DNA from: a virus | Lineage: Duplodnaviria > Caudoviricetes | Length of the DNA: 53,307 nucleotides | Strand: one strand, 5' to 3' | IMG/VR virus record: IMGVR_UViG_3300048855_000082 | Location: 1-53,307 of that record | Position numbers and translations under genes: made by a program | Shown: positions 1 through 53,307 of the stretch, piece by piece | How the letters are laid out: every line of letters begins with the position of its first letter | Numbering within the stretch: position 1 is the stretch's first letter | The notes under the pieces: model-generated | Told to the model about the DNA's origin: nothing | The model's input: the letters and a program-made list of their open reading frames with translations, nothing else | Databases searched by the model: none

Positions 1-64
1 AAAATCAACAAGTCACGCAAAAGTCACTCGCATGAAAAAGGCCAATGCTGAGAACATTGGCCTA

Positions 65-127
65 AGTCATTGAAATATATGGTCGGGACGGAGTGATTCG
101 AACACTCGACCCCTAGCACCCCATGCT
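65..127. repeat. Left attachment site (duplicated 3' part of tRNA-Pro)
   Basis: agtcattgaaatatatggtcgggacgg...cctagcaccccatgct identical to 53178-53240; IHF-like site (rc AATCAACAGCTTG) at 140-152. Confidence 0.95.
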
Positions 128-477
128 TGACGATATTCGCAAGCTGTTGATTTTATAAGAACTTTTCAGGCGCTCGCTGCAATCGATGCCGTACTGATCC
201 GCACTAAACACAGCCCATCCCCGAAAATCCCCCACCATTCCCCGAGTCGGGTCACGGAAGCTGACGCCGCGCCCTACTGGATTTCAAGACCGGTGGTGTA
301 AAACATCGAGGCGACACTTTGAGGGTTATTCGCGTTCCGATACCTGTTCAAAGCGGTGAGGGTGGAACCCACGTTACACGCGGCGCGCGGGGGTACATCG
401 GAACTGATTTGCCCCAATGTAACGCCACGCGGCCTTATAGAGAGCTGACTCGAAAATACCACCGGCATCCGCCCAGA

Positions 478-1596
478 CTACTTAGGCAACCGCACAGTAA
501 AGAGCGTCCCAGCCGAGCCTGATTCCACCTCAATTTTGCCTTTATGAGCTTCTACTATCTCTGCTGCAATATGCAGCCCTAGACCCAGCCCGCCCCCTGC
601 GGGCTGCCCAGATCCAACACCGGGAATGTATCGCTCCATCGGTTGAAATATTGTTGGGAGGACCTGCTCTGGAATTGGAGTACCTTGGTTATGGACGCTG
701 AAAACCACCTCAGTTTTTGCACATTCGAGGCACACCGAGACGGGTGACTCTTTGTCTCCATGGTGGACCGCATTGCTAATCAGATTCGAGAAAACCTGCT
801 CGATGCGGGGGGCGTCGAACTCTCCGACAGCCGCTTTACACGTGGCCGCGACAATCTCGGCGTTGGGGTGAAAGGTGCTGGCTTCATCGACGATCTGCTC
901 GCAGATAGGCACCAGGTCAACACGCTCAAGTCGCACCGGGATACCGTTGCCCAGATGAACCCTAGTAAAGTCCATGAGGTCAGCAACGATCCTATTTGCG
1001 CGGCTTACGCTTGAGTAAATTCGAGCTGATAGCTTTGTGACACGGCTTCCTAGGTCATCCGTCCGCAACAGCACATCTGAAGCAAGTAGTATGGCGCCGA
1101 GCGGCGTCCGCAGGTCGTGGCCGAGGATACCGAGGAAGATGTCGCGAGAGCTCTGGGCAGCGCGAGTGTAGCTTGCAACTGATTCAGCCAGAGCCTGATC
1201 GATTGCTTCATTAAAACGAAGCATGTCGCGTACGTGATACTCGGAGTCTTCCTGCGGCGTCGCCATCCAGTGCTTTAAAACGCTGGCCCTGAGAGCGCGG
1301 TACTCCGAAACCATCTGATCAATGGTGAAACCCGCCGAAAGGCGGGTGAGAGCATGGCATTCTGCTGCGGTATCCTCTGTGCTTCCCGGCGCCTTGCCGT
1401 GCGATTTATCAACCTGCTGCTGCTCGGTCTGCTCTGTTTCAAGATCCTCGGCGATGGTCTCTAGCATGAGGCTGGCGTGGTCCCGGAGCCCCGTGCTATC
1501 CATAGGTGGACCCGGGATATCCATGGTCCGAGCGAAATCCTCCCATTCTTGAAGGATCGATTCCATGTGCGTAGTGATAAATGCAGCCAACCGCAT
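478..1596 (-). CDS. Soluble sensor histidine kinase (RsbRD_N-like N-terminus, HisKA, HATPase_c)
   Basis: H-box ILGHDLRTPL, N-box FSNLISNAVHH, G-box GGGLGLGLHI; no TM segment. Confidence 0.92.
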   Translation of the reverse strand: MRLAAFITTHMESILQEWEDFARTMDIPGPPMDSTGLRDHASLMLETIAEDLETEQTEQQQVDKSHGKAPGSTEDTAAECHALTRLSAGFTIDQMVSEYRALRASVLKHWMATPQEDSEYHVRDMLRFNEAIDQALAESVASYTRAAQSSRDIFLGILGHDLRTPLGAILLASDVLLRTDDLGSRVTKLSARIYSSVSRANRIVADLMDFTRVHLGNGIPVRLERVDLVPICEQIVDEASTFHPNAEIVAATCKAAVGEFDAPRIEQVFSNLISNAVHHGDKESPVSVCLECAKTEVVFSVHNQGTPIPEQVLPTIFQPMERYIPGVGSGQPAGGGLGLGLHIAAEIVEAHKGKIEVESGSAGTLFTVRLPK

Positions 1597-2221
1597 TTCC
1601 GTTCTCCTAGACGTGGGCGAGGGAGGCTATGACGACTTCATGAATGCGGTCATGAGTACTAGCTCGTGTATTCCGGCGCAGCGTAACCGCCAGCTGACAC
1701 ATTAGTGTGGTCTGACGCTAGCCTGGCGTCTTAGTCACACCAAGCCCACTATGAGAGTAGTTCACAACCCGAAAGTTTTGAGGGAAAACTTGGGGAAATT
1801 CGATGGTGCGAATAAGGTGGCATTCTTGATGAGCCTGGTTTGCTTACAACTGGTCGAGACCCTACATGCAGGCAGAGGGCTTGAAATGCGTCCCGGACGA
1901 ATCTTACCGGCCGTGTTCACGCGCACTCCTTACGTCATGCAATCAATCGGGCGGAGCGGCTATCTCAAAGACTGCCTAACAAACGAAACTCAATAGGACG
2001 GGCATTAAACGACATACCAACACACCCATTTAGAGTATTTAATTATTCGTTTGAGTGAGACCTAGGGTAAATGCGCCCGATATTCGAAATAACTTGAACG
2101 TTCTCCCGGCTGACTCTTCTACTATTGGGTCCGGGTAACGCACCAACCTCGGTAGACTTTAGCCTGTTCGCAGGCCCTTTTTTCAAAGACATGAATAGGC
2201 TCGGTAGAGCCAAGGAAAGCC

Positions 2222-2413
2222 ATGCTCAACTGGATGCTCGAGAGCGGACGGCGCGCAGCCCCGGCTCGGAAATGCACACACTCTCTAGTCCGAAAGGGCT
2301 ATTACCTTGGCCTTGAAACGGAGGAATGGGTGTGTTTGGGTTGCGGAATGCGTGCCAAGACCCGCGAACGGCCACATCCGACGGAGGAGTCTGCTCAACG
2401 CGTTAATCCGTGA
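2222..2413 (+). CDS. Small hypothetical protein, possible Zn-ribbon
   Basis: RBS-like AAGGA before ATG; CTH...CLGCG pattern. Confidence 0.35.
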   Translation: MLNWMLESGRRAAPARKCTHSLVRKGYYLGLETEEWVCLGCGMRAKTRERPHPTEESAQRVNP

Positions 2414-2576
2414 GATTCGCCGGATTTTGGTTCAGTCACATACTCGGCTGGGACGATCGCAGCGGTGAGTAGCTGTTGAGATTAACGACTCCAAGCCTCC
2501 TAGGCCAAGCTGGTTTATGGACGCGCGAGAGATGAATGATAAGACCGGTATCTCCGCATACCGAAAGGGGGTGGTT

Positions 2577-2801
2577 ATGACGAGCGAACGGCATTATCAA
2601 ATTGAATATGTTCTTAAAGGTACAAGCAAAAGCTTCTACGTGCGAGCCGGTGCCATGAACAACGAGGAAGCTTGGCACTGGGCGACTGTCGATGCTGGTT
2701 TTGGAGAGATACCAAAATATCGGCGTGAGCCCGTAATAAAGCTATGTAAACCGAAAGCGGAGCGGTTCGGCATAACAGAAGTTAGATGGAAAGATGCCTG
2801 A
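2577..2801 (+). CDS. Small Pseudomonas protein (DUF6555-like)
   Basis: YQIEY...MNNEEAWHWATVDAG...KPKAERFGITEVRW resembles this family (recognised from memory); RBS before ATG 2577. Confidence 0.7.
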   Translation: MTSERHYQIEYVLKGTSKSFYVRAGAMNNEEAWHWATVDAGFGEIPKYRREPVIKLCKPKAERFGITEVRWKDA

Positions 2802-3097
2802 GTGCTGTGCTGTCGGTCCGAATCACCACCGCTTTAAATGCATCTGGCATGGATGCCTCGACGCTCGCACCATGCGCGCGAGTAAAGGCGAAGTGGACCC
2901 GAGCGCTCTCACACTTAAGCGAACTGCCTCACCCCTAGTCATAGCAGAGTTCGCAGCGGATAACCATGGGCTAACCGACCGCCGTCGGCGCTGCATCCAA
3001 TCGCCGTGGCTAGGCGATCTGTATAAATCGCGTGACGATTGCCTCGAGGCCGGTAGTCAGAATACCGGCTCTCGGGCTTCCTCATTAGGATTACCGA

Positions 3098-3340
3098 ATG
3101 CCCATGACTTCAGATCGTCTTGCGGAACGCGTCGAACCGCTGATCAGCTCTATCCGCACAGCGCCAAGTTCTGCATATGCAGAGCACTACGCGGTACTAG
3201 CCTTTAACTACATTGAGCAGTTACATCAACTTGACATTATCGGTGAAGCGCAATTTTATAGTTTGGTTATCGCCGTGAACGACGCGGCAGACGCTTGGAA
3301 ACCTAGCGTTGACCACGATGGCCGACTGCTGGATCACTGA
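3098..3340 (+). CDS. Small hypothetical protein
   Basis: AGGA RBS upstream; protein-like helical composition. Confidence 0.55.
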   Translation: MPMTSDRLAERVEPLISSIRTAPSSAYAEHYAVLAFNYIEQLHQLDIIGEAQFYSLVIAVNDAADAWKPSVDHDGRLLDH

Positions 3341-3415
3341 GCTCTTACCTTACTGCATCTTAAAGATACTGGGCCGTGCTTGTGCTCGAAAGCACCCTGC
3401 GATGAAGGAATCACC

Positions 3416-3628
3416 ATGGCTGTTCAAGGCAACATAGGGGTTGACTTCTTGATAGAGTGTGCCGAACGCTCTACCTCGGATAGTCAGCGCAGTGACATAT
3501 ATGCCGCGATAGCGGAGGCCGGCGGAGAGGCAGCACAGGACTACCTTGTACAGCTGGCTCGAAATGAAACATCAGAGACGAAAAAAGCAGTGCTGATCAA
3601 ATTGATTGGTAAAGCCAGCCGCAGATGA
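3416..3628 (+). CDS. Small helical (HEAT-like) hypothetical protein
   Basis: AAGGA RBS before ATG 3416; amphipathic helical pattern. Confidence 0.55.
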   Translation: MAVQGNIGVDFLIECAERSTSDSQRSDIYAAIAEAGGEAAQDYLVQLARNETSETKKAVLIKLIGKASRR

Positions 3629-3853
3629 CCTCTCCATGCTGTCGCTTCAACACCTGGTAGATTGAAGCCAGACGCGCGGGTATTAAGGCATGGGACTCGG
3701 TATAAGAACCGTTTAATCACTTTGTAATCAATGCTTTACCCATCAAAAAGACCTTCAAAAACCCCCTTCTTTTCGACACTTCTAAACTCAATAAACACTG
3801 GTCCAAACGGTTGCGTTTTGGGGGGCCATATTGGGATTTTTTCTCCGAAAACG

Positions 3854-3887
3854 AAAAAGCCCCGACTCGCGAGAGCCGGGGCTTTTT
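3854..3887. terminator. Bidirectional intrinsic terminator next to tRNA-Leu relic
   Basis: AAAAAGCCCCG-actcgcgagagc-CGGGGCTTTTT. Confidence 0.8.
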
Positions 3888-3890
3888 GTG

Positions 3891-3937
3891 TGGTGCGCAC
3901 GGAGAGAGTCGAGCCTTGCGGCGCTGGAACCTAAATC
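3891..3937 (-). pseudogene. Degenerate 3' half of tRNA-Leu(TAG); relic att core
   Basis: rc = GATTTAGGTTCCAGCGCCGCAAGGC-TCGACTCTCTCCGTGCGCACCA: TAG anticodon loop, long variable arm, CCA end, ~8-nt deletion in the T arm. Confidence 0.75.
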
Positions 3938-4538
3938 ATCCTCACCAACGGAAAGCACTTAACTATCAACAGCTTACGCCGCCCGCAAACGGTTACGCTG
4001 TCTCAAGAAGACGCGCAGTGTACACGCTGTGAAGCGGTGTGACTCACGTTTTGTTCACGTGCGCGTTTTCTCCTCTCCAGCGCTCTGCCGACGATCCCCC
4101 TTCTCCTTTAATAGCTGCGCAAGGCTGCATTAAATGCCGGCATGCGATGCCTCTCCTAGATTCAGCCAAACGACGCATCAGCGCGCGTGAGCATCTCGCC
4201 CAGTACCTCTGCGTTGAAGAGGGTTTGGCGATTGATGCTTCAGCATTGCCCGACCAGTAATCAAGGGCGATCTGTTGTAGCCCCGTCAAATCGACTACGT
4301 GGTGCCGGTTTTCGAGATCGTTATGGAAAGCTGGCGCACCGTCCCTTCAAGTGAATTCGCACTCCGAGGCTTTGGAGAGCCAAGGGTCTACGGACCGCAT
4401 TCGAGGCAGGGCGTTCGTCGAGCGGCTCACCGTCGGGCTGCGCGGAGTAAGGTGCCCCGCTATTGCGAAAAGCGTCGTTGAAAATGAATCTGCAGTTAAA
4501 GGCCCCCGAACCGACGAGGACTCATCATCGAGGATGTA

Positions 4539-4775
4539 TCAACGGTCATCATTTTGGTTGATCTTTACATCACGGCCTCCTTGAATAGCATTACCCGATT
4601 GGACTTTTTGGATTTGAGATGCACGAGGCTTAGCTGACTGTAAAAAAAACGACCCTGTCAACGAAACCAGCGCAGCGCCAAGACCAGCCCAAGAGTCAAA
4701 ACCGGGTTTTGAATAGACCCAACAAATGCACAGGCAAATCAAGAATAACGAAACAACTATCGCCAGACTTTTCAC
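4539..4775 (-). CDS. 78-aa two-TM protein with C-terminal amyloid-like motif (candidate membrane effector)
   Basis: GTG start with GAGG RBS, 10 nt after upstream stop; two hydrophobic segments; tail SQIQKVQSGNAIQGGRDVKIN. Confidence 0.8.
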   Translation of the reverse strand: MKSLAIVVSLFLICLCICWVYSKPGFDSWAGLGAALVSLTGSFFLQSAKPRASQIQKVQSGNAIQGGRDVKINQNDDR

Positions 4776-4785
4776 AAAACCTCAC

Positions 4786-5838
4786 TCAATTGATCCATGT
4801 AGAAAGATCAGCGAACTCGCCGACTGTCCGAGTTATATTAGCGTGACCGATGGCGATTCCCACGCTGGTAAGCACAAAACTACCAGCTGCAGAGCCGGAC
4901 CACCAGGTGAAGACATCGGCCATATATGGCCGTAGTTCGATAATTCTGTCCCTTACAGCTTCCGGAGGCATCAAGTTCCCTTTGAACATGTCCTTGATCT
5001 TACCCTGAATACTGGTTGAAACCGGATGAAGTTCAAAAAGACCACTAAGCACCTGATCATTCAATGCTTTAATCTGACATTTATTTGAGTCATTTAGACA
5101 CCTGATGAAAAAAGGGGGATGTATATACGTTTCAAAACCTATAGATTGGACGTCCTCATCACTTAACCCTTTTTGAAAAAGCCCAGGGTAATGCAGGGTA
5201 AATACTTCGCTCAGGTCCATCATCTGCATACTCCGAGACCCGCACCCAGTAAAAGCTAGGTGTTGGTATGCAGCCTCATTACCGCTTCTGTCTCCAATAA
5301 ACGGCATCACATGGCTGTCAAGGTAGATTCCGAAATCTTCGAAATCTGTAAAAGTCTGGTTTGCGGTATATCTGAATAGGTAGATTACTGCTAACGATGC
5401 CAGATGCTGCTTTGTCAGTTTCGGGGCAATAACAAGAGATTCATTTAGCACGATCTGCAGTATGTTTCGACCATCTTGCTTGCTTCGCTCCACCAGTAGA
5501 TCAACAAGAAGCCCCCCAAGATCTTCATCACCAGATTTGCCATACTCCTTTTGGACATTTAACAGAGAATACTGAAAGTCCGGGTCCACGGCTTTGTCTA
5601 ACCCGGCAGGATATTCGCTCGAAAGTTTAGAGAGAACGCGATCAGTGATCTCTTCCACCCTAGCACTCATGACCTCTCTTGCCTGACCAGCGAGCTCGAA
5701 GAAAGTAGCCTTCGCGACATCCTGCGCTATGCATCGAGCTTCGGCGTAGCTTAGGCCCATGTTTACGACAACATCGCCTCCCCCCTGGACGACATTACTA
5801 TGATCGCCCACCGTCTGCTTCTGTCCGTTGTCCAGCAT
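4786..5838 (-). CDS. LPO_1073/Vpar_1526-like protein (Abi-alpha/DUF2806-like core) with N-terminal amyloid-like motif
   Basis: GGAGG RBS; N-terminus QKQTVGDHSNVVQGGGDVVVN; core VDPDFQYSL...LLVDLLVERS, C-terminal LTSVGIAIG; AT-richer than phage core. Confidence 0.75.
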   Translation of the reverse strand: MLDNGQKQTVGDHSNVVQGGGDVVVNMGLSYAEARCIAQDVAKATFFELAGQAREVMSARVEEITDRVLSKLSSEYPAGLDKAVDPDFQYSLLNVQKEYGKSGDEDLGGLLVDLLVERSKQDGRNILQIVLNESLVIAPKLTKQHLASLAVIYLFRYTANQTFTDFEDFGIYLDSHVMPFIGDRSGNEAAYQHLAFTGCGSRSMQMMDLSEVFTLHYPGLFQKGLSDEDVQSIGFETYIHPPFFIRCLNDSNKCQIKALNDQVLSGLFELHPVSTSIQGKIKDMFKGNLMPPEAVRDRIIELRPYMADVFTWWSGSAAGSFVLTSVGIAIGHANITRTVGEFADLSTWIN

Positions 5839-6070
5839 GTTGCCTCCGATTCCGTTTTCGTTGAATCCCTTAATCCGTCTACTTGAAGCGTAAAAGGTGG
5901 GTCTTTGAAATTTTTTGTAAATGCGTCGCAGTGATTATTGGTAGCTGGCGGCATCGACTCTCCGAGCTCATTTCAACGCGCTTTTGTAGAGGATAGTCTA
6001 TCTCCAATGCAAGGCTTGCCCGCAACATCAGCGCCTGCTTTCACTTTGGTTAAGTGCTTGGGAGTCATGC

Positions 6071-6409
6071 TCAGTTCCTCCAGTGATCCCGAATGCTGTG
6101 GGTAACAACGCCCCAGATATCGAAATAGTCCCCTTCCATGATGTACCGGCCCGGGTACTTTCGGTTGGCCGAACGCAGCACCAGTTGTCGGCCCATGATG
6201 GAGAAGTACTTCACCAGCGGCTCCTGATTCACCACGCCGATGATGATCTGGCCGACCGTAGCTTCCATCCCCTTGTCGACGATCAGCAGATCGCCGCAGA
6301 AAATACCCGCCCCTTCCATGCTATCCCCCTGGACCTTGACCAAGTATGTGCCAGGCGCACGGATGTTCAAGACCTCGTCCAGGGAGATGTCCAAGTGGTC
6401 AGGAACCAT
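6071..6409 (-). CDS. UmuD/RulA-like S24 peptidase lacking the N-terminal cleavage arm
   Basis: ISLDEVLNIRAP...VQGDSM (catalytic Ser)...PLVKY (Lys)...IWGVVTHSI; start uncertain (6409 or 6421). Confidence 0.8.
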   Translation of the reverse strand: MVPDHLDISLDEVLNIRAPGTYLVKVQGDSMEGAGIFCGDLLIVDKGMEATVGQIIIGVVNQEPLVKYFSIMGRQLVLRSANRKYPGRYIMEGDYFDIWGVVTHSIRDHWRN

Positions 6410-6413
6410 ATCG

Positions 6414-6710
6414 TCATTCAAAGCGGCACCACCAGGACTGGAAGTAGAACGCCTCACCAACCTGCTCGATGCCGGAGACAATCAATCCCTGCGTACCCAT
6501 GCTCGTCACGTTGGCATCCAGCAGCCTTGGCAAAACATCCGGCGCGTGGCCGACGCTGTTCAAGATGAAAGCCTCCCGAGTGATCCGGCCAAGCGCGGAG
6601 CACTGAGATTCCACGATCTGCACATCACCTTTGAGCGGCGGGATCTTGCTTAGCTGGTCTTCCGGTAGGGCGACGCCCATCTGGCGGCGCGGAGTGATAA
6701 GGACGTACAT
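6414..6710 (-). CDS. SOS-box-preceded hypothetical protein
   Basis: 98-aa ORF abutting the umuD-like gene; LexA box just upstream. Confidence 0.7.
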   Translation of the reverse strand: MYVLITPRRQMGVALPEDQLSKIPPLKGDVQIVESQCSALGRITREAFILNSVGHAPDVLPRLLDANVTSMGTQGLIVSGIEQVGEAFYFQSWWCRFE

Positions 6711-6732
6711 GGGAATGCTTCGCTTGTTGACA

Positions 6733-6748
6733 CTGTATATGCGTACAG
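6733..6748. promoter_or_regulatory. LexA (SOS) box between divergent genes
   Basis: CTGTATATGCGTACAG = CTGT-N8-ACAG. Confidence 0.85.
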
Positions 6749-6808
6749 TTAACTAAGCGGTGCGGTTGCGGTCAACACTGTATAAGCCAATTTGCGACAG
6801 GTAACCCT

Positions 6809-7507
6809 ATGTGCGGACGCTACTCGATCTACGAGCCAATGGACCACTACCTCAAGGAGCTCGCGCCAGAGCAGTTGGTCATCAATGGGTACGATCTCTG
6901 GCCGATCGAGCGCTATAACGTCGCGCCGACGACTCGCGTGGAGATCATCAGGCCAACCGAGGAAGGATTGAGTGTAGACAAGGTGCGATGGGGATGGTCG
7001 CCATTTTGGGCGAAAGGTGAAGGGAAGCGCCCCGCCCCGATTAATGCCAGGGTCGAGACGGTGCTCGCGGGGAAGTACTTCAAGCAGCTCTGGCCCAAAG
7101 GCCGTGCCTTGGCTCCGGCCAACGGCTGGTTTGAATGGGTGAAAGACCCTAACGACTCGAAGCGAAAGCAGCCGTACTTCATCAGGCTAAAGGAGAAAGG
7201 CCCGATGTTTTTCGCCGCGCTCGCGGAAGTGCACCAGGGGCTTGAGCCCGACCCGCAGGACGGCTTCGTGATCATCACCGCCGACAGCGATCAGGGAATG
7301 GTCGACATCCACGACCGCCGCCCAGTCGTGCTGAGCCCCGAACACGCCCGGGAATGGGTGGATCCCGAGACGACGCCAGAGCGCGCCGCCGAGATCGCAA
7401 ACGAGTGCTGCAGGCCGACTGAGGAATTCACCTGGTTCGAGGTGAGCAAGGATGTAGGAAACGTGCGGAATCAGGGGCCACATCTGATCATCCGTAAGAA
7501 CTCATGA
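6809..7507 (+). CDS. SOS response-associated peptidase (SRAP/HMCES/YedK family)
   Basis: N-terminal MCGRY, RYNVAPT, INARVET, FEW, IHDRRPV motifs. Confidence 0.95.
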   Translation: MCGRYSIYEPMDHYLKELAPEQLVINGYDLWPIERYNVAPTTRVEIIRPTEEGLSVDKVRWGWSPFWAKGEGKRPAPINARVETVLAGKYFKQLWPKGRALAPANGWFEWVKDPNDSKRKQPYFIRLKEKGPMFFAALAEVHQGLEPDPQDGFVIITADSDQGMVDIHDRRPVVLSPEHAREWVDPETTPERAAEIANECCRPTEEFTWFEVSKDVGNVRNQGPHLIIRKNS

Positions 7508-8515
7508 AATCCGGCTCATAATCTTATGCCGAACGTTTTCAATGGGACGCTCGAGAGCATGGTGTATCAATCCGCCTGCTATGACAGAGATGATAGTCGC
7601 CGTGAGCACTCCCCATACACTATATGGCAGGTAATCGTAGACTTTTACGATAATTAGCCAATGCACAAGATAAATCGAATAGCTCCATTTTCCAATCAGA
7701 GTAAAGAGTCTTGACGACAAGATTCTGCCATAAAAGCCAGCGCCGCTTATCAGCGAAAGGGTAAAAACCGCGCAGCCAAAGCTAAGAAAAACAAACTTAT
7801 TTACTAAGTAATCACTTGGGACAATTCCGAATATCTTATATTGACAGTACGGACTAATTACCACAGCACTGACAAGCAGAACTGTGACCAACATGTCTAC
7901 CCGGTTCGCGTTGATCGAGGGCGATACGGCAGGCAATATCACTGCGGCGAATGTTCCTATTGTAAAACATGAAAAATACCAATAGACATCGGTCGTAATA
8001 GTTGGGGTGTACCAGTATGGCCATATGGCTTGTTGAAGGAGAATCATCAACACTCCGACAGCCACCGCGCACCCGTAGCCATAGCTATTGCGGCACCATA
8101 AAGCAACGAACGAAACCGCAGGCAAAAATAGGTAATACTTGAATTCAACTGGGATGGTCCATAGATGGCTATAGCCGCCTTGTAGGCTTAGGGCCATCCA
8201 CATATCAGCATCACTATTGATACCGGCGGTTCCGACGTACCGATACACGACTACAAACAGGATATATAGAGGCAATATCCTAAGTATGCGTCCGATCACG
8301 TACGAAGACAGCGCTTTAGGCTGAAAACCGTCTGCCTCGAACTTAGCAGTTAGCAGAAAAGCGCTTAAGACAAAAAATATCCATACACCCAGTTTCGGAA
8401 GACCTATGAGATATCCATGTAAGCCTTGGTACAGGAGAACCACGGAATGGAGGACGAGTACGATAAGACACGCGCAAGCCCTGATGCCATTCGCCCCTTG
8501 GAATCTACGTGCCAT
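7502..8515 (-). CDS. Acyltransferase-3 (OafA/Oac-like O-acetyltransferase)
   Basis: GIRACACLIVLVLH, GVWIFFVLSAFL, RILRILP, HLWTIPVEFKYY, SYSIYLVH; many TM segments; AT-rich; possible own extended -10 (TGcTATATT) upstream. Confidence 0.93.
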   Translation of the reverse strand: MARRFQGANGIRACACLIVLVLHSVVLLYQGLHGYLIGLPKLGVWIFFVLSAFLLTAKFEADGFQPKALSSYVIGRILRILPLYILFVVVYRYVGTAGINSDADMWMALSLQGGYSHLWTIPVEFKYYLFLPAVSFVALWCRNSYGYGCAVAVGVLMILLQQAIWPYWYTPTITTDVYWYFSCFTIGTFAAVILPAVSPSINANRVDMLVTVLLVSAVVISPYCQYKIFGIVPSDYLVNKFVFLSFGCAVFTLSLISGAGFYGRILSSRLFTLIGKWSYSIYLVHWLIIVKVYDYLPYSVWGVLTATIISVIAGGLIHHALERPIENVRHKIMSRIS

Positions 8516-8593
8516 ATTACCCCCCGATTTTGACGCGGGAATATAGCATCTTGCCTTCGCCGTAGCTGTAGGAGAGGCAGAATCAAAAGCAGC

Positions 8594-9838
8594 TCAGACC
8601 TTACGAATCCCGAACTGAGCGGCTTTGACTTTTGAGTCCTGGCTGATGCCCGCGGCCAGGTAAAGCCCCATCCTTGCGGTAACGACCGTCTCAGTGACAT
8701 CGCACGTGTAGCGCTGGGTCTCCAGCGCCCCTTTCCAGTTAGCCGGCAGCGTGAACGGCTCTTGATACTTGTCCATTGAGCGGTAGTAGATGGTTGTAGA
8801 CGTGCTCGCCACCGGTTTGGTGATGATCAGCTCTGCCTCCCAGCCTAGGATGCCCCGGCTGTTGCCAACGATCTCCGGCGCCGAAACCATCTCGATCAGA
8901 TCCCCGGCAAGCAGATTCGACAGCGTTACGTTCGCCGCCGGCTGCACGTAAATGTAGCCGCCGGCGGCCGCCATCGCTCCGGCCAGCTCAATGCATTGAG
9001 CTTCGCCGAAAGCTGATTGCTCCTTGTACCAGCGAGACGTCACTCCGCTCAGGCCTGACCCGGACGCCTTGTAGTTGTCCGCCAGCACAGATCCTGCAAC
9101 CGGGTTGACCGAGGCGTTGATGGCCCCAGCGGTGCCGATCATTAGCGGATTTGCGTTCAGGCAGCCGAACGGACGAATCGCTGAGTACAGGTCGGCAGCA
9201 TCGGTGGGCAGCGGCACGCCAAAGAACTCGAAATTGGCATTGATGACCGGCACGCAGCGGGACTGGATGAAATCTGCGCCGATCAGGTTTGGATGCAGAT
9301 CATCGACGGTCATGTCCTGAGTAAAGCCGTCCCAGATGTTGACCACGGGCACGAACTGCCGGACGTAGCCAAGCACCCAGTCCTTGTAAGCGACCGCGTC
9401 GGCGAGCGCCTGACCGGTTAAGGCCTTGGTGCCGAATCGAGGCGTGCCCGTTCCGACAATGAGGTACTTACCAGGCGTGTTCTGGAAAGCGGTTATCGCC
9501 TTCATCACGTTTGCCTTGCTGTCAGCGACGGTCATGCCCGCAGTAGTGCTGTCGTTGGTGCGGGATAGCAGCAGCCACAGATCGGCCGTGAGCGAAGTGA
9601 GGCACCCAGGCACGCGCGCCATGAACTGACCGGAGTGGTCGCCCACCTTGCCCTGATTGTCCAGGTAGCTTGGGAACAGACCGGTCTTCGCAGCGATTGC
9701 GCCGGCGTAGCCATACGCTTCGGTACCGAAGGCTTTCGGATCAATCGTATGGCAGTTCGCGCTGAAGCTATCGCCCAGCAACCCAAGCCCGCGACGGATG
9801 CGGCGGCGAGTCGGCTGACCCTCGGCTAGCAGGCTCAT
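8594..9838 (-). CDS. SGNH/GDSL esterase with C-terminal beta-rich domain
   Basis: LLGDSFS, G block, TND, DDLHPN (DxxH). Confidence 0.85.
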   Translation of the reverse strand: MSLLAEGQPTRRRIRRGLGLLGDSFSANCHTIDPKAFGTEAYGYAGAIAAKTGLFPSYLDNQGKVGDHSGQFMARVPGCLTSLTADLWLLLSRTNDSTTAGMTVADSKANVMKAITAFQNTPGKYLIVGTGTPRFGTKALTGQALADAVAYKDWVLGYVRQFVPVVNIWDGFTQDMTVDDLHPNLIGADFIQSRCVPVINANFEFFGVPLPTDAADLYSAIRPFGCLNANPLMIGTAGAINASVNPVAGSVLADNYKASGSGLSGVTSRWYKEQSAFGEAQCIELAGAMAAAGGYIYVQPAANVTLSNLLAGDLIEMVSAPEIVGNSRGILGWEAELIITKPVASTSTTIYYRSMDKYQEPFTLPANWKGALETQRYTCDVTETVVTARMGLYLAAGISQDSKVKAAQFGIRKV

Positions 9839-10053
9839 GCAAATACCTCGAAGGCGGCGCCGCCCGTGGGCACGAATCGCACCGTCGCTTTCGGTATGTT
9901 GAGTTGGTAAGCCCCGTCGTTCCAGAGGGTGTCGGACGTCACCCAGCCGTCGCCCATCTTGATCTGAATCGCGACCGAGCCGCCATTCGCCTTTACGCCC
10001 AGAGTGACGCGCATCGCGCGCATATAGGTCTCTTCTTTAATAGTCGTCTGCAC
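9835..10053 (-). CDS. Small beta-rich protein coupled to SGNH gene
   Basis: GTG start with GGAGAG RBS; ATGA overlap with the next gene. Confidence 0.7.
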   Translation of the reverse strand: MQTTIKEETYMRAMRVTLGVKANGGSVAIQIKMGDGWVTSDTLWNDGAYQLNIPKATVRFVPTGGAAFEVFA

Positions 10054-10092
10054 AGCGCTCTCCGTTTGGGCGGGTGTTAGGTCTTTCCGGTA

Positions 10093-10518
10093 TCAGGGCA
10101 CGTCGCGGAAGAAAACGTGGTTGCCCAGCTTCAGCGTCCGCTGTGCCTTCGCCGCCCAGGCCGGCGCCTTGGGCATGGTTGTCGCGTAGTAGTGGGTTGC
10201 GCCGCCAGTCGGGTCAGGCACCTTGCCGTCGATGACCTGGTCAGCAGCGATGCGACACTGCGCCAGCTCGCGGAATGGAATTTGACGCGCGCCGGTCAAG
10301 AACTGGTAGTTCGGGTCGTTGCGGTTCCAGCAGCTGAACTGGTACGGCTTCTGGCAGACGCCGGCGTAACCTTCACCCCACCAGGATCTGTCTTTGCCGT
10401 CGTCCACGCGATTGCGGATCGTCCACGCGACCGCCACCATCCCCGCCAAACCTTCACCGCGCGCCTCGCCCCAAAGGGTACGCGCCAGCACATCACGGTC
10501 TTTTTCAGTCACGGTCAT
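10093..10518 (-). CDS. Endolysin, cell wall hydrolase (Hydrolase_2/SleB family)
   Basis: LARTLWGEARGE, AVAWTIRNR, YQFSCWN, GATHYYA, LGNHVFF; GGAG RBS before ATG 10518. Confidence 0.92.
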   Translation of the reverse strand: MTVTEKDRDVLARTLWGEARGEGLAGMVAVAWTIRNRVDDGKDRSWWGEGYAGVCQKPYQFSCWNRNDPNYQFLTGARQIPFRELAQCRIAADQVIDGKVPDPTGGATHYYATTMPKAPAWAAKAQRTLKLGNHVFFRDVP

Positions 10519-10589
10519 CGCTTTTCTCCAGACGAAAAAAAACCCGCATCGTGTGCAGGTCTGTTCACGTCCAACTGGTAATGGGCTTT

Positions 10590-11012
10590 TCAACTCGCCG
10601 GCGAGGCGGGCCAAGCAATTTTTCCGGGATAGCCGGCCTGGGCATCGATCTTGTTCAATTTCAGTTTGTAAGCGGCGTATGCCTTGAACTTGGCCTCGTC
10701 CTCTTCATTCAACAAACCGGCGATGTACGCGTCAGCCATGCCTGCCGTGGATTCATTGGCAGCTGCGAGCAACGCGTCCCGCTGAGCAAGGGCGGCGGCC
10801 TTCAGTTCCAGATCGGTAGGCTGTCTGATTTGAGGCTCAGCGAAGGTCCACTGACCGTTGACCTCGGTTGCTGACCAGCCGGGCTCCGGGATGTGGTTCG
10901 TGTCGGTCACTTCCACCCAAGTCATCTCAGGGTGAAACAACTCGGAGATATCAAGATCGGTCTCGAAGGTTTCATAGACGAGGCCGTCAAACAGTCGGGC
11001 GTAAATTTTCAT
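10590..11012 (-). CDS. Tail fibre assembly protein
   Basis: FHPEMTWVEVT, QRDALL...AYKLKLNKID...IAWPASP; follows fibre gene. Confidence 0.88.
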   Translation of the reverse strand: MKIYARLFDGLVYETFETDLDISELFHPEMTWVEVTDTNHIPEPGWSATEVNGQWTFAEPQIRQPTDLELKAAALAQRDALLAAANESTAGMADAYIAGLLNEEDEAKFKAYAAYKLKLNKIDAQAGYPGKIAWPASPAS

Positions 11013-11866
11013 TAGGCGTACTCATAGACGATGACAATGCCGGGGGACCCAGCACCGCCAGATGCAGTTGCTGCGTTCTGGAGCGACAAGGCGCCGGCGC
11101 CGCCGGCCCCGTAACCGCCGCCAAAGTTGCCACCCTGCGACACGTTGGTTAGAGGCCCTCCCGCGCCAAGCGCGCCATGTGCGCCAGCACCGGAGTAACC
11201 GACGGTTAAGGACGATATGAAAGCGATCTGCGGGACCTGGCTCACGATCCCGATCACGTTCGCGCCGATTACCGAAGCGCCTGTGTTGTTGGTACCTGCG
11301 TTCAGGGGGGGTGAAGTCGGCCCATAACCGCCCCCACCATTACCCCCCGTAGCCGAAATGAGCGAACCAAAGCTGGACGTGCCACCTGCGCCACCGCCCG
11401 TGCTGGAGCCCACTCCCCCAACACCGCCCGCGCCAACCGTTACAGCGGTGGCAACCAACCCCGATGCGATCCTTCGCTCGCCGTAACTGCCAGAAGCGCC
11501 ACCGCTGCCAACCCCAACTTGGGAAGCGTTCGTGGCCGGTGATCCGCCGCCGCCGCCACCGCCTCCAACGAGCTTGACGATCGCACTCTTTGCACCGGGT
11601 GTTGGGGTGTAAGTACCGTTGGCGGTAAAGACCTTGACCCCGATCAAGCGGCCAACGGTCAGTGCGTAGATCGCCTCCAGCAGTTGCCCATGATTCGCTT
11701 CGGCGGGAACAAGTTGAGCTGCAGTGATGACCGCCAGCAGTTCATCGGTCACACCGTTGCCCCAAGCGGAGGGAATCAATGATCCGACGACACCGGTTGC
11801 GGTGTTCTCGTCCACGAACTTGCCATTGACCAGGCCCACATTGGGCACACTTTTAGGATAATCCAC
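11012..11866 (-). CDS. Tail fibre (short, glycine-rich)
   Basis: MDYPKSVPNVGLVNGKFVDEN N-terminus typical of Pseudomonas Mu-like fibres; Gly-rich C-terminal domain. Confidence 0.85.
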   Translation of the reverse strand: MDYPKSVPNVGLVNGKFVDENTATGVVGSLIPSAWGNGVTDELLAVITAAQLVPAEANHGQLLEAIYALTVGRLIGVKVFTANGTYTPTPGAKSAIVKLVGGGGGGGGSPATNASQVGVGSGGASGSYGERRIASGLVATAVTVGAGGVGGVGSSTGGGAGGTSSFGSLISATGGNGGGGYGPTSPPLNAGTNNTGASVIGANVIGIVSQVPQIAFISSLTVGYSGAGAHGALGAGGPLTNVSQGGNFGGGYGAGGAGALSLQNAATASGGAGSPGIVIVYEYA

Positions 11867-11875
11867 TGTTGTTCC

Positions 11876-12472
11876 TCAGCTGTAATTGATGTGCACGACG
11901 GTGTGCGCCGGGGCATAGCGGCGAATGAGGCATTCCAACGCGCTTCCCGGATTGACGCCGAAGCGCTCCCCCCAGTAGCTGACGCCAAAGCGGCGCCCGA
12001 GCCTCTGCCGACCGCCCGTGTTTAACGTCCACATGAACTGCACACGCCAGGTGCCGAAATGCGACTTGCCAAATCTTTCCCGCCCAAAGCGAGGTGCTCG
12101 GTACTCCGAGATCGTTGCATCTGGGTATCCCTCCCCTTGTGCAATCGAAATGAAGTAGGCCGGTGTCTGTGCGCCGATCGCCGTCAAGCGCTGACGCACG
12201 GAAAGCTGCCGATCGCCGAAGCTTGGCGAGTCGCCCAGACATGGATCTGGAAGGCCCATGACCGATTCCCAATCGGGAACCAATTCGCTCACTGATGCGG
12301 GGTCCATCTCGGCGTAAAGGTCCACAACCCGAGCGTCCACGCGCGCCAGCTCGATCGCCAAACCTTCAATGACCAACGCCAGCTCCGGCACGCGCTCCAG
12401 ATCCCAGGCTGGGCCCTGAGGCAGTAACTGCCGCAGCTGATCCATATATTCTTCGGCGGTCCTCACTGCCAT
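11876..12472 (-). CDS. Baseplate protein YmfQ/DUF2313 (Mu gp48-like)
   Basis: LLPQGPAW, LVPDWE..GLPD, LECLIRRYAPAHT. Confidence 0.9.
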   Translation of the reverse strand: MAVRTAEEYMDQLRQLLPQGPAWDLERVPELALVIEGLAIELARVDARVVDLYAEMDPASVSELVPDWESVMGLPDPCLGDSPSFGDRQLSVRQRLTAIGAQTPAYFISIAQGEGYPDATISEYRAPRFGRERFGKSHFGTWRVQFMWTLNTGGRQRLGRRFGVSYWGERFGVNPGSALECLIRRYAPAHTVVHINYS

Positions 12473-13500
12473 GTGATGTTCCCCACCGTGAGCAGCTGAT
12501 TGGCGTTAGTGGCCACGTCCGCGGTTGGGCTGACGACAATGTTGTCTGTTTCTCCTTGCGCGCCGCTCACCGCTTCACGGATATGGCTGATCAGCAGGCT
12601 ACTCCCGAGACCAGCCTCGCGAGCGTGCAGATCGGCAAGTTCAGCCGTGACGGCCTGCCTCACAGCGGTTGTGTCGGGTGTCAGATCAATCACGTAGTTA
12701 ACGGCTTTGAGCACCGGCGCCAGCGCGTAAACCTCCGCGGTCACCGGTGCCTTGGTCTGAAGGTAGGCTTGAACGACCGCGATCTCGTTGGCGTCAGGAA
12801 TGATTACAGCGTCGTCGTCGCGGACGAAAAACACGCCGACCGTTCCTGGCCCCATGTAACTCTTCACCGCCCAAGCGCGTGTTACGCCCGCGCATTCCAG
12901 CGCCCAGGTGACGTAGTCGTCCGCATCACCCCCATGGGGTATGACCCGGTAACTGCGGATGACCCGGGAGCGGAGGGACTCGATCGATTCCTTTTCCGTG
13001 CCGCCAGTAAGACCTGGTGCCAACACCGTGAACGTATCAGCGACGCCCACGACGGGCTGCACCAGAACCAGAGGCAGTCCGGCTTCGGCATTACCCAACG
13101 CGCCGCCATCCACTGACTCAAGCGTGGCGGTGTTGCTGCCTGCAACAGTCGTTACCGTTGCGGCGATTCGGTATTGACGGCCATCGCTCGCCTGCAATAC
13201 CTGATTCGCATCAAGCACGGCCCCCGCGGCTGCCTGAAATGAGGCTGACCCCGTCGCCGCCTTCGCAGGGATCCGCGGGGTTTCGAGCCTAAGCAACGCC
13301 TGACGCTCGAGGGTGGATTCATCAGCGGTGTCCGGCAGGATCTGCCGGGCAACCCAGTCGATATATCCGTAGAGCCCGTATGCCGCACCACTCAAGGCGC
13401 GCGCCAGAACTTGTGCGTCGGATTTGCGCAGTGCTTCGCTTGCAAGATCCGCTGCGGTGCGGCTGACCAGTGTCGGCAGGTTCGGGGTTTCAAACGGCAT
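12463..13500 (-). CDS. Baseplate J / Mu gp47-like
   Basis: QILPDTADE, GGTEKES, PHGGDADDYVTWAL, GPGTVGV. Confidence 0.92.
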   Translation of the reverse strand: MPFETPNLPTLVSRTAADLASEALRKSDAQVLARALSGAAYGLYGYIDWVARQILPDTADESTLERQALLRLETPRIPAKAATGSASFQAAAGAVLDANQVLQASDGRQYRIAATVTTVAGSNTATLESVDGGALGNAEAGLPLVLVQPVVGVADTFTVLAPGLTGGTEKESIESLRSRVIRSYRVIPHGGDADDYVTWALECAGVTRAWAVKSYMGPGTVGVFFVRDDDAVIIPDANEIAVVQAYLQTKAPVTAEVYALAPVLKAVNYVIDLTPDTTAVRQAVTAELADLHAREAGLGSSLLISHIREAVSGAQGETDNIVVSPTADVATNANQLLTVGNITWQ

Positions 13501-13894
13501 AGAGCACCTGCCAATCTTCATGTGGGTAAATGTCGAGGTGATCGCCGCTCGGCAGGGTCAGCACAACTCCGAGATTCAAGCGTGAGTGCCCTGCTCTTTG
13601 CGTCAGCACCTGCACGTCGACAACGTGGCCGTCATCGATCAGCCACTGCATAGCCTCTTGGGCATACATAACCGCTGCACCTATGGTCTCGGTGGTGAGC
13701 TTGCGGCGTCGCAACAACCACAGCCGTGACCCAATACGGTCATTCGCCTCCAGCGGATAGCTGTCACCCCACCATCCGAATCGCTCGTCATCATCTGTCT
13801 GGTCCGAGGCGTTGGCCCGGCGCCAGGTGAACAGGCTGATCTCGACCGCACGACGCAGGCTTATCTCGACGTCGTTTTCGATAATCACGCTCAC
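13490..13894 (-). CDS. Mu gp46-like baseplate wedge protein
   Basis: ISLFTWRRA, GWWGD, IGSRLWLL, WLIDDG. Confidence 0.9.
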   Translation of the reverse strand: MSVIIENDVEISLRRAVEISLFTWRRANASDQTDDDERFGWWGDSYPLEANDRIGSRLWLLRRRKLTTETIGAAVMYAQEAMQWLIDDGHVVDVQVLTQRAGHSRLNLGVVLTLPSGDHLDIYPHEDWQVLYAV

Positions 13895-14406
13895 GCGCCA
13901 CCCCCAGGGACCGGCGGGCCGCTCTGCCCGTTGCCAGCTTGCACGCCGCTATGGAGATGATTGATCTGACTAACGCCGCCAGCGACCTGGTCGCCCTGAC
14001 TGACGATCTTCCCGGTCTGGGTAATGGTGGGGGTGTCGAAGTTGACGGAGGTTGATGCGCTGATGTTGAGCGTTTCCGTTTCAATATCGATAATCCGGCC
14101 GCGCTTGAAATGGATCTTGTCCCCTTCGTCGGTGTAGATCGCAACCTCACCCGCTGCCAAGGCCTGCAACCGGTAGCGACGGTCCGCCACGACGATCACG
14201 ACTCCGTGCGAACGGTCGCCGCCCATAAACGCCGCCAGACCCTCAGCCCCTTCGTGCGGGCAGCTTGTGAAACCGTACGGTTCGAGATGCTCCATGCCGT
14301 CCTTCACCTCTCCGTGAGTCAGACGCATCTGCAGGGTTTGCAGCTTGCTGGCGGAATTGGCCAGCGCCACCACCCCGCGCGTCAGCAGGTTCATTAATCG
14401 GCTCAT
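13891..14406 (-). CDS. Baseplate spike (Mu gp45 / gpV)
   Basis: EPYGFTS, GEVAIY, C-terminal HLHSGV. Confidence 0.9.
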   Translation of the reverse strand: MSRLMNLLTRGVVALANSASKLQTLQMRLTHGEVKDGMEHLEPYGFTSCPHEGAEGLAAFMGGDRSHGVVIVVADRRYRLQALAAGEVAIYTDEGDKIHFKRGRIIDIETETLNISASTSVNFDTPTITQTGKIVSQGDQVAGGVSQINHLHSGVQAGNGQSGPPVPGGGA

Positions 14407-15506
14407 TTATCTTGGTAATCCGCAGGTAGGAGATATTCGACGCTGTCGCCTTTTTTGACTTTGCGGTGCTTGTGCGGATCATCGGGCTCCTGCAGGTATC
14501 CCTCTGGTGGCCCAACCCGCAGTTGGCAGATCGTCCCTTGTTCATCGAGGCGGTATGTCACTTCCGCGATGAGCATGTCGCGGTCGTAACCAATGACCGG
14601 ATCGATCACCCTGACGATGGTGTTGGGTAGCCAGAGTGCGCCGTTGGCTTGCCGCCAACCCTGCACCTCGTAAGTGGTCTCCAGCGCCTTGCCCAGCGCG
14701 GTGCCCCGCTCCCAGTTCGCGCGGTCGGCGGCCATCTTGTCCGTCAGCTGCCCGCTTTCATGAATCACCTTGACGCGCTTGCGCGTCATTCGAGGATCGC
14801 TCACCGAGGCATTGACCTCCGTGGCTGTTTTGGCGAAGTCCTCGTCGGTACCGGAGCGCTGGCCGATCACCCGGTACTCCGAAAACACCTGAGTGAAATC
14901 CAGCGGCGCGTCGGCTTTGAGCACGTTGCCGCCTAGCCGCAGGGAATCGGAGCAGCGGCCCGCACTCCCCACTTCGGCCAACACCACATGCCCCTGCGCG
15001 TTGTCCGTACTGAAAACACGGAACAGGGTGAGCAGCCGGTCAATTGACTCAAAAGCGGTTTCGCCTGGTTCGATGGTGTGGTCAGTGAGGCCGCTGGTCG
15101 CCGCTATCTCGCTTTTCACGGTCAGGCCGTACACGCCCGCAATCGCCTGGACAATCTTCTGGACGCTCTGGCCCTTCCATTGACCTGGCTGGTTGATCGC
15201 ACCGCAGTCAATCAAGTCAGCGGTGAGCGACCGGCCAGTTATGGAAGTGGTGACCTTTTCGTGGTCGTAGCTGATCGGCGTAGCGTCGACCCACCCGGTG
15301 GTGACTAGGTCGCCACCGATGCGAACCTCACAGCGCGCGCCTTGCTTGACCGGGCGCAAAATGTTTTGTCCCGGCCACTTCCATGTGATGCCAATGTTGA
15401 AGCTGCGCGCCTGGCGTTCAAGACCAGTACTGATCTCAACCGAAGTCCAGCCGGAATAGTCCAGCCCGTCGACGGTCAGGGTCACGGCCGTCTTCGGATC
15501 AGACAT
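14403..15506 (-). CDS. Baseplate hub (Mu gp44 / P)
   Basis: YSGWTSVEI, GRSLTADLIDC, IEPGET, VQGWRQ. Confidence 0.9.
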   Translation of the reverse strand: MSDPKTAVTLTVDGLDYSGWTSVEISTGLERQARSFNIGITWKWPGQNILRPVKQGARCEVRIGGDLVTTGWVDATPISYDHEKVTTSITGRSLTADLIDCGAINQPGQWKGQSVQKIVQAIAGVYGLTVKSEIAATSGLTDHTIEPGETAFESIDRLLTLFRVFSTDNAQGHVVLAEVGSAGRCSDSLRLGGNVLKADAPLDFTQVFSEYRVIGQRSGTDEDFAKTATEVNASVSDPRMTRKRVKVIHESGQLTDKMAADRANWERGTALGKALETTYEVQGWRQANGALWLPNTIVRVIDPVIGYDRDMLIAEVTYRLDEQGTICQLRVGPPEGYLQEPDDPHKHRKVKKGDSVEYLLPADYQDK

Positions 15507-15512
15507 GCGCTG

Positions 15513-16862
15513 TTACTCCCTGGCGACTTGCAAAGGTGCTGCCGGCACAAAGCCGGGATGATTGATTTTGTTGCGTTGAACAATTTCGCCTTGGCGAGTG
15601 GCGTCGCCGAACCGGCGGTAAGCGACCACCACCGCGGGCACTGTTTCCGGCGGAGTCACGCTCACCAACTGGACACCCGACGCAGCCACGGCCGTGAGGT
15701 GGCGCACCACTTGCTGGCGAGCGGCGTTGATCGAGGGGTAGTAGGTAGCGTCAGCCTTGAGGGACGCCTGCCAGAACGCTTGATCGAGAGAGTCGCGCGC
15801 CGCAATCACATCCTGCGCAACCGGTACCTCTGGGCGAACAACAGGATCTATGACCTGTTGATCAACAGAGGGAGTGGTGTCCAGCGCTTGTGCGGCGACG
15901 TTGACTGGCATCTGCGCAACAGTTGCGGTGGCTTGAACCAGCACGGCATCCTGCACCAGGTTCGCGAGCGCCTGCGCCGCAGCGGTGGTATCAGCACCAC
16001 TAGAAACAGGGACGGCGTTGATACTCGCGGCATCTTCCGCCTGACTGGAGACGGTGGCCACCGCACTGCTGTAGCTATCGAACGTCGCAGCCCCGGCGCT
16101 GGTCGGGCTCGTCGCACTGCTCACCGTCGCCGAGCTGGCTGAACTGCCCGCGTTCCCGCCGGCACTTACCAACGAGGTGCACGCGCTCTTGGGCGTCGAC
16201 AATCCCAGATCGCTGAAATACCCGCTAAACAGGCTGGATAAGGAGCCCGGCGAGTTAGTCAGCATCTGAGCAAGGGAACGCACGGAACCGATGGCGCCGC
16301 TCAAGGGTGAGAACTGTCCCGTCAGAACGCCGAACACTCCCGTCAATCCGTTCTGCAAACCGAGCAGATTGATTCGCGCGGTGTCGACCTTGGCCATGGC
16401 TGACTTGTACCGATCGAGCGCGCCGCTCCAATAGCCGGCCGATGTCTGCGCCGTCATGCGTGCGGTGTTGGTCCGTACCGAGGGATTTGCCTGCGCGTTG
16501 CCAGGGTAGAACGTCAACTCGAAAGTGACCATTCCCCCTTCTCTGCGGCTATGCGCCATCTCCGCAGTACCAGGCACCACCAGCATCTGGCCGAGCCAAG
16601 GATGCACCAGAGTGCCCTCGCCTTCGGCTTCCAGGGCCTTGAGCAGTTTGTCACGCTGCTCGAAGCAATCGGGGCCGATGACATAAGCTTTGACCCGGTG
16701 GACCCGGGCCACCTTGCCCATCTGCTCGGTAAAAGCCTCATCACGCTTGGGGTATTCGTGCAACTGGACCTTGCGGCCGACCGGGGTGGATGTGTCCTCG
16801 ATCAGAAAGGTCACGCCCCGGAACGAGGCTGGCAGCAACTGATCGCGCCAAGTGTCAGCCAT
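15513..16862 (-). CDS. DNA circularisation protein (Mu N / gp43-like)
   Basis: ASFRGVTF, GRKVQLHEYP, GTLVHPWLG, C-terminal RNKINHPGFVP. Confidence 0.92.
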   Translation of the reverse strand: MADTWRDQLLPASFRGVTFLIEDTSTPVGRKVQLHEYPKRDEAFTEQMGKVARVHRVKAYVIGPDCFEQRDKLLKALEAEGEGTLVHPWLGQMLVVPGTAEMAHSRREGGMVTFELTFYPGNAQANPSVRTNTARMTAQTSAGYWSGALDRYKSAMAKVDTARINLLGLQNGLTGVFGVLTGQFSPLSGAIGSVRSLAQMLTNSPGSLSSLFSGYFSDLGLSTPKSACTSLVSAGGNAGSSASSATVSSATSPTSAGAATFDSYSSAVATVSSQAEDAASINAVPVSSGADTTAAAQALANLVQDAVLVQATATVAQMPVNVAAQALDTTPSVDQQVIDPVVRPEVPVAQDVIAARDSLDQAFWQASLKADATYYPSINAARQQVVRHLTAVAASGVQLVSVTPPETVPAVVVAYRRFGDATRQGEIVQRNKINHPGFVPAAPLQVARE

Positions 16863-19085
16863 CTACTGCGCTCCAGATAGGGATCGATAACCGACGTTGG
16901 TACTGACCTTCAGACCCGGCTGATCGGTTTTGGCCGGCTGAGGACGAACGCCGCGGGTGTCGCCCTCCAGCCGGATGACCAGTTCGCCGTTCAGCTGTGA
17001 CCTGTTTGAGCCGCCGGTAAGCAGGTTGCCCGGGGCCGGTAGAACGGCCCCCGGCAGAAGCGGTGTCGGCGTGCTCAGGCTCGGGCCAGCAACAGCGGCT
17101 ACAGGCTCGGCCTGCTGATTGATACCGGCTGCGATTCTTCTAAGCCCCTGTGTGCCGTCGTTGATCACGCCAGCACCCAAGGAAGTTGGGTCACTTTTCG
17201 AGAAGAAGTTGCTGACTTCCCCCGCTTTGCCTTTGACCCAGTCGGAAGCGGCACCCGCCTTGTCGCCAGCCCAGTTTCCGGCGTCCATCAACGGCTGGAT
17301 AAACGGGCGGATCTTCTCGAACAAGCCTTTGAAGTAGGCCACCAGCGGATCCCAGGCGGCAGTGACGATCTGCACCGGGTCGAATCCGATCTGCTCCTTG
17401 ATCCAACTCCACGCCGCCGACATCGTGTCTTTGATTCCAGTCCAGGCCGCTGCTGTCACCGCGCGGATAACATCCCATAACGCACTGAAGAACTCGGAGA
17501 GCGGTTGCCAATTGCGGGCCACGACCGTCATGGGCGCCCAATTAAAAGCCGATTTCAGGAAATCCATTACTGATCCGGCCGCGGCTTTGACGACATCCCA
17601 CAGAGCGCCGAGAAAGGTTCTGATCGGTTGCCAGTTGGCAACAATCTGCCCGATCGGGGACCACTTAAACGCTTCCTTCATCCAGCCCCAAACGGTCATC
17701 ACCGGTTCCTGAATATTCCGCCATACGTCCTCGAAGAACGGTGCCAGCGTCGACCAGTTGGAAACGATCAGGCCTACGGCTGCGGCGATGGCCACAGCGG
17801 CAATCCCGATAGGTGTGGCCGCGAAGGCCAGAGTCAGCAGGCGCGTGGCAACCATTGCCGCCATGGCACCGACCCGAATTGCGGTAAATGCAACGCCAGC
17901 CGCAGCCAAGCCTCTGACGAATACAGGGTTGGCCTGAATCAGGTCGCCCACCTGGCTGATGAAGGGCCGAAGCTTTTCGACTACCGCATTGAGCACGGGC
18001 AAGAACGCGTTACCGAGAGCGATGCCGGCTCGGCTCACCGCATTGCGCATGAGAGTGAGGTTGTTTTCAGTTGTGGCCGCGCGCGAAGCGTATTCGGCTT
18101 CCATTGAGCCGGCATATTGCGAGGCATCCCCTGTTTTCCTCAGGTTGCCCTTCAGCAAATCCAAGCTGGTCAGCAGCACACCGATAGCAGTCACCGACTC
18201 GGAACCGAATAGATTCGTGAGCAAGGCCGCTTGCTGCTCTTTAGGCACATCTTGGACTCTGCCGAGCACTTTCAAAATGGTACCCTGGGCGTCTTTCTGC
18301 ATGCCCGCCGCCACAGCTTTGGCATTCAGCCTCAACGATTTGAAAGCCTGCGCCTGCGACTTGGTTGCCGCGCCGCCTTTGACCAACGCCAGCATAAAAT
18401 TTTTGATGCCCGTGGCGGCCACATCCTGTTTGACGCCGACCCCTGCCATAGTCGCGCCAAGCGCTGCGATCTGACCAGAAGCGACACCCGCAATCGATCC
18501 CATGGGACCAATTTCGGTAACTATGTCCGAAATCTGCTTGGCGTTTGCCGGGCCGGTGTTGCCGAGATAGTTGATCTTGTCAGCGAGCCCCACCACCTCG
18601 GCCTGCGTCATTTTGAAGCCAGTCCGCCACTTCGCCATCATGTCGCCGCTTTCCTCAGCTGTCTGGTCGAAAGCGATGCCCATCTTGACCGCATCCTGAG
18701 CGAAGCCCAGCAGCTCGCCGCGACCGATGCCGGACTGCCCGCCAGCGGCGACGATCTTGGCGATGTCATTGGCGGCCATTGGCAGGCGCTCCGACATCTT
18801 GGTGATGTCTTCGCCCATTGCTTTGAATTGGTCGGGCGTGTCGAAATTGACGACCTTGCGCACGTCCGCCATGGCCGACTCGAACTGAATCGCCGCGCGC
18901 GTGCCCATGACGAAAGGTGCCGCCAGCGCACCGCCGGTGACCACGTCTCGGAAACTGATGTTGCCCAGGCCGGTGTTTTGCAATCCTTTACGAAAACCCG
19001 CCACGTTTTTGCGGATCCCGGCCAAGGTCGGCGACAGCTTGTCGACGCCGGTGATCAGCGCCTTGAGCTGAAATTGATCTGCCAT
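16863..19085 (-). CDS. Tail tape measure protein
   Basis: FESAMADVRKVV core, Ala-rich helices, Trp-periodic repeats. Confidence 0.93.
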   Translation of the reverse strand: MADQFQLKALITGVDKLSPTLAGIRKNVAGFRKGLQNTGLGNISFRDVVTGGALAAPFVMGTRAAIQFESAMADVRKVVNFDTPDQFKAMGEDITKMSERLPMAANDIAKIVAAGGQSGIGRGELLGFAQDAVKMGIAFDQTAEESGDMMAKWRTGFKMTQAEVVGLADKINYLGNTGPANAKQISDIVTEIGPMGSIAGVASGQIAALGATMAGVGVKQDVAATGIKNFMLALVKGGAATKSQAQAFKSLRLNAKAVAAGMQKDAQGTILKVLGRVQDVPKEQQAALLTNLFGSESVTAIGVLLTSLDLLKGNLRKTGDASQYAGSMEAEYASRAATTENNLTLMRNAVSRAGIALGNAFLPVLNAVVEKLRPFISQVGDLIQANPVFVRGLAAAGVAFTAIRVGAMAAMVATRLLTLAFAATPIGIAAVAIAAAVGLIVSNWSTLAPFFEDVWRNIQEPVMTVWGWMKEAFKWSPIGQIVANWQPIRTFLGALWDVVKAAAGSVMDFLKSAFNWAPMTVVARNWQPLSEFFSALWDVIRAVTAAAWTGIKDTMSAAWSWIKEQIGFDPVQIVTAAWDPLVAYFKGLFEKIRPFIQPLMDAGNWAGDKAGAASDWVKGKAGEVSNFFSKSDPTSLGAGVINDGTQGLRRIAAGINQQAEPVAAVAGPSLSTPTPLLPGAVLPAPGNLLTGGSNRSQLNGELVIRLEGDTRGVRPQPAKTDQPGLKVSTNVGYRSLSGAQ

Positions 19086-19258
19086 CAGTCCACCTGCAGC
19101 GTACGGTTGATGCGCTGAGCCTGCGCCAGCGATTCAAGAAAGATATCCAGCGGCCTGGCCATCATCTGTTCGGGGTCAACCTTCCAGAAGTACGCCAGGT
19201 CGTAGACCAGAGCGATCAGGTCGTCGAGGCTTTCGAGGCCGAGCTCATGAAAAAACCC
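19085..19258 (-). CDS. Tail assembly chaperone C-terminal (-1 frameshift) segment
   Basis: -1 frame reached through G GGT TTT slippery site; YDLAYFWK motif. Confidence 0.7.
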   Translation of the reverse strand, partial: GFFHELGLESLDDLIALVYDLAYFWKVDPEQMMARPLDIFLESLAQAQRINRTLQVD

Positions 19259-19518
19259 GCCACCATCCATGCCAGCGAATTGAGGTCTGCCAAGTCGAGT
19301 TGGTTGACCGCGGATGGTGGGATGGCTGCGCAGACGGCGATGTACTTGGCTGCAACATCGAGATCCAGGCAGACCGCTTCATCTGCGTCGATCTTGTACG
19401 GCAGCGCCTTGATCGCTCGGGCTTCCTGCGACGTCGGGCGGCGAATGTCCAACGCCGTCAGCTCTTCACCGTGCGCCTGAATGGGGAAACTGAGTTTGAA
19501 AGATTCGCTCACAGCCAT
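19216..19518 (-). CDS. Tail assembly chaperone (Mu gp41-like)
   Basis: LSFPIQAHGE, IPPSAVNQLDLAD; between tube and tape measure. Confidence 0.88.
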   Translation of the reverse strand: MAVSESFKLSFPIQAHGEELTALDIRRPTSQEARAIKALPYKIDADEAVCLDLDVAAKYIAVCAAIPPSAVNQLDLADLNSLAWMVAGFFMSSASKASTT

Positions 19519-19856
19519 ACCCCTTTGATGCCGTCGAACTGCATTTCAATAGTGCCCTCTTCGCCGTTCGAACTGGGCTGATCGACCAGGTAGGCGCCGG
19601 AGAGCGTGTAGACCTTGCCGTTCTGCAGTTCGGCGGTGATGGTCATGTTCGTGCCCTCGGTCAATGCCTTGAGCGGAAAGTTTGGCGTGTGCAGTGCGGA
19701 GAACTTGAGCCAGGGGGCTTTGTCCTCTTCCTTGTAGTAGCCGGGTACGATCGTCTCCCGGGTCTTGTCCATCAGCGGTGCTTCTACGCCGCCCTTCAAG
19801 GTCAACTGCGTGCCGTCGATCTTGACGTAGCAGGTACCTGCAACTTTCTGCCCCAT
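19509..19856 (-). CDS. Tail tube protein
   Basis: AGTCYVKIDG...ITAELQNGKVYTL; follows sheath. Confidence 0.9.
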   Translation of the reverse strand: MGQKVAGTCYVKIDGTQLTLKGGVEAPLMDKTRETIVPGYYKEEDKAPWLKFSALHTPNFPLKALTEGTNMTITAELQNGKVYTLSGAYLVDQPSSNGEEGTIEMQFDGIKGVWL

Positions 19857-19872
19857 GGGTGGGCCTCCAAAT

Positions 19873-19897
19873 GAAAAAGCCCGCGCGTGGCGGGCCT
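19873..19897 (-). terminator. Intrinsic terminator-like hairpin between sheath and tube
   Basis: rc AGGCCCGC-cacgc-GCGGGCTTTTT. Confidence 0.55.
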
Positions 19898-19913
19898 GGA
19901 TGATGGGACAGCG

Positions 19914-21413
19914 TTATGCCGCGTCAGCGGTGTACTGCTGACGGAACTGGTTCAGGAGCGCAAAGATGCGCAGCCCGTTCACGAAGTCAGGCGGATACAG
20001 CACATTCACCCGGCTCGGATTGTTGCTGTCGCGCTCGACGATCAGGTGCTGCTGGAACATCTCGGAGTTCTCCACATGCCCGTCGCGTTCCATGTTGCCG
20101 TACTCGCTGATCAGCTCGCCCCTGATCACATTGGGGGTGACGATGGGTTGGCCGTCGCCGAACTGAGTGCCGTCGTTCGCCAGCTTGTGTCGACCGTATT
20201 TGCTGGTGATGATCGACTTGAGCCGGCGCACGATGTACGCCATCTGATGCATGGTCTCGCTGTCCAGATAGGAGTCATCCGGCTGACCGTACGCGTTCTT
20301 CTGATAGGTGGTGATCGCGCGCTGAATGCGCATGTAGCCACCTTCGTAATACAGGGTTGCGATGCCGTACTGCAGCAGCGACTGGTATTCGTTGAGCATG
20401 AACCGGCTGCCTTCGGGTGCCGGGTCAATCCCAACAAGCGCGCCGGTCTGGGTAGGCCGGCTGGCATCAGCCGAGATGAAGACGGCTTGCCGCGCCGCCG
20501 CTGCAGCCGCGACTTGCCAAAACGGCTGGGGAACGCCAGTTTCAAAACCGAAGATGGTTACGTGCTGATCATTGCGTGCCTGACCGGCCGCGACCAGAAC
20601 GCCCAAAGTGCCGCGCATCGCGCTGAACACATGGCCGTAAAGCTGCTTGGCCCAAGACCAGCGCCCGCTCATGTCGTTCATCGCTGTCTTCCACGCATTC
20701 AGCGTGGTCGTATCGCTCCACGGCACGCAGAGAAACTCGAACGGAGCATCGCCTAGCGCGGCCAGCGCAGCGGTTGGGTCAGGCGATCCAGCACCACCGG
20801 CAAGAACAGTCACAGCAGCAGTAAGACCGGCAGGCGTCATCTCGCCATTGCTTTGCCCCAAGCGGTTCAGGACCAAGCTGATGTCGTTGGCGGATGCGCC
20901 TTTCCACTTGGACGTCAGCGTGACGTCGCCAGCGTCCGCGGTAGCCGAAACTGGAAGATCGGCCGCGGCGTTGATCTTGGTAGCCAACGTAGCGGCAGCC
21001 ACAGCGGCCGCACTTCCGGAAGGAATGCTGGCCTGTACGCGATCACCACCAACGTAAAGGTTGATGAGACCGGCCTCTGTCGAGGTGCCCGTGAAGGACA
21101 CCTTGCCAGTCGCCACAGAGCCTGCATCAGCCTTCAGCGGTAAGCACCAGATCTCGCCAACCGGATCGTTTTCGCGCCAGACGCTGTACATGGCTCCAAG
21201 CATCGAACCCTGACCGCCAATGGCCTTTGCCTGCGCAAGGCTGGAGACCAGAGTCAGCTTGCCGATTTGTGCGGCAGTCGATGCATCGTTGACCTGGCCA
21301 ACGATCAAACGGCGCAGCGTGCTCGGCGCGCTGTTTGCCATCGAGTTATCCATCTCCGCATAGAACAGCGGAACGCGGATGTCTTGCGGGATTTGCTGAA
21401 AACCTACGCTCAT
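19914..21413 (-). CDS. Contractile tail sheath (Mu gpL-like)
   Basis: IRVPLFYAEMDNS, GQGSML, RAITTYQKN, KYGRHKLA. Confidence 0.95.
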   Translation of the reverse strand: MSVGFQQIPQDIRVPLFYAEMDNSMANSAPSTLRRLIVGQVNDASTAAQIGKLTLVSSLAQAKAIGGQGSMLGAMYSVWRENDPVGEIWCLPLKADAGSVATGKVSFTGTSTEAGLINLYVGGDRVQASIPSGSAAAVAAATLATKINAAADLPVSATADAGDVTLTSKWKGASANDISLVLNRLGQSNGEMTPAGLTAAVTVLAGGAGSPDPTAALAALGDAPFEFLCVPWSDTTTLNAWKTAMNDMSGRWSWAKQLYGHVFSAMRGTLGVLVAAGQARNDQHVTIFGFETGVPQPFWQVAAAAAARQAVFISADASRPTQTGALVGIDPAPEGSRFMLNEYQSLLQYGIATLYYEGGYMRIQRAITTYQKNAYGQPDDSYLDSETMHQMAYIVRRLKSIITSKYGRHKLANDGTQFGDGQPIVTPNVIRGELISEYGNMERDGHVENSEMFQQHLIVERDSNNPSRVNVLYPPDFVNGLRIFALLNQFRQQYTADAA

Positions 21414-21607
21414 TTGGTCGAAACCTCTTTAGCGGCCGGGTTTTTGGCGGGCGCGCTGTCATCTTTGACGGTGACGTCGCCATCGTTAACACGGCGGCGC
21501 CAGTAGATATCGTCCGGCACCTCGCGCCCCTCGCCGGGAAGCAGCTCCCCGGTTTCCGGATCCGGCACCGCGCGGCCTTTAGCCGGTACCACGGTAATGC
21601 GGTTCAT
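21410..21607 (-). CDS. DUF2635 small tail protein (Mu gp38-like)
   Basis: GRAVPDP...LLP.EG.EV...YWRRR..DGDV. Confidence 0.85.
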   Translation of the reverse strand: MNRITVVPAKGRAVPDPETGELLPGEGREVPDDIYWRRRVNDGDVTVKDDSAPAKNPAAKEVSTK

Positions 21608-22191
21608 GGCATGTCCTCTCTGATTTGAACTTCAATGCGCCCATCCGGGCCGGGGTACTTCAGGTTGCGGTCTGCCGGATCGATGCAGTCCACGTTGATG
21701 TCCATGCCTTCCAGCCTAGGCAGGCCGTCGAGCTCCAGTTCATGCCAGGTTTCGGCAGGATCTGTATCGGCGTTGCGCCCCAACTGGAATGCGGTAACGA
21801 ACGAATAGCGGTAGATCACCAGCGCGCGGTCGATCTGGACCAGGTCGCCACCGTCGTAGGTGATGGGTTCGTATTCGATGCCTGGCTTCCAGCCCACCAA
21901 GGCCCGCCACAACTCGGCGCGGATGTCGTGGAGCACGTCCACCGCCAGTTGTCCGCGCTGATCCTTGGCGTCCAGAATGACCACTACGTCGAACGCGTCC
22001 GTAATGTCTTGCCGGATGCCGTTCTGCAGGTCGTTGTCCGTCGCGTCGTCACCGGTAGCGATGACGAAAGCGCCAGGGCGGTCGACCTGCTGGCTGGCTT
22101 TCACCGCGTCGAAGTCGATGCCGCCCGCCACGCGACCACCGAACAGCGGGCAGTGCTGACGCAGGTGCAGCACCACAGGAGTGATTTTCAT
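21604..22191 (-). CDS. Tail terminator / completion protein
   Basis: Synteny; GRVAGG, ELWRALVGW. Confidence 0.8.
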   Translation of the reverse strand: MKITPVVLHLRQHCPLFGGRVAGGIDFDAVKASQQVDRPGAFVIATGDDATDNDLQNGIRQDITDAFDVVVILDAKDQRGQLAVDVLHDIRAELWRALVGWKPGIEYEPITYDGGDLVQIDRALVIYRYSFVTAFQLGRNADTDPAETWHELELDGLPRLEGMDINVDCIDPADRNLKYPGPDGRIEVQIREDMP

Positions 22192-22206
22192 TGGTGGTCT
22201 CGTTGG

Positions 22207-22668
22207 TCAGCGCAGAGCGGCAGCAAAGGCCTGCTTGAGAATGGAGCGAACGGTGTCGTTGCTGTTGTTGAGCGCGTGGACCATGTAGTTCTCACGCGGC
22301 TCGATGCGCCACGCCCCGGTTGCTTCCTGCTTTTTATGGGACTTGCCACGCTTGGCGCCGCGGCGCACGCCGTACCAGAGATACGCCGGGTAAAAGTCCT
22401 TCATGTCGGCGGTCTTCTGCGGTTCGATCTTCACCAGGAAGCCGGCACGGCTGACCCGGTATGTGATCGAACGGCGCAGTCTGCCTTTGCGCATGCCGGG
22501 GTACTGGCCTTTGCCTGACACTGCGCGCTTGCTGACCAGCTTTCGGCCCTCGGCGCGCACCAGCACGCCGGCCTTGCGCATGGCCTTGCGAATTTCCTTC
22601 TTGTCGAAATCAAGCTTGCCGTAGCTGTCGAACTCGCCAAAGTGAAGGTAAGCAGCAGGTCTAGCCAT
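22207..22668 (-). CDS. Neck/tail completion protein (HK97 gp10-like)
   Basis: Basic protein, GRLRRSI, YPAYLWYG, PRENYM; synteny. Confidence 0.75.
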   Translation of the reverse strand: MARPAAYLHFGEFDSYGKLDFDKKEIRKAMRKAGVLVRAEGRKLVSKRAVSGKGQYPGMRKGRLRRSITYRVSRAGFLVKIEPQKTADMKDFYPAYLWYGVRRGAKRGKSHKKQEATGAWRIEPRENYMVHALNNSNDTVRSILKQAFAAALR

Positions 22669-23023
22669 ACAAGCTTCCTCCCGGCTGGTCCATGCCGAGG
22701 TCCTCGACTTCCAGCACAGTGAATTTGTGCGCACCATTCATGTCGGTCGCGCGGCTGACCCGGTAGACGACGTCTCCGTGCACCACCTCAAAGTCGACAG
22801 GCAGCACACCCAGATACCGCAAGGTTATGCGGTGGGTGATCTTGGAATCGGTCTGAACACTGTCGTGGTAAATGGCAGTGCCAACCGGCTCTATGCGAGC
22901 CCAGCGCTTTTTTTCTCCACTGAACTGCGATACCAGACCACCGCCATCGGCAGGAGCATCTGAGCGCCTCCGCAGGGTGACGCGGCGGTTCAAGTCGCCG
23001 GCACCAGGTTCAGACATAGCCAT
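22661..23023 (-). CDS. Head-tail adaptor / head closure
   Basis: AGDLNRRVTL, WARIEP, THRITLRY. Confidence 0.85.
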   Translation of the reverse strand: MAMSEPGAGDLNRRVTLRRRSDAPADGGGLVSQFSGEKKRWARIEPVGTAIYHDSVQTDSKITHRITLRYLGVLPVDFEVVHGDVVYRVSRATDMNGAHKFTVLEVEDLGMDQPGGSLYG

Positions 23024-23508
23024 CAGACCCCCATCTGCACACGATAAGGTGCGAGCAGAAACCTCGAACCTTGCGGCAGGGCAACCGCGGTCATTGTCCC
23101 GGCACCTGCCACAACATCCTCTCGGTTGGTATAGAGGTGCCCCAAGATGAGGAGGCACGCAGCCTGAATCGCGGGAGTGAGTACGATGCCCAGGCTCATC
23201 GCTTCCGACTGAGTGATCGCATCTTTGAGACCGTAATCAGCAATTTCAAGCGCGGACAACCGATCCTCCTCGTGATAGCTGAACTCCGCAGCCGCAATCG
23301 CTGCGCCATAGCGGATTCTGGCCTGTAAACGCAGATCCCAAGCGGAGGCGCGGCCTGCGACCATAGCGGGAGCATCCGCATACACACGGCGACCCATGAA
23401 GTTGCAAGCCGCCTCCTCTGCCGCGTCCAGCAAGCCTTGAATGAAGTCGCGATCATCGTCCTCGGCGCGCAGGTGCTCGATCGCCACCTCGATACTGATC
23501 GCGGACAT
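23023..23508 (-). CDS. Head-tail connector (gp6-like)
   Basis: EHLR, AAEE.A..FMGR, ACLLILGHLYTNRE, LLAPYR. Confidence 0.9.
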   Translation of the reverse strand: MSAISIEVAIEHLRAEDDDRDFIQGLLDAAEEAACNFMGRRVYADAPAMVAGRASAWDLRLQARIRYGAAIAAAEFSYHEEDRLSALEIADYGLKDAITQSEAMSLGIVLTPAIQAACLLILGHLYTNREDVVAGAGTMTAVALPQGSRFLLAPYRVQMGV

Positions 23509-23511
23509 TGC

Positions 23512-23937
23512 TTACTCCTGAACGGGCTCGTCCGACTCGATCGGCGGTGAATCTTCATCCGCGATCAACAGCTCGGTGGTTGAAGCGATTGGCGTTTCCG
23601 GTGCATCAGCAGAGGCTGACTGCGCGGCCGCCACCAGTTTTGCGAGTTCGGTTTCGGCTTCATCTCGCTTGCCGATGAAGTCGCCGACTTGGGCACCGTG
23701 GGCGTCAGCGACAATCCAGCGCTGCCCCTTCTTAGCGATCTTCAACGCAAGGGTCGTGTCAGCTTTGGCCGGCAGGCCCAGGGCCGCTGCGCCCTCTTCG
23801 CTCACGATCTGGCACAGCTTGAGCTGTTCCAACTCCTTCGCGAGCCATACCGGCGCCGCGTAAGGCTCGTTATCAACGTCGCGGATGGTGCCGCGGTCCT
23901 CGTAGGCCCGCAGCGGCTTGATCAGTACATCTCGCAT
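23512..23937 (-). CDS. Hypothetical head-region protein
   Basis: GAGG RBS; located between capsid and connector. Confidence 0.65.
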   Translation of the reverse strand: MRDVLIKPLRAYEDRGTIRDVDNEPYAAPVWLAKELEQLKLCQIVSEEGAAALGLPAKADTTLALKIAKKGQRWIVADAHGAQVGDFIGKRDEAETELAKLVAAAQSASADAPETPIASTTELLIADEDSPPIESDEPVQE

Positions 23938-23985
23938 ATGTCACCTCGATGGGACGGCGCCGCCGCCCCATTTCAGGGGTTGGGT

Positions 23986-25362
23986 TTAAGCAGCTGCAGC
24001 GAGCTTGCCGGTGACGAACGCTTCGGTACGGTAGATGGCGAAGGCCAGGCGCTCTTCGGCGCGAAGCGTGACCATGTTGTTCTCGAAGTCCTTGTCGTTT
24101 TCGGTAGAGATCAGCACCTCCACTTCCATCCGGTCAAAGATCTGCGCGCCCAACTTGAAGGCACCAACCAGGAAGTCGTTTGCCTTCATCGCCTGAGTGG
24201 CTACGACAGGGCGGTTCCACAAGCGAGCCGCGGTGCCGTCTTGCGGCTGGCCGATCAAGTAGCGACCGGTGTCGTCCTTGAGCAGATCGATCAGTGCCCA
24301 GTCAGTTGGGTTCAGCACGATGCCATCGGAAGGGAACTCAGCCAGCTCGGCTTGCAGCAGAGCCAGACGCAGGCGGTCGATGCGCTGCTCGCCGGTGGCA
24401 CTCCAGCCCGCTGGAGCGGCGTAGATGTTTGCCAAAGGAACCAGACCTTGCAGGTTTGCACCAGCGCCGCTGCCGTAAAGCAGCTGGGCTTCCTCGGTCA
24501 ACAGCAGGCCATAGCGAGCACGGGCATCGATATAGCTTTGCAGCGCTTTTGCATCGTCGAGAATCTGACGAGACGCCTTGAACAGGTGCGCGATGGTGCG
24601 GACCGACGCCGTGATCAGCGCGGTGGTGATTTCGGAGTAAGGCTTCGCAGCCCCTTCCGCCACGATTGCAGCGTTGTTGGTGAAGCCAGTCTCGCGCACG
24701 TACTCAAGCGAGCCTGCTTCGGTCTGCCCAGGCGCGACCAAGTCACGGATGGTTGCCCGGCGCACACCCGGCAGAGCAACAGTGTCCAGGCGCTCGGTAG
24801 CAGCGAGGCCACCAGCGGAGGTGGTGGTAATTGCGGCGCGCGGTACAGAAACGCGACGAGAGCCGCGGAAGGACGAGTTGACACCTTCCATTTGATCGCT
24901 GGCAACGAACAGTTCACCGGCGGATTTAGGCGGGTCGTTGCGCTGAGTGTCGCGGTTGGCATTGACCAGCTTCTGCTCGGCCTCAAGCACGCGGGCTTGG
25001 AGCTCGCCCTGCTTCATCAGCAGTTCGTCGACCTTGGCAGACGTTTCCTTGCTCAAGCCCTCGTGGCGTTCAACGTGCTTCTGCGCCGTCTCGGCATGCG
25101 CTTTGAGCTGATCGCCGATGTCCTTGAGGTTGGCCTGGGTTTCCCTGTACTGGGTTTCGATGTCGGCCTCACCGATCTTGCCCATCTGGGCATTCCAGCC
25201 GGTGTAGCGGGAGGCACCGCGCTTAACGAGCGTGGTCGCGAACCCGACCAAAAAAACCGCACCGCCGATGGCTTGGGGGGTTACGCCGAAGGTCAGCGGA
25301 ATCATGGCAGCGATGGCCAGCACCGCCATCAAGAATGCCGGGGACAGACGAAATTTCATCAT
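23986..25362 (-). CDS. HK97-fold major capsid protein with hydrophobic N-terminal extension
   Basis: YVRETG, RTIAH...SRQILDDA, NPTDW, AEERLAFAIYR; coiled-coil delta domain; GAGG RBS before ATG 25362. Confidence 0.95.
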   Translation of the reverse strand: MMKFRLSPAFLMAVLAIAAMIPLTFGVTPQAIGGAVFLVGFATTLVKRGASRYTGWNAQMGKIGEADIETQYRETQANLKDIGDQLKAHAETAQKHVERHEGLSKETSAKVDELLMKQGELQARVLEAEQKLVNANRDTQRNDPPKSAGELFVASDQMEGVNSSFRGSRRVSVPRAAITTTSAGGLAATERLDTVALPGVRRATIRDLVAPGQTEAGSLEYVRETGFTNNAAIVAEGAAKPYSEITTALITASVRTIAHLFKASRQILDDAKALQSYIDARARYGLLLTEEAQLLYGSGAGANLQGLVPLANIYAAPAGWSATGEQRIDRLRLALLQAELAEFPSDGIVLNPTDWALIDLLKDDTGRYLIGQPQDGTAARLWNRPVVATQAMKANDFLVGAFKLGAQIFDRMEVEVLISTENDKDFENNMVTLRAEERLAFAIYRTEAFVTGKLAAAA

Positions 25363-25373
25363 GGTGTGAAGCC

Positions 25374-26216
25374 TCACGCAGGAATTGAGAAAGAGAGTTT
25401 TGGCAGGGGTGCAAGGTCGAGCTCGACAGCGCGAGGCTTGTCGGACGAGGTAGCGTGATGCTTACCCCCGCCAGCAGCGCGCGGCGTGCTGGACTTGAAA
25501 TTCGCGAAGAGTTCGCGGCGTTCGCTGCGGGCCATTCCCGCCTTGGCCAGAGCCACATCCATGGCCTTAAGCGCGTTGCTTTGCTGGGTCTGCTCGTCTT
25601 CCCGCTCGGTGATTTCGTCGGATGAAAGCAGTCCGGTCGCGAAACCGAGTTCCACCGCCCGCTTACCGCGGATGAAGGTCTCGTCATCCAGCATCTCGGT
25701 GATGTCGGCGACTGCTTGGCCGCTGCCCTCGGCGTACAGATCAGCCATTGCCGCGTCGAACTCTTCCATGGTGTCTGCGGTGTTGCGCAGGTCGTGGCGG
25801 TTGCCGACGGCAACGGTCCAGCAGTTGTGGATCATCAGAAAGCCGCTACTTGCGACCTCGCGCTTTTCGCCCGCCATATAGATGACCGAGGCCGCGGAGG
25901 CGGCCAGCCCCAGCACTTTGGTGGTGACCGCCTGGGTGTGTTCGCGAAGCCGGTTGTAGATGGCCAGGCCTTCGAACATGTCACCGCCCGGCGAATTGAT
26001 ATAAACGTCGACCGGCTTGTCGCCAATGGACCGCAACGCCGCGTCGATGCGCGAGACGGTCACGCCTTCCCCGTACCAGTCCTGGCCGATTACACCGTAG
26101 ATGGTGATGGTATCGTTGGTTGACTCCACGGCCGCCTTGATGGCCGGGTTCCATCTGTCGAGCGCACGCGGGCTCAGCTCGCAGTTGAAACTGCCAGCTT
26201 TGGATTTTGGTTGCAT
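25374..26216 (-). CDS. ClpP-type (S14) head maturation protease
   Basis: INSPGGDMFEG, GLAASAASVI, LMIHN; AAGGA RBS. Confidence 0.93.
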   Translation of the reverse strand: MQPKSKAGSFNCELSPRALDRWNPAIKAAVESTNDTITIYGVIGQDWYGEGVTVSRIDAALRSIGDKPVDVYINSPGGDMFEGLAIYNRLREHTQAVTTKVLGLAASAASVIYMAGEKREVASSGFLMIHNCWTVAVGNRHDLRNTADTMEEFDAAMADLYAEGSGQAVADITEMLDDETFIRGKRAVELGFATGLLSSDEITEREDEQTQQSNALKAMDVALAKAGMARSERRELFANFKSSTPRAAGGGKHHATSSDKPRAVELDLAPLPKLSFSIPA

Positions 26217-26218
26217 GG

Positions 26219-27529
26219 TTAATCCTTCGAGTTTGCCGGCTGATCGAGCCAGTTCTGCAGAGCAGCCCTTGCGGCTTGCCCGTCGTCGCCCCGACCGAGC
26301 TGGTCGATTGGGGAGAGGTTGGTTTGTACGGTGAGCACCGAGGCATTGCCCCCCATCCTTGGGAGGTTCTCCTTCATCCGGCATTCGTCGCGGGTATAGA
26401 TGCCGTTCTGCACCATCTGCGAATACAGCGTGGCGCGGGCGGCACTGTCAGCGCGCATCAAGCCTTCAATCGTGAATTCCGGGTAGATCTGCCGGCGCTG
26501 CGCAGGCGTTAGCAATTTTCGACTAATCGCTTCCTCAATGCGGCGCATGTAACTGCGCAGCGTAAAGGTCAAAAACCGCAGCATCTTCTGCTCCAGCCCG
26601 GTACCCCAGTTCGAAGCTTTATCGCCGTAGCCGACCAGCGTCGGGTCCACCATGTAAAACCGGCAGATTTCTTCGGCGCTGTATTCGCGCGATTCCAGCA
26701 GCTGAGCATCAACGGGGTTGATGCCGATCACTTTGGCACTGACACCCTTCTCCAACACGGGCGACTTGCCGGCGTTCATCGCACCACTGATACGCTGGAC
26801 GTAATCCCGGAAGTCATCGCGCTGTTGCTTGTTCAGAAGCTGATCCACTTCAAAGGCAACTGTCTGGTGCATCCCGTTCTTGAAGGTGGCACTGGCCACG
26901 TCTTCAGCCGACATTGCGCCGCCAAAGACATCGGCTCCGTATGCAATTGGTGAAAGCCCGACCTGCCCATCCAGGGAGAACGCTGGAATGTGCATCATGT
27001 CGCTGCCGACAATATCGCGTGGCTGGCCGTCCTTTTCCCGGTACCGGTAAAGGAGCTCGCCGTTGTCGGCTACGTCGAGTTCTACCCGGTTGGGCAGCAA
27101 GAACTCAAGCGCCACAATTCGCCCGCTGACACGGATGATCTCGACGAAGGCGTTACCTCGCAGCAACATGGAGGCAACCACGGCTTCCCAGAACTGTACC
27201 GCCGTCATTCGGCTGTTGGGATTGGTGTTGAGTATCCAGTGCAGGTCGTTGTCGCCGGCCACCTCTCGACCGCCGTCCGGCATTCGGCGATACAAGCCGA
27301 GGGGCAGCGTGGCGATCGTTTCGGAAATGAGGCGCACGCAGGACCAGCACGCGGCCAGTCGCATTGCTTTATTGATCGTGACCGTCTTGCCATTGGCGGA
27401 AGTGCTGCCAACTGTTTGAGCCCAGATCCCGGAAGCGCCGCCAGAAATTGATCGCCCCACCCAATCGATGATCGAAGATCGTGGCGCCGTCACCGCACTG
27501 CTTAAAACAGATCGCAGAGACTTAGCCAC
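26219..27529 (-). CDS. Portal protein (HK97 family)
   Basis: CVRLISETIATLP, PNSRMT, GLSPI, DAQLLESR. Confidence 0.95.
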   Translation of the reverse strand: MAKSLRSVLSSAVTAPRSSIIDWVGRSISGGASGIWAQTVGSTSANGKTVTINKAMRLAACWSCVRLISETIATLPLGLYRRMPDGGREVAGDNDLHWILNTNPNSRMTAVQFWEAVVASMLLRGNAFVEIIRVSGRIVALEFLLPNRVELDVADNGELLYRYREKDGQPRDIVGSDMMHIPAFSLDGQVGLSPIAYGADVFGGAMSAEDVASATFKNGMHQTVAFEVDQLLNKQQRDDFRDYVQRISGAMNAGKSPVLEKGVSAKVIGINPVDAQLLESREYSAEEICRFYMVDPTLVGYGDKASNWGTGLEQKMLRFLTFTLRSYMRRIEEAISRKLLTPAQRRQIYPEFTIEGLMRADSAARATLYSQMVQNGIYTRDECRMKENLPRMGGNASVLTVQTNLSPIDQLGRGDDGQAARAALQNWLDQPANSKD

Positions 27530-27686
27530 TGGTCAGTCCCCTTCGAATGAAGGCCGCAGCAACGAAGCACGATGATGCGGCGGCAAGTAGCGCCCAGCCG
27601 ATGCCGAGCAGGATGTAAACGCCTGCCACAGCACAGGCGAAGCCCAGCACTGCGATCAGCAAGTAAATAATCGATGCTGTGTTCAT
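27522..27686 (-). CDS. Small two-TM protein between terL and portal
   Basis: [10 protein letters not shown]...; ATGA overlap with terL stop. Confidence 0.7.
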
Positions 27687-29416
27687 TCGAATATTGGGTC
27701 CCGGATTGAATCCATGAATCGGTCCACGCCGCCATCGCCGACCACAACTTTCGTCATCGCTCGACCGACCGACATGATCAGCGCAACCGCGCCATCGATT
27801 TTGTTGTCGTCGCCCTGCTTGATCGGACGGACGACGTCGTTGTTGCCTGGCAGGTGCTTGCCGATCACGTTCGCAATACACCAGGTCATGACCGGGTTGC
27901 CGTCATGGTGGAACCGACCGGCTTCAATCGCCGCCTCTAGTTCCTTCATGGGGTCTGACATGTTCGTGTAGTTCTGGGTAATCGTGATCGGGTTGAAGCC
28001 CTCGTCATCCAGGTCGTGGCTCAGACCCGTTGCGCCGTGGGGGTCGATTGGTGATTCGCTCAAAGGGGCCTGATGATTGGCTTCCTTCGTGTCCTCGAGG
28101 ATCTCGCGATAATCGATCTCCGCCCCGTCGGTCACATCCAGATGCCCGGAGTTGACCCAAGCCTGGAACCGTTCCGCCATGCGTTTGTTATCGGTGTTGT
28201 AAGCGGTGTCGTAAGGGACCCAGAATTTCGGTTTGATGCTGTAGTAATGGGTCTTGCCATCAATGACGCGCCAGAAAAGGCGAGCCCTTGAGTTCATGTC
28301 CAGCTTGCGGGCCAAGTCGAAACCGGCAATCCACTCCTGCCCCTCGAACTGTTCGAGCGTCAGCGATGTGTCTTCACAGGCCTTCCAGCTTTCCATGTTG
28401 AAAAAGCCGGCTTTGGCGCTGACCCACAGGTTTAAGTGCTTGGTCTTGAACGTGTTGGCGAAGCGAGCAGATCGAATCGCCCGGGCCTGCTGGCTTTCCA
28501 GATACTCCTGGAACACCGACACCCCATGATTCGGATTGGCCTTGGCCAGCATTTTCGGATCGGTCCAGTCGTCGCCTTCGTCCAGAGTCCAGATCCAGCC
28601 GAACAACTCTTCGTCTGGCACCGTTCCGGCCAGCATCTCCACGACTTGGCGGCGCTTGTCGTAGCACGGCCCTTCGATATCTGCGCCAGCCGTGGTGATG
28701 ATGAACATCAGCGGCTGACGGCGCGCGCCCATACCTGTGAGCATCGTGTCGTATTGGGCCGAAGTCGGGTGTTCGTGATACTCGTCGACGATCGCGCAGC
28801 TGGGCGACGCACCGTCTCCGGGGTTGCCGATCAGAGGTTCAAAACGACTAAAGTCAGACGGGATATTCATGTTCGAGGCGTTGACTTCGATCCCGGCTGC
28901 CTGGATCAACATCGGCGACTTGCTGACCATCAGCTTCGCAGGCCGGAAAACTTCCCATGCCTGCTTCTCTGTGGTTGCACCCGCATAAACCTCGGCGCCG
29001 AACTCGCCGTCGGCCACAAACATGCTGATACCAACACCGCCGGCGACCACCGACTTACCGTTCTTGCGGGGCACTTCCCAGTAGCTCTCGCGGAAACGAC
29101 GGTGTCCGCCCTTCTTTTTCACCCACCCAAACGTGACCGCAAGGCCGAACAATTGCCAAGGCTCCAGGCTGATCAGCTGACGCTTGAAAGCCCACTCGCC
29201 CTTTGTGTGGGGCAGGAGCTGCATCAGCTTGAGCTTTTTCTCGGCCTTGATCGGATCGAACTTGTAGCGAAAGCCCTTCTTGCGACTGGCGGCCAGGTCA
29301 TCAAAGTGACGTTGCACAGCTTGGTGAATGAAACGGCAGGCTGGCACCTTTTCGCGCAGCAGCGACCGACCCCACGCCATCGCTTTGTCGACGTTGGGGT
29401 GGGAAAGTTTGGGCAT
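27683..29416 (-). CDS. terL: Terminase large subunit
   Basis: Walker A VPRKNGKS, Walker B IVDEYH, ITTAG, KIDGAVA. Confidence 0.97.
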
Positions 29417-29901
29417 CAGCTACTCAATAATTTGGCGAACTCGTTGGTTTCCTTTTCCTTGTTGCCGCCGATCAAGCGCGTGCGGCTCGCCGGGTCCAGG
29501 CCAAGCATTGATCCGAACGTCACCATCTGACGCATCGTTTCGTTGGCCGCGGTCAGGGCTGGATTCTTCATCGGGCCACCAGTAGCCCCGGTCACCACAA
29601 TGCCGAACTGCTTGATCGACTCCTGCGCCATGCGCCAGTTGTCATAGGCGCTGCAGAACGCTTCGACGTTATGCAGATCGGTGATCGCGACGACGTTCTC
29701 GCGCAGCAGCTCCGGAACAATCATGTTCCACATCGTGGCGGCCCGAGGGCTGAACCACTCGGGCGGGTCGACCTGGGTGATCTTCGAAAACTGGGGCTCG
29801 GCGGTGTTCAGCGCACGCTTGCCCGGGTTCCCGGCCAATGCTTTCTTGGCCGTAGGTTTGGGTTTGCGACCACGGCCGGCGACCGTGGCGGTGCCTCCCA
29901 T
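29416..29901 (-). CDS. terS: Terminase small subunit (P27 family)
   Basis: GRKPKPT...[19 protein letters not shown]. Confidence 0.95.
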
Positions 29902-29919
29902 CGCGCAACTCCTGAATTT

Positions 29920-30005
29920 TTAATTTCGCGGGTGTAAAAAAACGACGGGCAGGCGGTGTCCGCCTCGTAAACCCTTGGACTTTTGACCCTCCCCCGCCCC
30001 AAAAC
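29920..30005 (-). other. Probable cos region
   Basis: Non-coding gap between HNH and terS with GGGGGAGGGTCAAAAG...CCGCCTGCC...TTTTTTTACACCCGCGAAATT pattern typical of P27/SfV-like cos phages. Confidence 0.55.
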
Positions 30006-30082
30006 GGTGCGAGCCCGACAAACGGTCGGGGAGTTGACGTGCCACATGGGGCCACTCACGTGCCACAGCATCCCGCCACGCC

Positions 30083-30442
30083 TCAGCCGTTGGCGCGTGC
30101 GGCCTGCGCCTCGCGCGCCGTCTTGAGCTTGTGGCAATCGTGATGGATCGCCCTGAGGTTGCTTGGGTAGTCAGTGCCTCCATGTGCCAACGCCACGATG
30201 TGGTCGACCTCCGTCGCAGCACGCACCCTGCCAAGCCGCACGCACTCCTCGCAGCGGCACAGGTAATGATCGCGAGCGAGAATCTTATCTCGCAGTCGGC
30301 GCCAGGGCCTGCCGCCACGGCCTGAACCCTGCCTGGTCCCCCATGATTTGGCGAGATCCAGATGAGCATCGCAGTACTTCACGTTGCGCGTCAGTACGCT
30401 GCAACCCCGGGCAGCGCATGGCTTGAGAGTTCTCTGCGGCAT
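30083..30442 (-). CDS. Packaging-associated HNH endonuclease
   Basis: RDHYLC..C, VDHIV...GG...NLRAI..CH..KT. Confidence 0.92.
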   Translation of the reverse strand: MPQRTLKPCAARGCSVLTRNVKYCDAHLDLAKSWGTRQGSGRGGRPWRRLRDKILARDHYLCRCEECVRLGRVRAATEVDHIVALAHGGTDYPSNLRAIHHDCHKLKTAREAQAARANG

Positions 30443-30574
30443 GTGCGCCTCAACATACGGAGCAGGTCGGCCACTTGCAGCGCGCGAATGCTAAAGCACC
30501 GGCGTGGTCGTGATCTTCCGGCATGATCATGGGGAATGGTGGGTAGCTTGGCACTGTGACGTACCAGGACTTTT

Positions 30575-30844
30575 TCACTTGCTTTGGCTGCGGACGATTT
30601 GCGCATCGACCTGGTCGGCGCACGTGTCGAGCAGCTTGATGGCCTGGTCTTTCAGTTCCCACACGTCGCCGTTGTCACGCAGATCGGTGTCGTCTGCATT
30701 GACCCGCTCGCACGGGATCAGCTCAGGGGCTTCCAGCCTTATGGCTGTTGTCTTTGTTACCACTTGCGGTTTTGCCCCGCAGGCCGTCAGGCAAAGGCTG
30801 AGCAGCCCAATCACGAACAGGTTTGCTGTTGCGCTTGAGATCAT
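30575..30844 (-). CDS. Outer-membrane spanin (Rz1-like lipoprotein)
   Basis: Lipobox LTAC; overlaps 3' end of i-spanin. Confidence 0.85.
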   Translation of the reverse strand: MISSATANLFVIGLLSLCLTACGAKPQVVTKTTAIRLEAPELIPCERVNADDTDLRDNGDVWELKDQAIKLLDTCADQVDAQIVRSQSK

Positions 30845-31109
30845 CGAATTCCTTCCTCGCTTTCTTGGCCTTGTCTTCGCTGGCCTTGATGCGCTTGTTC
30901 AGGTCGGCGGTGTAGTCAGCGTTGCGCTGTGCTTCAGCACGTAGCGTGGTGATGGTGGCGAGGCTCTCGGTATTCGCGGCAATCGCTTTCTGCTTGGCTT
31001 CGGTCTCAATCGCGATGTCGCCCCGAAGCGCGACCACTCGATATTGCTGAATGCAGACGAGGAGCAGACCGACCAGCCCGATGATCAAGGCCGTTGCAAT
31101 CGCTTTCAT
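30723..31109 (-). CDS. Inner-membrane spanin (Rz-like)
   Basis: N-terminal TM, coiled coil, WAAQPLP. Confidence 0.85.
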   Translation of the reverse strand: MKAIATALIIGLVGLLLVCIQQYRVVALRGDIAIETEAKQKAIAANTESLATITTLRAEAQRNADYTADLNKRIKASEDKAKKARKEFDDLKRNSKPVRDWAAQPLPDGLRGKTASGNKDNSHKAGSP

Positions 31110-31423
31110 AGTGAGTCCGCCTTGCGTCCGAGGAACCGGATGATCAGTTCACGTATGGCCGTTACGCCGACAAAGCCGATCGTTCCGCCGGCGGCTACCG
31201 ACAGGCTCGACGGCCAAGCCATCCACTCGATGACGCTACTGGCTGACAGGCTTAACGCACCGCAGATCATCGCCTCAAGGACGAGACGCCACTTGTTGGC
31301 CTCTTTGCCTTCATACAGCACGCGCAATAACGAAATAGTTGCGGCCATGATCGCTCCTTGCCAGAGCGGATTCGACAGGACGAGCCAGACCTGCGCCCAG
31401 AAGTCAGGTGATTTTTCAGGCAT
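31106..31423 (-). CDS. Holin, lambda family
   Basis: MPEKSPDFW, three TMs, GGTIGFVGV, basic C-terminus. Confidence 0.92.
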   Translation of the reverse strand: MPEKSPDFWAQVWLVLSNPLWQGAIMAATISLLRVLYEGKEANKWRLVLEAMICGALSLSASSVIEWMAWPSSLSVAAGGTIGFVGVTAIRELIIRFLGRKADSL

Positions 31424-31522
31424 GTTCGTCGTAGTCCGACATCCACCCTTTCGGGATCGGAAATGAATCGGCCCCGCAGCACTCCCAGCTCGGAGCGATG
31501 GGTGTGGCAGGGCCGAAAACGA

Positions 31523-31550
31523 AGAAACCCGGCGCGAGGGCCGGGTTTCT
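31523..31550 (-). terminator. tR'-like terminator in late leader
   Basis: AGAAACCCGGC/GCCGGGTTTCT inverted repeat followed by T-rich tract on minus strand. Confidence 0.7.
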
Positions 31551-31603
31551 GATGTTTGGTTGTCGTTGCGTATCACCGCACGCAAGATCGACATGATGGG
31601 GTT

Positions 31604-31633
31604 AATTTACGGCCAAACGGCCATCACGGTCAA
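31604..31633 (-). promoter_or_regulatory. Late promoter pR'-like
   Basis: TTGACC-18nt-TAAATT overlapping the Q-like stop codon. Confidence 0.6.
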
Positions 31634-32193
31634 GCGGCGTCTACAAAGATTTGTTCGGCGTCAAAGATGTGGGTCGCATGAATCACAGCCGCCTCTTCCA
31701 GCTGTTCGAGTCGCTTATGTATGCCAGCTCGCCAGTTGCGGCGGGTACGTTCTGGGGAGCCCTCCGTATCCCACGTGTTCATGTCGTAGAACTCCGCGGG
31801 CAGCACGATCATGTCGGTGGAGCGCTTGTCGGACTGGACGCCCTTGAGCTTCGGAATAGCCCAGGCGGTTAGCGCCTTATAGATGAACAGCTGCGGAGCG
31901 GGCGATGAAATGCGACTCACCAGCCGACCGATCGCGGCGACCTTGTTCGCTTTGTGCGTGGAGTACTTCGCAACAAGCACGTCCCACTGTGCTGACTCCA
32001 ATTGACGATGCAGCAGCGCGTACAGGCAGCAGTCGTAATCGAACTTGTCACGCGGCGAAAGGGTGCTGCCATTTCCACCCTGGCGCAGATCGGCATCGAT
32101 CAACTTCTGCCAGGACTGCTTCGTGCTGTTGTCGATGTTGTCAGCGGCCAGCACGCGCACCAGGGTACCCATCACATCTTTGTACATGCCCAT
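31630..32193 (-). CDS. Late transcription regulator (Q-like antiterminator)
   Basis: Immediately upstream of late promoter/terminator and holin; call mainly positional. Confidence 0.65.
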   Translation of the reverse strand: MGMYKDVMGTLVRVLAADNIDNSTKQSWQKLIDADLRQGGNGSTLSPRDKFDYDCCLYALLHRQLESAQWDVLVAKYSTHKANKVAAIGRLVSRISSPAPQLFIYKALTAWAIPKLKGVQSDKRSTDMIVLPAEFYDMNTWDTEGSPERTRRNWRAGIHKRLEQLEEAAVIHATHIFDAEQIFVDAA

Positions 32194-32196
32194 CGA

Positions 32197-32511
32197 TCAA
32201 TCCCCTGTGTAATTCGTGCCGCCGGCACCGCGCCGGTTGTTCTGTTCGTATTGTTCGTGCGCGCCGCCCTGGCTGTGCCGCGCCCGGTTCAGCTCAGCGG
32301 TGACGTTGCGCAGCCTCATGTTCAGTTGCGGCACCAGGTCTTCAAGCGGCAGCGCTTGACCGGTCGACTGGCAGACCCAGCCCGATCCGCGGCAGGCCGT
32401 GCAGTCCAGCTGATGGAATATCCCGCTGACAGCGCCGTTGCCGCGGCAGGTTGCGCACTCCATCAGCGGCTTCAATTCCTTGCGAAAGGCTGGTCCGTGC
32501 GACTTCTTCAT
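32197..32511 (-). CDS. Small Zn-finger protein (DnaJ-like CxxCxGxG repeats)
   Basis: CATCRGNG, CTACRGSG. Confidence 0.75.
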   Translation of the reverse strand: MKKSHGPAFRKELKPLMECATCRGNGAVSGIFHQLDCTACRGSGWVCQSTGQALPLEDLVPQLNMRLRNVTAELNRARHSQGGAHEQYEQNNRRGAGGTNYTGD

Positions 32512-33008
32512 TTGGCCTCCCGCAACTGCGCCTGGAGGGATTCGTTTTCTGCCCGCAGGCGGTCTATGTCGCTCTCGGCCGAGCGCAGGCAGGCCCGGAT
32601 TACTTTCAGAGTGTCCTCACTGACCTCAAATCGGCACTCAATGCCGGCGATGGCAGCTCGTAGAGCGGTGTTCTCCGCCTTAAGTTTGTCGCAGCGCTCG
32701 ACCTGGTCGGCAAAATACTCTCGATTGCGATGACTATCATCGGCCGCCCTTTCATGTTTGCCGATCAGTGCAAGCACCGCCTCTGGGCTGGCGGCAGCAA
32801 CGAAGGCCGTATTCGCTGCCCAGTTGTGGGAATCACGGGGATGCATATAGATGTGTTGACCGAACTGGTCTGCATCAGCAGCCAACCTTTTCAATTCGGC
32901 AAGGGCCGCAATTTCGCCCTGAATACTCATTTTGAAACCTCCGCGGCGATCAAACACTGGCGCTGGCTCAGCGACGTAAAAGCGGGTTCCATTCGGAAGA
33001 ATCGTCAT
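32508..33008 (-). CDS. Ead/Ea22-like protein
   Basis: ELKRLA...FVAAASPEAVLALI plus coiled coil. Confidence 0.65.
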   Translation of the reverse strand: MTILPNGTRFYVAEPAPVFDRRGGFKMSIQGEIAALAELKRLAADADQFGQHIYMHPRDSHNWAANTAFVAAASPEAVLALIGKHERAADDSHRNREYFADQVERCDKLKAENTALRAAIAGIECRFEVSEDTLKVIRACLRSAESDIDRLRAENESLQAQLREAK

Positions 33009-34303
33009 TTTGAAACCTCGCCATTCACAATGTTAGAAACAGGCTCGCAGCCCTCGCCGTTCGTGGCCTGCACGGGGTTTTGCGAATCTTCATATTGGGT
33101 GTCTGTCAGGTTGTGAATCGCGTTCAGGCCGCGCTCATCTAACCAGTTGTGCCACTTCTCCAACGCCGCCAGACGCTGCGCCCGGGCTTGGGTGTTGATG
33201 TAGGTGGATGCGATCTTGCCCAGCGAGTGGTTGAGCAGCATCTCGCCGATGTGCCCGTCGATGCCGAGGTCGGTCCAGGCGGTGCGGGCGACCTTGCGGA
33301 GGTCGTGGCTGGTCCACTCACCTTGGCCGATGCGGGTGAACACCGCGCTCGCCTGCCCCTCGCTCAGCACACGGCCGCGGCGTGACGGGAACAGGTAGAT
33401 GCCCTCGTAACCACGGGCCAGCTGAATGGCCCTGTACCGAGTCAGCAGCGCCTTGGCTTGAGCGGTCAACGGAACGCGATGTTCGGTCCGGGTCTTAGTA
33501 TTCTCGGCCGGGATAAACCACTCGCCGTCCGGGATGAAGATGTCTGACCAGCGCGCCATTCGGGTTTCACCGACTCGGGTGCCATGGCAGAGCATCATCA
33601 ACGCCAGCATGGCCTCGCCGGGCTGGCTCTCGAACAGGCCGGCCAGCATGGGCACCACCGCCGCCAGGTGTCCGCCGCGCAACCGGGCCGCCTTGGGCAT
33701 GATGCGAGCCTTCGTGAAGTCCACGAACTTCATTTCGGCCATCGGGTTTTTATCGATCAGGCCCAGCTTGGAGGCCTGCAGGAACGCGACCACCAGCAGC
33801 ACGAACAACTGGTGCACGTACGACAGCGACAGCTCTTGCTGGCATGGCCACATCAGCTCACGGTCCAACACGGCGGCGGTCAGGTCACGCAGGGGCACGT
33901 GCTCCAGCCTGGGCTTGAGGTGACACTTGATGGCCGACTTCGCCCCGGCCTTGCGCTTGGCCGAAAGCGAGCGGTCCAGGCTCATGCGCTCGCCGTACCA
34001 GTCAATCAGCTGTCCGCAGGTCGCGAGCTGCCCCACAGCTACGGCGGCTTCTGGATCGTGAAGCAGGCGCTGACGGAGCGCAGGCAACTCCGCAACGATG
34101 GCGGCCGCACTCAGCTCGGGCCAGCGCGCCAGGTGCTTCCACGTTTTGCCCTTGACCAGATACCAGGAGCCGCGCTGCCGATCTATGCCGAAGCGCAGGT
34201 ACAGGCCCGGGTGACGAGGGTCGCGCAGGTCATGCACGGCGAGGTCGGCTGACTGCCGGCGAATCTCCGCATCGCTGAGCTTCACAGCGCGGGTCTTGCT
34301 CAT
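33005..34303 (-). CDS. Second tyrosine recombinase (arm-binding domain plus catalytic domain)
   Basis: HGTRVGE, NTKT, HDLRK, LLNH, STY; DPRHPGLYLR N-terminus. Confidence 0.9.
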   Translation of the reverse strand: MSKTRAVKLSDAEIRRQSADLAVHDLRDPRHPGLYLRFGIDRQRGSWYLVKGKTWKHLARWPELSAAAIVAELPALRQRLLHDPEAAVAVGQLATCGQLIDWYGERMSLDRSLSAKRKAGAKSAIKCHLKPRLEHVPLRDLTAAVLDRELMWPCQQELSLSYVHQLFVLLVVAFLQASKLGLIDKNPMAEMKFVDFTKARIMPKAARLRGGHLAAVVPMLAGLFESQPGEAMLALMMLCHGTRVGETRMARWSDIFIPDGEWFIPAENTKTRTEHRVPLTAQAKALLTRYRAIQLARGYEGIYLFPSRRGRVLSEGQASAVFTRIGQGEWTSHDLRKVARTAWTDLGIDGHIGEMLLNHSLGKIASTYINTQARAQRLAALEKWHNWLDERGLNAIHNLTDTQYEDSQNPVQATNGEGCEPVSNIVNGEVSK

Positions 34304-34716
34304 GCAGCTACCACCGTCGGAGCGAGGCGCAGATAGGCGCGGATCTGCTCCATGGCGTCGAAGTGCCCACGGCACACAATCGCCAGATAGCCCTGATCGT
34401 TCAGCCGAAGGATCCACGCGTGCTGGCTTGCCGACACCGGAGCAGCGCCTGGCGGTGTGGCCTTGAATTCGATATAGAGACCGAAGTACCCACCACGCGC
34501 CATAGGCAGCACCAGATCAGGAACACCGGCTTTAACGCCCTGCTCTTTCAGTTTCATCGCCACCAGCTTGTGACGATGCCCTCCGTTGGGGACGTGATAG
34601 ATCAGCGCGAACACGTCCGGCAGGCGCAGTTCGAGCTCCTTCAACAGCGCCGCCTGTTCCAAACCCTCACGCTCTCCTGGCTTGGCGCGGCAGGTCTTCG
34701 GTTTGAACAGCCTCAT
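34300..34716 (-). CDS. VRR-NUC domain nuclease
   Basis: HVPNGG, GVPDL, LYIEFK, Q..W. Confidence 0.92.
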   Translation of the reverse strand: MRLFKPKTCRAKPGEREGLEQAALLKELELRLPDVFALIYHVPNGGHRHKLVAMKLKEQGVKAGVPDLVLPMARGGYFGLYIEFKATPPGAAPVSASQHAWILRLNDQGYLAIVCRGHFDAMEQIRAYLRLAPTVVAA

Positions 34717-34935
34717 TTAGCCGCGCCGTTCGAGAGCCGCGACGGAGAGAAAGCGAAACCACCGCGACCGTCGTGCAGAACCTTCGCGTTGTTCAGAAGG
34801 GTTTTAAGCTGAGACCAGGTCATCGAAACAACTCCTGCAAATTGGCCGGTTTCAGAACCGTTTCTACTTTGTGCCCAGACCCCATTGCCGCCACCAGGCT
34901 GATTGCTGCTATGCACATCCAGATGTGTGATGCGT

Positions 34936-35136
34936 TCATGCTGTTGGCTCCGCCAGGTCAACGACTTCGAAGGTATCGGGCCACATCAGCCGGCCGAATG
35001 ATTCGGCGATGGCCTTGCGATCAAACAGCGCAACCGCAGGATCCGGCGGAATCGACAAATCGACTTTCGAAGAGCACGCGTATACCGCATACCGGAAAGC
35101 CGCATGGTCGGGTGGGGCAAGTTTGGAGGTGGTCAT
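34936..35136 (-). CDS. Small hypothetical protein
   Basis: ATGA overlap with replication P gene. Confidence 0.6.
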   Translation of the reverse strand: MTTSKLAPPDHAAFRYAVYACSSKVDLSIPPDPAVALFDRKAIAESFGRLMWPDTFEVVDLAEPTA

Positions 35137-35789
35137 GCTGATGCTCCGGCGCGGCGGGCGCGCAGTTCGGCCAAGGCCTTGTTTCCGATATCGGGAGTGC
35201 GCCGGGCTTCAGCGCGAGCCGGCAGGGCTAAGGGCATCGTCTGCAGCGGCAGGCCCTCGATCATGCGGCGGCAGGTGATCACGTAGTTGCGCTCGAAAAG
35301 CTTCATGGCCAGAGAGGATTCCAGGCGGTTGAGCGGTTCGAAGCCGCATTCCTTGGCCGTGTGCCAGACCGCCTGATGCGACCACTTTCCCTGACCGGCC
35401 ATCGAGGGATGGACATTGCGGCAGGCTTCGTCGAACGCCTTCTGCAGCGGTGGGATACCGAGCATCTCCGGCGTGGGCTGGCACAGCTTGACGAACTTGC
35501 CCACACTTGGTGCGAAGTCCGAACCCAGCTTGCGGCACTGCTCGATGCCGAATCGGATCTGCTCGATGCGCGTGATATTCTCGGCCATGAACGCCTTAAT
35601 CCAAGTGGCTTTGGCGGCCTTTAGCGCGTCGTCATCCGGCCATGCTTGTTTCCAGGCCGGGAAGATCGCCATCAACTCGCGGAACAACTGATTGATCACG
35701 TGGACCGTGCCAGAGTCGATCTTGAGCGGAACGACCTCGGCGGATGGGACATTCGGTAGTTGCTGCATGATGTTCGCTACGGACTTCAT
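35133..35789 (-). CDS. Replication protein P-like
   Basis: LFRELMAIFPAW, PSVGKF, WSHQAV. Confidence 0.88.
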   Translation of the reverse strand: MKSVANIMQQLPNVPSAEVVPLKIDSGTVHVINQLFRELMAIFPAWKQAWPDDDALKAAKATWIKAFMAENITRIEQIRFGIEQCRKLGSDFAPSVGKFVKLCQPTPEMLGIPPLQKAFDEACRNVHPSMAGQGKWSHQAVWHTAKECGFEPLNRLESSLAMKLFERNYVITCRRMIEGLPLQTMPLALPARAEARRTPDIGNKALAELRARRAGASA

Positions 35790-36580
35790 CAGAGACCTCC
35801 CAGATTTTCAGCCCAGCTGGTGTCGTCGAAATCTGGCGCCTGGCCTTGGCCTGCCGCCTTGACTCGCTCACGCTTGACCCACTGCACCAGGCGATAGCAC
35901 CAGCCATGCGCCGAATCGACGGTGCAAGGCCGGGCAGCATAGAAACCCTTGAACGATCGAACTGCCGCATCCGGCACTGAGTCGGCAGGGATACCAGCGA
36001 TTGCGATTTGATCGGCCAAGGCTTTACCGTTTGGCTCCCACGCGGCGAACATGGCGAAGCGCTGGTTCGGTGCTGGGCACTCGGCGGCGGCGCGATCTTG
36101 CTCGGCAACCTCAGCGGCCAACTCGCTCTGCAGCTGCTGCTCTTCGGTTACTTGATGGTTAAGTGATGTATTGGGTGCAGCTGCTGCACCCCGTTCTGCG
36201 GTTTGCTGCACCCCGTTCTGCTTTGAGCTGCACCCCGTGCGGTTATCTGCACCCCGTTCTTTACGGGGTGCAGCATTTGCACCCCGTTTAAGTTGGAGGT
36301 CGTACACGACTGGGCGGCGGTCACGGCGATCGATGTACGCGGCGGCAATGGCCTGATTGCCCTCGCTGATGAAGCCCGCCTTCTCCAGCTCATCCAGTTT
36401 CAGGCGGACGGTGCGCTCGGAAAGACCGGTGTCGTCTGACAGGGTCAGCGCAGACGGGAAGGCCCCACGGCCATCGCTACCGGCGTAGTTCGCCAGGCAC
36501 AGCAGCACGTGACGGGCAGCAGGGTTTTCGAGAGAAGCCTTCGGCAGTGCGAGAGCCCATGACATTGCTTGAACGCTCAC
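35789..36580 (-). CDS. Replication initiator (O-like, HTH_36 N-terminus)
   Basis: MSVQAMSWA, VLLCLANYA, FPS..TL...TGLSERTV; contains iterons. Confidence 0.88.
   Translation of the reverse strand: MSVQAMSWALALPKASLENPAARHVLLCLANYAGSDGRGAFPSALTLSDDTGLSERTVRLKLDELEKAGFISEGNQAIAAAYIDRRDRRPVVYDLQLKRGANAAPRKERGADNRTGCSSKQNGVQQTAERGAAAAPNTSLNHQVTEEQQLQSELAAEVAEQDRAAAECPAPNQRFAMFAAWEPNGKALADQIAIAGIPADSVPDAAVRSFKGFYAARPCTVDSAHGWCYRLVQWVKRERVKAAGQGQAPDFDDTSWAENLGGL
36173..36288. repeat. Iterons / phage origin
   Basis: (C)TGCACCCCGT direct copies at 36184, 36206, 36228, 36247, 36278; inverted copies at 36173 and 36263. Confidence 0.85.
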
Positions 36581-37320
36581 TGCGCAGCTCCAATGTTCTT
36601 TTCGGCCAGGTAGGTCAGACCTTTTGGGGTGATAAGGGGTTGATACGCAGCGCGCTCGGCACCGGTCTCGGCGTCAGGCTTGAGCTCGGTCACCTTGTGG
36701 ACCATGAAGCCCTTGGTGATCTGAGGCTGATAGGCCGTCCAGCGCTTGGAACCGCCGCGATGGAATATCCAGCGATGGGCTTCAAGCCAGGCAAAAAGCT
36801 GGGTTGGTGAAATCTGGAGGTGCTTGGCGGCATCGCTGATGCAGATCGAACCGCCGGCCGCCGCGAGGCGATTAATGGCTGCGACCTTGGGGGCTTGGAG
36901 TTCGAGCACGCCTATCAGGCGCTGGGTTTCCTTGGCCTGGTCCGCGGCTAGCTGGAGCGCCTCGGCGTAATTAGCCGGGATGCGTAGGGCGCCTTGCTCT
37001 TCCAGCTCGCGCCAGCGGCGAACGACTGCCATACGAAGTGGTGCGCTGTAACCGGTCAGCAGACAATCGGTGTGCTCACGGTCAAGCAGGTACTCGGTTT
37101 GCTTGCGGTTCATCCCGTCCAAATAGATGCGCGCAAATTTGCTCACATCTTCTTTGAGATCGGCGGCCATGGTTTGAATGTCGCGCTTCACGTCCGGGTG
37201 CCGCTTTCCTGTGAGGGCGGCGATCTCGCGTGAAGACATGAACTGACGCGTCATGCCCTGACGGATAGGAGAAACTGACGAATCAGTCCGGGTATTGCTC
37301 TGGGGGTTCGTGGTGTGCAT
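36577..37320 (-). CDS. Rha-family regulator with ANT/KilAC domain
   Basis: MSSREIA.LTGKRH..V.RDI; P.NYAEAL; PKVAA; ITPKGL. Confidence 0.9.
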   Translation of the reverse strand: MHTTNPQSNTRTDSSVSPIRQGMTRQFMSSREIAALTGKRHPDVKRDIQTMAADLKEDVSKFARIYLDGMNRKQTEYLLDREHTDCLLTGYSAPLRMAVVRRWRELEEQGALRIPANYAEALQLAADQAKETQRLIGVLELQAPKVAAINRLAAAGGSICISDAAKHLQISPTQLFAWLEAHRWIFHRGGSKRWTAYQPQITKGFMVHKVTELKPDAETGAERAAYQPLITPKGLTYLAEKNIGAAQ

Positions 37321-37347
37321 AATCGGACCTCACAAGTGTTGTTGAAG

Positions 37348-37373
37348 AAGCCGGTCTAGCCACCGGCTTTTTT
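37348..37373. terminator. Intrinsic terminator-like hairpin
   Basis: AAGCCGGT-ctagcc-ACCGGCTTTTTT. Confidence 0.6.
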
Positions 37374-37385
37374 ATTGCCTGCGAT

Positions 37386-37808
37386 TTAGGCGGCCTTGAT
37401 GGAAGCCTTGAGCACGTCCAGCGCTTTCTCTGCCTCGGCGATCTCGCGCATGATTCGCGCTCTCTCGATCTGGTCAACGCGACCGTCAGCCATCGCGCGG
37501 TGCGTCTCGACGGTTACTTCGGAAATTTCGAGAGCGACATGCCCCAGTGCCTGGTGAACATCAATCGCCGGGGGCTGTTCCTTCGCAACGATGTCAAAGC
37601 CGAACCCGGCAGCGAGCGCCATCAGAGGGCGCATGTCCTGGGTGTGCAGCAGAATCCCAAACAGATGCTCGATGGTCAGGTGATGCGCGGCGTTGTCAGG
37701 GTTGGAGCGCTGCAGCAAGCTCACATGGGCGAGACACATCTTCCCGGCCAGCTCTTCCGCCCCGCTCTCCTTGATGGTGGTGTGGCAAGCCCGCAAGAAA
37801 TCTTCCAT
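37386..37808 (-). CDS. CII-like phage regulatory protein
   Basis: NPDNAAHHLT, ADGRVDQIER; follows cro. Confidence 0.8.
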   Translation of the reverse strand: MEDFLRACHTTIKESGAEELAGKMCLAHVSLLQRSNPDNAAHHLTIEHLFGILLHTQDMRPLMALAAGFGFDIVAKEQPPAIDVHQALGHVALEISEVTVETHRAMADGRVDQIERARIMREIAEAEKALDVLKASIKAA

Positions 37809-37874
37809 TCGTAAACCCTCAAATTTGTTTCAGTGGCTGCGTGCCATCACGCATTGCAAAATGTTTCTACCGGC

Positions 37875-38117
37875 TCAGCTGGCAGCAGCAGTTACCGTTG
37901 GCTCGTCGTTTGGGTACAGATCAGGCCGCAGTTCGTGGCGCGTGACCTGACCGGCCACCGCTCGCTCGAAAGGGATGACCAGATCGGCGGGAACACGCTG
38001 GTTGCGGTGAACGCACTGCCAGATGCGTGGTTGGCTTGTGTTGCAGCGCCGAGCCAGTTCCGCCTGACCACCGGCCAAACGAACCACTTTTTCGACGGGT
38101 CTTTCTGTCTTCGGCAT
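37875..38117 (-). CDS. cro: Cro-like repressor (YdaS family)
   Basis: GGQAELARRC..SQPRIWQ, VTRHELRPDLY; divergent from cI. Confidence 0.88.
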   Translation of the reverse strand: MPKTERPVEKVVRLAGGQAELARRCNTSQPRIWQCVHRNQRVPADLVIPFERAVAGQVTRHELRPDLYPNDEPTVTAAAS

Positions 38118-38148
38118 GATCGTGCCCCTATGAGTCATACACGGAATG

Positions 38149-38213
38149 ATAACTCAAGTTATGGACAAGGCAAACACATGTTATTTGAGTAGCGATAACC
38201 TGTGTTTTACGCT
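38149..38213. promoter_or_regulatory. OR operators (3x ATAAC-N4-GTTAT-like) with pRM
   Basis: ATAACTCAAGTTAT 38149, CAAACACATGTTAT 38171, ATAACCTGTGTTTT 38195; TTGAGT-17-TACGCT. Confidence 0.8.
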
Positions 38214-38220
38214 GGCGGGC

Positions 38221-38898
38221 ATGAATACATCCTCCGAAACCCTCAAAGACCGGATCCTGAACAAGCGAACCGAGCTGAAGATGAGCCAACAGCAATTGGC
38301 CGATTCAGCCGGTGTGAGTCAGGTGACGATTCAGCATCTGGAAAGCGGGAGAAACTCCACGTCCAAAAAACTGGTGGACATAGGCAGAGCGCTGGGGGTT
38401 ACGGCTGAATGGCTTGCGACTGGGGCCGACAGCGCAGCACGGCGGCAGCTTTCGTACGCTGAAGAAGCAAACGTCGAGCCCGGACCGCCGATAACCACCG
38501 AGGCACGAAGGATCGACATCATGGGAACGGCACAGATGGGCCCGGACGGCCACTGGGTCGGCTTGGATGATGCGGGCGGATGGGTCGAGACCTGGTCGCG
38601 CGACGCAGACGCCTACGCCCTACTCCTCCGCGGTGATTCCATGGCCCCGGCCATCCGTAGCGGCTGGGTCGCCGTATGTGAGCCGAACCACCGGCTCGTG
38701 CCAGGCGAATACGTGATGGTCACGACCACTGACGGGCAGAGCATGGTTAAGGAATTGCTGTTCCAGAACGATACAGGTGTGAGCCTGATGTCGATCAACG
38801 CTGCTTACGAGCGCCGGACCATTCCTTGGACTGAGATAGAGACCATTCACTACGTGGGCGCCATTCTTGGACCCAGCAAGGTGCTAGGCCGGATATAG
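38221..38898 (+). CDS. cI: CI repressor (HTH plus S24)
   Basis: MSQQQLA...VSQVTIQHLESG; GDSM, VKEL. Confidence 0.93.
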   Translation: MNTSSETLKDRILNKRTELKMSQQQLADSAGVSQVTIQHLESGRNSTSKKLVDIGRALGVTAEWLATGADSAARRQLSYAEEANVEPGPPITTEARRIDIMGTAQMGPDGHWVGLDDAGGWVETWSRDADAYALLLRGDSMAPAIRSGWVAVCEPNHRLVPGEYVMVTTTDGQSMVKELLFQNDTGVSLMSINAAYERRTIPWTEIETIHYVGAILGPSKVLGRI

Positions 38899-38953
38899 CC
38901 GCGGCGGCGCGTCTAACCACTAATATCGCATACTCAAATAGACAGAATCCGGC

Positions 38954-39883
38954 ATGGAAGCAACAATGGAAGACATGAGCAAAACCTCCCTGCAAATCGT
39001 ATATGACGGACCTGCCCTTCAATCTCATGAGATGGAGGTGCGGGATCTCGCCCCGGCGTTGCTCGCTCTCGGAGATCTATTCGAGGAGGCCAACGCGACG
39101 CTAAATGACGGGAGGTCGAAGGTGTCAGTCAGCGTTAAAGGTTCGTTCAAAACGGGGTGCTTTGCGATTGACCTTGGCGTCACTCAAAGTCTTATCCAGC
39201 AAGCTCAGGACCTCTTTGCTGGAAATCCTGTTACCGCCGCGCTAAACCTCGTAACCATACTGGGGCTGACTGGGACTACTACAAAGGGCGTTTTCCAGCT
39301 AATCAAATGGGTTCGCAACCGTAAGATCACCAATGTCGAAATAATGAGCGACGGCGTGGTACGAGTCTTTTGCGATCTGGACCATTTCGAAACCGAAGAG
39401 AAAGTTCTAGCGCTGTTCAGGAACTGGCGGTTGCGCAAGGCTTTCCAGGATGTAGTCCACAAGCCGCTTCAGCGTGCGGGCGTGGATTATTTTGCAGTTC
39501 GTGAGCCTCAAGGCGACTTCGCAGCTGTGTCCGAGGCTGAGGCAGAGAACTTTATTGCACCAGAGCAGGAAGAAGAGCGCCTGGAAGAGAACGACCGCAT
39601 CGCAAGCCTGCAGCTCGTGAATGTGGCTTTTCGAGACGATAATAAATGGCGGTTTTTCGATGGCTCCTCGACATTTTACGCCACCATTTCAGACGAAACC
39701 TTTCTCAGGGAAGTCGAACTGGGCGAAACCCGATTCGGTAAAGGGGATTTGTTAAAAGTCATGCTCCGCGAAAAGAAAAGCATGGTGGGTGAACAACTGA
39801 AAGCCGAACAGGAAGTTATCCAGGTCATAGAGCACAGGCGAGCTGGGATTCAGCTTACGCTGCCTATTTCTACGAGACAGTAA
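38954..39883 (+). CDS. Hypothetical protein downstream of cI (rex-like position)
   Basis: 309-aa ORF co-oriented with cI; terminator after it. Confidence 0.85.
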   Translation: MEATMEDMSKTSLQIVYDGPALQSHEMEVRDLAPALLALGDLFEEANATLNDGRSKVSVSVKGSFKTGCFAIDLGVTQSLIQQAQDLFAGNPVTAALNLVTILGLTGTTTKGVFQLIKWVRNRKITNVEIMSDGVVRVFCDLDHFETEEKVLALFRNWRLRKAFQDVVHKPLQRAGVDYFAVREPQGDFAAVSEAEAENFIAPEQEEERLEENDRIASLQLVNVAFRDDNKWRFFDGSSTFYATISDETFLREVELGETRFGKGDLLKVMLREKKSMVGEQLKAEQEVIQVIEHRRAGIQLTLPISTRQ

Positions 39884-39892
39884 TAAAAATAG

Positions 39893-39917
39893 GAGCCCGC
39901 CAAGCGCGGGTTTTTTT
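39893..39917 (+). terminator. Intrinsic terminator
   Basis: GCCCGC-caagc-GCGGGTTTTTTT. Confidence 0.8.
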
Positions 39918-39982
39918 ATGCCTACCGCCCAAAAGAGCACATCCGTACTCCTTCCGCTTGCGAATCTTCCTACGATAAAATA

Positions 39983-39998
39983 CTGTTCATCCATACAG
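39983..39998. promoter_or_regulatory. LexA (SOS) box
   Basis: taCTGTTCATCCATACAGta, just before the GGAGG RBS of the next gene. Confidence 0.85.
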
Positions 39999-40014
39999 TA
40001 AATGGAGGTACAAA

Positions 40015-40266
40015 GTGGCAAAGGCAAACTCGCTTCCCCCCGCATCACAGACCACCTACGGCACGCTGGGTATCCGCGTCCAGGCGGTTATCAATTCCCC
40101 CAAGGCCCAGAAAGACCGGTCTGCGCTGCTCGAGCGATTCCCCAGCGATCGGCCTGAGGATTGGGATCAGCTGCTTGAGGAGATCTCCGAGAACGACAAC
40201 GTGACCATCGCCCACCGGGACGACGGGAATGTGCAGGTCTACTGGACCGTGCCCAAAGAGGATTGA
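40015..40266 (+). CDS. DUF1654-family protein
   Basis: YGTLGIRVQAVINSPKAQK...DWDQLLEEI.ENDNV. Confidence 0.8.
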   Translation: MAKANSLPPASQTTYGTLGIRVQAVINSPKAQKDRSALLERFPSDRPEDWDQLLEEISENDNVTIAHRDDGNVQVYWTVPKED

Positions 40267-40280
40267 CGCCCTAGCCAACC

Positions 40281-40307
40281 AAGCCCGCCATTCGCGCGGG
40301 CTTTTTT
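40281..40307 (+). terminator. Intrinsic terminator
   Basis: AAGCCCGC-cattcgc-GCGGGCTTTTTT. Confidence 0.8.
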
Positions 40308-40325
40308 CTGCACGTCGAAAAATAA

Positions 40326-40419
40326 ATAACCTTGGTTATTGACAGAAAACAAACCTAGGTTATCATCACATCCATAACTTGAGTTATCACCTCAGGCCAG
40401 CGATGCCCGCTCTTTAACA
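40326..40419 (+). promoter_or_regulatory. OL operators, pL promoter and boxA
   Basis: ATAACCTTGGTTAT 40326, CAAACCTAGGTTAT 40350, ATAACTTGAGTTAT 40374; TTGACA-16-TATCAT; boxA CGCTCTTTAACA 40408-40419. Confidence 0.85.
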
Positions 40420-40844
40420 ATCAGACGTGACCACCACGACGTACCCATTGGGTCGGAACAAGCTAAACCGTCGTCCACGCAGCCTCTGGATAGCTGCCGG
40501 ACTCGCCATATTGCGAGTACGCCAAACCATGCAGCCACCCAAGAAAAACACCGAGCAAGAAATGTGTGACCTGGGCAGAGATATGAATCCGGCAATACGT
40601 ATGGCGAGGAACAAACACCATAGGAGGGCCCAGCCAATGAAGTACTAAGACCAGCCGGCAAACGGACCGGCAACCCACGACGGACTGCCCACCCCACCGG
40701 GCCGCCGAGCTGCAGTTGACAGTCGTGTAGCGAATATATAACCCCATGACCGCGACGTAGAAGCCGATCTATGCGACGTGAACAGGGAAGCTCAAGGCCG
40801 AACAAGCCGCAGCGCGAAGCCATCGGCGGTGTAGCGCGACAAGG

Positions 40845-40895
40845 TTTCACTGGCTGGCCTTGGATGCTCAGGGCCAGACGGGAAATCAACCGGAG
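40845..40895 (+). repeat. Hairpin plus RBS repeat, copy 1
   Basis: TTTCACTGGCTGGCCTTGGatgctCAGGGCCAGACGGGAAATCAACCGGAG; near-identical to 41423-41471. Confidence 0.85.
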
Positions 40896-41092
40896 ATTCA
40901 ATATGCATCACCCTCACCCGAATTCACCTGGCAAGCCAACGGTAAGCGCGCCAACCCTTGAAGGCCGAATCGAAGCAGCTTTGATGACGCTCGCGTGTCA
41001 GGGCAACCCCGGACTAGCTACAAAAATGGCATTGATGCACCCCAGTCCCGAGCTAGGAGCGTCGGGGTGCAACAAGTTCGCAACGGTGGTTC

Positions 41093-41323
41093 TTACTCAG
41101 ACAATTGCTGCCTTAGTAGAAGCTCTGCCTGCACAGCGCTCTGACCAGATTCAGCGAGAACTAGCAGCATATCTTGACGAGTTCTACGGGCCTCGATGAC
41201 GCCATGCCACATCCCGTTCTCTAACTCGATTACATCACCAGCCTCAATATCGCGATTCGATTCGTATGTTTTCGGAAGGTGCTTACCGAAGTCCCGATCG
41301 TGTTTCAACTTGTAGGTGTGCAT
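41093..41323 (-). CDS. Small antisense hypothetical protein
   Basis: MHTYKLKH... protein-like; overlaps + strand ORF 40903-41199. Confidence 0.5.
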   Translation of the reverse strand: MHTYKLKHDRDFGKHLPKTYESNRDIEAGDVIELENGMWHGVIEARRTRQDMLLVLAESGQSAVQAELLLRQQLSE

Positions 41324-41422
41324 TGCGCTTCGCCCTCCTTTGCAGGCTGTGTTGTGTGAGAACAATCAGCCTAGCGCAAGGCCCGTCACCTGGGCAGTGG
41401 TTAGCCGGCCGCCGGCCATCGA

Positions 41423-41471
41423 TTTCACTGACTGGCCTTGGAGACAGGGCCAGACGGGAAATCAACCGGAG
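41423..41471 (+). repeat. Hairpin plus RBS repeat, copy 2
   Basis: TTTCACTGACTGGCCTTGGagaCAGGGCCAGACGGGAAATCAACCGGAG. Confidence 0.85.
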
Positions 41472-41478
41472 TTAGCCA

Positions 41479-41676
41479 ATGGCAATAACCGCAACGCAGA
41501 AGAAAACGGTCCTACCGGTCGTGGTCTTCATAGTCTCTACAAGCCTTTTCTTCTGGGGCCTTGGCAGCATATTCGTGCTGTTCTGCGTGCCCTTCATGGC
41601 CCTGTCAATTGGCATACTGGGCGCCAACGTTGGCCCAGCTATCGGGCGATGGTTTGACCGTGACGGCTGGAAGTGA
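41479..41676 (+). CDS. Small two-TM membrane protein
   Basis: GGAG RBS supplied by repeat; hydrophobic. Confidence 0.65.
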   Translation: MAITATQKKTVLPVVVFIVSTSLFFWGLGSIFVLFCVPFMALSIGILGANVGPAIGRWFDRDGWK

Positions 41677-41873
41677 GCTCAGCTAAAGGGAGCGCGACGC
41701 CGCGCGCTCGAATCGCCTACACGATTACCGGGCATGACAGCGACGCCGAGTTCGACGGCGAGCTCTACCAGGGCCTGCTGCATGCAGTGCGGCACTTGAG
41801 CAGCGAGGAACGGCTGAGGTTGATCGAAGACCTGCAGGCGGCTCACGCCGAAATCGAAGGGACCAATCGTTAG
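41673..41873 (+). CDS. Small hypothetical protein
   Basis: GTGA overlap with previous gene. Confidence 0.55.
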   Translation: MSSAKGSATPRARIAYTITGHDSDAEFDGELYQGLLHAVRHLSSEERLRLIEDLQAAHAEIEGTNR

Positions 41874-41937
41874 ACAACCAGCGCCAGCGTCAGCCTGACG
41901 AAAACTGCCCGATGCCCTGGTCCTCCCCAGCACCAGG

Positions 41938-42322
41938 CCGCATCGGAGAGTGACCGAAGCGTGCCCAAGCGGGCTGCAGCGCTAGGATCGCAAAGCCCCG
42001 TGAATGTCCTGGGCCGGTACGAGCTGGACGGCCAATACCAAAAACGCGGCGGGAAACAAGCAGGCGTAGCGACCTGGTGTTCCGATCACTCTCCGATGCG
42101 GACGAAACTGCGGCCTATAACCGCCCACCTGCGTCAATCGCCCGACCGAGGGAGCTCTTAAGTTGGGAGGAAATGGTGACGGCCGTGGAACTCGGCGCCG
42201 GATGACGTAACCGGCAGAGCAGACGAATGCCCGGGCTGACGGGCAAGCCGAGGCTCGCTGATGAGCTACTGAGTCCTAGATGAGTTAGGCCATCAACCCG
42301 GAGATCAGCACCGGGCATCTGC
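41938..42322 (+). ncRNA. Candidate structured ncRNA cluster
   Basis: 16-bp perfect inverted repeat 41938-41953/42086-42101; two hairpins with complementary loops at 42228-42245 and 42297-42315. Confidence 0.5.
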
Positions 42323-42470
42323 ACTCCATTCAACAGGTGGGCACTGCCTTCCCAGTGAGCGAACAACGGAGGATGACCGCCATAAAATAACAGGCAGATA
42401 CCGGCCTACCGCATCAGGCGGCGCCGGCCAGCAAGGCTCACGTAGGGAGGCCTCGTGAACCAGCGACATA

Positions 42471-42498
42471 AAAGCCCCGCGTCGATGGGGCTTTTTTT
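42471..42498 (+). terminator. Intrinsic terminator
   Basis: AAAGCCCC-gcgtcgat-GGGGCTTTTTTT. Confidence 0.8.
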
Positions 42499-42599
42499 CA
42501 CCCAGCGCTTACCCGTCAGCACTCTCCCCTGCGCCCAATCGGCCTTCGTCAGGTGGCCAGAGTGCTGACGAATAAACGCGATCCTGTTGGAGAAATGAA

Positions 42600-42866
42600 A
42601 TGCTCAAGGGGTTTGAAGAAAACATGATGCGGGTCAGCGACTTGTTGCAGCTGACCCGTGCGGCTCGCAGCGAAGTCGGCAAGCGGACCACTCGGCCAAT
42701 ACCGAAGAGCCGGGCGCGCTTCCAAGTATTTATCTTGGGGGAAGGCAGGTATGAGGTGGCTGAAGCCGAGACCGGCGCGGTGCGTCATACACTCTCTACA
42801 TACAAGGAGGCCATGAATTACCTGCAGTGCCTCGAGTCCTCGGCTGATCAGAGGCGGACGCAATGA
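42600..42866 (+). CDS. Hypothetical early protein
   Basis: GGAG RBS; coupled to next ORF. Confidence 0.65.
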   Translation: MLKGFEENMMRVSDLLQLTRAARSEVGKRTTRPIPKSRARFQVFILGEGRYEVAEAETGAVRHTLSTYKEAMNYLQCLESSADQRRTQ

Positions 42867-43177
42867 TCGGCGAGACAGTGCCGGACGAGCACAAACAGGC
42901 GATCGTCGAGCTCAGCGCCCAGATTGATCACTTCCTTACCACCGGCAACAGGATCACGCACATCGAGCAAGGCGTCAGCGCCAACGCTCCGCTGCCGGGC
43001 ACCACGAATCATCTGGAAACGCTGAAGGCCAAGCGCGCAGAGCGTGCACCGCGGATTCGCGCGCTGGCCGAGGCCGGCCTTAACGCGCGCCAGATCGGCA
43101 TGAAGATCGGCATCGATACCCGCACTGTCGCTCTCACCGCCCGAGAACACGGCATCACATTCACCGCGGCTACCTGA
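42863..43177 (+). CDS. Hypothetical protein with C-terminal HTH
   Basis: GLNARQIGMKIGIDTRTV. Confidence 0.7.
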   Translation: MIGETVPDEHKQAIVELSAQIDHFLTTGNRITHIEQGVSANAPLPGTTNHLETLKAKRAERAPRIRALAEAGLNARQIGMKIGIDTRTVALTAREHGITFTAAT

Positions 43178-43261
43178 TGCGGCGTCTGTTCAAATGCGCC
43201 AACCAGCGCAGGCGGCAGACCTGGCTCAGCATGCCAGCGCACCAGATTGGAGAACCACCCA

Positions 43262-43585
43262 ATGGAACAGACAGCAGCCGCAAAGCACGCGGCGGCGTAC
43301 CGGCAACGGCAGAAGGAAAAGAAGGCCCAGCTGGGGATCGCAATAGTCACGATTGAGGTTGCCCAGGGGGTAGCCGCGCAGCTGCCGGAGTTTCTCAAAC
43401 TGCACGGCTTCGACAATGCGCAGGAGCTGTATCAGACGCTGGTGCTGTACGTGCTCAGGGCGCCAGAGGAAGAAGCGGCTCGAATTCTTAAACCTCACAC
43501 GTCAGGTTTCATTATCACTGAAAGCGTGACGCGTAAGCTGAAAGCAGCCGGCCAGGCCGAGATGGACCCAGATGCAGATGAATAA
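43262..43585 (+). CDS. Hypothetical early protein
   Basis: GGAG RBS; AAAYRQRQKE basic N-terminus. Confidence 0.65.
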   Translation: MEQTAAAKHAAAYRQRQKEKKAQLGIAIVTIEVAQGVAAQLPEFLKLHGFDNAQELYQTLVLYVLRAPEEEAARILKPHTSGFIITESVTRKLKAAGQAEMDPDADE

Positions 43586-43796
43586 TGACCTAACTCAGGT
43601 GCAGGCCGAGACGCTACGGTTCATTGCTGGCTACGTGAAGCGTCACGGCTACTCGCCGACTATTGCGGAAATGGCCGAAGAAGCCAGAGTGAACGGAAAT
43701 GCAATCAGCGGGCAGCTTGCGGTTCTGCTGAAGAAGGGTGCTATCACGAAGACAGCAGGGATACCGCGCAGCATAAGGCCTGTCACGCAGCCATAA
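43578..43796 (+). CDS. Stand-alone LexA-type DNA-binding domain
   Basis: LTQVQAETLRFI..Y...HGYSPTIAEM...L..L.KKG.I....G.PRSI. Confidence 0.85.
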   Translation: MNNDLTQVQAETLRFIAGYVKRHGYSPTIAEMAEEARVNGNAISGQLAVLLKKGAITKTAGIPRSIRPVTQP

Positions 43797-43841
43797 CATC
43801 GAGCCACAGATGTCAGGCTCACATGACTTCGTCGGCCGAAC

Positions 43842-44318
43842 TCAAGGCTGCCTTTGATGGCGATAATCGACCCAATACCTCCATACACGCTCCGCCACGT
43901 CGCAAAGGTCGTGCTGCTTTCCGGTGTTATCAGTATAGGTCCATGAGGGCAGTTGACTGGATCCAGGCTCATCGGAGGCTGCTCGATCACGCAAACCATA
44001 GCTTTGCGGGTTGTTCTTCACATGTTTGACGTCGTTGGTCAACATGCGGCAAATGTCCAGCGCCTCGGCGGCTTTAGGATCGACAGCTCTAACAGCGCGG
44101 ATCAACTCCTCAGGGCTTCTGACGCCTCTGTGTTTGGCCGCCTTGTCGGTCATATGATTTAGAAAGAACATTGCGGTAATCAAGCGCCGGTATATGAGCA
44201 CGAATCTGCCGATGTCGACCGGCAAGTTTTCTTGGTACTCAAACCAAAACTCTTCAAATGCTGGCCCAGCAAGTTCTTTGAAGTACCCGCGCAGATCCCC
44301 AAGCTCAATCGTTCCCAA
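43842..44318 (-). CDS. Antisense moron, hypothetical protein
   Basis: 158-aa ORF opposite to operon, GGAGG RBS, AT-richer. Confidence 0.7.
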   Translation of the reverse strand: MGTIELGDLRGYFKELAGPAFEEFWFEYQENLPVDIGRFVLIYRRLITAMFFLNHMTDKAAKHRGVRSPEELIRAVRAVDPKAAEALDICRMLTNDVKHVKNNPQSYGLRDRAASDEPGSSQLPSWTYTDNTGKQHDLCDVAERVWRYWVDYRHQRQP

Positions 44319-44421
44319 CGTTACCCTCCGTGACCGGCGGCAGGCCGGTCACCACGTATAGCCCAACACCAACCTCTTCGCCACCGAACTTTCGGAGGCT
44401 TGATTCTGCACGGAGAAACGC

Positions 44422-45165
44422 ATGAAGGTCGCAACTGACGTCATGGCGCTGCTTAGCGCATCCCGCACCGAAGGCAACAAGCTGTTCATCACTGGCGGAC
44501 AGCTTGAAAAGAGCCTGTATGCCCGTTTGGACAAAACACTTAAAGCTGCGGGCGGCAAATGGAATACGAAAGCCAAGGCCCATTTGTTCGGCGGGGATGC
44601 GGCAGAGGCGATCGAGAACATCATCACGACGGGTGAGGTCACCGTGCCGCAGGACTTTGGCTATTTCCCGACCCCGCCCGCAGTTGTGAAGAAGCTCGTG
44701 GACCTCGCTCAACTTGGGGTAGGCATGTTTGCTCTTGAGCCGTCGGCCGGACGTGGCGCCATAGCCGAGGCCTTGATACTCGAGGGCGTTGATGTAGATT
44801 GCGTAGAGCTTTTGCCGGAGAACGCCAAGCATCTGATCGATTCGAAGGTGTACCAGTCAGTGGTTGTCGGCGATTTCCTATCTGTAGAACCTGTTCAGAA
44901 ATATGACCGCGTGGTAATGAACCCGCCGTTCGACAAAAAGCGAAGTGACATCCACCACGTGTTGCACGCGCTCAGGTTTCTCAAACCGCGGGGGTTGCTC
45001 GTCGCAGTGATGCCGAACGGCGTAATGTTTCGTGAGGACGCATTATCCCGTGACTTCCGCGGCATCGTGTCGGGCCGAAGCGGAAGCATCGTGAACCTGC
45101 CCGACGCATCATTTAAGGCGTCGGGCACCTTGGTCAGCACCTGCATCGCGGTCATCCCTGCCTGA
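44422..45165 (+). CDS. Class I SAM methyltransferase (N6-adenine-type)
   Basis: FPTP, LEPSAGRG, VMNPPF, LP..SFK.SGT. Confidence 0.88.
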   Translation: MKVATDVMALLSASRTEGNKLFITGGQLEKSLYARLDKTLKAAGGKWNTKAKAHLFGGDAAEAIENIITTGEVTVPQDFGYFPTPPAVVKKLVDLAQLGVGMFALEPSAGRGAIAEALILEGVDVDCVELLPENAKHLIDSKVYQSVVVGDFLSVEPVQKYDRVVMNPPFDKKRSDIHHVLHALRFLKPRGLLVAVMPNGVMFREDALSRDFRGIVSGRSGSIVNLPDASFKASGTLVSTCIAVIPA

Positions 45166-45369
45166 TCAGTGGATCGCCGGCAGCGCATCAGCCGCTGCCT
45201 CAATCGCGCTTGACGCGGCCGCCACATGATCAGTGCAATAAGAACGGTCATTGAGCATCGACTGAAACGCAATCTCAGTCAGTTCATCAATATCGATGCC
45301 CAACTCCTGCGCCGACATCAGAACCGCTCTGAGCGCCATTCGCAAAACCTGTTCCCTGTCGTCGATCAT
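45166..45369 (-). CDS. Small hypothetical protein (paralog of 45701-45904)
   Basis: ALRAVL...HVAAASSAIEAAADAL; ATGA overlap with upstream ORF. Confidence 0.7.
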   Translation of the reverse strand: MIDDREQVLRMALRAVLMSAQELGIDIDELTEIAFQSMLNDRSYCTDHVAAASSAIEAAADALPAIH

Positions 45370-45626
45370 GAAGTGCTCCGGTTGGCTGCGCACGATGGCG
45401 CGAGTTCGGGGCGGAGCAGCGAGCGGCTTACAGATACTTCACGCAGCGCTGACCGCCAAGCACGCGTGGCTTCCTGCTGCCGGATATCTGCTGCATGCCA
45501 CTCGTTGCCGCTCGTGCACCCCCTTTCCACAAGCTCGCGAACATTGTGGAGTGCTAACCGAAGCTCTGCTGCCGCCGCCCTCACGCTAGGGCTACGCATA
45601 CTGTACAAATCAGTAATTGATGCCAT
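45366..45626 (-). CDS. Small hypothetical protein
   Basis: GGAGG RBS; coupled to downstream ORF. Confidence 0.6.
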   Translation of the reverse strand: MASITDLYSMRSPSVRAAAAELRLALHNVRELVERGCTSGNEWHAADIRQQEATRAWRSALREVSVSRSLLRPELAPSCAANRSTS

Positions 45627-45700
45627 GAAAAATCCTCCCTGTGACACATCCGTGGACTGTTGGTCCGATGCCGGGTTTTTGCATTTCGCTTGCGCGACGA

Positions 45701-45904
45701 CTAACGGTCGATATGCAAAGCATCCACCGCCGCCTCGATCTCTGAGACGGCCATCGGTACATGCTTTGCGTCGTACGTTTTATATCGAAGCAGCTCATCA
45801 GCGGCGACTTCCAACAGTACATCCAGATTCAGACCCTGTTTATGCGCTGTGCTGAGTACGGCCTTAAGCGCCAGGCCCAACGCAAACCTCCTGTCTTCGC
45901 TCAT
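45701..45904 (-). CDS. Small hypothetical protein (paralog of 45166-45369)
   Basis: ALKAVL...HVPMAVSEIEAAVDAL. Confidence 0.7.
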   Translation of the reverse strand: MSEDRRFALGLALKAVLSTAHKQGLNLDVLLEVAADELLRYKTYDAKHVPMAVSEIEAAVDALHIDR

Positions 45905-45968
45905 GACCGTATCCCTTCATGTGGAGCGGTAAGCGTAGGCCATATATCCCATCGCATGGAATCGAACC

Positions 45969-47087
45969 ATGAGCCAGCAGCATCAGATTCTTGTTGGCGA
46001 CTGCATCGATATGATGCGGACGCTGCCGGAGCAGTCAGTTCACACATGCGTGACCAGCCCGCCGTACTTCGGGCTGAGGGATTACGGCGTCGAGGGCCAG
46101 ATCGGCCTGGAAGAAACGCCCGCCGAGTTCATCGCTCGCCTTGTTGCCGTGTTCCGCGAAGTGCGTCGAGTACTCCGCGACGACGGCACGATCTGGGTGA
46201 ACATGGGTGATAGCTATGCCGGTAGTTGGGGAGCGCAAGGCAGGCCTCAAGGTGACGGGCAGATGTCCGGGCGCAGCGTGGCGTCAGCGCGACAGATCAA
46301 CGAACACCCGCGATTCAAGTCGGGGACCGGCGTGCGCGGCCGCGAGATGGGAATGAAGTCAAAGGACCTGATGGGTATGCCCTGGCGCCTTGCCTTTGCG
46401 CTGCAGGACGATGGCTGGTATCTGCGACAGGACATCATCTGGAACAAGCCGAACCCGATGCCTGAAAGCGTGCGAGATCGGTGTACCAAGTCGCACGAAT
46501 ACATCTTCCTGCTGAGCAAATCGAAGAAGTACTACTTCGACCAGGCCGCCATCCTCGAACCATGCTCCCCGAACACCCACGCGCGGCTCTCGCAGGACGT
46601 GCAAGCCCAAATCGGTAGCGAGCGGGCAAACGGCGGCGCGAAGAGCAATGGCAACATGAAAGCGACGGCACGCAAGAGCAACGGCGTGGGGTGGGGTCAC
46701 GGCACTGATGCAGACAAGCGCCAGCGCGGCAGGGTCAAGGATAACGAGTCAATGAAATCGGCCCTCGCGATCATGCCGACGGAGCGGAACAAGCGCTCTG
46801 TATGGACGGTGGCCACGCACAGTTTCAAAGGCGCCCACTTCGCCACCTTCCCGCCCGACTTGATCCGGCCTTGCATCCTGGCCAGCGCGCCGCGGGGTGG
46901 TGTGGTGCTGGACCCGTTCGGCGGTGCCGGTACCACGTCGTTGGTTTCGATGCAGGAGGGCCGTCAGTCAATCATCTGCGAGCTAAACCCAGACTACGCG
47001 GCCATGGCGCGCGCTCGGATTGATACTGCCTGGCTGGATGGGGCGGCGCAAATGGATGTGTTCCATGACGCAAACCCGGCCGACTGA
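45969..47087 (+). CDS. DNA methyltransferase, N4C/N6A beta class
   Basis: VTSPPY, HFATFP, VLDPFGGAGT. Confidence 0.93.
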   Translation: MSQQHQILVGDCIDMMRTLPEQSVHTCVTSPPYFGLRDYGVEGQIGLEETPAEFIARLVAVFREVRRVLRDDGTIWVNMGDSYAGSWGAQGRPQGDGQMSGRSVASARQINEHPRFKSGTGVRGREMGMKSKDLMGMPWRLAFALQDDGWYLRQDIIWNKPNPMPESVRDRCTKSHEYIFLLSKSKKYYFDQAAILEPCSPNTHARLSQDVQAQIGSERANGGAKSNGNMKATARKSNGVGWGHGTDADKRQRGRVKDNESMKSALAIMPTERNKRSVWTVATHSFKGAHFATFPPDLIRPCILASAPRGGVVLDPFGGAGTTSLVSMQEGRQSIICELNPDYAAMARARIDTAWLDGAAQMDVFHDANPAD

Positions 47088-47126
47088 GGAACGCATTCGC
47101 GCGACCTGCAACCGGTCACCTTGCTC

Positions 47127-47756
47127 TCAGACATAGCGGCGGTCATCCCAGTGGCGCTTGTAACCCTCCCACATTGACTTTACCCAGAAAGCGTCTTGAG
47201 AAATGCAAATTAGGGTAACTGTCACTTCGTCATCGGGTAGATCAATTGACCTTATTGATTCAACCCTGTCGGAGAGACTGGCCAGTGCGGAGAGCAACTC
47301 AAGATGCAGCGGCAAAAGAAGACTGGTTTTCAAGTCATTGACGTGCACGGCCCTTAATGCGCCAACCTGCAATTTAAGAAGACTTAACACTCGCCCGCAA
47401 AAATTGAGTCTAAATAACATAACACTATGGAAGTTCTCTGCCGCTAGCTCAAACATACATGCGGTTTGATACGCCTGATAGGTAAGATCATAAGTGTACT
47501 GATGCCGATCACTATCATCCTCCATCTTTTTTTTGCGGTCATAATTTACCTGCTTTCGGAAGACGGATATGGCGGCCCAGATAGCTCCCACAGACCCTAC
47601 GGCCTGCACCCACGCAGCTGCCACCGAGCTGCCCAGTAATGATGAGTGCTTAATCATCATGAACAGTACAAACATGGAGCAGATGAAGAGAACGCAGCAC
47701 AACAGGGCTTTGGCGAAAAACTTCCACACAGCATAAGCCAATCGTTTGATATCCAT
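47127..47756 (-). CDS. Antisense moron, membrane protein
   Basis: Two N-terminal TMs, AAWVQAVGSVGAI; AT-rich. Confidence 0.7.
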   Translation of the reverse strand: MDIKRLAYAVWKFFAKALLCCVLFICSMFVLFMMIKHSSLLGSSVAAAWVQAVGSVGAIWAAISVFRKQVNYDRKKKMEDDSDRHQYTYDLTYQAYQTACMFELAAENFHSVMLFRLNFCGRVLSLLKLQVGALRAVHVNDLKTSLLLPLHLELLSALASLSDRVESIRSIDLPDDEVTVTLICISQDAFWVKSMWEGYKRHWDDRRYV

Positions 47757-47812
47757 CCCAGTCCCCGAGAATAACGTGGCTCGAAGCATAGCTTCGATTA
47801 GCAGGAGCACCT

Positions 47813-48736
47813 ATGTATTCAGCAATCGATTTGTTCGCCGGGCTCGGTGGATGGTCTACCGGTGCCCGCGCGGCGGGTGTCGAAGTCCTCTGGGCCGCAA
47901 ACCATTGGCCGGTCGCGGTCGAATGGCACAGCGCCAACCACCCGGATACGCTTCACGTATGCCAGGATCTACACCAGGCACGCTGGGACCAGGTTCCGGC
48001 GCACGACATCTTGCTGGCCTCGCCCTGCTGCCAGGGCCACTCGAAGGCCCGCGGCCAAGCCAACGGCAATCCCCAGCATGATGCTTCCCGCTCGACAGCA
48101 TGGGCGGTCGTGTCGGCTCTTGAGTTCCACCGTCCCAGCGTCGCTCTCGTTGAGAATGTGCCTGAGTTCGCAGACTGGGCGCTGTATCCGGCATGGACAG
48201 CAGCGGTGCAGGCGCTCGGCTACCAGGTCGCGCCACACATCGTTGATTGCGCAGACCTCGGCGTGCCTCAGCACCGCGTGCGGCTTTTCTTGGTGCTGAC
48301 GCGCAGTAAGGCGCCGCTGATGTTGGAGCTGCACCGGCGACAGCACGTGCCGGCAGCAAGCTTCCTCGACTTCACAGGTGGCAAATGGTCCCGCGTCGAG
48401 AAACCGGGCCGAGCGCAGGCGACGCTTCAAAGGGTCGCCAATGGCCGGGCTCGCTTCGGCGATCAGTTCATCATGCCCTACTACGGCAAAGGCTCCGGGC
48501 TCACCGGGCGCGACATGAACAGGCCGATCGGCACCATTACCACGCTGGACCGGTGGGCCCTGGTGCGCGGCGACGAGATGCGAATGCTCAGCGCTGACGA
48601 GGCCTTGGCCGCCATGTCTTTTCCCGCTGGCACGCTCCGCCCGAACAATCACCGCCAGACCATGCACATGGCCGGCAATGCAGTTCCACCGCTCGCTGGT
48701 CAACGCGTGATCGAAGCGCTGATGGCCGCTGCCTGA
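47813..48736 (+). CDS. DNA cytosine-C5 methyltransferase
   Basis: DLFAGLGG, SPCCQG, ENV, PQHRVR, GNAVPP. Confidence 0.93.
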   Translation: MYSAIDLFAGLGGWSTGARAAGVEVLWAANHWPVAVEWHSANHPDTLHVCQDLHQARWDQVPAHDILLASPCCQGHSKARGQANGNPQHDASRSTAWAVVSALEFHRPSVALVENVPEFADWALYPAWTAAVQALGYQVAPHIVDCADLGVPQHRVRLFLVLTRSKAPLMLELHRRQHVPAASFLDFTGGKWSRVEKPGRAQATLQRVANGRARFGDQFIMPYYGKGSGLTGRDMNRPIGTITTLDRWALVRGDEMRMLSADEALAAMSFPAGTLRPNNHRQTMHMAGNAVPPLAGQRVIEALMAAA

Positions 48737-48752
48737 CTTGCAGGACATCACC

Positions 48753-49069
48753 ATGCAACGCATCTACCTCAGCGGGCCCATGACGGGCCTGCCCGATTAC
48801 AACTACCCGGCATTCAATGCGGAAGCCGCCCGCCTCCGCGCCCTCGGCTACATCGTCGAGAATCCGCCGAGAACCCACTGCCCGCCGACGCGCCTTGGCA
48901 CATGTGCATGCGTGACGCGATTCGCCAGATGCTTACATGTGACACCGTGGCGTTTTTGCCTGGCTGGCAGGTCTCCCCCGGCGCCAACGTAGAAATCGAA
49001 CTGGCCGGCCATCTGAAAATGGCTGTCATTCAAGCAAGCGGCATCGTTTCGCCGCAGGAGGGATCGTGA
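48753..49069 (+). pseudogene. DUF4406-family gene split by a 1-nt deletion
   Basis: IYLSGPMTG...VENP then continues in another frame AENPLP...LPGWQVSPGANVE; break at ~48865. Confidence 0.75.
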
Positions 49070-49299
49070 TCAAACCAATTGTAAGAACCACCACAGGCGC
49101 GAAGGTCACCCTCACCGTCGAGTTGAGCAACCTCGGATCTTGGGGCCCCGACTGCCTATTGGACCAGGTTTACCGGCAGGCGCGGGAGGCAGCGGTAGGC
49201 CGTCTGAATCGTGCGTTTAAAGAGGACAGCCGCAACATCCGAATCCTTGGTCCGGTGATTGTTGAGGCCATCACCACTGACATTGAGAAACGAGCATGA
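49066..49299 (+). CDS. Small hypothetical protein
   Basis: GGAGG RBS, GTGA overlap. Confidence 0.6.
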   Translation: MIKPIVRTTTGAKVTLTVELSNLGSWGPDCLLDQVYRQAREAAVGRLNRAFKEDSRNIRILGPVIVEAITTDIEKRA

Positions 49300-49946
49300 G
49301 CCAGCTATGCAAGCGGTTGAGCGATTGTCCTGCGGAGCGTTTGGCGCAGTGCCGCGGCGGGGATGTCGGGCCGGCCGGTGATGGCGTCGATTTCGGCATT
49401 GATGACCGATCGGTCCGCGTGTCGCAGGAGGCCTATTCGATCTTTCTTGCCCGGGAGCAGATGGGCAAGGACCGAATCGCTGCCCTACAGCAGCGCCTGA
49501 CCATCGCCGATCAGCGAGTCGATGATCTGGAGAAGGACAAGCAGCGCTTGGACGCCCTCGAAACCAACTTCTGGGACGTCCGGCATCACAGCGTCCCACT
49601 CGCCGATACCGGTGATTACACGGGCGGCGTGGTGATCGTCGGGCGGTGGATGGATAAGCCGAATGAACGTGTCATCGGAGAGGACTACAACGAAAGCCTT
49701 CGAGCTGCTATCGACCAAGCAATGACTGCGGATGCCTACCCGCCAGCCAGGCCGGAATATCCTGAGCTTGACGCGGCGTTGAGCGAAGAAATCTGGCACA
49801 TGAATCCATGCAAGCAGGGCCGCGGCGACGTGGGCGCGTGCGGCGGCAAGGCCTTCTGTCACACCTGCGACGAAACGATCAGCGCCACCACCACGCAAGA
49901 AGCCTTCGAGCAGTGGAACGCGACACACCCGGCTGCTGCTCAGTAA
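49296..49946 (+). CDS. Hypothetical phage protein
   Basis: ATGA overlap; ALQQRLTIADQRVDDLE coiled coil; C-terminal Cys cluster. Confidence 0.65.
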   Translation: MSQLCKRLSDCPAERLAQCRGGDVGPAGDGVDFGIDDRSVRVSQEAYSIFLAREQMGKDRIAALQQRLTIADQRVDDLEKDKQRLDALETNFWDVRHHSVPLADTGDYTGGVVIVGRWMDKPNERVIGEDYNESLRAAIDQAMTADAYPPARPEYPELDAALSEEIWHMNPCKQGRGDVGACGGKAFCHTCDETISATTTQEAFEQWNATHPAAAQ

Positions 49947-50019
49947 CCCCGCCGCCCGTTCGGCCCCACCCTATCCCTATTGCCTGGTGCGCCAATGCAA
50001 AATAAGGGAACGCAACCTG

Positions 50020-50214
50020 TCACCTGCCGCCATAAAAGGCGCGTGGAAGTCCAATCCAAACGTCCGTAGCTCGACGAAGCCGAGAGAGATTGGCAAGCGA
50101 GCCCGGCCCCAAATAGCGACATCGGCGCCTGTCTTCCGTCACGTCTGCTTTGGCTGATTGGTAGTCGGCCCGGGCGGCGAGCATTGCTATTCGAAACGCT
50201 TTCACATTATGCAA
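50020..50214 (-). CDS. Small antisense hypothetical protein
   Basis: GGAGG upstream; flanked by imperfect direct repeats. Confidence 0.4.
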   Translation of the reverse strand: MHNVKAFRIAMLAARADYQSAKADVTEDRRRCRYLGPGSLANLSRLRRATDVWIGLPRAFYGGR

Positions 50215-50312
50215 AAAAACCTCCGGCGACCATGAAGGCTTTCGTGGTCGTCAGTCCACCCTACTCCTACCTACCGTTAATTGCCTGCTGCGTATGCGGC
50301 GAGGACGAAGTC

Positions 50313-50918
50313 ATGCCTGAAGAAAATGCAATTCAACTCAACAGCGCTGCACGTGATGTAATCGCGGAACGCCAGCGTCAGGCGAGCGCGGAAGGTTTTT
50401 CGCTCACCCGCGATGACTCCTACGTGAAGGGGGAAATGGCTGATGCTGCGGCCGCGTATGCCACCTGCGCAGGTAGCCCTCTGTCAATGACAACGCTCTG
50501 GCCGTGGGGTCAGGCGACGTTCAAGCCGAGCGCGGATGGGCGAAGAGACCTGGTGAAGGCGGCGGCGCTGCTCCTTGCAGAAATAGAGCGACTTGATCGC
50601 CAGCTCCTCATCAAGCATTGGCCGGTGCGCCGTGACGAGAACGGTTTTTTCCAGCACCCTGATCTGCCCGACTTCGATGAGGGCGACAGCGACAAGTGCA
50701 AGGCCTGGATCGCCGAGCAGGGCCTGCAGGTGAAAATGATGAGCCTTGAGTACCACAGCGACAAAGCGGTTTCTGAACGCTACTTTGAAGCCGGCGACCC
50801 GGACTGCAGCTACTGGGAACCCGACCGGCCAGACGGCGAAGATTGGTTCTGCCTGGCGATTCACGACACCGATGATGGTCCCGTGTGCTGGTGGGCACGG
50901 CGGGTGGTTACGCCATGA
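50313..50918 (+). CDS. Hypothetical phage protein
   Basis: GAGG RBS; ARDVIAERQRQ...LVKAAALLLAEIERLDR and WFCLAIHDTDDGP domains. Confidence 0.75.
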   Translation: MPEENAIQLNSAARDVIAERQRQASAEGFSLTRDDSYVKGEMADAAAAYATCAGSPLSMTTLWPWGQATFKPSADGRRDLVKAAALLLAEIERLDRQLLIKHWPVRRDENGFFQHPDLPDFDEGDSDKCKAWIAEQGLQVKMMSLEYHSDKAVSERYFEAGDPDCSYWEPDRPDGEDWFCLAIHDTDDGPVCWWARRVVTP

Positions 50919-51091
50919 ACCTGATCGACTGCCATGTCACTGAGATCCTCGGCGTCCCGTACCGGAAGTTCGGCTGCTGGTGGGTCGATGTCGAGTACGT
51001 CAGCGAAGGCCGCCCCGGCAAGTCCAATCTGATGTTCAAGACCGAGGCCGCCGCAAAGGCTGTTGCGATCGGTCACCTCGTCCAGTCCTAA
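50915..51091 (+). CDS. Small hypothetical protein
   Basis: ATGA overlap. Confidence 0.6.
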   Translation: MNLIDCHVTEILGVPYRKFGCWWVDVEYVSEGRPGKSNLMFKTEAAAKAVAIGHLVQS

Positions 51092-51144
51092 CCCTTCCCC
51101 ATCTATCCACATGCCTGCCGGTGAACGGCGGGCAAGGAATTCCT

Positions 51145-51651
51145 ATGTCTGCAACTCAACGATTTCACGAAGTCGCCAACGATGCGCTGGTCCAGATCAG
51201 CGCGCACCTGTGGCCGGGCGCCAAGCTTTGCCTAGTGGTCTACGCGGAAGGCAAGCCGGACCTCGACATCGTCCTGAAGGACAGCGGCATCAGTCTGGAT
51301 GAGGTCGTCAGTGCTCTCCGGCGGGCGGGCTTGAGCATCGATGGCGATAACTTCTACAAGCGCTATCTGTCCGACAGCGTCGCTGGCTCCATGGCGTTTG
51401 GATACCAGAACACGAATCCGCCGCCCGAGGGGCATTGGGCGAAGCGCTTCTGGGACATGGGGCGGGCGGAAGGTGAGATGCGTGAGGAGCTGACCGCGGC
51501 GCTCAAGCTGAACCGCGCAAACCTGCACGCTTGCCAGGCAACCATCCATTACGCCGGCGGCTTCGATCCGGCCTACGTGAACGATGCCCTGGCCGCGATG
51601 AAAGTCGCTGAAGAAATTCTGGCGAAGTACCCGCCACTCAACCCCGCATAG
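51145..51651 (+). CDS. Hypothetical phage protein
   Basis: AAGGA RBS before ATG 51145. Confidence 0.7.
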   Translation: MSATQRFHEVANDALVQISAHLWPGAKLCLVVYAEGKPDLDIVLKDSGISLDEVVSALRRAGLSIDGDNFYKRYLSDSVAGSMAFGYQNTNPPPEGHWAKRFWDMGRAEGEMREELTAALKLNRANLHACQATIHYAGGFDPAYVNDALAAMKVAEEILAKYPPLNPA

Positions 51652-51672
51652 ACCCCCGGACGGAGGTAGCCC

Positions 51673-52074
51673 ATGGCAAACGCCACTGCAGCCAAGGCCA
51701 CGAGCATCCTGCCGCGTTTCATTCGGTTCGGCGATGCACCTGGCTATCTCGGCATGTGCCGGGATGAATTCAACAAAACCGTACGCCCGAATGTGCGCGA
51801 GTTTCCCATCGGAAAACAGGGTGTCGCGTTCGACCGGCATGAGCTCGATGAGTGGGCTGACGCCTACATCGCCGCAAAGGCGATTGAAAAAGCTGCCAAT
51901 CAAGACAACAATCGGCCTCGCAGCGAGCGCCAAGGAGCTACACGATGGCGCGAAAAACAATTTCCGGCCTCTACCAGAAAGGTGGAATCTGGCAGATCGA
52001 CAAAGTCTTCCGGGGCCAGCGATTTCGAGAAAGCACTGGCACTGGTGACCGGCAAGAAGCCGAGCAGTATCTGA
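51673..52074 (+). CDS. Excisionase-like protein
   Basis: GGAGG RBS; PRFIRF..AP.YLGM...FDRHELDEWAD; overlaps integrase start. Confidence 0.75.
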   Translation: MANATAAKATSILPRFIRFGDAPGYLGMCRDEFNKTVRPNVREFPIGKQGVAFDRHELDEWADAYIAAKAIEKAANQDNNRPRSERQGATRWREKQFPASTRKVESGRSTKSSGASDFEKALALVTGKKPSSI

Positions 52075-53123
52075 TTCACCGGTTAGAACAACTGCGGCAA
52101 GAGAAGATTTATGGTGTACGGCGGGTACGTACTTGGGAGGAAGCAGCGACCAGGTTTCTCCTCGAGTACAAGGATCAGCCCTCCATCGCGCTATCGGCCC
52201 ACCATCTGAATCACCTCCATCCGTATCTCAAGAATCTACCGTTGACACACATCGACGATCGGGCACTTGAGGAGTTTATTGCGGAAAGGCTGGAGGGTAT
52301 GGTGCTGCCGTGCGGTAAGCAGCTGAAGCCGGTAGCGCCTCGGACAGTAAACATCTCGATCGAACGCGTCATTCGGATTCTGTCGCTGTGCGCAAGGAAG
52401 TGGCGGGATGAAGAGCGCAGACCCTGGCTCGACTCAGTGCCGATGCTGACCAAGCTGGATCTGAAGAAGAAGGTTCGACAGCCCTACCCGATGTCATGGG
52501 AAGAGCAATCGATCCTTTTCGGAGAGTTGCCAGCACACCTCCAGAAGATGGCCTTGTTCAAGGTGAACACAGGCTGTCGCGAGCAGGAGGTCTGCAAGTT
52601 GAAGTGGGAGTGGGAAATCTATGTGCCCGAGCTGGAGACGAGCGTATTCCTGATCCCGTCAGACTTCGGCGGTCGCAACGAGCGATCTGGCGTAAAGAAC
52701 GGCGACGAGAGACTGGTTGTGCTTAACACGATCGCGAAATCGGTCATCGACGGCCAGCGGGGTCTGAGCAACGAATGGGTGTTCCCTTATAAGGATCAGC
52801 CAATCCAGCGCATGAACGATTCGGCCTGGAGGAAAGCAAGGGCGCGCGCGGCGAAACTCTGGCAGGAGGAAAACCTTCGCCCCGCTCACCCAGGATACGC
52901 TTCCATCAGAGTGCACGACTTGAAGCATACATTCGGCCGGCGCCTTCGCGCTGCCGGTGTCACTGAGGAGGACCGGAAGGCTTTACTTGGACACAAGAAC
53001 GGCAGCATCACCAGCCACTACTCCGGCGCGGAGCTCGGAAAGCTGATTGAGACTGCGAATATGGTATCAGCAACCGACTCGCGTGGACCGGTTCTGACAA
53101 TCTTAAAAAGGAAGACAGGATGA
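51945..53123 (+). CDS. int: Phage integrase (tyrosine recombinase)
   Basis: TGCREQE, HDLKH, LLGH, TSHYS; adjacent to att/tRNA. Confidence 0.95.
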   Translation: MARKTISGLYQKGGIWQIDKVFRGQRFRESTGTGDRQEAEQYLIHRLEQLRQEKIYGVRRVRTWEEAATRFLLEYKDQPSIALSAHHLNHLHPYLKNLPLTHIDDRALEEFIAERLEGMVLPCGKQLKPVAPRTVNISIERVIRILSLCARKWRDEERRPWLDSVPMLTKLDLKKKVRQPYPMSWEEQSILFGELPAHLQKMALFKVNTGCREQEVCKLKWEWEIYVPELETSVFLIPSDFGGRNERSGVKNGDERLVVLNTIAKSVIDGQRGLSNEWVFPYKDQPIQRMNDSAWRKARARAAKLWQEENLRPAHPGYASIRVHDLKHTFGRRLRAAGVTEEDRKALLGHKNGSITSHYSGAELGKLIETANMVSATDSRGPVLTILKRKTG

Positions 53124-53177
53124 AGCCCCGAAATTCTCCCGAAGCATGAAAAAGCCCAACCTGAGAAGATTGGGCTT

Positions 53178-53240
53178 AGTCATTGAAATATATGGTCGGG
53201 ACGGAGTGATTCGAACACTCGACCCCTAGCACCCCATGCT
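53178..53240. repeat. Right attachment site
   Basis: Identical to 65-127. Confidence 0.95.
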
Positions 53241-53269
53241 AGTGCGCTACCGGACTGCGCTACGCCCCG
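53193..53269 (-). tRNA. tRNA-Pro(GGG)
   Basis: rc CGGGGCGTAGCGCAGTCCGGTAGCGCACTAGCATGGGGTGCTAGGGGTCGAGTGTTCGAATCACTCCGTCCCGACCA; 77 nt, GGG anticodon, CCA end. Confidence 0.97.
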
Positions 53270-53307
53270 ACTAGGCGTGTATGTGTTGCGGGTTCTTGCG
53301 AAAGCGT

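Follow-up and report, generated by a model that had tools for sequence, protein, structure and literature searches.

A conserved prophage gene pair with a motif shared by a putative sensor and a small hairpin protein: a candidate for amyloid-type defence signalling

Do two neighbouring genes of a Pseudomonas-type prophage form a signalling pair, in which one protein switches on the other through a short motif that both carry? The question is raised by a stretch of viral DNA of 53,307 nucleotides (record IMGVR_UViG_3300048855_000082; hereafter, the window), in which a preliminary description had proposed an operon for anti-phage amyloid signalling. Amyloid signalling from a receptor to a cell-death effector is established in fungi and mammals, and to our knowledge its bacterial form has been shown experimentally for Bab/Agp only. 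Both genes lie on the minus strand, 10 nt apart and each preceded by a ribosome-binding site, exactly as had been described. We refer to their products as the sensor and the effector, roles that we infer together with the membrane damage proposed below, and the features of the locus are as follows.

4786 to 5838, minus strand: LPO_1073/Vpar_1526-family sensor gene, 350 aa, stop codon included (ORF with ATG start)
5843 to 5847, minus strand: ribosome-binding site of the sensor gene, GGAGG, read from the sequence 4 nt upstream of the ATG
5761 to 5826, minus strand: sensor N-terminal motif, residues 5-26, GQKQTVGDHSNVVQGGGDVVVN, outside the NCBIfam domain
4792 to 5757, minus strand: LPO_1073 globular domain, residues 28-349, with a helical N-half and an alpha/beta C-half in the AF2 model
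4776 to 4785, minus strand: 10-nt spacer with a GAGG ribosome-binding site for the small gene, read from the sequence
4539 to 4775, minus strand: small effector gene, 78 aa, stop codon included (ORF with GTG start)
4641 to 4769, minus strand: predicted helical hairpin of the effector, residues 3-45 (Kyte-Doolittle scan and conserved turn)
4557 to 4616, minus strand: effector C-terminal motif, residues 54-73, QIQKVQSGNAIQGGRDVKIN, after a basic linker (alignment to the sensor motif; family motif columns)

A single integrated prophage of the Pseudomonas type, flanked by tRNA-Pro att repeats (36-127 and 53149-53240), makes up the window and has the following landmarks.

36 to 127: left att repeat, a copy of the tRNA-Pro 3' end (92-nt direct repeat, 92% identical to 53149-53240)
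51945 to 53123: integrase
53193 to 53269: tRNA-Pro

The pair is located in the cargo region of this prophage, in agreement with the moron slot originally assigned to it, and well away from the terminase, the structural genes and whatever lysis genes could be seen. The GC content over 4501-6000 is 0.43-0.50, compared with 0.56-0.63 in most of the element. Reads from four other sequencing runs gave 151-nt pieces on the pair, and no contig among them spans both genes.

The assignment of the 350-aa protein to the LPO_1073/Vpar_1526 family was confirmed by NCBIfam model NF045477, which scored 279.6 bits against a cut-off of 45 (E 2.7e-83), with model positions 1-257 corresponding to residues 28-349. 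The sensor and its relatives carry a precomputed PF28206 annotation, and the Atlas cluster is named PF28206 Vpar_1526. Among the PHROG profiles the sensor matches phrog_19542 (E 2.3e-14), and its relatives at E ≤ 1e-3 amount to 1089 clusters at 90% identity. The view that the receptor is not an NLR also held, NF045477 being the sole NCBIfam match and Pfam returning no family at E ≤ 1. The proposed Abi-alpha/DUF2806-like core, in contrast, found no support in the hmmscan of the sensor against Pfam-A (0 families at E ≤ 1), nor was there a structural match among the solved and viral structures searched; a remote structural relation is conceivable. Neither Pfam nor the structure searches revealed a recognisable NTPase, repeat, or other oligomerising or ligand-binding domain, and a search for longer sensor relatives (614-2000 aa) returned none, which is weak evidence.

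The AF2 model of the sensor has a mean pLDDT of 81.4 over the whole protein and of 90.8 over residues 145-350; residues 1-27, which contain the motif, fall below 50 in this monomer model. With the whole sensor as a Foldseek query, nothing was found at E ≤ 1e-3 in either the PDB (best E 0.1) or the viral structures of BFVD (best E 0.13), and a wide structure search with VIA gave generic helical matches with a best Z of 7.5. The C-terminal half on its own reached a best E of 2.2 in Foldseek and, in VIA, a best Z of 6.7 over 66 residues, followed by winged-helix matches at Z of about 3-4, which is chance level. The sensor fold is therefore without a match among the solved and viral structures searched, a statement about matches rather than a claim of a new fold.

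The 78-aa protein had been described as two transmembrane helices. This stands for helix 1 (residues 3-21, Kyte-Doolittle 2.67), whereas helix 2 (residues 29-45) is weakly hydrophobic, rich in Ala, Gly and Ser, and below the threshold of 1.6. The protein matches phrog_27656 over residues 1-73 (E 2.6e-7), its matches in Pfam are sub-threshold and to unrelated membrane families, and a word-index search with it retrieved the protein itself alone. A family profile built from the small proteins recognises the window's effector at E 4.7e-23 and has 751 relatives at E ≤ 1e-3 among 1.84 billion representatives (50% identity), most of them 75-90 aa in length. An alignment over the effector's full length takes in 36 partners from other loci and shows W19, Q56, Q65 and G67 to be invariant. 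A W-x4-P-G/D-F/Y-E/D turn is conserved in the alignment (S-K-P-G-F-D-S in the window), and the hairpin, the basic linker and the C-terminal Q-x-Q...φ-Q-x-G that define this small family are all present in the window's protein. Three representatives (P0122, P0148 and P0259) extend beyond the hairpin and motif with extra C-terminal sequence, and have no Pfam or NCBIfam match.

A motif common to the two proteins was at the centre of the original proposal, and the alignment upholds it, with sensor residues 6-26 pairing with effector residues 54-73 over ~20 residues with one gap. When 1063 six-frame ORFs of the window are compared with the sensor N-terminus, the effector comes first with a local score of 42 (runner-up 35), a value that was reached in 11 of 20,000 shuffles of the effector's last 30 residues. 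At the DNA level, the two motif segments are identical at 36 of 72 positions, and hence do not derive from a recent duplication. Their cores are A-I-Q-G-G in the effector and V-V-Q-G-G in the sensor, neither of which equals the strict G-φ-Q-φ-G that RHIM, PP and BASS3 are stated to share (Dyrka et al., 2020, bioRxiv 10.1101/2020.01.06.895854), so that the window's own motifs lie outside that class signature. They do share a rare Q-G-G state, found in 3 of 150 small-protein representatives and 5 of 120 sensors. Measured against non-cognate partners, the score of 42 has rank 29 of 66 when the sensor motif is the reference and rank 10 of 66 when the effector motif is; many non-cognate partners are thus at least as close to the window's motifs as these are to each other.

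The preliminary description had further proposed that homologs be examined for a small membrane ORF with a co-varying motif as a recurrent neighbour of LPO_1073 genes, and such a neighbour was indeed found. A sensor N-terminus could be read at 82 homologous loci, and at 74 of these the sensor gene adjoins a small ORF on the same strand whose C-terminus matches the sensor's N-terminal motif, the partner at each locus being the best-scoring nearby ORF and the threshold of 33 having been fixed after the scores were known (loci without a partner scored 18-28). An HMM made from database sensor N-termini alone picks out the same ORFs (70 small ORFs). Sensor identities across the homologous loci range from 26 to 77%, over a wide taxonomy. 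The scan of contigs by profile returned 64 loci with a sensor alignment as the query and none with a single sensor, and a metagenome scan aimed at the closest sensor relatives (P0002-P0005, 77-59% identity) returned five loci, all more distant. Six of the eight loci without a partner belong to the candidate phyla radiation and have sensors from which the motif, too, is missing, so that motif and partner are present or absent together. At one of the other two (L066) the contig begins at the sensor, and at the second (L052) the motif lies at the end of a 336-aa stop-to-stop frame with a T2SSE match in it, a locus left out as ambiguous between a long effector and a small ORF that runs on from a neighbouring frame in the reading.

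The association also holds when approached from the small protein. In 4 of 5 genomes searched in full, its profile matches the small gene and the sensor N-terminus only. At nine new prophage loci found via the small protein alone, an LPO_1073 gene (NF045477 E 4.8e-30 to 1.8e-72) follows directly in 9/9, and at one of them, L101, two sensors follow a single effector. The placement of the receptor gene first, which had been taken as part of the design, is true of the window but not of the family, since the small gene comes first in 73 of the 74 pairs, usually overlapping the sensor start, and the window is the sole exception. The overlap, counted over 65 unique pairs in which the small gene leads and with heuristic start codons, is most often 11 nt (30 pairs), 8 nt (13) or 4 nt (4). 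Given this unique order, the window's pair may be a rearranged, and possibly impaired, copy.

Since the 82 loci include near-duplicates, tests of co-variation were run on 66 or 64 unique pairs. Over 66 pairs, the mean local score was 53.4 for cognate and 39.5 for non-cognate combinations, a difference reached in 0 of 10,000 permutations that ignore kinship. The same was seen within the two motif classes, with cognate and non-cognate means of 52.7 and 48.0 in one (n=42) and of 54.5 and 43.1 in the other (n=24), again with 0 of 10,000 permutations in each and kinship ignored. When 64 pairs were anchored on the central Q (L033 and L044, which have no anchor, were dropped), partners shared 634 identities compared with 480.5 after shuffling (0 of 5000, kinship ignored), and eight offsets from the central Q co-vary between partner motifs. 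We conclude that the two genes make up one conserved module, and it is highly probable that they are a functional pair coupled via the motif.

The module spans many bacterial phyla and some archaea, and occurs in Pseudomonas, E. coli, Synechococcus and many other unicellular lineages, as well as in prophages. It is rare, with a match in 4 of 401 sampled genomes of the class. Its commonest nearest neighbour is a phage integrase (11 of 135 ORFs); most nearest neighbours are not defence genes, and PADLOC matches among them are scattered singletons. No real match to the small protein was found among INPHARED phages by tblastn (best E 0.9), and no match at all to either the window's sensor or the E. 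coli-type sensor. The E. coli version, present in 6 of 5426 genomes, is situated between gpA/DinI and the portal gene of P2-like prophages, and the P2 gpA-gpQ locus has been described as a defence hotspot (Rousset et al., 2022, PMC9122126), for which Table S5B of that paper gives 169 systems.

What might such a pair do? Our main reading, to which we assign a probability of roughly 0.5, is that the large protein switches on the small one through the motif and thereby kills phage-infected cells. The 78-aa protein would be a membrane hairpin with a cytoplasmic C-terminal tail ending in the motif, and the 350-aa protein a soluble sensor with the same motif on a disordered N-terminus. A phage cue would cause the sensor to change state or oligomerise, the gathered N-terminal motifs would form a beta-sheet (amyloid-like) nucleus, and this nucleus would recruit and template the matching motif of the small protein. 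The hairpins would then cluster in the inner membrane and cause leakage, so that the infected cell would die or stop growing before phage maturation, an abortive infection from which prophage and host clone would benefit. We infer defence and amyloid templating from architecture and context. Taken separately, anti-phage defence is the probable function of the pair, and coupling by amyloid-type templating is close to, if slightly short of, an even call.

The most serious competitor, which we consider unlikely but well worth weighing, is that the motif is a fixed, non-amyloid docking element by which the hairpin keeps the LPO_1073 protein permanently tethered to the inner membrane. The motifs would then pair one-to-one or in a small oligomer, the complex would act at the membrane in defence or in some other membrane-linked task, and its activity may reside in the LPO_1073 domain rather than in the hairpin. 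Co-variation is what any conserved interface would produce, and the overlapping, translationally coupled genes suggest a fixed stoichiometry. There is also a side-specific difference in the core, A-I-Q-A-G in 94 of 120 sensors and G-I-Q-A-G in 80 of 150 effectors, which suits a heterotypic interface; such a systematic difference would also follow from a fixed heteromeric one. One representative, P0266, which is a single case and possibly an artefact, fuses hairpin, one motif and LPO_1073 domain in one frame and argues for physical coupling of the hairpin and that domain. The fusion suits a permanent tether as well as templating.

The character of the motif speaks for templating instead. It is disordered and Q/N/G/V-rich, like known amyloid signalling motifs, and its core of ~20 aa contains 15-16% Q, 16.5-17.5% G and 20-22% V+I, with proline at 0.0-0.1%; elsewhere in the sensor proline makes up 3.0%, and in the linker 4.1%. 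Both copies are at extreme termini, on flexible linkers; on the sensor side, a regular expression finds the motif at the N-terminus of 114 of the 120 relatives listed. The small-protein representatives carry the G-φ-Q-φ-G core of RHIM and BASS3 in 108 of 150 cases (the sensors in 2 of 120), and two sensors for one effector, as at L101, are more easily explained by signalling than by an anchor in a fixed 1:1 ratio.

Small hydrophobic hairpin proteins are typical of membrane toxins and holin-like proteins. It is accordingly conceivable, if improbable, that the module is a mobile-element cassette of another purpose (addiction of the toxin-antitoxin kind, superinfection exclusion, or lysis timing), composed of a membrane toxin and its regulator and with no phage sensing. 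The module's rarity and its travelling with integrases and prophages would suit such a cassette, as would the absence of any known defence model: the PADLOC comparison recommended in the preliminary description returned no family at E ≤ 1 for either protein (PADLOC-DB v2.0.0, 2023). Against this, the module also occurs outside recognisable prophages, beside housekeeping genes and scattered defence genes, and the window's pair is cargo, placed apart from the structural and any visible lysis genes. The E. coli version, moreover, occupies a validated P2 defence hotspot, as that locus is presented by Rousset et al. (2022), and not a lysis cassette. Finally, the segments are short and compositionally biased and the window's own score of 42 is near the non-cognate mean, but a chance likeness of Q/G-rich low-complexity termini, or a small ORF that is not a gene, is very hard to reconcile with the partner's recurrence, its own ribosome-binding site and 751 profile relatives, its first place among the window's ORFs, the shuffling and permutation results, and sensor identities and taxonomy that oppose copies of a single element.

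The amyloid-signalling reading has its nearest precedent in Bab/Agp (BASS11) of E. coli ECOR25, for which amyloid formation and defence were demonstrated (Ibarlosa et al., bioRxiv 10.1101/2024.11.07.622273). That preprint establishes that a ~20-aa motif common to a small membrane-targeting protein and its large neighbour can drive abortive infection. As described there, Bab/Agp resembles our module in consisting of two adjoining genes in a prophage or defence locus, with a ~20-residue motif at the C-terminus of the small membrane protein and at the N-terminus of the large cytoplasmic one, and in having the effector gene first, as do most relatives of the window's pair. The preliminary description had advised that relatedness to Bab/Agp be checked, and no domain in common with Bab/Agp, as the preprint presents them, was detected in the pair. 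Bab consists of a Bell-related helical domain (109 aa) with a single hydrophobic helix at its N-terminus, whereas the effector here is a two-helix hairpin of ~45 residues, shorter than Bab's domain and with no Bell domain evident from its Pfam matches. Agp has a TPR-GreA/B-C-PIN architecture of 1094 aa, and the sensor here is a 350-aa protein with an LPO_1073 domain and none of those domains in Pfam. On the preprint's account, amyloid and defence have been demonstrated for Bab/Agp, and the window's pair is known from sequence.

The Bell/NLR pairs BASS1-10, in the published description (Dyrka et al., 2020), likewise share a short motif between the C-terminus of an effector and the N-terminus of an adjoining receptor, with the motif more alike within a pair than between pairs. 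The same arrangement, one short motif at both termini of adjoining genes, is seen in the window and at 74 of 82 loci. The receptors of those pairs are NB-ARC/NACHT NLRs, which the sensor here is not, and the pairs are reported there as specific to multicellular bacteria, whereas LPO_1073 pairs are found in many unicellular lineages. The G-φ-Q-φ-G described for BASS3 is also that of the 108 effectors mentioned above, though not of the window's motifs.

In fungal NWD2/HET-S and in the mammalian RHIM proteins RIPK1/RIPK3, a motif on the receptor nucleates a fold and thereby converts the identical motif of a cell-death executioner that targets the membrane (introduction of bioRxiv 10.1101/2024.11.07.622273). 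The logic proposed for the window's pair is the same, with unrelated globular domains and in other organisms; going by that introduction, the effector here is far smaller than those executioners and would apparently be inserted in the membrane before activation. The TIR + TM and HAD + TM systems of P2/P4 hotspots (Rousset et al., 2022, PMC9122126) are also two-gene cassettes of prophage hotspots, in which, according to that paper, the small transmembrane protein is taken as a suicide effector, and the pair's relative in E. coli is found at the same gpA-gpQ locus. Their sensors, as presented there, signal by enzymatic or nucleotide messengers, whereas the sole visible link here is the terminal motif.

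More broadly, and tentatively, LPO_1073/Vpar_1526 proteins and their hairpin partners may constitute a large unrecognised family of amyloid-type signalling, motif-related to RHIM, PP and BASS3, with a new-fold sensor, the smallest membrane executioner known, representatives in many phyla, and several sensors converging on one effector. If this is true, prion-like templating would be a general, modular wiring of prokaryotic immunity that extends beyond NLRs and Bab/Agp, to which the pair would add a second bacterial case, unrelated to the first and far more widespread. The effector would be cut down to a hairpin of ~45 residues and a 20-residue switch, a function would be given to NF045477/PF28206 and to phrog_19542 and phrog_27656, and the natural motif pairs would be on offer for studying the specificity of templating. 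Because the E. coli version resides in a P2 hotspot, the reading can be tested directly by standard phage assays and proline mutants. A literature search covering the nearest papers without their supplementary tables found no published description of the pair, and no papers under the names LPO_1073, PF28206, NF045477 or two E. coli protein accessions; Vpar_1526 does appear in a proteome paper.

The pair consists of two co-oriented ORFs on the minus strand, separated by a 10-nt spacer:

4786-5838, minus strand: ORF of 350 aa with an ATG start, the proposed sensor
4539-4775, minus strand: ORF of 78 aa with a GTG start, the proposed effector

A GGAGG precedes the sensor ATG, and a GAGG lies within the spacer ahead of the effector GTG. 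The GC content of the region is 0.43-0.50, compared to about 0.56-0.63 for most of the element. The sensor begins with MLDNGQKQTVGDHSNVVQGGGDVVVN and the effector ends with QIQKVQSGNAIQGGRDVKINQNDDR; the alignment of these two segments, the "head" and the "tail", spans 21 columns and needs a single gap. When sensor residues 1-28 were compared with the 1063 six-frame ORFs of the window, the effector ORF gave the top score (42; runner-up 35), a value reached in only 11 of 20,000 shuffles of the effector C-terminus, which bears out the preliminary description of matching motifs at the sensor N-terminus and effector C-terminus of adjacent genes. The DNA encoding the two segments is identical at only 36 of 72 positions, and we therefore regard the similarity as one at the protein level, rather than a fresh duplication.

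Loci were fetched around sensor homologues from genomes (64), viruses (18), and metagenomes (5). A motif HMM built from database sensor N-termini alone located a second copy in most loci, this time at the C-terminal end of a small ORF immediately ahead of the sensor gene (70 such small ORFs). The sensor N-terminus could be read in 82 loci; in 74 of these a separate pairwise screen, with a partner threshold chosen after inspecting the scores, found a neighbouring small ORF on the same strand with a tail that matches the sensor head. Eight loci are partnerless. One contig (L066) starts at the sensor, and L052 is ambiguous; L053-L057 and L060 are assigned to candidate-phyla-radiation genomes (the MAG taxonomy may be unreliable), and their sensors likewise lack the motif, so that presence of the motif goes with presence of the partner, and absence with absence. 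The partner lies upstream of the sensor in 73 of the 74 pairs and downstream in the window's pair alone, a count made outside the window's nearest relatives. Among 65 unique small-gene-first pairs, the effector stop overlaps the sensor start by 11 nt in 30, 8 nt in 13, and 4 nt in 4, and the pair is thus conserved and translationally coupled. A receptor-first order, earlier taken as part of the design, is therefore the exception in this family.

The two motifs also co-vary, a point that the preliminary description had proposed to check. After near-duplicate loci were dropped, the mean head-tail score was 53.4 for cognate and 39.5 for non-cognate combinations of 66 unique pairs, and the cognate mean was matched by 0 of 10,000 permutations, which ignore phylogeny. 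The same held within the 'G-I-Q-A-G' class (n=42; 52.7 vs 48.0; 0/10,000) and the 'S-T-N-I-Q' class (n=24; 54.5 vs 43.1; 0/10,000). Anchoring 64 pairs on the central Q gave 634 identities where 480.5 were expected (0/5000), with offsets -10, -8, -7, -6, -4, -2, +1, and +3 each above nearly all shuffles. Individual loci illustrate the point: Q-A-G-R-D occurs in head and tail alike in L026, L038, L041, and L042, the Methanolobus locus L049 has cysteine at -4 in both, and L082 shares 13 nearly identical residues. Common descent of adjacent genes does not, on its own, cause one protein's head to look like the other's tail. The window's own pair is a less striking example (its score of 42 ranks 29/66 from the sensor side and 10/66 from the effector side). 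It does carry the rare Q-G-G state in both head and tail; 3 of 150 effector representatives have this state, as do 5 of the 120 listed sensors, all five being the window's closest relatives.

The sensor belongs clearly to the LPO_1073/Vpar_1526 family (NF045477, 279.6 bits; cut-off 45). The match spans residues 28-349, and the motif thus falls outside the domain. A newer Pfam family, PF28206 'Vpar_1526', is precomputed for the sensor and its relatives; an older Pfam release gave no family at E≤1, and the Pfam scan gave no NTPase, repeat, or nuclease signature. The proposal that the receptor is not an NLR agrees with these results. PADLOC matched neither protein, and PHROGs places them in phrog_19542 (sensor) and phrog_27656 (effector), both annotated as of unknown function. 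There are 1089 sensor relatives at E≤1e-3 in a 90%-clustered database, nearly all of about 350 aa, and our own core pattern is present at the N-terminus of 114 of the 120 relatives listed. In the AlphaFold model, residues 1-27 have a pLDDT of <50 and the domain is confident (mean 81.4). The whole model found no match by Foldseek in the PDB (best E 0.1), in BFVD (best E 0.13), or in a wide VIA search (best Z 7.5, generic helical proteins). The C-terminal half, modelled alone at a pLDDT of 90.8, likewise had no match (Foldseek best E 2.2; VIA best Z 6.7 across 66 residues). The Abi-alpha/DUF2806-like core previously suggested for the sensor consequently finds no support in either the Pfam or the structural searches.

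The 78-aa protein can be aligned over its full length with 36 partner proteins of other loci. In all of them helix 1 and an invariant Trp lead into a P-G/D-F/Y-E/D turn, followed by helix 2, a linker rich in Lys and Arg, and the motif; the helices are putative assignments from a Kyte-Doolittle hydropathy scan. A profile of this family retrieved 751 representatives at E≤1e-3 (287 at E≤1e-10) from 1.84 billion proteins, mostly of 75-90 aa. A second type of partner, of 55-75 aa and with no Pfam match, has one TM helix with a conserved W-x-x-x-N-K-E-W-L-F-S-G-I-G-like segment ahead of it. It carries an S-T-N-I-Q-type motif that recurs on its sensor, and pairs with more distant sensors, mostly of about 285 aa:

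L007, L013, L024, L031-L033, L039, L040, L049, L050, L062, L069, L073-L083: second-type partner ORF just upstream of the sensor

We searched five whole sensor-holding genomes with the effector profile, and in the four with a type-A partner it matched only the small gene and the sensor N-terminus. The module is rare, with any match in 4 of 401 sampled genomes of the class, two of these being the hairpin only. Searching viral contigs with the effector profile alone yielded ten loci, nine of them new, and in every one of the nine a 284-314-aa protein directly follows the small gene. Seven scanned neighbours from six new loci all matched NF045477 (E 4.8e-30 to 1.8e-72) and phrog_19542; the sensors of L104, L107, and L108 resemble these seven when their sequences are read. 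Those of L105 and L109 have a divergent C-terminal third. At L101:1237-3370, one effector serves two sensors: tandem LPO_1073 proteins of 284 and 314 aa, each with a copy of the motif, follow a single effector gene. Small partners in two CPR genomes (L058:540-815 and L059:2723-2977) have two motif-like segments in a row, A-G-G-D-I... followed by Q-K-S-G-K-N-S-x-N-[IV]-Q, which recall the HET-s pair of pseudo-repeats. A 226-aa protein at L097:1033-1713 (genome G320) fuses a motif-free hairpin (W-x4-P-G-F-E-P) to pentapeptide repeats, indicating that the hairpin is a module used elsewhere too.

The motif core, of about 20 residues, comprises 15-16% Q, 16.5-17.5% G, 20-22% V+I, and 7% N. Proline accounts for 0.0-0.1% of it; the remainder of the sensor has 3.0% and the effector linker 4.1%. 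We take this composition, and the predicted disorder, as proxies for amyloid character. RHIM, PP, and BASS3 motifs are described as having a central G-φ-Q-φ-G in common (Dyrka et al., bioRxiv 10.1101/2020.01.06.895854). Of the 150 effector representatives, 108 carry this signature, compared to only 2 of the 120 listed sensors. There is a consistent one-residue asymmetry, the core being A-I-Q-A-G in 94 of the 120 listed sensors (P0001-P0120) and G-I-Q-A-G in 80 of the 150 effectors (P0122-P0271). The window's motifs, A-I-Q-G-G and V-V-Q-G-G, do not match the strict form.

The pair resides in mobile elements and in a defence hotspot. Phage integrase is the commonest nearest-neighbour family (11 of 135 ORFs at 76 homologous loci); many other nearest neighbours are housekeeping genes, and PADLOC matches nearby are scattered (AbiLi, ThsB-like TIR, bSEFIR, type I specificity subunits, AriA, and mad genes). 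At a coverage of at least 80%, 6 of 5426 complete genomes encode an E. coli version. In E. coli H3 it is part of a P2-like prophage, flanked on one side by the replication endonuclease/DinI genes and on the other by the portal gene; the gpA-gpQ interval is reported as an anti-phage hotspot, which in P2 itself holds old and tin (Rousset et al. 2022, PMC9122126). Beside the pair in this gpA-portal hotspot (L110:1996-4746), three hypothetical-protein genes on the opposite strand may form another uncharacterised system.

The best-supported reading is that motif templating triggered by the sensor would cluster the hairpins and abort infection. A cytoplasmic LPO_1073 sensor would meet a phage-derived cue and gather its N-terminal motifs, and the resulting β-sheet nucleus would recruit and convert the matching tail of the membrane hairpin; clustered hairpins could then damage the membrane. 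The putative signalling direction, templating, membrane damage, and defence draw on the precedent of Bab/Agp, where proline mutants in either motif are reported to abolish T5 resistance, and motif assembly to be phage-induced and Agp-dependent (bioRxiv 10.1101/2024.11.07.622273). The chief alternative is that the two segments dock in a fixed, non-amyloid manner, which would anchor the LPO_1073 protein at the membrane. The systematic difference between sensor-side and effector-side motifs fits docking equally well, as does P0266, a 243-aa protein in which the hairpin, one motif, and an LPO_1073 domain (residues 75-210, E 2e-40) are joined in frame. Recombination between two tandem motif segments would produce such a protein, although this is a lone sequence with a diverging C-terminus, and the fusion may be an artefact. 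The place of the E. coli version in the hotspot makes a non-defence role, for instance in addiction, exclusion, or lysis control, less likely.

In its logic, the pair would resemble BASS/Bell-NLR pairs, Bab/Agp, and NWD2/HET-S, yet it probably belongs to none of these systems. Bell-NLR receptors are NLRs and the Bab/Agp receptor is a TGP protein, whereas the window's sensor is neither; its effector is not evidently a Bell domain, and its motif fails the strict RHIM/BASS3 signature. In literature searches that covered main texts, no account of LPO_1073 proteins or of their pairing with a small hairpin came to light. What makes the pair of high interest is its wide distribution, its minimal form, and the fact that it can be tested directly in E. 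coli.

In the window, an IMG/VR record, a 92-nt repeat of a tRNA-Pro 3′ end (36-127 and 53149-53240) bounds one integrated element, with genes for an integrase, a CI-like repressor, two DNA methylases, terminase, tail sheath, and tape measure; its terminase region has 83% DNA identity to Pseudomonas phages. The pair belongs to the cargo end, which lies between the left att repeat and about 10 kb, immediately past the tail-fibre genes, and shares it with a GDSL-like protein gene and the following:

478-1596, minus strand: histidine kinase (HisKA and HATPase_c, weak RsbRD_N match) inside the att-bounded prophage, with no adjoining response regulator seen
6071-6481, minus strand: UmuD-like S24 peptidase, adjoining the pair, without a UmuC-like gene beside it
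6809-7507, plus strand: SRAP (SOS-response-associated peptidase) gene, adjoining the pair
7502-8515, minus strand: family-3 acyltransferase, adjoining the pair

The S24 peptidase, SRAP, and acyltransferase genes are further morons of this region. Elsewhere in the element are:

36182-36260: three to four tandem 19-22-nt repeats, TGCTGCACCCCGTTCTGCGGTT-like, near early/replication genes, which look like iterons
45969-47087 and 47813-48736, plus strand: DNA methyltransferase genes, one of N6/N4 type and one of C5 cytosine type
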